Shown here: positions 1-23,284 of the stretch, piece after piece
Numbering within the stretch: position 1 is the first letter of the stretch
How the letters are laid out: the number at the start of each line of letters is the position of its first letter
UHGV virus genome: UHGV-0204798
DNA: 23,284 bases
Reading direction: 5' to 3' (one strand)
Source of the DNA: a virus
The notes under the pieces: model-generated
Told to the model about the DNA's origin: nothing
The model's input: the letters and a program-made list of their open reading frames with translations, nothing else
Database searches by the model: none
Program-made: the position numbers and the translations under genes

Positions 1-64
1 CGCAAGGTGTTTTAACAAATCAAAAGGGGTTTTAATAACTGGCTCAAAGCTGAAAGCTTTCCGG

Positions 65-89
65 AACCCCCAGCCTAGCCGGGGGTTTT
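65..89 (+). terminator. Terminator-like GC hairpin (AACCCCC-N9-GGGGGTT) followed by TTTC
   Basis: Perfect 7-bp stem at 65-71/81-87 with a 9-nt loop; the T run forms the 3' side of the stem. A second 7-bp hairpin (CGGGTGC-ATA-GCACCCG) sits at 104-120. Oriented for plus-strand transcription entering from the left. Confidence 0.35.
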
Positions 90-208
90 CTGTGCACAAT
101 AAGCGGGTGCATAGCACCCGTAGTTATCATACAGATACACCATCAGCTCTTTTCCATGTGGATGTGGTTATGTTCCACCAAATAGGAAGGCCGAGCGTTG
201 TATCGTAG

Positions 209-411
209 TATTCAACTGGCACAGTTGGAGAGACAGGCCTCTGCGCAGTTGTACCATATAACAAAGATGTCAACGGAGAAGTGCAGGCCGCAAACTGACT
301 GATGATGAAAAAACGCGGCTGAATGCGGTACTCGACTACATCGACGCAGTGACAGCAGTTGATGCTGACCCTGCGCCTGATATCAACTGGCCCGCTCCCC
401 CGGTTGCGTAG
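209..411 (+). pseudogene. Decayed tail fibre assembly (tfa-like) remnant, inverted relative to the intact tfa
   Basis: Plus-strand frame ending at TAG 409-411 translates to ...[39 protein letters not shown], which parallels the C-terminus of the minus-strand Tfa (...ATDDEQALL...[16 protein letters not shown]). An upstream frame-shifted segment (209-298) reads ...CAVVPYNKDVNGEVQAAN, resembling the Tfa N-terminus ([12 protein letters not shown]). No in-frame start and frames are broken. Confidence 0.4.
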
Positions 412-787
412 GCCACTCTATTTCGGGTGCCGCTGAGGTATCAACACGGTTCAGCAGTACCCTGTATTTTTTCCACGCCAGCAGTAACGCCTGTTCATCG
501 TCTGTCGCCATTTCCAAATCAACGGCATCCTGCAGCGGTGCTATTGTGTTATTTGCTACGGTCAGTAGTGCTGATTTCTGCAGCTCAGCCTCCGCAACTA
601 ACGCGTTGTGAGAGCGTTCTGGGGGAGGTGGCGCGGTAAATACTCCGTCTGAATATGACCAACCGATGCCAGCATCGCCGTTTAACGGAACTAAATTACC
701 AGCCTCTGGTTTCCATTCAGAAATTCCGTCCCAGATAATGACATTAATAACAACGTTATTATCAACAACTGCATAGACATCATTCAT
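383..787 (-). CDS. Tail fibre assembly protein (Tfa-like chaperone)
   Basis: 134-aa ORF with ATG at 785-787 directly after the TAA of the upstream fibre gene. C-terminal PEIEWP motif, as I recall for the Tfa family, and position immediately downstream of the tail fibre gene. Confidence 0.7.
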
Positions 788-1828
788 TTACATGTACTCC
801 CGAATTACCAGCACGCCATTTGCTCCGTGCCCGCCACGTCCTGACGTGTGTGAATAGCTATTATCGTATGCACCCCCGCCGCCGGAGCCAGAGCAAACTC
901 CAGGATTACCGATCAGTAGCCCAGCACGGCCGCCGCCACCCCAATAGCTCGATGCCCCATTGCCTGCTAATAGCGCCTGGCCCGCCTGTCCGTCTGAACC
1001 GTCTCCGCCTTGTTCAGTTTTATAACCGCCAGAGCCTGAGCCACCGCGCCCGCCAGCGGTATTTGTAGCGCCGCTCCATTGCCCACCCTGGCCGCCGAGC
1101 GCAATTAATGTCATGAACAAACTATTACCGCCATTATTTCCAGGCCCTGGCCCATTGGCACCACTACCACCGCTACCAATTGTCACTGTATAGGTCCCTG
1201 GCCCGGCATCGTTGTCTGTCGCATAAATAGTGGCAAAAACAGTACCTCCGGCTCCTCCGCCAGCCCCTGAAAATGTCTGATTTGCGTTCTCCGCGTTACA
1301 TCCACCGCCACCGCCGCCCGCCGCAGTCAGAATAACGTCAATTCGTTTTACGTCAGCTGGCCACGTATATAAACCCGACGATGAAAAAACGACAGTTTTG
1401 CTGTAACGCCCCGAGCCATCTCCCAAACCAAGGTATGAAAGAGCATCTTTCCACCCTGCACCATTGTTGTTAGGATCAAATAAATTTCCTTCTGTTGTAT
1501 TAATGAATATTCTCTCCCCATCGTCAGAGATGAGCATCGCCCCTGACGGATATCCAGAAATCTCCGAAGCAAACTCAGAATCAAAAGTGTTCAGCGCCCC
1601 TGTGCTCGACCATCTACCAAGAGCCGAAAGTTCGTATAAAATTTGGTTCATATCCTGGCCTTTTGGCGGCAAACCTCCAGCAGATTTCAGGATCATTGTT
1701 ATTGGAGGAAACCCCTGTTCATACGATGCTGAGTTATCACCTGCAGGGGTGGTTGGCAATATTGCCCCTCTCTGTCCATTAACTCCAAATGGCTTAGGTT
1801 GTTTTTTAGGTGAGTCAGAACGATTCAT
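788..1828 (-). CDS. Tail fibre protein with glycine-rich collagen-like repeats
   Basis: 346-aa ORF, ATG at 1826-1828 with AGGA about 9 nt upstream. Long Gly-rich tracts (GGGGGG, GSGGSGANGPGPGNNGG, GGRGGSGSGG). Located between baseplate genes and tfa. Confidence 0.6.
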   Translation of the reverse strand: MNRSDSPKKQPKPFGVNGQRGAILPTTPAGDNSASYEQGFPPITMILKSAGGLPPKGQDMNQILYELSALGRWSSTGALNTFDSEFASEISGYPSGAMLISDDGERIFINTTEGNLFDPNNNGAGWKDALSYLGLGDGSGRYSKTVVFSSSGLYTWPADVKRIDVILTAAGGGGGGCNAENANQTFSGAGGGAGGTVFATIYATDNDAGPGTYTVTIGSGGSGANGPGPGNNGGNSLFMTLIALGGQGGQWSGATNTAGGRGGSGSGGYKTEQGGDGSDGQAGQALLAGNGASSYWGGGGRAGLLIGNPGVCSGSGGGGAYDNSYSHTSGRGGHGANGVLVIREYM

Positions 1829-1830
1829 GC

Positions 1831-2469
1831 TTAATTCCTATAAAATGTGCCATCATTAAACGGATAGGCATCAGATGAAAAACCAAAATAAGGGGAAATG
1901 ATTTTACGTATATTTACCAGAACACCACTCGGGACGGGCATCACCTCATAATTCGTGAGAATCGATTCTTCGTATGTCGCAAGCTCAAATTCAAACGTTA
2001 TTCCTATTGTCATATCTCGATAATTTACGCAATATGCTCTCCCTCTTTGATAAAACAATATTTTTAGAAACCTGTTTATTTCAGGTATCGTGGCAATACT
2101 TATATTTGTGAATGCTTTGCAAAATATGAGAGTTCTGTAAGCATCATCACTCAACCTGACATTCGTTGTATCCTGTACACCACCAAAAAAAGGTGAATCG
2201 TTGAAAGGAGTTGGGTAATCTGGATCTTTGCCATCTGCTTCATTGAATCCGAAAGAACTGGATTCTATTGGAGCATTAATATAACGGCTTATTCCAACTA
2301 TTTTACCCCACATGTCCAACCCGAATGTCTCACAGGTGGTCAAATCCCATATTTTTTTAATAAACTCATCAGTGAAATCATCAAGGCTAATTGCCTGATT
2401 AAAGGTATCAATGATGGATAGTAATTTTTTGCTTGCAGAGTACTGGGTAAGAATTGTGTCTTCCCACAT
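1831..2469 (-). CDS. Tail/baseplate protein (fibre-attachment position, P2 gpI-like by synteny)
   Basis: 212-aa ORF tightly packed between the baseplate J-like gene and the tail fibre gene. Function inferred from gene order only. Confidence 0.4.
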   Translation of the reverse strand: MWEDTILTQYSASKKLLSIIDTFNQAISLDDFTDEFIKKIWDLTTCETFGLDMWGKIVGISRYINAPIESSSFGFNEADGKDPDYPTPFNDSPFFGGVQDTTNVRLSDDAYRTLIFCKAFTNISIATIPEINRFLKILFYQRGRAYCVNYRDMTIGITFEFELATYEESILTNYEVMPVPSGVLVNIRKIISPYFGFSSDAYPFNDGTFYRN

Positions 2470-2479
2470 ACCGCTCCCC

Positions 2480-3709
2480 CTACGACACTGTAACAGTAAT
2501 ATCTGATTCCTGAATGGTTGGAGCCTGGTCTATGCCCATAGTCACAGCAGGTCCGTATAGTGAACCATCGAGAGAAATTTCAAGAGACAAAATGCCAACT
2601 GTATCAGGAGATATTGAAATAACAGGGGCATAGTATTTACCAGCATTTATCGTAGAACCAATTCGTGCCTTTCCAATACCCTCATACCCTCCATTGAATA
2701 CAGTAGCAACCATTTTCTTTACTTGCTTAGTTATATCACTTGGTGGATTTAGTGAGGTATCGATATTTACCTTAAAGTAAACCCGCGTAGGTGATGCCTT
2801 TTGCCATTGCATAACGTAAGATGGATATGGCGGCATGTAATTAACGTTATCGTAAACAGTGAACGTTGTATCACCATTCATATTGGCCCCGGGGTTATAA
2901 GTATTGAATATTGACTCAGCAACATCCGTATCAGCCCCGCCATAAACACAAATATAAACAGAATGCGCAAGAATCTGGAAATTCGTTGTTCCTTTATTTA
3001 CTGTTTCTGCAGTTCTGTTTGACCATACGTAAGCATCAAGCACACCATCAGTCGCAAGTAACGCTGCTAATGTAGATGCGTCCTGATTTCGACTGTTTCT
3101 GGCAACTGATTGTCTCCGGCGAGTTTCAAAGGCGATACGTGATTCAACATCAACACCAACGACTCCAGGGCTAATATTATTTACAGCATCCCACCCCGAA
3201 ACGGCTCGATAAATCTGGTTCAGTGAACCGGCTGCACACGGAATTGGCCCGGTTGTTGTGTTGACAAACTGCACATCAACAGAGCCTGATGAGGGTATTA
3301 CGGCATTGTCAATTGACTGATATATATACCCGCTCGTATCCACAGCGGTACTCCCTGCTGGTATTGTTGTTCCAACCTGACCAATGCATGTTGCCGTAAC
3401 AACTGTCCCCTGAGCAGCGATCCGTTCCATAAAGTAAATCCGGCCAATCCCGTCCTGGAATCTGCCAGTTGAAAAGTCAGGGTTAATTTGATTAAACAAA
3501 CAAAGAAGCTTGTCGTATTCCTGAGCGATAATTTCAGTGTCAGACTGGGCGATCTGCCCTTGCGGTGAACTCAGTGATTGACTTGCACCACCACCAAGAG
3601 CAGTTGACATGTCTGTAAGTCTTCCCGCCAGCACATCCGCTATGTCGGGAACCGAAAGACCGTTTTCAGTGATGGTTACATCAGGAACAGCCGTATTTAA
3701 TATCGTCAT
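2480..3709 (-). CDS. Baseplate J-like protein
   Basis: 409-aa ORF; ATG at 3707-3709 overlaps the upstream stop (ATGA coupling). Size and position (after the small wedge protein, before fibre genes) fit the baseplate J family. Confidence 0.55.
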   Translation of the reverse strand: MTILNTAVPDVTITENGLSVPDIADVLAGRLTDMSTALGGGASQSLSSPQGQIAQSDTEIIAQEYDKLLCLFNQINPDFSTGRFQDGIGRIYFMERIAAQGTVVTATCIGQVGTTIPAGSTAVDTSGYIYQSIDNAVIPSSGSVDVQFVNTTTGPIPCAAGSLNQIYRAVSGWDAVNNISPGVVGVDVESRIAFETRRRQSVARNSRNQDASTLAALLATDGVLDAYVWSNRTAETVNKGTTNFQILAHSVYICVYGGADTDVAESIFNTYNPGANMNGDTTFTVYDNVNYMPPYPSYVMQWQKASPTRVYFKVNIDTSLNPPSDITKQVKKMVATVFNGGYEGIGKARIGSTINAGKYYAPVISISPDTVGILSLEISLDGSLYGPAVTMGIDQAPTIQESDITVTVS

Positions 3710-4065
3710 AAGGTGGCCTGTGCAATATTACCATTGATATCTGTAACGCGGATTGTGCCGCGAGTTGTGCGTGTATTCTTGTCAAAGAAAACTGATGCCA
3801 GAGCATCCTCAACGACAGGTAATTTGAGTGCTTCAGCCTGCATTTTCTGAGCAATAAAACCAGGAGATGGTCGCCTGCCAAGAACTTCTGCCTTCCATGG
3901 GATCCCAAGTGTATTGTCGTAATAACACTCTCCTGAAAACACCAGGCATGCACTGGCGACATCCTGAGCAACAGAATATGATTCTTCTGCGATCGCCAGA
4001 TTGCCATTTCCGTCAAGCATCAAGTCCCACGTAGAAGTGTCCAGTTGCATAGTTCTGTATGTCAT
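3706..4065 (-). CDS. Small baseplate wedge protein (gpW/GP46-like by position)
   Basis: 119-aa ORF translationally coupled to its neighbours on both sides. Assignment by size and synteny. Confidence 0.4.
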   Translation of the reverse strand: MTYRTMQLDTSTWDLMLDGNGNLAIAEESYSVAQDVASACLVFSGECYYDNTLGIPWKAEVLGRRPSPGFIAQKMQAEALKLPVVEDALASVFFDKNTRTTRGTIRVTDINGNIAQATL

Positions 4066-4754
4066 GTCGGTTTATCCGTTGCATTGGAATTTATTGTTGA
4101 CCCACCACTTTGTACTCCTGAAACAGAATGTTTGTGATTGTTATAGTTGTCCCTTAAATTTTTAACAGTAGATGACTGTGAACTTGCGTTATCCTGAATA
4201 TCGCCGCTAACTTTAAGTAAAGGTGTATTCATGTTGACTCCACCAGGAGCATCAATATTTAACGATGAACATTTAATATTTAGTGGATTAGGCGTGGTTA
4301 TGTTTATTGCACCATCAGCAAATTCAATGAATTGAGTAGGCGCAATGTTTAATACCCCACCAAGATAAATTGCATCAGATTTGCTGTGTCGTCTTTTGCT
4401 TCCAGGTACTGATTCTTTACGATTTTTTCTTACCAGTGATGTGTCTTTGTCGCAGACCGCAATCAGACCAATATCACCTGACACAGGGTCCATAATTACA
4501 GCACTGTTACCTCTCTGCAACCGCCATACGGGAAGATCATATAAAACTGAGTTAGAAATCATTTTTCCTGTACGGTCTGTTCTGGTAAGCAAAGGAAGAG
4601 CATCAACAACTAAATCTGGTGCCTCACCCCTGACTTCCTGAACTTTTGCTAACTCAATGAAGAAATATCCAGACATCAGCATCTCAAAAATATATTCCTG
4701 AGATTGAGCCTCACTTACCTGAGCAGGCGTTGGAGTAAATAGTTGCTTATCCAT
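4062..4754 (-). CDS. Baseplate central spike/hub protein (Gp138 N-domain-like)
   Basis: Track ORF 4062-4847 trimmed to the ATG at 4752-4754 (MDKQLFTPTP...), which lies just past the upstream stop at 4747-4749. Residues such as DLPVWRLQRGNSAVIMDPVSGDIGLIAV resemble spike N-terminal domains, recalled from memory. Confidence 0.45.
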   Translation of the reverse strand: MDKQLFTPTPAQVSEAQSQEYIFEMLMSGYFFIELAKVQEVRGEAPDLVVDALPLLTRTDRTGKMISNSVLYDLPVWRLQRGNSAVIMDPVSGDIGLIAVCDKDTSLVRKNRKESVPGSKRRHSKSDAIYLGGVLNIAPTQFIEFADGAINITTPNPLNIKCSSLNIDAPGGVNMNTPLLKVSGDIQDNASSQSSTVKNLRDNYNNHKHSVSGVQSGGSTINSNATDKPT

Positions 4755-5736
4755 TATTCTGTTGCACCTCTGATCTTTGTTCCGCTGTTCTGGCGGCAAT
4801 ACATATTGAGTGCCATGAACCATTTGGCATCCATGATGATAATTCATGCCGAACGGAGGTTAACTTATACCTTCCGCTTGCGTGTGGTAGTTCTGTTTTG
4901 ATATCCACATATCTTCCAATGCAAAGGAGAGATGAATATTGCGTCTGAAACATCAGTCCCCCATTTGAAAATACAGGATATCCAACAAGTCCGTATTCTC
5001 TGGATATAAACGGAATTACATCGTCTCTGTTTTTTTCTGAAGGCCAGAACTCTACTTTTGTCGGTGGCGTGGCTGACATCGCCAGTCCATAATCTGAACA
5101 GACCCTATAAAGTTGCTCAAAAACACTTCCTTCAAAATGCGGACTTCCTGATGTTGTCATCCCTTTTACATTATTAAACACAGCCTCATAACCTGCACTT
5201 GCACAAATGTATGAGATGACATCTTCAACACTTTGCGCACCCTGTGCTGTAAACGGGCTTGCTGGCATGTTCTGTAAATCAACATTAGAAGAGGCTGTTA
5301 TCATCAGACTGCTTTCAGGAGCAGAATTCATGTTTGCTATTGATGAAAGCATCGTGCCGGAGAAAACAAGAGAATCATCAGCAAATACCTCAACATTTAA
5401 CTTCTGACCTTCCCCAACAATACCATCAGCCTTCCCTGATATATCAGCAAGTCTTTCAATTCCTAACCCGTAAAGAGATATATCAGCCTGAGCACCTCCC
5501 CGACCGGTAACAAAGTTCAGGGATACTGTTGACTTAACATTTCTGATGGAGATTTTATTGTTTCCATTTTTATCAAATGCTGATGATTCATTCGTGAAGT
5601 CAAACCGAAGACTGTGATTTTTATACAAGCTCGTTTTCCTCGATGTAGTACAGCAAGTAACGGCTACCCAAGCCTTCCCATTGCGGGTCCGATTCCCCAT
5701 CATTATCAATGAAAATAAGGTCTCCCTTAAATCCAA
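4747..5736 (-). CDS. Tail/baseplate structural protein; start uncertain
   Basis: 329-aa track ORF. Its 5' end overlaps the upstream 100-aa ORF by about 116 nt, so the real start is probably internal (for example TTG at 5626-5628). Confidence 0.45.
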   Translation of the reverse strand: MDLRETLFSLIMMGNRTRNGKAWVAVTCCTTSRKTSLYKNHSLRFDFTNESSAFDKNGNNKISIRNVKSTVSLNFVTGRGGAQADISLYGLGIERLADISGKADGIVGEGQKLNVEVFADDSLVFSGTMLSSIANMNSAPESSLMITASSNVDLQNMPASPFTAQGAQSVEDVISYICASAGYEAVFNNVKGMTTSGSPHFEGSVFEQLYRVCSDYGLAMSATPPTKVEFWPSEKNRDDVIPFISREYGLVGYPVFSNGGLMFQTQYSSLLCIGRYVDIKTELPHASGRYKLTSVRHELSSWMPNGSWHSICIAARTAEQRSEVQQNNG

Positions 5737-5923
5737 GGTAGGAATATCTTACCATCTTATTCCCATACAGACATGGAACGCCCTGCATAATTGGGACTTC
5801 ATTAACAGTTAAATCCATGTACATAAAACTCTGTCGCTGAACAAGTTTTATATTACATTGCTGACCAGCCAGACTTACCGAAATGGACTGAGATTTGCTG
5901 GGAAGAACAGATACTGTAATCAT
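5621..5923 (-). CDS. Small tail structural protein
   Basis: 100-aa ORF with ATG at 5921-5923 overlapping the upstream stop. Confidence 0.4.
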   Translation of the reverse strand: MITVSVLPSKSQSISVSLAGQQCNIKLVQRQSFMYMDLTVNEVPIMQGVPCLYGNKMVRYSYLGFKGDLIFIDNDGESDPQWEGLGSRYLLYYIEENELV

Positions 5924-6735
5924 GTACTCGCCTTAACTATATTTTTTGCAATATCTGCCGCTTTTTTTGTTGCGCTGTTTGTAACTTCGAGTATTGGTTT
6001 AGACACCGTATCAAGAGCACTCTGAAATTCAGTCTTTATTGTGCCGGAGATTTTTCCAGTGATTTCGCCAACAGATGACTTCAGTGATGACCATGATTTA
6101 CTTAGCTCATCGACAGTAGATTCCCTGGCTCCGCCATTGGTTATTTGCGGATCAACTCCTACATCACCCTGTGACTTATTGTTATCCGTTGGCTTCTGTT
6201 CTGACTGAGATCCAGAGAGAATAACTTCCATTTGCTGAATGACCTCCTGAAAATCAAGATAAACCGTCAGAAGAGTCACCCCTTTTTGAGAGTTAACTTC
6301 GTAATAGTGGTCAACAAGGTCGAAACTCTCCAGAGTTTCCTTTGGCGTTTCAATATCGTATGTTTTTGCAGAGGACAGCATCGTTTTGATTGTGTTCAGC
6401 GTGCTGTTCTGGCTTGTGAATGTGAGATCGAAAATATTCGGGATATTGCCGGAAAAACCAGTAAGACCATTTACGATGATTGCGCATCTTACCCTGGCGG
6501 GTTCTTTAACTTTGTTGATGGACTGGTATTTCCCTTTCTCCACCGGAGCGTTTGTTATTTGCGCCCTGCCACTTGGCTGCACGGATGCCATACCACTGAA
6601 CTCAAGAGCAACCTCGCCAGTTTCCCTGTCACGAATCACATACTGGGGATGCAGAACGCTGTCGATAATCGAAAGCGGAGAGCCGCCACCGATAGCATTG
6701 AATATGTCTGCTGTGTTTAAATCGATTATGCCCAT
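5920..6735 (-). CDS. Tail structural protein, first gene downstream of the regulatory island
   Basis: 271-aa ORF with ATG at 6733-6735 and a GGAG Shine-Dalgarno 5 nt upstream. No enzymatic motif recognised. Confidence 0.45.
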   Translation of the reverse strand: MGIIDLNTADIFNAIGGGSPLSIIDSVLHPQYVIRDRETGEVALEFSGMASVQPSGRAQITNAPVEKGKYQSINKVKEPARVRCAIIVNGLTGFSGNIPNIFDLTFTSQNSTLNTIKTMLSSAKTYDIETPKETLESFDLVDHYYEVNSQKGVTLLTVYLDFQEVIQQMEVILSGSQSEQKPTDNNKSQGDVGVDPQITNGGARESTVDELSKSWSSLKSSVGEITGKISGTIKTEFQSALDTVSKPILEVTNSATKKAADIAKNIVKAST

Positions 6736-6750
6736 CTACTCTCCATTAAA

Positions 6751-6774
6751 CAAAAAACCCAGCCGAAGCTGGGT
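6751..6774 (-). terminator. Intrinsic terminator downstream of ant
   Basis: Hairpin ACCCAGC-CGAA-GCTGGGT (6757-6763 / 6768-6774) followed on the minus strand by a TTTTTTG run (plus 6751-6756 is CAAAAA). Sits about 20 nt after the ant stop and just upstream of the next gene's RBS. Confidence 0.6.
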
Positions 6775-6792
6775 CGTTGCGTTGGTTATCTG

Positions 6793-7719
6793 TCAGTAGT
6801 TATGTACTGAAGGAGGTAATTCTTTATTCTTAAGTCTCATCCATGCGGAAAGATTCGTTGGTCCGTCTGGCTCATTGATATCAACATCTCGTGTGTGGTT
6901 TATTAAAACGTCTCTCGCCATTCCGATAACATACGAGAATTCATGACCGTAGTCGTAGCATCTGCCGGAATAGTTCGATTGAATTTGTTTTAGCGCCGGA
7001 TACAGTTCGCGGAATAATGCCTGTGAACGGTTGGCATAATCCCATAACCATACAAGGCTGTTTGCTTCTTTTGCAGAAAGCTCGTTTGCTTTCTTCTCTT
7101 GTTTGCCGATGAACTCACCTTCAAGCGGAACTCGAGCTGCAAGTGACAGTGCTTCGGTAAACTGCTCCTCACTGATTTCTTTGTATGAACATCCAAAATG
7201 GGATTTCAGTGACGACCACATGGTAATCATCGCCTTCGCCTGTTTTTCTTTTGGCAGAGACTGACCGCGACTCATGACAAGTTGTTTAATGGCTTCCTGC
7301 TGTTCAGTGGTGATTTTGCCCGGCAACGCCTTTTTAGCTTTGCGTGGATTAACCACATGGCCTTTAGTCCAGTACTCATAGAGCACATCGTCACACTCTT
7401 CCTGATACTGGATTACCTTGTCGCGGATTTCAGGGCGGACTTTGTTAGGACTGATGGTTTGCAGCCAGCCAGCAAGTTTGCGAAGTGCCAAACAAATAAT
7501 CTCACGGCACTGTTCATCACCAGGAAGCTGCATTGTGATTTTCACAATGGAGGTTTTAAACCGTTGCTTTATTTTCGTAAACTGTGAAGCCCAATCCATA
7601 CCCATTCCCTCAACGATAGGTTTCATTGGGGTGTACGGTTCGCCGTTGTGATTGACAACATAAAGCTCTGCGCCGTGAAATGGCACGTTGATAGTAGATA
7701 CCGCGGTTGCTATACTCAT
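6793..7719 (-). CDS. ant: Phage antirepressor (Ant-like)
   Basis: Track ORF 6793-7773 starts with GTG; the likely start is ATG at 7717-7719 (MSIATAVSTINVPFHGAELYVV...) with AAGGA 9 nt upstream. N-terminal NVPFxGxELYVV...HNGEPYTPMKPIVEGMGMDW block recalled as typical of enterobacterial phage antirepressors. Lies directly downstream of an Arc-like gene and divergent from an Mnt-like gene. Confidence 0.65.
   Translation of the reverse strand: MSIATAVSTINVPFHGAELYVVNHNGEPYTPMKPIVEGMGMDWASQFTKIKQRFKTSIVKITMQLPGDEQCREIICLALRKLAGWLQTISPNKVRPEIRDKVIQYQEECDDVLYEYWTKGHVVNPRKAKKALPGKITTEQQEAIKQLVMSRGQSLPKEKQAKAMITMWSSLKSHFGCSYKEISEEQFTEALSLAARVPLEGEFIGKQEKKANELSAKEANSLVWLWDYANRSQALFRELYPALKQIQSNYSGRCYDYGHEFSYVIGMARDVLINHTRDVDINEPDGPTNLSAWMRLKNKELPPSVHNY
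7688..7716 (+). promoter_or_regulatory. Candidate sigma70 promoter firing antisense to ant (Psar-like)
   Basis: TTGATA (7688-7693), 17-nt spacer, TATACT (7711-7716). The -10 element overlaps the ant start codon on the opposite strand. Confidence 0.4.
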
Positions 7720-7722
7720 TTC

Positions 7723-7793
7723 GTTAGTTCCTTGGAAGTTACTGACATAGAAGCCCGATTTGTGTTCGCGCACTGTCGGGCTTCGCTATTTTT
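7723..7793 (+). ncRNA. Candidate ~70-nt antisense RNA covering the ant RBS (sar-like)
   Basis: Predicted start about 7 nt after the -10 element. Ends at a 9-bp hairpin GAAGCCCGA/TCGGGCTTC (7750-7758 / 7776-7784, 17-nt loop) followed by GCTATTTTT (T run 7789-7793). Complementary to the ant Shine-Dalgarno (plus 7729-7733) and the arc-ant intergenic region. Confidence 0.4.
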
Positions 7794-7959
7794 ATGTCCT
7801 AGCATTCTTCTCTCCAATCAGTCCGTACACTTTTCTCAATTGATAAACAAGTTCCGTGTTGAACTGTCGACACTCTTTTTCTCCATTTCTTTCAATCGCC
7901 TTCCTTACATCCTCTGGGAAACGAACCTTGCGTTGATACATGTCTTTTGCTTTTTCCAT
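7792..7959 (-). CDS. arc: Arc-like ribbon-helix-helix DNA-binding protein (55 aa), not in the ORF track
   Basis: Codon-by-codon reading of the minus strand from ATG (plus 7957-7959) to TAA (plus 7792-7794) gives MEKAKDMYQRKVRFPEDVRKAIERNGEKECRQFNTELVYQLRKVYGLIGEKNART. AAGGAG Shine-Dalgarno 5 nt upstream. Beta-strand (KVRFP) then two helices, the RHH pattern of P22 Arc. Sits immediately upstream of ant. Confidence 0.6.
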   Translation of the reverse strand: MEKAKDMYQRKVRFPEDVRKAIERNGEKECRQFNTELVYQLRKVYGLIGEKNART

Positions 7960-7976
7960 CTCCACTCCTTAAATAG

Positions 7977-7989
7977 CCTCACTGTGGGG
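7977..7989. promoter_or_regulatory. Operator-like imperfect palindrome CCTCACtGTGGGG
   Basis: 11 of 13 positions symmetric. Lies in the 5' leader of the leftward arc-ant transcript, between the -10 element and the arc Shine-Dalgarno. Confidence 0.45.
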
Positions 7990-7997
7990 TAGTCAAA

Positions 7998-8026
7998 ATT
8001 GTCACACCGTGCGTCATTGAAGTCAA
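7998..8026 (-). promoter_or_regulatory. Candidate leftward promoter for arc-ant (Pant-like)
   Basis: Minus strand reads TTGACT (plus 8021-8026), 17-nt spacer, TGn-GACAAT (plus 7998-8003). Its -35 overlaps the -35 of the divergent rightward promoter. Confidence 0.45.
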
Positions 8027-16636: not shown

Positions 16637-17863
16637 TTAGCTCCGTTTCAGTTTAGTTGCGCCAGGAAATGCCTTGGCGAAAGAATTGGTTGCGGCAGCA
16701 TCCATACCCAGACCATAAGATGGTTTGCGAACTACCGCTTTCTGGCTGATAGCAAATTCAACCATCGATTTAAGTGCTGAAGGATGAACGCCTTTATGTT
16801 CGGCACCGATTGAATCAAGAGCAAAGCGATAAATAGACTCTGCGGAATCCATAGCTACCAGGCTCACATCACCAACCAAAGCGCGAACGCATTCTCGAGC
16901 CTCATTGGCTTGACGGATACGCCCCATCACATTCTCTTCAGCTTTTCGAATTAATGCGGCATCCATAGCTGCTTTATTCTCATCATCGTCTTCATCCTCG
17001 GCAGTCTTTTTATCCTTGCCGTCATCATCTTCATCTTCCGCTTCTTTGCGGTCACGATCGCGATCCTTTCGCTCACGTTCTTCACGCTCTTTTAGTTCAT
17101 CCTCTTCACGTTTCAGACGCTCTGCTTCTGACTCATTATCTCTCTCAGCCTGAGTGGCTTCGTCTTCAACAACCTTTTGCACTTTCTTTTCCACTTCTTC
17201 TGGCTTCTCATCACTGGCCAGCATCGGCGTGATAACTGCCATCAACTTTTTAGTAAGTTCTGACATTGATTTCATTCCTGTTGGTATTGAATCCCCGACA
17301 ACAACGTCGGATCCGGCTCTTCCCTCTGTTACGAGAGCAACGTGGTTCCCGACGATATCGCGCATTACACCATCGTATGGCTGGTCTTCATGCACGCCGG
17401 GGGTCATGTCAGCTACATATCTGTAGGCCGACGAAAGTTCTTTCTTCTCGTCTGTCTCGATTCCAGCGATAGAATCTGCGTCCCAGACGACAAGCGAGTT
17501 CTTGAGATAAGTCCCGTCAAACTCAGCATCAGTACCAGTAGAACCAACCACAGCCATCTTCTGAGGGTCTGAAGCAGTAACCGGAATGTGTTCGTTAAGG
17601 AGCGGGATGTTGTTGAATGTAGATGCTGCTTTGGCTAACTCTTTCGGGTCGCGAAGCAGGTAGTAAACTTTGTCAGGCTGTAAACCTAGCGATCTGTAAT
17701 TAGGAATTTCACGTCCATAATAAGGGCAAACGTTAGCCTTACTGATTGGCGTCACTTCAATATGCAAACGCCCATCCTTATCAAAGGAGCGCACCGTTGC
17801 CTTGTCGAATGCCAATCCGTGATATCCCCATTGCCAATCGCCTTTAACTTTGCGTAATGGCAT
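16637..17863 (-). CDS. Scaffold / prohead protease-like protein with a highly charged central region
   Basis: 408-aa ORF with ATG at 17861-17863. Contains an extremely charged segment (...[36 protein letters not shown]...) encoded at about 16980-17110. Confidence 0.55.
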
Positions 17864-17884
17864 GCTTTTACCTTTCGGCAGGCA

Positions 17885-17907
17885 ATAAAAAAAGCCGCAG
17901 TAGCGGC
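17885..17907 (-). terminator. Terminator-like hairpin inside the head operon
   Basis: 5-bp GC stem GCCGC/GCGGC (17894-17898 / 17903-17907) with loop AGTA, followed on the minus strand by a run of seven or more T (plus 17885-17893 AATAAAAAAA). Lies in the 135-bp gap between the MuF-like and scaffold genes. Confidence 0.35.
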
Positions 17908-17998
17908 CATTATTTCCTCTTGGGCATAGCTATTTTCAGTAGTGCAATCATTAAGCAACCAAAAATCAACACTAAGCCCAGAGACCATAAAACCTCAA

Positions 17999-18817
17999 TC
18001 ATTTTCTATCTATCCCAGGGATAACAGGAGACCACGTACAACGGCAGTTGATAGCCTCTCCTGGCAGCACCCATTCACCATCGAGATACAGCCCTTTATC
18101 GAGGTCGAACTCTTTACCGTCAGCTTTCACATGGGATGGCCTTGGCTGCTTCCCGGCGTGTGAGTGACGCCAGATTCCTTTGGTGATTCCTAACCTCCTC
18201 TGCCGTTCAGACTGAATTACCGCTGTAGCTTTGTTGTTCTGATCGCGTGCAATCGTCTCAGCGCGTCTGCGTGTAATGCCATATCGCTTAACCAGTTCAT
18301 CAGTGAGATAGCCAAGGTCACGACCACGGCTGACAGACTGCATGACAATCGTCTCAACCTGTGTGTGATAGTGTTCAGGTATGGATTTAATCAGGTTGAC
18401 GTTCTCGTTAATGACAGCCTGCATCACGTTCTTAAGCTCGTCATTCATTGTGAACTTAACGGTAAATCCGCCAGCCTTTAACGCTGAGTGTAACGAAACG
18501 TCGGTGTTGCGCAGTGTCTTATCAACGAAGCGATCAGCCAGTTTCTTAGCCAGTTCATTGAATTTATGCTCCCACTGCTTGCCTAGTCTGGACAATCTGC
18601 GCTTTAACTCATTCGCGGGGCTGGAATCCATCGCCATGTTGTTTTTGTATGCGCCATCAAGCCAGTATCGGTATGACTTATCCATCTCCCTAACCAGCTT
18701 GAGAAGCTCAGAGCGATACCACTCATGAACTCCGGCGTTAGCTCTGACTGGACGAAGGGTTTTCCTGGTCTTCAAATCCTTCTTCGATGGACTCGTTTTC
18801 GTACTCTTCTTCGTCAT
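17999..18817 (-). CDS. Head morphogenesis protein (Mu F / SPP1 gp7-like)
   Basis: 272-aa ORF immediately downstream of the portal gene, ATG at 18815-18817. The 5' end overlaps the acidic portal C-terminus by about 80 nt. Confidence 0.6.
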
Positions 18818-20273
18818 ACTCAGATTCCATCATGTGGTATGGGCTGGCCTTATCCGACTGGCGCATACTTCTTATTGCATCAAGGTCAAACACACCAGCT
18901 TCGGCATAGTTCTTATCAGTCTCAGACTGATGTTTCATGATCTCGGCTTTCTCTGCTTCTGTAAGCTCGTACAGCGGCAGGAATTCAAAATCAATGTCAG
19001 GGTCAATCTCGCCAAATTCATTCAACTGGATAACATCCAGAACTGTTTTCAGCGGCACCCTGAACAGATTCTCCTGCATGGCGTGTATTGAGTCATAGAA
19101 GACGCGGATTTCGCCATCAGATGAAGCGTTTAGCCCGTTAGGAGTAATGCCAAGGAGCTTAACCAGAGGAATGCTTGATACCGATGCCATTTGTTCCTGC
19201 GCTTGCGCCTGAAGAGCATCAACTCCGGACAGACTTGTCACAAACTGGAAGAATTCTTCTCCATCCTTATCAATAAGGAACATTCCGCGATTGTCGCGAA
19301 CCTTATTGAATAGCTCGGCACGCATAAACAGGTTTGGGTCTGCAATTCCAGACAAGGCATTCTGCATGTTCGTCTTCAGCCCATAGACCACAAACGAATG
19401 AACCAGATCGCTAACGCTGTCACGTGTTCTCAGCCAGTTCTGCACGTATGGCTCTGCCATCTGACTCAGCGACAAGCCGCCGAAGTTGTACGCCGCTTTG
19501 AGAATGTCTGGCACCTGGCGAGAAATCATTGTCAACATACGGCTGGCGTGAACAGTACGCCCCATGACATACCATTCAGATGGATTGAAGAAATCAGGAC
19601 TGAGAGGGTTATCAGCGTTATACACACCAGGGTATGTCCACATGGCCTCGATAACGCGGAAACCATTCAGGCTTCCTTTGGTAATCTTGCGTGGGCTGAT
19701 ATAGAGCTTCTTATCCAGTTCGTCGGGAACCAGCCAGGCTGAGTTACCGCTTGGCGTCTTCACGTCGATATAAATCTGTCCGCGCCCGAAGTAACCGTCA
19801 TGTTCCGCCGCCTCGCGAAACTTCTCTCGCACTCTGAAACGCTTTAATGCGTCGTCAAGCTGGCGAATCTTATCGGCCTTGTCGTCACCATCGTCTTTAC
19901 CTACATGCTTCAGCTCAATCCATTTTCGCGTCATCTCTTCTGCTATCGTGCCAGTAATCTTGCGATACTCCGGCAACTGAGCAAGTTGAGACAGATATGG
20001 GTAGCCGGGAAATCCACCGTAGCCATATGCGGTGATGTTTGCTGAGTTAAGGTAACTGTACGGCGTGGAGTCCATCGCCAGAGCTGACTCCCCAATATGT
20101 TCAGGAATAACGCCTGGCGGGGGTACGTATCGCTCAATTCTACGCAATGCCTCGCCTTCATTTTTAATTCGCTCCTGCTCGTTAATAATCGCAAGAACAT
20201 TCGCCAGAGACATTGGCTGTTTCGCCTCTTCTTTCTGAGGCTCAGATTTTTTCTTTCTCAAAAAATTAAACAC
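18738..20273 (-). CDS. Portal protein
   Basis: 511-aa ORF directly after the large terminase. GTG start at 20273 (GAGG Shine-Dalgarno) or ATG at 20213. Acidic C-terminal tail. Confidence 0.7.
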
Positions 20274-21793
20274 TATGCGAGCCTCAAAAGGTCTTCAGAT
20301 ATACGTAACGGACCATTGCCATTTTTCATCTCATCGATGGCATCCATCATCGGATCAAGCTGGTCGTCGTGCGTATTGAAATCAGGATTAATAGCTTCCA
20401 TCTCAACGAGGAAGTCGTTGATGAATGGTGCGCTGCTGGGCAACTTGATGTAACCGGACTCGATATAACCCTGTACATCCATCAGTCGCGTGTACTTATC
20501 CTTATCGCGCTGAATTGCTTTGATGGGGCATATCGCTTTTTTACGGATGTTCTGTATCAGGCCTGTGCCAGATGACTTGTCCTCTATCGCCATGTGGCGA
20601 AGCGGCCCATTCTTCAGAGTTTTGCACTTTTCCCAGAATGCAACAGCACGGCGTTGTAATTCATCGGCCTCCCATTTACCGCGAATCATATCTATCAGAT
20701 AGATGTACCCGTCAGTACCAAGCCCCCAGTGCTCGAATACTGAGAAGTCGTTGACCTCTTTTGTTTTCTGTGCGGTGTCTCCATAGACGGCACGCCATTG
20801 CATGGGAGGGAGTACCTGATATTCACCAAACCATTCAGACTTAATAAGCCCCCCGCCTTTGGCGGTTGGTCTTTGCTGATAAAGAGCATTCCATACAAGG
20901 GAACCGCGCTGTTTGCATTTCTCTACGAACTCTCTCGGCATGCGCTCAGGGAACAGAATTTCACCGGGATTGCGCAGCCGATACACATTACCGTTGAGTT
21001 CATGAATCTCTTCCTTTTCAGCCTCCATTGGGAAGCTAACTACGCGCCAGCGTTCCCCGCCCTCTTCAGCTAGTTTTAATAACTGTCCGGCGAGATCGTT
21101 TTGATGCCAGCGTGTCAGGATGATGACAATTCCGTTTATCTTCGGGTCAACACGAGTGAAGAATGTCGTGTCATACCAGTCCATCACCGCTTCCTGGTAA
21201 GTTGGAGACGATGCGGTTTTGTAATCTTTCGCGGGGTCATCAATAACCCCAATGTTCATACCCTGCCCGGTGATGCCACCGTTAACACCAGCAGAACGAT
21301 ATGAGCCGCCGTGTAGTTCACCTTTGGCATCAACTGGTTCCCATAGCTCGGTTTTGTTGATACCTCCCGCCAAACTGCGTCCTGAAGGTATTTTCACGTC
21401 AGGGAAAACATCAGCGTACTTATCAGAGGTGATAATGCGTTTAACGTCACGGCTCATTCGGTCTGACAGGTCAGAAGAATATGAGCACGAGATAATGTTC
21501 CATGATGGATGCTGTCCTAACACATACGCTGGGAAGCGGCGAGAGCACAACTCACTCTTTCCTGAGCGCGGAGGGGCAAACACCATTAGCCTGGGCATGT
21601 TTCCGGCTTTAACTTCATCCAGAAAGTGATCTAGCTCAGCACAAAGCAGCTCGTTAAACCAACCTGTTTCGTATTGCGGATTAGTGTACAAAGTGAAATC
21701 GAGAAGGTTTTTTCTTGCTGAGCGGATAGCCAGCTCTTTGTGCAACTCATAAATCTGAGCGTTTCGATTCAAGCTGATTGGAGCGCCTGCCAT
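20273..21793 (-). CDS. Terminase large subunit
   Basis: Track ORF 20273-21799 trimmed to the ATG at 21791-21793 (GGAG Shine-Dalgarno 7 nt upstream). P-loop-like [10 protein letters not shown] near the N-terminus and a size of about 506 aa. Confidence 0.8.
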
Positions 21794-22337
21794 TACCAAG
21801 CTCCTTCAGTTTCTCTTCAAGTAACTCTTCTGACATATCGGCATAACGAACAGGCCCGCCATCAGCGCCAGTTATTTCTGTAGATGTTTGCTCTTTAAAC
21901 GCCTGAACAGAAACATGCTTACCAAGAAGTTCGAGGTTTTTGACCTTATCAGGCCATTTGATTTTCTTCAGAAGTGCGGCGCTATCTGCGGATACCATCT
22001 CCACGACATCCATTCCTGATAGCGTTGTGCGCCATACTTTAGGCCAGTCTTTGATGGGTTTTAGCTCACCGTTTTGCAGGAGAATGTCAAGCACATCCAT
22101 CTGGTCGATTTCAACCAATCTACGAAGAACATAGGCGGCATCTATACCCGTCTGCTCAACGCGGGCAGATTTAAGTTCAGCAACGAATTTTTGAACATTA
22201 ACATTTGCTAATAATCGAGATGCCTGCTCATTGGCGGTCTTCTCGCTGTAGCCCGCCCTGATAGCTGCCTGTGTGCCGTTCAGATCTTTCAGGTACTCAC
22301 GGGCAAACAGCTCTTGTTTGTCGGTGAGCTTTGCCAT
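21747..22337 (-). CDS. Terminase small subunit
   Basis: 196-aa ORF with ATG at 22335-22337, overlapping the large terminase start. N-terminus MAKLTDKQELFAREYLKDLNGTQAAIRAGYSEKTA... is typical of small terminases. Confidence 0.75.
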   Translation of the reverse strand: MAKLTDKQELFAREYLKDLNGTQAAIRAGYSEKTANEQASRLLANVNVQKFVAELKSARVEQTGIDAAYVLRRLVEIDQMDVLDILLQNGELKPIKDWPKVWRTTLSGMDVVEMVSADSAALLKKIKWPDKVKNLELLGKHVSVQAFKEQTSTEITGADGGPVRYADMSEELLEEKLKELGNGRRSNQLESKRSDL

Positions 22338-22692
22338 TATTTGTGCTCCGTTTATCCGTTAAAAGGGATATCAGTTAAGTTATCCCGTGCAGGGTATAAG
22401 CTATTGTCGAGACCACTCATTGAATGGTCTCTGCAATAACCGATGTCTTTCCATCAGTCCGCCACCACAAAGAATCTTTTTTGCCATAAGGCTGGAGGTT
22501 CATCTTTCAGTGGCTGCCAGTGTTATTTCCCCACTTACTGGCTTGGGTTGTTTCGCGGTACTGCCGTTAACTGGTGGCGCACAGATTGAGTTAAATCCGT
22601 TCTCGCATGATCCAGCTTTTACATACCCGGATTGTGGGGATGTAAATCACGGTTTCATTATCAAGCCCACCCGTAGATGGGCTTTGGAATGG

Positions 22693-23211
22693 TCACTTTG
22701 GCAGTCCGGGGATCGATATTTGCGCCTGCTGCTCAAGCCTTTCGATTCTTGCTATGAGTTGCGGTTTTTTGATCCTGCCCCAGCGGTTCAGCAAGCGTCC
22801 TGACATACTGGCAACATCCTTTTCCTTCATGAACTCCAGCATTAACTCGTTGTGCTCTCTTTGGTATGAGTGAGCCATCTCCATCAGCCTGTCACGCATC
22901 CAATTAAATGCTTTGATAAACGCCTCTTTGATGGCGGCAGCTTTTTTGCCGGTAAACGACATGATGATGTACATCGCGCCGTCTTTGGAAATTTCATATT
23001 CAACATACTGATTACCCTTGTGTTCATAGGTAACCCGCGAAAAGTTGCTGGTTAGAAATTCATCCGAACAGTCTAGCTTTTCGATTTTCTGAATGATGTG
23101 GTGATGCTGCTTGTCGAAGTAAGCTGCTACCTTGCGGGAGGTTGTGATCACGCGATCACCAGAAACAACCACCATGTCCCGGAAATCGAGATTAGCCAAT
23201 TGATGATTCAT
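22693..23211 (-). CDS. Rha-family phage regulatory protein
   Basis: Track ORF 22693-23247 (GTG start). The ATG at 23209-23211 gives MNHQLANLDFRDMVVVSGDRVITTSRKVAAYFDKQHHHIIQKIEKL..., an N-terminal pattern I recall from Rha proteins. Sits upstream of the terminase genes. Confidence 0.6.
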   Translation of the reverse strand: MNHQLANLDFRDMVVVSGDRVITTSRKVAAYFDKQHHHIIQKIEKLDCSDEFLTSNFSRVTYEHKGNQYVEYEISKDGAMYIIMSFTGKKAAAIKEAFIKAFNWMRDRLMEMAHSYQREHNELMLEFMKEKDVASMSGRLLNRWGRIKKPQLIARIERLEQQAQISIPGLPK

Positions 23212-23284
23212 AGCGTCTTTACCTTTTAGAAAGTGAGCCTGTCTCACAGAAAAGCCGCCCGAGAGAGGTCGCCACCTATAACGG

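Follow-up and report, generated by a model that had tools for sequence, protein, structure and literature searches.

A probable relic of a locked, half-deleted tail-fibre inversion switch in a myovirus-type E. coli prophage

The invertible segments Mu G (gin) and P1 C (cin) are active systems in which a constant fibre part is followed by a crossover site and by two sets of tip and chaperone genes that are arranged tail-to-tail. Inversion of the P segment of e14 has been demonstrated experimentally and is carried out by PinE, and PinQ of Qin is also able to invert this segment in trans (PMC12529663). We analyzed a 23,284-nt stretch of a viral genome (UHGV-0204798; hereafter the window) that carries the structural genes of a contractile-tail (myovirus-type) E. 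coli prophage. Pfam searches delineated a gene run that leads from small and large terminase, portal, a DUF3383 sheath and an SLT tape measure to baseplate J, a DUF2612 wedge, the fibre and tfa. An original prediction, made from the sequence alone, had placed a fossilised invertible tail-fibre switch at the fibre end of this run. Our data agree with this proposal: positions ~127-1443 are very probably what is left of an invertible host-range segment of the Pin/Gin type, now locked and half deleted, as indicated by a centre of the e14 type, a pix-like crossover site, a mirror-image fossil and a pin remnant in sibling prophages, and an intact homologue in Pantoea. The features that make up the locus are collected in Table 1.

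Table 1. Features of the locus, with positions counted from the first nucleotide of the window.
Feature	Positions	Strand	Details
IS200 left end (by sequence match)	1-98	minus	remainder left of the window; includes hairpin 63-89
G+C-rich hairpin GCGGGTGC-ATA-GCACCCGT, predicted terminator	103-121	both	between gtrC (plus) and tailspike remnant/late tail operon (minus)
Tailspike/tail-fibre gene 3' remnant, apparent pseudogene fragment	127-264	minus	last 45 codons + stop
3' remnant of tfaE-type tail fibre assembly gene (tfa')	268-411	plus	TfaE residues ~152-200 of 200
Convergent overlap of two tfa 3' ends	383-411	both	29 bp
Intact tail fibre assembly (chaperone) gene tfa	383-787	minus	134 aa; Caudo_TAP PF02413
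Tail fibre gene	788-1828	minus	346 aa; Gly_rich_2 E 1.9e-16 (Pfam)
Orphan pix/gix-like crossover site CCATCTCCCAAACC-AA-GGTATGAAAGAG	1416-1443		core AA 1430-1431

Two near-identical contigs extend the window to the left. A metagenome contig (L017) that is 100% identical to the window ends 160 nt beyond its left end, within IS200, and an E. coli contig (L012) that is 99.99% identical reaches 9 kb further left. The flank in L012 holds a complete IS200 of ~707 bp, then gtrC-gtrB-gtrA, and then host ybhB and the bio operon, with the IS200 sitting between the gtrC stop codon and hairpin 103-121. Within the window, block 98-1434 shares 96-98% identity with e14/Mu-like prophages, and the sequences are unrelated from 1435 onward. 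On the constant side of the fibre, 1445-2469 is 82-88% identical to sibling DUF2612-type prophages that bear other tips. As a separate observation, the two phage backbones with block 98-1434 use the same ybhB/bio-side end.

We also searched for the locus among 5426 complete E. coli genomes. The glycine-rich tip/tfa cassette was present in 67-68 of them and the pair of tfa' and tailspike fragments in 69, near-identical counts that suggest that cassette and fossil travel together. With the fragment pair in 69 genomes, the same fossil seems to be common to all 67-68 that have the cassette. Each of 67 complete genomes with the cassette gave one collinear full-length match and none was an orientation variant, a comparison that was made at the level of complete genomes.

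The minus-strand tfa was found to be intact, as had been proposed, with an ORF of the full 134 aa that scores 114.6 bits against Caudo_TAP (E 4.5e-33; curated cut-off 22.1 bits) and encodes a protein 51.7% identical to the Tfa in the intact Pantoea switch. The adjoining fibre gene consists of two parts, a glycine-rich variable tip (788-1429) and a constant N-terminal part that is specific to the phage family (1432-1828).

A second Tfa-like C-terminus had been noticed on the plus strand, converging on tfa, and alignment tools reproduce this similarity. The plus-strand frame 262-408 scores 41.3 bits against Caudo_TAP (E 2e-10; cut-off 22.1 bits), and the match is restricted to profile positions 94-130 of 131, which marks it as a C-terminal fragment. 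Against TfaE of e14, the remnant is 71% identical over residues 159-200 by tblastn and 67% identical over residues 156-200 by blastp (E 2.6e-17), whereas its blastp identity to TfaP is lower, at 45%. By this comparison, tfa' is unlikely to have arisen from the resident tfa through a local inverted duplication. At the DNA level, homology to e14 tfaE begins at ~270 and runs to 445, and the alignment of 269-411 with tfaE scores 112, compared to 27.6 ± 4.7 for shuffled sequences. The plus-strand Tfa remnant that converges on tfa is real and lies far beyond chance.

The description of this second copy as startless and frame-broken was also confirmed: a start codon is missing, the reading frame is closed just upstream by a stop at 259-261, and relative to e14 tfaE the copy carries indels of +1 and -4 near 277 and 293. 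Its own stop, TAG, occupies 409-411, where the original prediction had put it, and the measured overlap with tfa is the 29 bp that had been claimed. In two comparison loci (L001 and L002), PGAP labels the same stretch a pseudogene, "tail fiber assembly protein, incomplete, missing N-terminus", and the remnant carries an in-frame stop in L001. An identical 29-bp overlap was found between tfaP and tfaE of e14 (L005, 4518-4546), between tfaS' and yfdK of CPS-53 (L010, 5078-5106), and in both L001 and L002. The likeness that had been drawn to the tail-to-tail arrangement of the e14 P segment is borne out at this level, where the tfa/tfa' pair corresponds by homology to the middle of the P segment, 29-bp overlap included.

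We next consider the site at which such a segment would recombine. A crossover-like site lies at the constant/variable junction of the fibre, where it encodes ...SYLGLGDG.... Positions 1416-1436, CCATCTCCCAAACCAAGGTAT, agree with the reverse complement of e14 pixL at 19/21 positions (chance expectation 0), and the site matches the published e14 inverted repeats TTGGTTTGGGAGAAGG / CCTTCTCCCAAACCAA (PMC12529663). The fibre gene had been proposed as a place to search for an inverted-repeat crossover site: the one pix-like site is there and the inverted partner is not. Pattern and inverted-repeat searches of the 23-kb window returned no second site at <=3 mismatches and no inverted-repeat partner, and the expected paired sites were found in e14 and Pantoea, which served as the comparison for this search.

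The recombinase and the second tip are likewise missing. No resolvase-type Pfam domain was detected among the main ORFs of the window, and tblastn with PinE, which recovered its positive controls in e14, YP3 and Pantoea, found no invertase in the window or in the 9-kb left flank in L012; most siblings likewise gave no match. Neither an alternative fibre tip nor a partner site occurs in the window or across the adjoining 9 kb on the left, and the second set is reduced to ~49 chaperone codons. The sequence left of the window had been named as the place to look for an invertase and an alternative fibre tip, and over those 9 kb (IS200, gtrCBA, ybhB, bio) both are absent, as predicted for a fossil.

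Homology to L002 and to L020-L022 breaks off at the crossover-like site, and between the e14/Mu-like prophages and the window backbone the breakpoint coincides with the 2-bp core of the site to within ±3 nt. Such a pattern might mean that the switch is still usable in trans, with the orphan site recombined by the Pin-family invertase of another prophage and a partner site located elsewhere, giving rise to chromosomal inversions or cassette exchange. PinQ of Qin, which inverts the e14 P segment in trans, provides a precedent (PMC12529663), and the 19/21 identity to e14 pixL and the sharing of the cassette by two unrelated backbones, with a breakpoint at the site core ±3 nt, are consistent with it. 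We nevertheless consider such use quite improbable: the 23-kb window offers one site and lacks a second tip that could be exchanged, the half-site on the constant side, GGTATGAAAGAG, differs from its e14 counterparts, and the 67 genomes include no orientation variants of the cassette. The position of the breakpoints is the one piece of positive evidence for it, and homologous recombination in the conserved LGLG-coding stretch accounts for that position equally well. It is also unlikely that the orphan site serves the Pin-family invertases of co-resident prophages in the exchange of the fibre-tip/chaperone cassette and gtr module between unrelated backbones, an invertase-mediated exchange that would explain why block 98-1434 is common, at 96-98% identity, to e14/Mu-like and DUF2612-type prophages.

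The left boundary of the putative locked segment required a different reading from the one originally given. A frame-shifted piece of a Tfa N-terminus had been placed upstream of tfa', and this claim did not hold. With full-length TfaE, TfaP and YP3 Tfa as queries, tblastn gave no Tfa match in 120-262 in any frame at E<=10, and 121-268 aligned to the first 470 nt of tfaE with a score of 27, compared to 26.9 ± 4.5 for shuffles. The stretch instead matches the C-terminus of a tailspike on the minus strand. The encoded peptide, YGTTAQRPVSPTVPVEYYDTTLGLPIWWNITTSTWKRADGVSV, ends in two stop codons (TGA at 127-129 and TAA at 124-126) and aligns to residues 584-626 of CBA120 TSP3 (PDB 6NW9/5W6F; E 1e-12). 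It matches 255 phage records by tblastn (best E 1e-10), and in the three loci that we inspected (CBA120, BUCT789 and MK54) the match sits at the last codons of the CDS. The best of these matches are only ~57% identical, and the C-terminus of CBA120 TSP3 stands at 57%. In L002 the tailspike remnant is frameshifted. With 127-264 read as a tailspike end, 127-411 becomes two 3' fragments on opposite strands that meet head-to-head at ~265-268.

The two hairpins that had been reported just upstream do exist, at 63-89 and 103-121; as parts of a switch they fall away, since the first belongs to IS200 and the second to gtrC and the tailspike. The left end of the window is 99% identical over 103 nt to the left end of IS200C, upstream of tnpA in many E. 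coli genomes, and it scores 85.9 bits against the Rfam family STnc490/art200 (gathering score 56). A tnpA gene with a Y1_Tnp domain is present in L012-L018, and the match to the IS200C locus spans 721 nt. The published map of the 707-bp IS200 places a bidirectional terminator at nt 12-34 (PMC4513863), and hairpin 63-89 corresponds to these nucleotides. Judging from these matches, 1-98 is the left end of IS200 together with its terminator hairpin. Rfam also returned sub-threshold matches to sR9 and TB9Cs1H3, which we took as noise.

The second hairpin has a folding energy of -14.3 kcal/mol, with z values of -5.1 (plus strand) and -4.3 (minus strand), and scores as a minus-strand terminator. In L002, which has no IS200, the equivalent hairpin lies 3 nt past the stop of a gtrC-like gene. 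By its fold and position, hairpin 103-121 is the predicted terminator of gtrC and the tailspike, now parted from gtrC by IS200.

The presence of an open frame followed by a terminator raises the question of whether the fragments have taken on a new function, as a small gene or an sRNA in the manner of ryeG/yodE of K-12 CPS-53. A 48-aa minus-strand ORF (127-273) precedes the terminator, and it matches YodE in length, in strand and in its position between gtrC/yfdI and tfaS' (PMC7498339); a weak sigma-70-like site is also found on the minus strand at 444-415. Recruitment of this kind is very improbable, however, as the ORF bears no sequence similarity to YodE, starts with TTG with no purine-rich ribosome-binding sequence upstream (by eye), is frameshifted in the L002 lineage, and has a sequence that is fully accounted for by the tailspike C-terminus. 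The promoter-like matches, 2 versus a shuffled expectation of 0.9 ± 1.0, are not above background. Three short hypothetical proteins of E. coli were the only matches in a protein-level homologue search with this 48-aa ORF. A direct link to YodE/ryeG was examined separately and rejected: YodE is unlike the window ORF and has no tailspike-like phage match of its own (E 0.5). If the late tail operon ends at hairpin 121-103, as predicted, the two fragments would form its untranslated 3' region, their only likely present role.

If the locus is the remnant of an inversion switch, related prophages might hold other states of the same system. The sibling prophages share the constant side with the window up to the crossover-like site and then carry different tips. 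One of them (L021) is a mirror-image fossil, in which the coding strand carries an StfE-like tip and a full-length TfaE-like tfa, and a TfaP-like C-terminal remnant converges on them. Another (L020) is the only sibling with a trace of an invertase, a C-terminal remnant that is 76% identical to PinE over residues 144-184 and lies on the strand that the e14 layout would predict. None of the seven sibling prophages sampled has an intact switch, and neither the complete E. coli genomes nor the phage records searched hold a near-identical intact switch with the glycine-rich tip/tfa cassette.

A scan of genome contigs found only two relatives of the cassette, both in Pantoea, and one of them is intact. 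In Candidatus Pantoea varia OV426 (L028), a glycine-rich fibre, convergent tfa genes, an StfE-like tip, inverted repeats and an invertase are all present. Its glycine-rich tip is accompanied by a Tfa that is 52% identical to that of the window, and the opposite strand carries a TfaE-like tfa (40% to TfaE over its full length) and an StfE-like tip (43% to StfE). Unlike the window, it retains an adjacent invertase, 71% identical to PinE, and inverted repeats of 22 bp that match perfectly and lie 2097 nt apart; its tfa genes are separated by 26 nt and do not overlap.

That tfa' is merely debris of ordinary fibre-module mosaicism or of a local inverted duplication, with the pix-like sequence kept for its LGLG coding, is hardly credible: tail fibre and tfa genes are highly mosaic, a crossover site inside coding sequence would be conserved for two reasons and 0/7 sampled siblings have an intact switch, but the tail-to-tail geometry and identical 29-bp overlap are those of e14, where inversion is experimentally shown, the TfaE-type remnant (67% to TfaE versus 45% to TfaP) was not copied from a TfaP-type tfa, and, had there been no invertible ancestor, neither the mirror fossil in L021 nor the pin remnant in L020 would be easy to account for.

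We return, then, to the reading of the locus as a locked inversion switch and propose how it could have arisen. The ancestral layout is reconstructed from the e14 and Pantoea homologues, at 40-71% protein identity, because complete E. coli genomes hold no near-identical living copy. In the ancestor, the constant fibre part would have been followed by a crossover site, by tip A and tfa A converging on tfa B and tip B, and then by a second crossover site and the invertase. Of these parts, the window still has the proximal site (1416-1443), the glycine-rich tip A, tfa A (383-787) and, from tfa B, ~49 codons at the 3' end (268-411). Illegitimate recombination may have removed tip B, the invertase, the distal site and all earlier codons of tfa B. 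At the resulting junction, tfa B would have been cut at ~codon 152 and fused head-to-head with a tailspike gene of which the final 45 codons remain (127-264, minus strand). The tailspike end would have arrived with its terminator hairpin (103-121) and with the convergent gtrABC O-antigen-modification module, in a P22-type layout, and this gtrABC/tailspike-end module would have replaced the distal half of the segment and locked the fibre in its glycine-rich state. Insertion of IS200 between gtrC and the terminator hairpin would be a later event, and the block may then have spread or been exchanged between two phage backbones.

What remains of the proposed switch is homology to the centre of a proven segment, with the 29-bp overlap, and a crossover site kept at the constant/variable junction. 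The invertase, the paired inverted sites and the two full tip and chaperone sets of an active Din-family switch are not found. As invertase, paired sites and alternative tip are all missing, we file the locus as a relic and not as a switch. From its gene content, the fibre would be unable to switch and the relic non-functional. A frameshift in the tailspike fragment of L002 and an in-frame stop in the tfa fragment of L001 indicate that both fragments are decaying pseudogenes.

Taken alone, this locus is of little importance, as it is an ordinary relic that is already marked as a pseudogene in RefSeq. It would nonetheless serve as an example of how a host-range switch dies, with one orientation frozen and the distal half and invertase replaced by a lysogenic-conversion module. 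Our analysis also corrects the reading of the region to two pseudogene fragments on opposite strands plus the end of an IS200, and it indicates that pseudogenes which PGAP annotates as "tail fiber assembly protein, missing N-terminus" and which adjoin gtr operons are switch fossils. The conserved crossover site marks a module boundary for the exchange of fibre tips between unrelated prophage types. In addition, inverted cryptic fibre cassettes can act in phage defence (PinQ/StfE2, e14), and the distinction between usable and locked sites is therefore relevant there.

Among known systems, the e14 P segment supplies the model for the centre of the locus. The two share tail-to-tail tfa genes, the identical 29-bp overlap, a remnant 67-71% identical to the TfaE C-terminus, and a crossover site (19/21 identical) where the fibre gene encodes the ...LGLG... 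junction. In e14 the pair of 21-nt inverted repeats is complete, with a spacing of 1797 nt, and stfE (the alternative tip) and the adjacent pinE are present; in the window, a lone site and only 49 codons of the second tfa survive, and both the alternative tip and the invertase are missing. Sequence-level comparison with the Mu/P1 type covered Yersinia phage YP3, in which gin lies ~375 nt downstream of tfa and the 3' end of tfa is 79% identical to positions 337-411 of the window.

The other side of the junction resembles the right end of P22 in its layout, where tailspike and gtrC-gtrB-gtrA converge on one hairpin and attP follows gtrA. In the window and L012 together, the order is gtrA-gtrB-gtrC, IS200, hairpin and tailspike 3' end, adjoining host ybhB/bio. 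Unlike P22, the window keeps only the last 45 codons of a tailspike, which is of the CBA120 TSP3-like kind (57%), and the phage is of the contractile-tail type. An end structure of the P22 type would explain why a tailspike 3' end and a terminator adjoin gtrC here.

A literature search for a junction of gtr genes and a tfa remnant described as a switch fossil found nothing specific. The closest catalogued equivalent is the CPS-53 (KpLE1) prophage of K-12, which carries yfdGHI (gtrABC), a short minus-strand element and a truncated plus-strand tfaS pseudogene of the TfaE type. As in the window, tfaS overlaps an intact minus-strand gene, yfdK, by 29 bp, and the fibre gene yfdL has a pix-like site. 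The two loci differ in that tfaS keeps ~100 codons, compared to ~49 in the window, in that ryeG/yodE, which occupies the interval from gtrC to tfaS, shows no sequence relationship to the window's tailspike fragment, and in that CPS-53 has another fibre tip, with yfdL itself truncated. CPS-53 is a fossil of the same kind, and the window is another member.

The IS200 copy at the left end of the window had inserted exactly in the gap between the gtrC stop codon and the terminator hairpin. The window starts within this element; a metagenome contig of identical sequence, L017, runs 160 nt deeper into it before stopping, an assembly break typical of repeats. Past IS200, neither of two read-set assemblies (L018 and L019) carried gtrCBA; their different flanks reflect either rearrangement mediated by IS200 or chimeric assembly at the repeat.

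Coordinates of features at the window's left end, in its tfa gene and tail gene cluster, and in related sequences
Feature	Sequence	Position	Strand	Remark
IS200 copy	Window	1-98		
IS200 copy	L012, E. coli contig	11829-12540		
STnc490/art200 match	Window	1-87	-	Rfam
LysR regulator, Asp/Glu racemase, DcuA/DcuB-family transporter	L018	7404-10776		Beyond IS200
Single unannotated gene, 404 aa	L019	6793-8007		Beyond IS200
Pin-type invertase pseudogene	L020, E. coli STEC299	3866-3976		C-terminal 41 residues
Fibre gene	L002, E. coli 2013C-4282	6686-7618		Two RefSeq entries
IS009 match	Window	432-620	-	Inside tfa coding sequence
YodE (ryeG RNA)	L010, K-12 CPS-53	4498-4644		48 aa, toxic small protein
Antirepressor gene	Window	within 6793-8456	-	P22_AR_N + P22_AR_C
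Arc-like repressor gene	Window	within 6793-8456	+	

Comparison of the sibling prophages (L020, L025 and L026) indicated that the site just past fibre and tfa is a hotspot for varied cargo that modifies surface polysaccharides: in the window's phage family this cargo was gtrABC, a serine acetyltransferase, a GDSL esterase or an acyltransferase family protein. These prophages occupy five or more sites in the host (near ybhB/bio, torT, dacD, argW-tRNA and purK). At the fibre end of one sibling, L020, the serine acetyltransferase moron adjoins a remnant currently labelled 'helix-turn-helix domain-containing protein, missing N-terminus', which we recognized as the end of a Pin-type invertase (76% against residues 144-184 of PinE, the e14 invertase).

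RefSeq splits the chimeric fibre of the relative L002 into an 'stfP pseudogene, missing C-terminus' and a separate 'glycine-rich domain-containing protein'. Despite this split, the fibre is probably intact, since its reading frame runs unbroken through the pix crossover site (MHRIDTK...ENLGLGDGSGRYSK...). Within the window's own tfa, the match to Rfam IS009 was full-length but sub-threshold (47 bits, E 1.3e-9, gathering score 117), and its position inside coding sequence suggests that this candidate sRNA family was built from prophage tfa-like sequence.

YodE of CPS-53 and the window's tailspike-remnant ORF are both 48 aa long and agree in strand and location, with gtrC/yfdI on one side and the tfa pseudogene on the other. 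Their sequences are unlike, and YodE had no match to phage tailspikes (E 0.5). Farther along, the antirepressor and Arc-like repressor genes interrupt the tail cluster, with the tape-measure gene (SLT domain) on one side and baseplate genes on the other. This region is broken in some relatives (L001 and L023); in the window, the pair resembles the arrangement of the P22 immI region.

Follow-up and report, generated by a model that had tools for sequence, protein, structure and literature searches.

How are the baseplate and tail-fibre genes of a phage transcribed when a terminator stands directly in front of the first of them and no promoter can be seen in between? This question is raised by a stretch of 23,284 nucleotides from the virus genome UHGV-0204798, hereafter the window, in which all virion open reading frames lie on the minus strand. 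The features around the junction are as follows, in the order in which a minus-strand transcript would meet them.

8525..10339, minus strand: tape-measure-like (TMP) 'lytic tail protein' with an SLT domain, the last tail gene before the island (Pfam SLT 2e-20; phrog_2013 2e-191)
6793..7719, minus strand: ant antirepressor gene, 308 aa from the ATG at 7719 (Pfam P22_AR_N 8e-45 and P22_AR_C 3e-29; phrog_245 1e-96)
6756..6775, minus strand: terminator stem-loop, GACCCAGC-TTCG-GCTGGGTT, with its arms at 6775-6768 (GACCCAGC) and 6763-6756 (GCTGGGTT) and its loop TTCG at 6767-6764; identical to P22 t_ant (NC_002371.2 16012-16035)
6746..6757, minus strand: T-tract of the terminator, TTTTTTGTTT; homology to the ant modules of P22-like and Stx phages stops here (megablast matches begin at 6752/6753)
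6733..6744, minus strand: Shine-Dalgarno sequence GGAG (6744-6741) and ATG (6735-6733) of the first baseplate gene
5920..6735, minus strand: Dit-like baseplate gene, the first after the island (phrog_1830, E = 5e-74; weak match to Pfam Dit_like)
383..5923, minus strand: tightly packed baseplate and tail-fibre genes, among them plug (5621-5923) and hub (4747-5700) (Pfam, PHROGs and annotation of relatives)

The ant stop codon TGA occupies 6795-6793, and the hairpin begins 17 nt past it on the same strand. Its 8-bp stem contains five G-C pairs, is closed by a UUCG loop and is followed by UUUUUUGUUU, the make-up of an intrinsic terminator. On the minus strand the T-run reads TTTTTT (6757-6752), G, TTT (6750-6748); in the reverse orientation the hairpin has no T-tract. 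Taken by itself the hairpin folds with a dG of -14.1 kcal/mol, and folding of its 68-nt context gave z = -3.06 against shuffles. In a terminator scan, one terminator-like site in 4500-10500 scored higher than that at 6775, which came second, and a strict scan of the coding strand of the full 23-kb window returned four sites only (17908, 16452, 8467, and 6775). The first of these (17908..17893) is intergenic and the second is weak and intragenic. A preliminary description of this DNA had placed the hairpin and T run at 6751-6774, about 20 nt before the next tail gene; the minus-strand sequence and the terminator scan agree with these positions within 1-2 nt, and the distance from the stem end to the Dit ATG is 20 nt. 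The gap between the T-tract and the Shine-Dalgarno sequence is approximately 7 nt.

The absence of a convincing sigma70 promoter before the next tail gene, also claimed in that description, was borne out by standard as well as relaxed scans. Between 7998 and 4863 the minus strand held no sigma-70-like site, and a relaxed scan of 7000..6700 (at least 8 of 12 matches) gave nothing able to yield a transcript that contains the Dit start. Over the whole late region, promoter-like matches were at or below shuffle expectation. An independent Dit promoter was rejected after these scans. The genes at 383..5923 would depend on the same transcript as Dit.

Comparison with P22 revealed the origin of the hairpin. 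Over 48 nt, from the 3' end of ant through the T-run and including the hairpin and the 30 nt that precede it, the window is identical to P22, whose record NC_002371.2 annotates ACCCAGCTTCGGCTGGGTTTTTTT as the ant terminator. The same hairpin is found in the P22-like phage CUS-3, where the annotation calls the region a 'boundary sequence', and in the Stx phage phi330, and similarity to the window ceases right after the T-run. The ant gene of the window shares 90-93% DNA identity with ant of CUS-3/P22-like and Stx phages. As an exact 22-mer the hairpin occurs in at least 120 viral-contig stretches; 80 of these were examined, with ant located upstream in 57 and about ten or more distinct contexts located downstream. 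The same hairpin moves with ant into unrelated backbones. We predict that the 6775..6746 element is the intrinsic terminator of a P22-type ant gene and forms the 3' end of a mobile immI cassette, and it is better described as the end of such a cassette than as a feature peculiar to this phage.

The remaining signals and genes between the TMP gene and ant are the following.

8444..8467, both strands: bidirectional terminator, AAAACCCACC-GTCA-GGTGGGTTTT followed by TTGTTG in the direction of the late transcript (dG -17.1 kcal/mol)
8082..8456, plus strand: mnt-like Arc-family repressor gene, directed against the late operon (Pfam Arc 4e-07; PHROGs)
7998..8045, both strands: overlapping divergent promoter-like sites, Pant-like at 8026..7998 (minus) and Pmnt-like at 8017-8045 (plus), in the layout of the P22 annotation (9/12 matches each, by consensus matching only)
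7792..7959, minus strand: arc-like ribbon-helix-helix repressor gene, 55 aa (phrog_228, Arc-like repressor, 5e-06; the match is weak and the protein short)
7750..7784, plus strand: hairpin in the arc-ant spacer, placed like the terminator of the P22 sar antisense RNA in a side-by-side comparison with P22
7688..7716, plus strand: promoter-like site TTGATA-17-TATACT with TG in the 5' end of ant (10/12 matches), placed like P22 Psar

The arc-like gene lies directly 5' of ant on the same strand, as in P22 immI. Gene set and order agree throughout: a divergent mnt, overlapping Pant and Pmnt, arc, a sar-like spacer, ant, and the terminator. A search with Rfam in E-value mode (6600-8600) gave chance-level matches only, none at E ≤1, and sar was absent; the sar-like RNA is therefore a candidate by position and shape only. 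At the Rfam gathering threshold, the whole window gave STnc490 at its far-left end and nothing at the terminator or in the island. The island, with its mnt-like, arc-like, and ant genes, is to all appearances a P22 immI copy that has entered between the TMP gene and the baseplate genes. The insert between TMP and Dit measures 1789 nt in the window, and the two genes are adjacent in seven relatives, as is seen with morons.

The position of the cassette is shared as well. In P22, immI and the ant terminator sit between gene 16 and the tailspike gene 9 in the late operon, and in both phages the cassette is located inside the late operon, directly 5' of an essential tail gene, where transcripts from the late promoter must cross it. 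The window phage differs from P22 in being contractile-tailed, with the slot between a tape-measure-like gene and baseplate genes, and in the divergent alleles of its mnt-like and arc-like genes. The distance to the next gene is approximately 170 nt before gene 9 in P22 and 20 nt from stem to ATG in the window. A further difference is the second, bidirectional terminator that closes the upstream end of the window island. This terminator at 8467..8444 lies 58 nt past the tape-measure stop codon. It closes the plus-strand mnt gene, and it is predicted to be strong also for late minus-strand transcripts. Both the second island terminator and the P22 immI parallel had been proposed in the preliminary description. 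The former is present and sense-oriented for late transcripts too, and the latter is confirmed by a terminator sequence-identical to P22 t_ant, an identity that makes the parallel one of homology and not merely of analogy.

Relatives supply what the window does not contain. A megablast search of the whole window against isolated phages found nothing close to the tail module. By protein search, the nearest isolated phages are Edwardsiella phages GF-2 and Edno5 (genus Gofduovirus), whose Dit protein is 66% identical. They share with the window the order of lytic tail protein (TMP), mnt-like gene, arc, ant, terminator, and Dit, and they carry lambda-like regulators, with a Q-like protein annotated in Edno5. 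They differ from it in host genus, in their ant alleles, and in their terminator stems (CCCGC or CCTCGC, not CCCAGC). Edno5 forms complete contractile-tailed (myovirus) virions, and its P22-like second regulatory region has already been noted (PMC6372524). Since Edno5 combines the same layout with complete virions, a functional phage evidently expresses the genes that lie past such a terminator.

Related E. coli prophages are, unlike GF-2 and Edno5, integrated alongside a tRNA-Arg gene beside yfdC and carry IntS. A complete relative at this site contains CI/Cro/CII, nin genes, an 'antiterminator Q family protein', lysis genes, and then the virion genes. In three relatives (L011, TW10590, and Edno5), a TTGACA promoter and then a strong tR'-like terminator come downstream of the Q gene. 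One of the three has ATTGAGCAAATGAGCA in the spacer, corresponding to the phage-21 Q-binding repeats as quoted in PMC8022706. The tR'-like hairpin of L011 has a 17-nt loop and was missed by the scan; it was found by direct reading of the sequence, together with the promoter and the Q-binding repeats. The order of Q, promoter, and terminator before the lysis and virion genes in these relatives is that of the lambda-type late operon (pR', qut/QBE, tR'). The window itself shows further traits of such an operon, with virion genes on one strand, tightly packed, and without internal promoters, whereas its Q would lie beyond the right end and is known from relatives only. Since Q and the late promoter are located outside the window and the early regions of lambda-like phages are mosaic, the Q of this phage is extrapolated from the three relatives.

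We hypothesize that the terminator closes the cassette's own transcription and that the tail genes downstream are read by a Q-modified late polymerase, and we assign this reading a probability of roughly 0.8. The main job of the hairpin would be to stop polymerases started at the Pant of the cassette, so that Pant transcription in the lysogen or in early infection would be kept out of the baseplate and fibre genes. The latter would be transcribed from a single late promoter approximately 19 kb upstream, by a polymerase that the phage Q would make terminator-resistant and that would read through 17908, 8467, and 6775. From sequence we infer that at least three terminators have to be crossed, how strong they are, how efficiently they terminate, and that read-through is Q-dependent. 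The tail genes behind the hairpin probably depend on terminator-resistant late transcription, which is an ordinary arrangement in lambda-like phages. Read-through of both island terminators by antiterminated late transcription, as the preliminary description had proposed, is supported in silico by the terminators themselves, the lack of a promoter, the Q genes of relatives, and Edno5.

In the E. coli prophages the tail module is 96-99% identical and the content of the TMP-Dit junction varies, including ant/arc/mnt variants and P63C, Panacea, LexA-like, HTH, and DUF2513 genes. All ten E. coli relatives (10/10), each with different cargo, have a hairpin and T-run followed by the invariant TTTGTTTAATGGAGAGTAGATG, and at the 5' foot of the hairpin their sequences cease to be identical. 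An IMG/VR scan with the Dit protein yielded 79 loci (41-100% identical), and the TMP-Dit gap was measurable in 74. A terminator was present in 0/7 insert-free loci, where the TMP stop codon overlaps or abuts the Dit ATG; this arrangement implies that the two genes form one operon. Where the gap was at least 71 nt, a hairpin and T-run were present in 61/66 loci, ending 15-22 nt before the Dit ATG.

The junction terminator accompanied 39/39 islands with a sense Dit-proximal open reading frame and 5/10 with an antisense one (Fisher p = 1.3e-4, a value that overstates significance since the loci are related and not phylogenetically independent). Sense-strand terminators were eight times denser in islands (0.68 per kb) than in the backbone flanks (0.083 per kb). 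The stems were of the types CCCGC/GCGGG, CCCAGC/GCTGGG, CCCACC/GGTGGG, CCTCGC/GCGGGG, CCCAC/GTGGG, and GCTCAC/GTGGGC. All six inner pairs were intact in every one of 31 distinct tetraloop hairpins, and three pairs had changed on both sides. The covariation score was 0.31, compared to 0.107 in shuffles (0/500 reached 0.31) and at most 0.068 in slid controls, with the shuffle control likewise overstating significance for loci that share ancestry.

The cargo was diverse, with 72 cargo clusters in 52 islands, and included a YafO toxin, a Panacea antitoxin, an Mrr-like nuclease, LexA-like repressors, and several antirepressor types. Small islands of 237-294 nt consist of a single open reading frame of approximately 58-68 aa, a promoter-like -10 element, and a terminator, in what appears to be the textbook layout of a moron. 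On reading its sequence, the encoded product looks like a two-pass membrane protein. The closest described counterparts are morons in general (Juhala et al. 2000, as cited in PMC2629481) and, above all, the 'ant moron' known from P22-like phages (Villafane et al. 2008, PMC2629481), for which ten moron types were reported in sixteen genomes. Both the P22-like slot and the present one are hypervariable cargo slots at a fixed position in a syntenic virion cluster, empty in some relatives and often filled by ant/arc/mnt. In both, the cargo has transcription signals of its own at its borders, with the promoters here being putative ones. The family studied here differs in morphotype and in the flanking gene pair. 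In this family (approximately 66 loci) a terminator tied to cargo orientation and a fixed distance of 15-22 nt to the next start codon are documented.

The survey also bears on other explanations of the hairpin. The terminator could chiefly be a partial attenuator of late transcripts, acting even on Q-modified polymerase, so that less baseplate and fibre protein would be made per sheath, tube, and tape-measure protein. According to PMC2629481, the P22 ant moron affects how often polymerase from the late promoter reaches the tailspike gene, and the phage L paper lists partial termination among the possible roles of terminators inside the late operon. One locus (L082) has the terminator and no cargo, and five islands with antisense-only or degenerate cargo keep the sense terminator, so insulation of cargo cannot be the whole story; such terminators could be remnants, or late transcripts could be attenuated by the hairpin as well. 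However, all seven insert-free relatives have the same tail module, with its genes overlapping or abutting and without the terminator, which implies that attenuation is not needed for tail assembly. The dependence of the terminator on cargo orientation and the movement of the identical hairpin with ant into unrelated backbones also argue against attenuation as the chief role. We consider that role unlikely, and attenuation as an additional effect of the terminator possible.

A second explanation is that the hairpins are kept mainly as recombination joints for cassette swaps, 'boundary sequences' in the sense of the CUS-3 annotation, with termination being incidental. Homology blocks shared by the window and one relative (L012) end just past the T-runs, at 8439 and 6752, and this relative has the 23-nt hairpin twice, around an 871-nt cassette that is absent from the window. 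The wide spread of the 22-mer and its many downstream contexts point in the same direction. On the other hand, the stems vary by lineage and yet pair, and the T-run is always kept in the sense orientation, which indicates selection on RNA structure and termination and not on DNA identity. The presence of the hairpin depends on cargo orientation, and a role as joint does not exclude a role as terminator. As the main reason for keeping the hairpins, recombination is very improbable; the data support it as a second property alongside termination and not as a replacement.

A combined possibility, which we put forward tentatively and hold to be somewhat less than an even bet, is that the hairpins are dual, stopping cargo transcription and serving as the actual crossover points by which cassettes move between unrelated phage types, here P22-like podoviruses, Stx phages, and Gofduovirus-like myoviruses. 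If so, the TMP/baseplate junction would be where phages exchange cargo of the anti-repressor, toxin-antitoxin, and restriction types, and the T-run together with the ribosome-binding site of the next gene would be its fixed docking edge.

The last explanation, that a hidden promoter, within the 3' end of ant or at the junction, serves the baseplate genes and makes read-through unnecessary, has nothing positive in its favour beyond the weak 8/12 matches of the relaxed scan and can be set aside almost entirely, as the approximately 7 nt between T-tract and Shine-Dalgarno sequence leave little room, the best relaxed matches would start RNA inside Dit or far 5' of the terminator, RNA begun upstream would still run into the terminator, and the cargo 5' of the hairpin is wholly different among relatives whose downstream genes are constant, so that a promoter in the cargo could not be a conserved solution.

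Under the preferred reading, closure of the cassette by its own terminator and read-through by Q-modified polymerase, an essential tail operon could hold accessory genes midway and still stay coupled. The terminator of each cassette would keep cargo transcription off the structural genes, and the phage would tolerate that terminator since its late transcription resists termination. In annotation, a strong terminator among prophage tail genes should not be taken for the end of an operon or for a sign of decay. The P22 ant terminator, to which the element corresponds, was already known, and an 'ant moron' in a Q-dependent late operon has been described for P22-like phages (PMC2629481); the ant-terminator case as such opens no long-standing question. 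What is new is the context (a contractile-tailed, lambda-like lineage and a TMP/baseplate slot), the size of the hot spot, and the link between terminator and cargo orientation in numbers. The junction is a second hot spot of the 'ant moron' type, with antirepressors, toxin-antitoxin genes, and a restriction-like nuclease, and as such it is useful to the mining of prophages for immunity and defence cargo.

A candidate interpretation of the junction hairpin as the end of a mobile element or an att site was dropped, as the islands are without integrase or transposase and their cargo is heterogeneous. In base composition, considered as a sign of foreign origin, only the mnt-like part of the window island has a lower G+C content (0.36-0.40 vs. 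0.42-0.47), and the ant part is at the level of the backbone.

Across the relatives, the slot that follows the tape-measure-like gene and precedes Dit, the first baseplate gene, carries highly varied cargo, which in the islands of the related viral loci L012-L088 comprises the following:

Toxin-antitoxin type: YafO toxin; SocA/Panacea antitoxin
Nuclease: Mrr-like restriction nuclease
Repressors: LexA-like S24
Antirepressors and others: P63C, Rha, ORF6N and Bro-N antirepressors
HNH-Ant fusion, 564 aa
Small membrane proteins; secreted proteins

Many Klebsiella-type relatives have islands of 237-294 nt, the sole cargo of which is a conserved ORF encoding about 58-68 aa (MRSNLLYLFIYTLTF...HIIHFWPTK) with a -10-like element upstream. 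Mini-islands were located at about 5700-6000 in L034, L036, L040, L042, and L049. Judged from its sequence, the product of the ORF is apparently a two-pass membrane protein.

Terminators were also found without cargo, or in duplicate. In the related locus L082 (5929-6001) the tape-measure-like gene and Dit are separated by just 71 nt, and this gap contains a terminator (AACCCGC-TTTAT-GCGGGTT followed by T7) and no cargo ORF. Either the L082 terminator is what remains of a lost cassette, or it stands alone within the operon. Locus L012 harbors two copies of the ant-terminator hairpin (5091-5113 and 5962-5984), corresponding to 6774-6752 in the window. These copies flank an additional cassette of 871 nt that the window lacks, and the duplication is consistent with gain or loss of a cassette by recombination between hairpin copies.

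Within the immI-like island of the window, a candidate sar-like antisense RNA was noted on the plus strand at 7688-7784, with two elements:

Within 7688-7784, plus strand: promoter-like site (TTGATA-17-TATACT, with TG) located within the 5' end of ant
Within 7688-7784, plus strand: hairpin GAAGCCCGA...TCGGGCTTC and its T-rich tail, in the spacer between arc and ant

Both occupy positions equivalent to those in P22 sar, the antisense RNA across the ant ribosome-binding site. Rfam gave no match for the candidate RNA at 7688-7784.

The late operon of the window contains another small insert, which encodes a hydrophobic ORF of 30 aa followed by a terminator:

17864-17998, minus strand: second small insert, separating the minor head protein gene from the head gene that follows
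17908..17893, minus strand: terminator GGCCGC-TACT-GCGGCT followed by T7, 3' of the 30-aa ORF

The sequence after this terminator, TTTTTTTATTGCCTG...ATG, is similar to the pre-Dit junction of the Klebsiella-type relatives, TTTTTTATTGCCTGGAG.

In two E. coli relatives a TTGACA promoter region (L011, 15340-15440; L093, 7565-7660) lies downstream of the gene for the late antiterminator Q. Its spacer contains tandem 8-mers, ATTGAGCA/AATGAGCA in one relative and AATTAGCC/ATTTAGCC in the other, which resemble the elements to which Q binds in phages 21 and L. In both loci the promoter is followed by a hairpin (9-bp stem, 17-nt loop) and a T-run; the tool scan overlooked this hairpin.

STnc490 is an Hfq-binding sRNA. 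An Rfam match to STnc490 (85.9 bits, gathering score 56) was found on the minus strand at 1-87, downstream of the tail-fibre genes, where the left edge of the window truncates it.

Follow-up and report, generated by a model that had tools for sequence, protein, structure and literature searches.

What, if anything, is encoded opposite the ribosome-binding site of an antirepressor gene, on the strand that the gene itself does not use? The question is raised by a locus in UHGV virus genome UHGV-0204798, of which we analyzed a stretch of 23,284 nucleotides (hereafter "the window"; plus and minus refer to the strand as presented and its complement). Our answer is that positions 7723-7793 of the plus strand very probably encode a cis-antisense RNA of ~70 nt, a diverged homologue of the sar RNA of phage P22, that blocks translation of ant.

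According to the passages of PMC12197685, PMC7968456, and PMC2629481 that treat it, P22 sar is an RNA of 68/69 nt that pairs with the mRNA of ant and represses synthesis of the antirepressor (PMC2629481 cites Liao et al. 1987, Wu et al. 1987, and Schaefer & McClure 1997), and this matches what the initial annotation of the window had given for it, namely an RNA of 68-69 nt that negatively controls ant. The pairing is described as interfering with translation initiation (sections on sar in PMC12197685, PMC7968456, and PMC11016777). Where PMC12197685 and PMC13397905 deal with the subject, a ~68-69-nt transcript repressing Ant synthesis post-transcriptionally is known only for P22.

The locus lies in a small gene module, which consists of the following parts:

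6756-6775, minus strand: terminator-like hairpin and T run right past the ant stop, matching the annotated ant terminator of P22
6793-7719, minus strand: ant, the antirepressor gene (308 aa; P22_AR_N and P22_AR_C domains, homologous to P22 Ant), the target gene
7792-7959, minus strand: arc-like gene (55 aa, ribbon-helix-helix), a RefSeq CDS in the E. coli copy described below
7966-8081, no strand assigned: divergent control region with Pant-like and Pmnt-like sites and two 13-mers
8082-8456, plus strand: mnt-like gene (124 aa), its N-terminus a ribbon-helix-helix of the Arc/Mnt type
8444-8467, plus strand: terminator-like hairpin at the mnt end, with an A run on one side and a T run on the other

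The ant gene begins with an ATG at 7719-7717, 9 nt behind the Shine-Dalgarno AAGGA (7733-7729), and position 7719 is also the start used by RefSeq in a 98.8% identical copy from E. coli Res13-Lact-PEA14-20. Its product carries the Pfam domains P22_AR_N (7e-45) and P22_AR_C (3e-29) and is 57% identical to P22 Ant by BLASTP (E=2e-122). The arc-like product scores 17.9 bits against Pfam Arc, slightly below the cut-off of 20.4, and shares 30% identity with P22 Arc over 40 aa (E=4e-5); the mnt-like product matches Pfam Arc at 3e-7 and is 33% identical to the N-terminus of P22 Mnt (E=2e-10). On the minus strand, the spacer between arc and ant measures 72 nt. The control region between arc and mnt holds a Pant-like site on the minus strand (TTGACT-17-GACAAT, 8026 to 7998) and a Pmnt-like site on the plus strand (TTGAAG-17-CATAAT, 8017 to 8045). 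Two 13-mers lie 50 bp apart in the same region, CCTCACTGTGGGG (7977-7989) and the palindrome CCCCACCGTGGGG (8027-8039); both contain the core CCACCGTGG, also present at the annotated Mnt operator of P22, and both are likely, if putative, operator sites.

The module has the P22 immI gene set (mnt-like, arc-like, and ant) in P22 order, with flanking terminators and divergent promoters placed as in P22. It belongs to the immunity I type of P22 by its mnt, arc, and ant genes, its predicted divergent Pmnt/Pant control, and its insertion in a late operon. That operon, which fills the rest of the window on the minus strand, is of a contractile-tail prophage (terminase, portal, major head, sheath, lytic tail protein, baseplate hub and wedge, and tail fibre genes), unlike the short-tailed P22 type, and the module has the lytic tail protein gene on one side and the baseplate genes on the other, all of them minus-strand genes. 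It is an "ant moron" as PMC2629481 uses the term, here in a phage that is not P22-like. In the E. coli copy (locus L083, 9001-9865; NZ_CP062871.1), the mnt-arc-sar-ant module lies between the lambda-type tail genes L and K (C40 peptidase) of a lambdoid, siphovirus-type prophage, and its RefSeq annotation contains no RNA gene. Because an A run and a T run flank the hairpin at 8444-8467, it could terminate transcription both ways; it might likewise reduce read-through from the late operon into the module, including transcripts from the lytic tail protein gene.

Within and beside the start of ant, the plus strand carries the candidate RNA gene proper:

7688-7716, plus strand: Psar-like promoter, inside ant codons 2-11 and directed away from ant
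7688-7693, plus strand: -35 element TTGATA, followed by a 17-nt spacer
7708-7709, plus strand: TG extension
7711-7716, plus strand: -10 element TATACT
7723-7793, plus strand: predicted sar-like antisense RNA of 69-71 nt (from model matches, fold, and the Rfam sar match)
7723-7746, plus strand: stem-loop 1, in which GUUAGU pairs with ACUGAC
7750-7793, plus strand: stem-loop 2, the predicted intrinsic terminator, a hairpin followed by GCUA and then UUUUU (7789-7793)

The initial annotation had pointed to a near-consensus plus-strand promoter, TTGATA-17-TATACT, in the first codons of ant and facing away from it, and this is present as described. It agrees with the sigma-70-type consensus at 10/12 positions, with the TG in addition, and on the opposite strand its -10 reads as ant codons 2-3. 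On both strands of the 23-kb window, it is the only site to reach at least 10/12. It is important to remember that the promoter match by itself is not beyond chance, because dinucleotide shuffles of the window yield 5.2 such sites (sd 2.3), or 0.41 if the TG is also demanded. The significance of the unit comes from the coincidence of its features and from homology; no lone motif suffices. As a side observation, one site against 5.2 in the shuffles suggests that strong spurious promoters are depleted in the late operon.

The 10-mer TTGCTATACT at the -10 is identical in the window, in the annotated Psar of P22, and in phage TL-2011b. All 50 distinct homologous variants have a TAnnnT hexamer 6-7 nt ahead of a +1 G (TACAAT, TACACT, or TATACT in 45 of them), and 27 have the TG two bases upstream; the TAnnnT is kept with either antirepressor N-terminal domain downstream, P22_AR_N or Bro-N. 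Part of this conservation could reflect coding constraint and shared ancestry: the -35 TTGATA lies within the conserved Ant peptide TINVPFHG, and the -10 sits in codons that are homologous across loci.

The predicted RNA would begin at G7723, 7 nt past the -10 as in P22, and end within the U run, at 7791-7793. The predicted fold of these 71 nt has two stem-loops and an energy of -28.3 kcal/mol (z = -5.06), and 0/200 shuffles of 7723-7793 fold as stably. The anti-Shine-Dalgarno UUCCUU (7728-7733) lies within the upper part of stem-loop 1. The outer stem of stem-loop 2 has 10 pairs, GAAGCCCGAU (7750-7759) with GUCGGGCUUC (7775-7784), and an inner helix adds 4 more (7762-7765 with 7770-7773); a simple terminator scan missed this hairpin because its loop exceeds 8 nt. 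Both the 9-bp hairpin and the T run ending near 7793 that had been noticed earlier were found, the 9 bp being the Watson-Crick part of the 10 outer pairs. Between the stem and the U run lie 4 nt, a spacing that is less than ideal for intrinsic termination; the offset in P22 sar is similar (CAAC-UUU). The UUUUU run overlaps the arc stop codon TAA (7794-7792).

Positions 7723-7793 span the whole arc-ant spacer save 7720-7722, the bases adjoining the ant start codon, and include the complement of the ant Shine-Dalgarno. The ~70-nt RNA that the initial annotation had envisaged, complementary to that Shine-Dalgarno and to the spacer, therefore has its counterpart in a 71-nt unit that covers both. 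As expected of a sar, the candidate is antisense to the arc-ant spacer and the ant ribosome-binding site and has its own predicted promoter inside ant. Two other assignments were tried and rejected: the plus-strand open reading frame at 7648-7992 (114 aa, GTG start) was dismissed as an antisense shadow of arc and ant, and the hairpin was ruled out as the mnt terminator, mnt being downstream of it on the same strand.

Is the element related to sar, or does it simply look like it? The P22 record (NC_002371) lists sar as a misc_RNA antisense in the arc-ant spacer, with its promoter in the first ant codons and its terminator hairpin ending at the arc stop. The candidate aligns base for base with this gene, and TL-2011b aligns too, over the whole unit; common to all three, besides the 10-mer at the -10, are a 5'-terminal GTTrGTT, TTACTGAC, and two stem arms, GAAGCCC and GGGCTTC. 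Megablast and blastn comparisons with phage records brought up nothing close to the whole window, and TL-2011b alone across the sar region; with 77.6% identity across 406 nt, it is the nearest relative among the phages.

The likeness to P22 sar extends to the layout. Each element is flanked by mnt, arc, and ant, lies antisense in the arc-ant spacer with its 3' end over the arc stop, has its promoter in the first ant codons with 7 nt from the identical -10 region to a +1 G, and consists of two stem-loops, the second as a (predicted) terminator. With 69-71 nt here against 68/69 nt in P22, and the same arrangement in the P22 annotation, the size and geometry first suggested for the window RNA hold up. 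There are differences as well. The -35 of the window is near consensus (TTGATA vs GTGTTA), the inner stem and loop of its terminator differ in sequence and include an internal loop, and its U run is a clean UUUUU. Its Ant has one N-terminal codon fewer (MSIA vs MNSIA), and three extra bases (TTC) stand between the ant start codon and +1, because of which the predicted window RNA ends 3 nt short of the start codon, whereas P22 sar abuts it.

Homology was also assessed with a covariance model (R1) of 42 distinct sar-like sequences, drawn from 80 IMG/VR loci encoding Arc relatives together with TL-2011b; the window and P22 were left out. R1 matches the window at 7720-7793 on the plus strand (52.5 bits, E=1.1e-10) and, in 13 kb of P22, exactly the annotated sar (6022-6091 of that sequence, L001, minus strand; 38.9 bits, E=1.7e-7). 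The next-best matches have E values of at least 0.2, among them the minus-strand mirror of the hairpin (E=0.2). A second model, R2, gives the window element 49.6 bits. On the evidence of R1 and of the direct alignment, the element is homologous to the experimentally defined sar of P22, and the sar-like identity that the initial annotation had proposed is supported by the P22-order gene set, the alignment with sar, the leave-out model, and a full-length Rfam match.

Please note that this last match is weak. A scan of the whole window at Rfam gathering level returned no sar, the sole match being STnc490 at the window edge. The Rfam sar model (RF00262) aligns over its full length (1-68) with 7723-7787 on the plus strand, beginning at the predicted start, at 15.6 bits (E=1.7 in a 301-nt search), below its threshold of 43, which is the operational cut-off of one narrow model and not a biological definition. 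In a permissive scan, chance matches to symR and a CRISPR direct repeat are as weak, and the 15.6 bits by themselves prove nothing; because they fall short of 43, we call the window element a diverged homologue and not an Rfam-recognised member. The same model exceeds the threshold in P22 (97.8 bits), in three IMG/VR loci (L058, L021, and L017; 55.7-61.3 bits), and in TL-2011b (44.8 bits), each time at the coordinates of the R1 match, and stays below it in 13/18 loci scanned as well as in the window. Judged by these scores, the window copy is the diverged end of a continuum that includes the curated sar RNAs. The STnc490 match (an Hfq-binding sRNA; window 1-87, minus strand, 85.9 bits, E=7e-16) is cut by the window edge and sits just past the tail-fibre assembly gene.

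How general is the arrangement? Each of the 82 loci searched contains exactly one match, antisense and abutting the arc stop, a count that includes the 42 sequences used to build the model. Outside the model, the element is carried by 6/6 independent enterobacterial genomes found with the Arc protein as query (Rouxiella, Raoultella, Pluralibacter, Kluyvera, Citrobacter, and Pantoea; E from 5e-9 to 9e-19). An exact 62-mer search of species-representative genomes gave no match. Every one of the arc-encoding loci examined (82 + 6) has a sar-like element, and position, strand, promoter, and structure are conserved across ~90 loci. Loss of the promoter and hairpin from homologous islands was named at the outset as what would speak against the proposal; both are retained, with a match in every locus (82/82) and TAnnnT in every variant (50/50).

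The antirepressor downstream alternates between the P22_AR_N and Bro-N N-terminal families, and the shared part extends only ~four codons into the gene (M-N/K/T-S/I-V/I); the promoter therefore travels with arc and sar, not with the antirepressor. Two IMG/VR loci (L007 and L011, ~1673-1800, minus strand), and others from the same collection, combine a window-like sar body, 91% identical, with an antirepressor of the Bro-N plus P22_AR_C type; the recombination joint lies ~four codons into the gene, and the Psar -10 thus stays with arc and sar. The CUS-3 record has "boundary sequences" annotated at the ant start. At another IMG/VR locus (L012, ~1748-1897), arc is followed by a gene of just 49 aa that encodes a prematurely terminated Ant N-terminus and may be an ant copy in decay; the sar-like element there is intact.

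A covariation check of the hairpin in homologous islands had been proposed with the initial annotation, and compensatory changes are found in both stem-loops. Alignment A3 comprises 48 distinct sequences fitted to model R2, for which the structure was supplied by hand. Paired cells amount to 87.8% in A3 vs 79.1% in shuffles, and the covariation score is 0.325 vs 0.174 in shuffles and at most 0.137 in slid registers. Changes on both sides occur in 15/22 pairs, against a shuffle mean of 8.9, and 0/500 shuffles reach 15, although these shuffle counts are not probabilities, because A3 was fitted to the structure and its sequences are related. Stem-loop 1 contributes 4/5 pairs to the A3 count and stem-loop 2 contributes 9/14.

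An alignment-free cross-check, in which the arms are justified from the conserved stem ends, gives the same picture. Counted in this way, the outer five pairs of stem-loop 1 are 99.5% paired among 44 distinct sequences, with changes on both sides at positions 4 and 5; the terminator is 93% paired, with six standard pair types at stem position 8. An RNAalifold consensus on a MAFFT alignment retains only 8 pairs, owing to gaps that MAFFT sets wrongly in the variable inner stem.

How would such an RNA act? We propose that it is transcribed from the extended -10 promoter embedded in the first ant codons, folds into two stem-loops, and stops at its own intrinsic terminator overlapping the arc stop. 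Its full complementarity to the arc-ant spacer would let it pair with the arc-ant mRNA across the ant Shine-Dalgarno and block ribosome binding. Antirepressor synthesis would then be kept low even when ant is transcribed, whether Pant is active before Arc and Mnt come into play or late-operon transcription reads through. The module points the same way as the late genes, so that transcription running on from them could make ant mRNA that is beyond Arc/Mnt control; control of such read-through is a role discussed for sar in P22-like phages (in the relevant part of PMC12111858). That the RNA is made and represses ant translation is what the P22 literature leads us to expect, and transcription, termination, and repression in the window prophage would follow by the same analogy.

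Could the hairpin instead belong to the minus-strand arc-ant mRNA, as a structural, stabilising, or processing element, with the promoter-like hexamers a by-product of Ant codons and no antisense RNA at all? One such promoter-like site is within chance for the window, the -35 is inside a conserved Ant peptide, and a perfect hairpin forms on either strand, as the minus-strand mirror at E=0.2 illustrates. The variation within the helices, however, distinguishes the strands: read on the sar strand, G.U cells number 132, against 10 A.C cells, the latter being those that would be G.U on the ant mRNA strand, and it follows that selection has maintained pairing in the sar strand, not in the mRNA of ant. 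The T run, moreover, is present past the hairpin on the plus strand only; the minus strand reads UAUGUCAG there, and for this reason the hairpin would be a one-way terminator. The fold, the covariation in both helices, and the strand asymmetry all fit the sar plan of two stem-loops with a (predicted) terminator. The spacing from the -10 to the +1 G is kept across two unrelated antirepressor N-domains, and the homologous element of P22 is an annotated, published RNA gene. We regard an mRNA hairpin without an antisense RNA as very unlikely. It is also conceivable that the RNA is made and acts mainly through convergent transcription (promoter interference or polymerase collision) or through duplex-triggered mRNA cleavage. 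The Psar-like and Pant-like promoters are convergent and only ~300 bp apart, Psar could be strong enough with its near-consensus -35, and the predicted RNA stops short of the ant start codon; yet the literature on P22 sar, in the sections of PMC12197685 and PMC7968456 concerned with it, describes base pairing against translation initiation, and the anti-Shine-Dalgarno UUCC is the best-conserved part of stem-loop 1 (alignment A2 shows no variation at T10 or C12). As the main mode of action, such interference strikes us as improbable; it and pairing are not mutually exclusive, and the one may add to the other.

An inactive relic, that is, a defective prophage or immI module in which the sar-like sequence is kept by recent descent only, is extremely improbable in our view. 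Near-identical (98.8%) copies exist in E. coli and in IMG/VR contigs, because of which the window copy carries little independent evolutionary signal, and the related locus with a truncated 49-aa ant could be read in the same sense. In the window, however, the three reading frames, the promoter, both hairpins, and the U run are all intact, and the surrounding late operon reads as complete; a dead relic is unlikely precisely because every part is intact. We thus return to a cis-antisense RNA directed against ant translation, for which the observation in the initial annotation is confirmed and its interpretation supported.

The sar-like RNAs are also modular. Three types of stem-loop 1 and 14 types of terminator inner part occur in 16 combinations, and the P22 terminator type is found with both main types of stem-loop 1. 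The halves of the RNA reassort and diversify with their pairing preserved. A tentative and rather unlikely extension of this result is that arc-sar forms a portable RNA-plus-repressor cassette that reaches four codons into the downstream antirepressor gene, and that the types are trans specificity classes. Such a cassette would travel between short-, long-, and contractile-tailed prophages, with P22_AR_N or Bro-N antirepressors. If this were true, the sar of a resident prophage would act in trans to silence ant mRNA from a second phage, incoming or co-resident, only where the two are of the same type; immI immunity would then have an RNA-based layer comparable to the incompatibility groups of plasmids.

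For those who annotate phage genomes, the practical message is that this RNA gene is one that standard pipelines miss, both RefSeq (at the E. coli copy) and the Rfam sar threshold. Antirepressor control of the sar type is not limited to P22-like podoviruses; the sar-like RNA goes with arc into lambdoid and contractile-tail prophages in eight or more genera of Enterobacterales. Where prophage induction is studied in E. coli or Salmonella, the prediction is that Ant output from such modules would be set post-transcriptionally as well as by Arc and Mnt. This is a known type of regulator in a new setting and does not reveal a new mechanism; it is worth annotating, and a broader Rfam seed is worthwhile.

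Other antisense RNAs offer useful comparisons. Lambda OOP and IS10 RNA-OUT (see also a table in PMC12197685) are likewise constitutive RNAs of ~70 nt with a stem-loop and a terminator, fully complementary to a 5' or intercistronic part of their target, and post-transcriptional in action. They differ in being unrelated in sequence and in targeting cII and transposase, respectively, with OOP acting at the cII 3' end.

C4 and isrK have no sequence or structural similarity to the window element, and neither is matched in the window at Rfam thresholds. C4 of P1/P7 (RF01695) is a small phage RNA that also silences an antirepressor gene by pairing near a ribosome-binding site. It is processed from the transcript of its own target and acts upstream of icd/ant, and is not a convergent cis-antisense RNA. 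TL-2011b has isrK (76.7 bits) and C4 antisense RNA (77.7 bits) matches just upstream of a Bro-N protein gene (L002, 3025-3210, plus strand) as well as arc-sar-ant, and this one phage therefore carries two different RNA-controlled antirepressor systems.

Follow-up and report, generated by a model that had tools for sequence, protein, structure and literature searches.

Introduction

Several described elements resemble the locus treated here, some in what they do and others in how they behave in genomes. By analogy, its closest counterparts in function would be the intergenic RNase III hairpins of phage T7 and the intercistronic stabiliser hairpins; its closest counterparts in genome behaviour would be the PeSL cassettes of phage T4, the attC sites of integrons and the boundary sequences of lambdoid phages. 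RNase III hairpins (T7 R-sites, and those of the lambda N-leader and sib) lie between cistrons of a long phage transcript, have upper and lower stems around an internal loop in a helix of about 16–20 bp, and leave a copy on the 3′ side of the upstream cistron, all of which recurs in our locus. The likeness is one of layout, and no similarity in sequence is known: the hairpins described below have a small symmetric 2x2 loop of CA against GA, and a stop codon is often embedded in their lower stem. REP-type elements and intercistronic stabilisers (malE-malF), together with Rho-terminated 3′-end hairpins, are likewise stable stem-loops without a U-tract that stand just past a stop codon, on the sense strand only and repeated within an operon. 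However, the present hairpins belong to a different sequence family, occupy one lambdoid slot instead of being scattered genome-wide (two copies in Sf6), and have conserved flanks and a conserved internal loop.

PeSL and attC are repeated structured motifs that bound small accessory ORFs in a hyperplastic region, with a conserved outer sequence, a variable paired centre and recombinant joints at the motif, as is the case here. Unlike PeSL, the hairpins have no early promoter attached; unlike attC, they come with no integrase and no R′/R″ core sites; and unlike both, they are always oriented in the late-transcript sense. The lambdoid boundary or linker sequences (the bsq features of Sf6 and HK620) are short conserved non-coding stretches at module junctions. 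None of the Sf6 bsq features falls in the interval equivalent to ours, the nearest (bsq7) lying inside Rz, and the element described here additionally shows conserved RNA-type structure.

Here we analyse a 355-bp interval upstream of a small terminase gene. This interval is unlikely to be a site of DNA packaging and is probably a non-coding spacer common to many lambda-like phages.

Results

Position and coding content of the gap

The window, by which we mean the whole 23,284-nucleotide stretch of the virus genome UHGV-0204798, contains the following arrangement.

Positions 23247-22693, minus strand: Rha-family gene (Pfam matches to Phage_pRha and ORF11CD3)
Positions 22692-22338, minus-strand gene context: the gap, 355 bp, between the Rha gene and terS
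Positions 22337-21747, minus strand: small terminase gene terS (Pfam match to Terminase_2)

The large terminase gene (Terminase_6N/6C) and then the portal gene follow 3′ of terS, and all nearby genes are on the minus strand. The Pfam matches bear out the flanking gene names given in the preliminary description, a Rha-like gene upstream and a small terminase downstream. That description also took the gap for the largest gene-free interval of the window, which holds among internal intervals, whereas 382 bp at the window's left edge are longer. The left-edge interval contains a truncated STnc490-like RNA; a 750-bp stretch at 7774-8524 holds an Arc-like gene on the plus strand and so is not gene-free.

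The inverted repeats first noticed by eye are present: GGGATA-N10-TATCCC at 22365-22386, GAGACCA-N9-TGGTCTC at 22409-22431 and AAGCCCA-N8-TGGGCTT at 22663-22684. On the minus strand TTTT does directly follow the GGGATA hairpin, and GGAG then stands 8 nt before the terS ATG. The three perfect repeats exceed chance expectation: perfect repeats with 6-nt arms and spacers of 3–12 nt gave 5 hits at 3 sites (P = 0.006), and for 7-nt arms P = 0.04, each against 2000 shuffles of the 355 bp. Folding of the whole gap gave z = -4.96 for the late strand and -3.14 for the opposite strand.

Across about 140 homologous copies of the gap, no ORF is conserved in any frame on either strand. Its plus-strand ORFs of 138 and 48 aa match no Pfam family and vary at both ends among homologues, and the 28-aa ORFs of the late strand are shortened or lose their ATG in a divergent homologue. 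A hidden small protein-coding gene was rejected, as no frame is conserved and no Pfam family is matched. With no conserved ORF, and with repeats that are kept in relatives and not due to chance, the gap is indeed the real, structured, non-coding region that it had been taken for. ARAGORN reported no tRNA or tmRNA gene in the window, none of 4227 Rfam models reached its gathering score in the gap, and a scan of both strands of the gap found neither a sigma-70 promoter-like site nor a canonical terminator. An RNA anti-CRISPR that mimics type I-E or I-F repeats was also rejected; the best local matches are 8 nt long and are equalled in 50–68% of shuffles.

Distribution in lambdoid late operons

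A BLAST search with the gap alone gave matches mostly at 90–98% identity: part of it is present in 206 phage records and in 2572 of 5426 complete E. coli genomes (about 47%), 441 of which carry at least 80% of it. The phages matched include P22, phage L, HK620, Sf6, CUS-3, HK106, mEp234 and mEp235 (HK106 and mEp234 being HK97-like), as well as Stx phages, Salmonella siphoviruses and one Klebsiella phage; DLP12 of E. coli K-12 has no copy of the hairpin. In every case examined the module lies in a Q-dependent late operon, behind the lysis genes and any accessory genes and ahead of the packaging genes, as illustrated by a prophage of E. coli A41 with the order Q, tRNAs, holin, lysozyme, Rz, Rha, gap, terS, terL, portal. 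The gene after the leader is usually hkbM (P22 ORF80, DUF2560); in the window it is terS, a fusion of gap and terS that two E. coli prophages share. Homology to the module stops at the RBS or start codon of whichever gene comes next.

The gap is a mosaic, widely conserved, non-coding module of lambdoid late operons. It occurs in much-studied temperate phages (P22, HK620, Sf6, HK97-like and Stx phages), yet the reference records inspected give it no functional annotation: the equivalent interval is unannotated in the records of HK620, Sf6, CUS-3 and HK106, and that of P22 has only a 33-codon hypothetical ORF25. Literature searches found no paper with the sequences of the hairpins or of the core block described below and nothing on stem-loops of late operons, and searches on HK620 boundary sequences and on DUF2560 gave no useful result. 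Alignment of many copies divides the gap into four blocks, named here with the three hairpins (H1 to H3) that they contain.

Positions 22692-22643, minus strand: block A, which contains H1 and begins right behind the stop codon of the upstream gene
Positions 22642-22577, minus strand: block A2, an optional insert of about 66 nt, from the block structure of the alignment
Positions 22576-22442, minus strand: block B, a nearly invariant core of 135 nt, from the alignment
Positions 22441-22338, minus strand: block C, with H2, H3 and its TTTT, and GGAG, ending at the terS start codon

A two-part hairpin family

Two of the repeats, AAGCCCA/TGGGCTT and GAGACCA/TGGTCTC, are the upper stems of larger hairpins.

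Positions 22652-22694, minus strand: H1, alpha type (covariance model R1, 54.5 bits, E 1.5e-12; -18.4 kcal/mol, z -4.7)
Positions 22691-22688 with 22659-22656, minus strand: H1 lower stem, beside the CA/GA internal loop
Positions 22684-22676 with 22671-22663, minus strand: H1 upper stem, closed by a UACG tetraloop at 22675-22672
Positions 22398-22441, minus strand: H2, beta type (R1, 62.5 bits, E 8e-15; -24.6 kcal/mol, z -7.8)
Positions 22441-22434 with 22406-22399, minus strand: H2 lower stem, beside the CA/GA internal loop
Positions 22431-22422 with 22418-22409, minus strand: H2 upper stem, closed by an AAU loop at 22421-22419

H1 and H2 both belong to one family of 44-nt two-part hairpins, which is apparently undescribed so far. 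Its plan consists of a lower stem that pairs CCAUUA with UAAUGG (in H2, GGUUAUUG with CAAUAGCU), an invariant 2x2 internal loop of CA against GA, an upper stem of 9–10 bp and a loop of 3–6 nt, for a total helix of about 16–20 bp. We collected 101 distinct instances from 313 sources (the window and 312 loci), hosted by phages of Escherichia, Salmonella, Shigella, Klebsiella, Shimwellia and Serratia, with at least seven upper-stem sequences (AAGCCCA, GAGACCA, AAAGCCA, GAAGCCA, AAGCGTC, GCAGCCC and AUGAGAA).

The covariance model R1 was built from a seed alignment of such instances. In the seed 96.5% of cells are paired, and both sides have changed in 11 of 15 pairs; the seed hairpins were picked with a pairing filter, to which the lower stem was not subject, and the model-based set agrees with them. 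In 98 loci R1 gave 134 hits, every one of them on the late strand. By the same model the 23-kb window has exactly two copies, and the complete Sf6 genome has two as well. In the alignment derived from R1 (52 distinct sequences), 94.7% of cells are paired and compensatory change is found in 11 of 15 pairs, values that none of 500 shuffles reached; sliding the partners against each other lowers pairing to 29–52%.

Pairing is also specific to one strand. On the plus strand H2 scores 17.1 bits with R1, against 62.5 on the minus strand, and the nine upper-stem pairs of the R1-derived alignment include 77 G-U or U-G cells compared with 8 non-standard cells of any kind. Because each G-U becomes a C-A mismatch on the opposite strand, selection acts on the late-sense single strand. 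As a G-T wobble is tolerated in single-stranded DNA too, this asymmetry alone cannot separate an RNA hairpin from one of single-stranded DNA. The family is thus strand-specific and rich in compensatory change, and it behaves as a structured hairpin. Most alpha copies close with C(UACG)G, a tetraloop of exceptional stability in RNA that is typical of stable RNA hairpins.

The position of the hairpins relative to genes is equally regular. H1 begins directly behind the Rha stop codon (22695-22693), and in copies of the alpha, gamma and delta types the hairpin usually starts at a distance of 0–13 nt from the stop codon of the accessory gene before it: among 190 distinct contexts of these types, 160 have an ORF of at least 45 codons that stops no more than 40 nt upstream, and in 85 of them the stop codon abuts the lower stem (distance 0). 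In the types other than alpha, the last two bases of a UAG stop can lengthen the lower stem to 8 bp. The ORFs 5′ of the hairpins are mutually unrelated (rha, kilA/hkbL, gene 65-like, gene 66/Gp49, GIY-YIG and others). Block B always comes before the beta copies, H2 among them. Where B is missing, in Serratia-type and other distant phages, the family hairpin stands 16–20 nt upstream of the RBS of hkbM, and this B-less form looks like the ancestral arrangement.

Directly after H1 and H2 comes GAUAAUG or GACAAUA. There is no U-tract, which rules out H1 and H2 as intrinsic terminators. Re-initiation at the AUG of GAUAAUG was rejected since H2 of the window has AUA in its place and the downstream frames are not conserved; a SECIS or read-through signal was rejected since the adjacent stops include UGA, UAG and UAA. 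Conservation of the lower stem and the internal loop in primary sequence suggests a putative specific partner.

Block B

Helices predicted for block B are as follows.

Positions 22542-22537 with 22521-22516, minus strand: predicted helix P1
Positions 22514-22509 with 22466-22461, minus strand: predicted helix P2
Positions 22507-22503 with 22473-22469, minus strand: predicted helix P2a
Positions 22492-22490 with 22485-22483, minus strand: predicted helix P2b
Positions about 22457-22452 with 22445-22440, minus strand: predicted helix P3

Alignment columns over B, H2, H3 and the RBS show almost no diversity among loci that a 17-mer within B had picked out, whereas the coding sequence of hkbM downstream is highly variable. 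We repeated the comparison on 82 loci found through the hkbM protein, 57 of them with B: in 526 pairs with less than 70% DNA identity in hkbM, the median identity of B is 96.9%. Block B is far more conserved than the adjoining coding sequence, and its very high identity could partly come from recent horizontal spread instead of constraint.

We found a single clearly divergent homologue of B, on the metagenomic contig L261 (the same as L314 and L315). There, P1 is kept with two compensatory pairs, P2 with two compensatory pairs and two changes from G-U to Watson-Crick, and P2b with a 5-nt insertion in its loop; P3 is partly lost. The internal loop GAUGAACCUCC is fully conserved, even in this homologue. 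All six compensatory pairs in B come from it, and the predicted fold of B has a z of only -1.05. With one divergent homologue and an unremarkable folding energy, the modelled structure of B is supported but not firmly established.

Searches for more divergent copies of B gave 6 near-identical matches in genome contigs; in viral contigs and metagenomes, searched with negative-selection patterns, single-base variants and the divergent contig already known; and, through a profile of hkbM, 80 loci whose hkbM is identical or near-identical. Searches seeded with distant hkbM were informative for the hairpin and not for B.

The best sub-threshold Rfam match of the gap is RF03044 (Proteo-phage-1), a candidate RNA of proteobacterial phages, whose unpaired ends (CCccaG ... 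AAaAACaCCGGCAGCC) resemble the sequence around P1. We rejected membership, as the match covers the model's unpaired flanks alone: it scores 16.8 bits where the gathering score is 42, lacks both internal hairpins (6 + 6 nt where the model has 28 + 26), and has its 3′ segment in a stretch that is unpaired in the model and paired in B. The family was also not found in 20 related loci.

H3 and the leader to terS

The third repeat and the ribosome-binding site make up the end of the gap.

Positions 22386-22381 with 22370-22365, minus strand: H3, GGGAUA-N10-UAUCCC (-8.3 kcal/mol, z -3.1)
Positions 22364-22361, minus strand: UUUU after H3
Positions 22338-22349, minus strand: RBS (GGAG at 22349-22346) and spacer before the terS start codon (22337-22335)

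H3 lies inside a 36-nt insertion relative to the phage L-type and Serratia-type leaders, which keep H2, the spacer and GGAG. It is missing from 8 of 65 aligned leaders and from distant relatives. Since relatives without the insert have an otherwise intact leader, H3 is dispensable. With three G-C pairs, a 10-nt loop and U4 it is terminator-like at best; the terminator scan, whose limits leave out a 10-nt loop and a four-T run, did not report it. The alignment places a mosaic joint at GGAG, with the shared module upstream and gene-specific sequence downstream. Between the CCUCC loop and the downstream RBS (an anti-Shine-Dalgarno pairing) only 4–5 nt are complementary, which is uninformative; GGA motifs of the CsrA type number 8 against about 5.5 expected, as counted by eye.

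Insertion joints

In the alignment, breakpoints between blocks recur at the bases of hairpins. Block A2 is present in the window, HK620, HK106, Sf6 and APC_JM3.2, is swapped for about 16 nt in phage L, mEp234 and SPN3UB, and is missing together with H1 from P22 and CUS-3, in which block B comes directly after the rha stop. A2 contains two predicted hairpins (22646-22618 and 22606-22577), with a fold z of only -1.3; as read from the alignment, the APC_JM3.2 variant keeps the inner one through a G-U to A-U and a U-A to U-G change.

Genes have entered at several of these points. Gene 66 of Sf6 and genes of the Gp49 family are inserted just 5′ of H2, a DUF551 gene occupies the same interval, which separates the lysis genes from hkbM, and in P22 and BTP1 pid is inserted after H3 on the opposite strand. 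The pid site has been described as a moron-insertion site at which relatives have no insert or a different one (PMC3573128). Recombinant forms occur as well: in Stx phage 2851 and O157 prophages the alpha hairpin is joined to the leader that follows beta, with A2 and B deleted, and one chimera combines a gamma 5′ arm with a beta 3′ arm. In phage L the last 25 nt of hkbL remain as a non-coding relic.

Discussion

We propose that the gap is an untranslated modular spacer that would act in cis, as RNA on the late mRNA, on processing, stability or translation, and that would also serve as a recombination joint, a reading drawn from comparative sequence data to which we give about an even chance of being right. 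The Q-dependent late transcript, which corresponds to the minus strand of the window, would carry a chain of RNA elements composed of H1, an optional A2, B with P1–P3, H2, an optional H3 with U4, and the RBS. After endonucleolytic cleavage or Rho-dependent termination, the two-part hairpins may set or shield the ends of transcripts, either as processing sites of the RNase III type or by blocking 3′ exonucleases. A helix of 16–20 bp with a 2x2 loop would be compatible, if borderline, with the roughly two helical turns of an RNase III substrate. In this way the hairpins would make lysis and accessory genes independent of the packaging genes in their stability and translation. The first packaging gene may have its translation set by a structured 5′ leader composed of B and H2, and H3, U4 and the long untranslated stretch could help to stop transcription without Q modification from reaching the terminase genes. 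Homologous joints for the insertion, deletion or swap of accessory genes would arise as a by-product of the repeated conserved hairpins.

Were the hairpins to set transcript ends or translation at the junction of lysis and packaging genes, they would be part of the balance of lysis, accessory and morphogenetic expression. The element is notable for its prevalence, its covariation and its tie to an accessory-gene slot. It marks the exact point of entry of accessory genes into the late operon, and those found in the slot include pid, rha, kilA, Gp49-family genes, GIY-YIG and HNH nucleases and, in a relative, an Acb2-type anti-defence gene. The hairpins would also be useful landmarks for annotation, for the discovery of accessory genes and for the engineering of insertions that spare late expression.

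An alternative that we regard as unlikely is that B and H2, with or without H3, are released as a trans-acting RNA of about 190–240 nt, a regulator of, or decoy for, host or defence factors. The hairpins would then serve as processing signals, and H3 with U4 could supply the 3′ end. The extreme conservation of B without coding capacity would suit such an RNA, as would the invariance of its single-stranded GAUGAACCUCC even in the divergent homologue and the frequent presence of accessory or anti-defence genes in the slot (Acb2 in a Serratia prophage, for example). Against this, we found no promoter, the U-tail is short, no Rfam family reaches its gathering score, and Serratia-type and several other relatives keep the hairpin but have no B. 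Equally doubtful is a joint reading, according to which the hairpins are cassette boundary signals while B and H2 form a free-standing trans RNA of about 190 nt, for instance a decoy. If such a reading were true, each accessory or anti-defence gene in the slot between lysis and packaging would have one 3′-end hairpin, the folded strand or the short arms would allow capture, loss and swap between unrelated phages, and about half of complete E. coli genomes would contain an unrecognised, very widespread, RNA-marked slot for accessory genes.

Slightly less probable again is selection of the hairpins mainly as cassette-boundary recombination sites in DNA, with any effect in RNA incidental. Copies stand behind the stop codons of many unrelated accessory genes, their outer sequences are conserved while the central stem varies and stays paired, insertions and deletions fall exactly at hairpin bases, and the alpha-leader fusion of 2851 and O157 and the gamma-beta chimera are recombinants of the kind expected. 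However, no dedicated recombinase is linked to the hairpins, and simple homologous recombination does not need compensatory changes to be kept up; the UACG tetraloop and the site in the 5′ leader of hkbM suit RNA better.

It is improbable that the gap consists of decaying remnants of genes and moron terminators, functionless and conserved in appearance through recent spread. Its mosaic make-up with many indels and the hkbL relic of phage L could be read in this way, as could a putative open stretch, running to a stop codon and loosely similar, at the same place in a Shimwellia blattae prophage. Against decay stand a block B that is about 97% identical where the adjoining gene is below 70%, compensatory substitutions in both the hairpin family and B, and a hairpin kept in phages of six host genera, from Escherichia to Serratia.

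The cis-acting RNA that we prefer also accounts better for the dyads than a DNA operator, which we consider very improbable. The preliminary description had suggested that GGGATA/TATCCC looks like the binding site of a dimeric protein, and a perfect 6-bp dyad with a 10-bp spacer beside a Rha-family gene could serve as the operator of a dimeric regulator such as Rha or a late regulator, as could the other dyads. That dyad is, however, part of the 36-nt insert that relatives lack while keeping the leader; it occurs in many phages without this Rha gene and is missing from close relatives of the leader, and neither strand has a promoter-like site nearby. On the late RNA it reads as a hairpin followed by U4, and a weak terminator-like hairpin explains H3 better than a conserved protein operator does. 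Conservation in relatives, which had been named as a check on the dyads, holds for those of H1 and H2, which are kept with compensatory changes, but not for the dispensable GGGATA dyad. The strand-specific G-U pairs and compensatory changes of the former two indicate a single-stranded hairpin of the late transcript and not a double-stranded operator.

A packaging start (cos, pac or a binding site for the small terminase), which the position of the dyads immediately upstream of terS had suggested, is the least probable reading: the same sequence, 92–98% identical, stands in the same place in phages with unrelated packaging modules, at least four terminase systems among them, and it ends at the RBS of the next gene, pairs in a strand-specific manner with G-U wobble, and can do without the GGGATA dyad. 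It lies upstream of small terminases of the P22, Sf6, HK97, lambda Nu1 and Terminase_2 types, and its carriers include the headful packagers P22, HK620, Sf6 and CUS-3. The pac site of P22 lies within gene 3. These unrelated terminases, together with the distance of the element from the genome end or from the Nu1-like gene, make a cos or pac role very unlikely. In the HK97-like phages HK106 and mEp234 an HNH gene lies between the element and the end of the record, and in the linear record of HK106 the element ends 833 bp before the genome end; in lambda-like O157 prophages about 520 bp separate it from the Nu1-like gene downstream.

Genes on either side of the shared leader

Several E. coli prophages (matches H33-H38, compared with window positions 22301-22800) share homology that reaches 37 nt into the coding sequence of the small terminase gene terS, which follows the non-coding leader here. 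The gene annotated at that place in these prophages is an HNH endonuclease rather than terS. In these E. coli prophages the mosaic joint seems to fall within the first twelve or so codons. The HK97-like phages HK106 (L007, about 1549-1570) and mEp234 (L008) keep only the first seven codons (ATGGCAGAGATTATTCTCATGA) of hkbM, the DUF2560 gene that usually comes after this leader, and their order runs from shared leader through this seven-codon remnant to an HNH endonuclease gene. The remnant seems to be left over from a gene order of the P22 type.

Many automatic gene calls make hkbM 102-129 aa long (proteins P0001-P0008), reaching back into the non-coding leader. Such a leader-extended form is impossible in HK620 because an in-frame stop codon precedes the ATG of hkbM by 15 nt. 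Our guess is that the 102-129-aa calls are over-calls.

Accessory genes enter the slot between the lysis and packaging genes. In a Serratia marcescens prophage (L145, 2371-2652), this slot holds a gene of the Acb2/Tad1-hairpin family, an anti-CBASS/anti-Thoeris family. Between this gene and hkbM is a small ORF that stops just 5′ of a hairpin belonging to the 44-nt two-part family also found in the gap. Several other loci (L241, L242, L246, L261 and L276) carry a canonical intrinsic terminator (GGTCGC...GCGGCC, then TTTTTT) directly 5′ of the hairpin, upstream of hkbM. A terminator abutting the hairpin fits the insertion of self-contained morons exactly at the hairpin base.

Some metagenomic P22-like phages carry extra hairpin copies 700-1100 nt 3′ of hkbM:

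L290, 2105-2147: hairpin family copy downstream of hkbM
L296, 2221-2263: hairpin family copy downstream of hkbM
L277, 2351-2393: hairpin family copy downstream of hkbM

Other features of the window

One gene in the window is opposite in strand to the surrounding, otherwise one-directional structural gene cluster:

8034-8456 (within 7774-8524), plus strand: Arc-like ribbon-helix-helix gene

It is preceded by a 260-bp gap and seems to be an insert of moron or regulatory type.

STnc490 is an Hfq-binding sRNA that was first described in Salmonella. The Rfam model matches window positions 1-87 on the minus strand (85.9 bits; model positions 1-87 of 124), and this match ends at the window edge, where the remainder is cut off. 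Escherichia phages Lambda_ev058 and PhiR63_2 carry the same 100 bp at 99% identity, annotated in both as "hypothetical protein".
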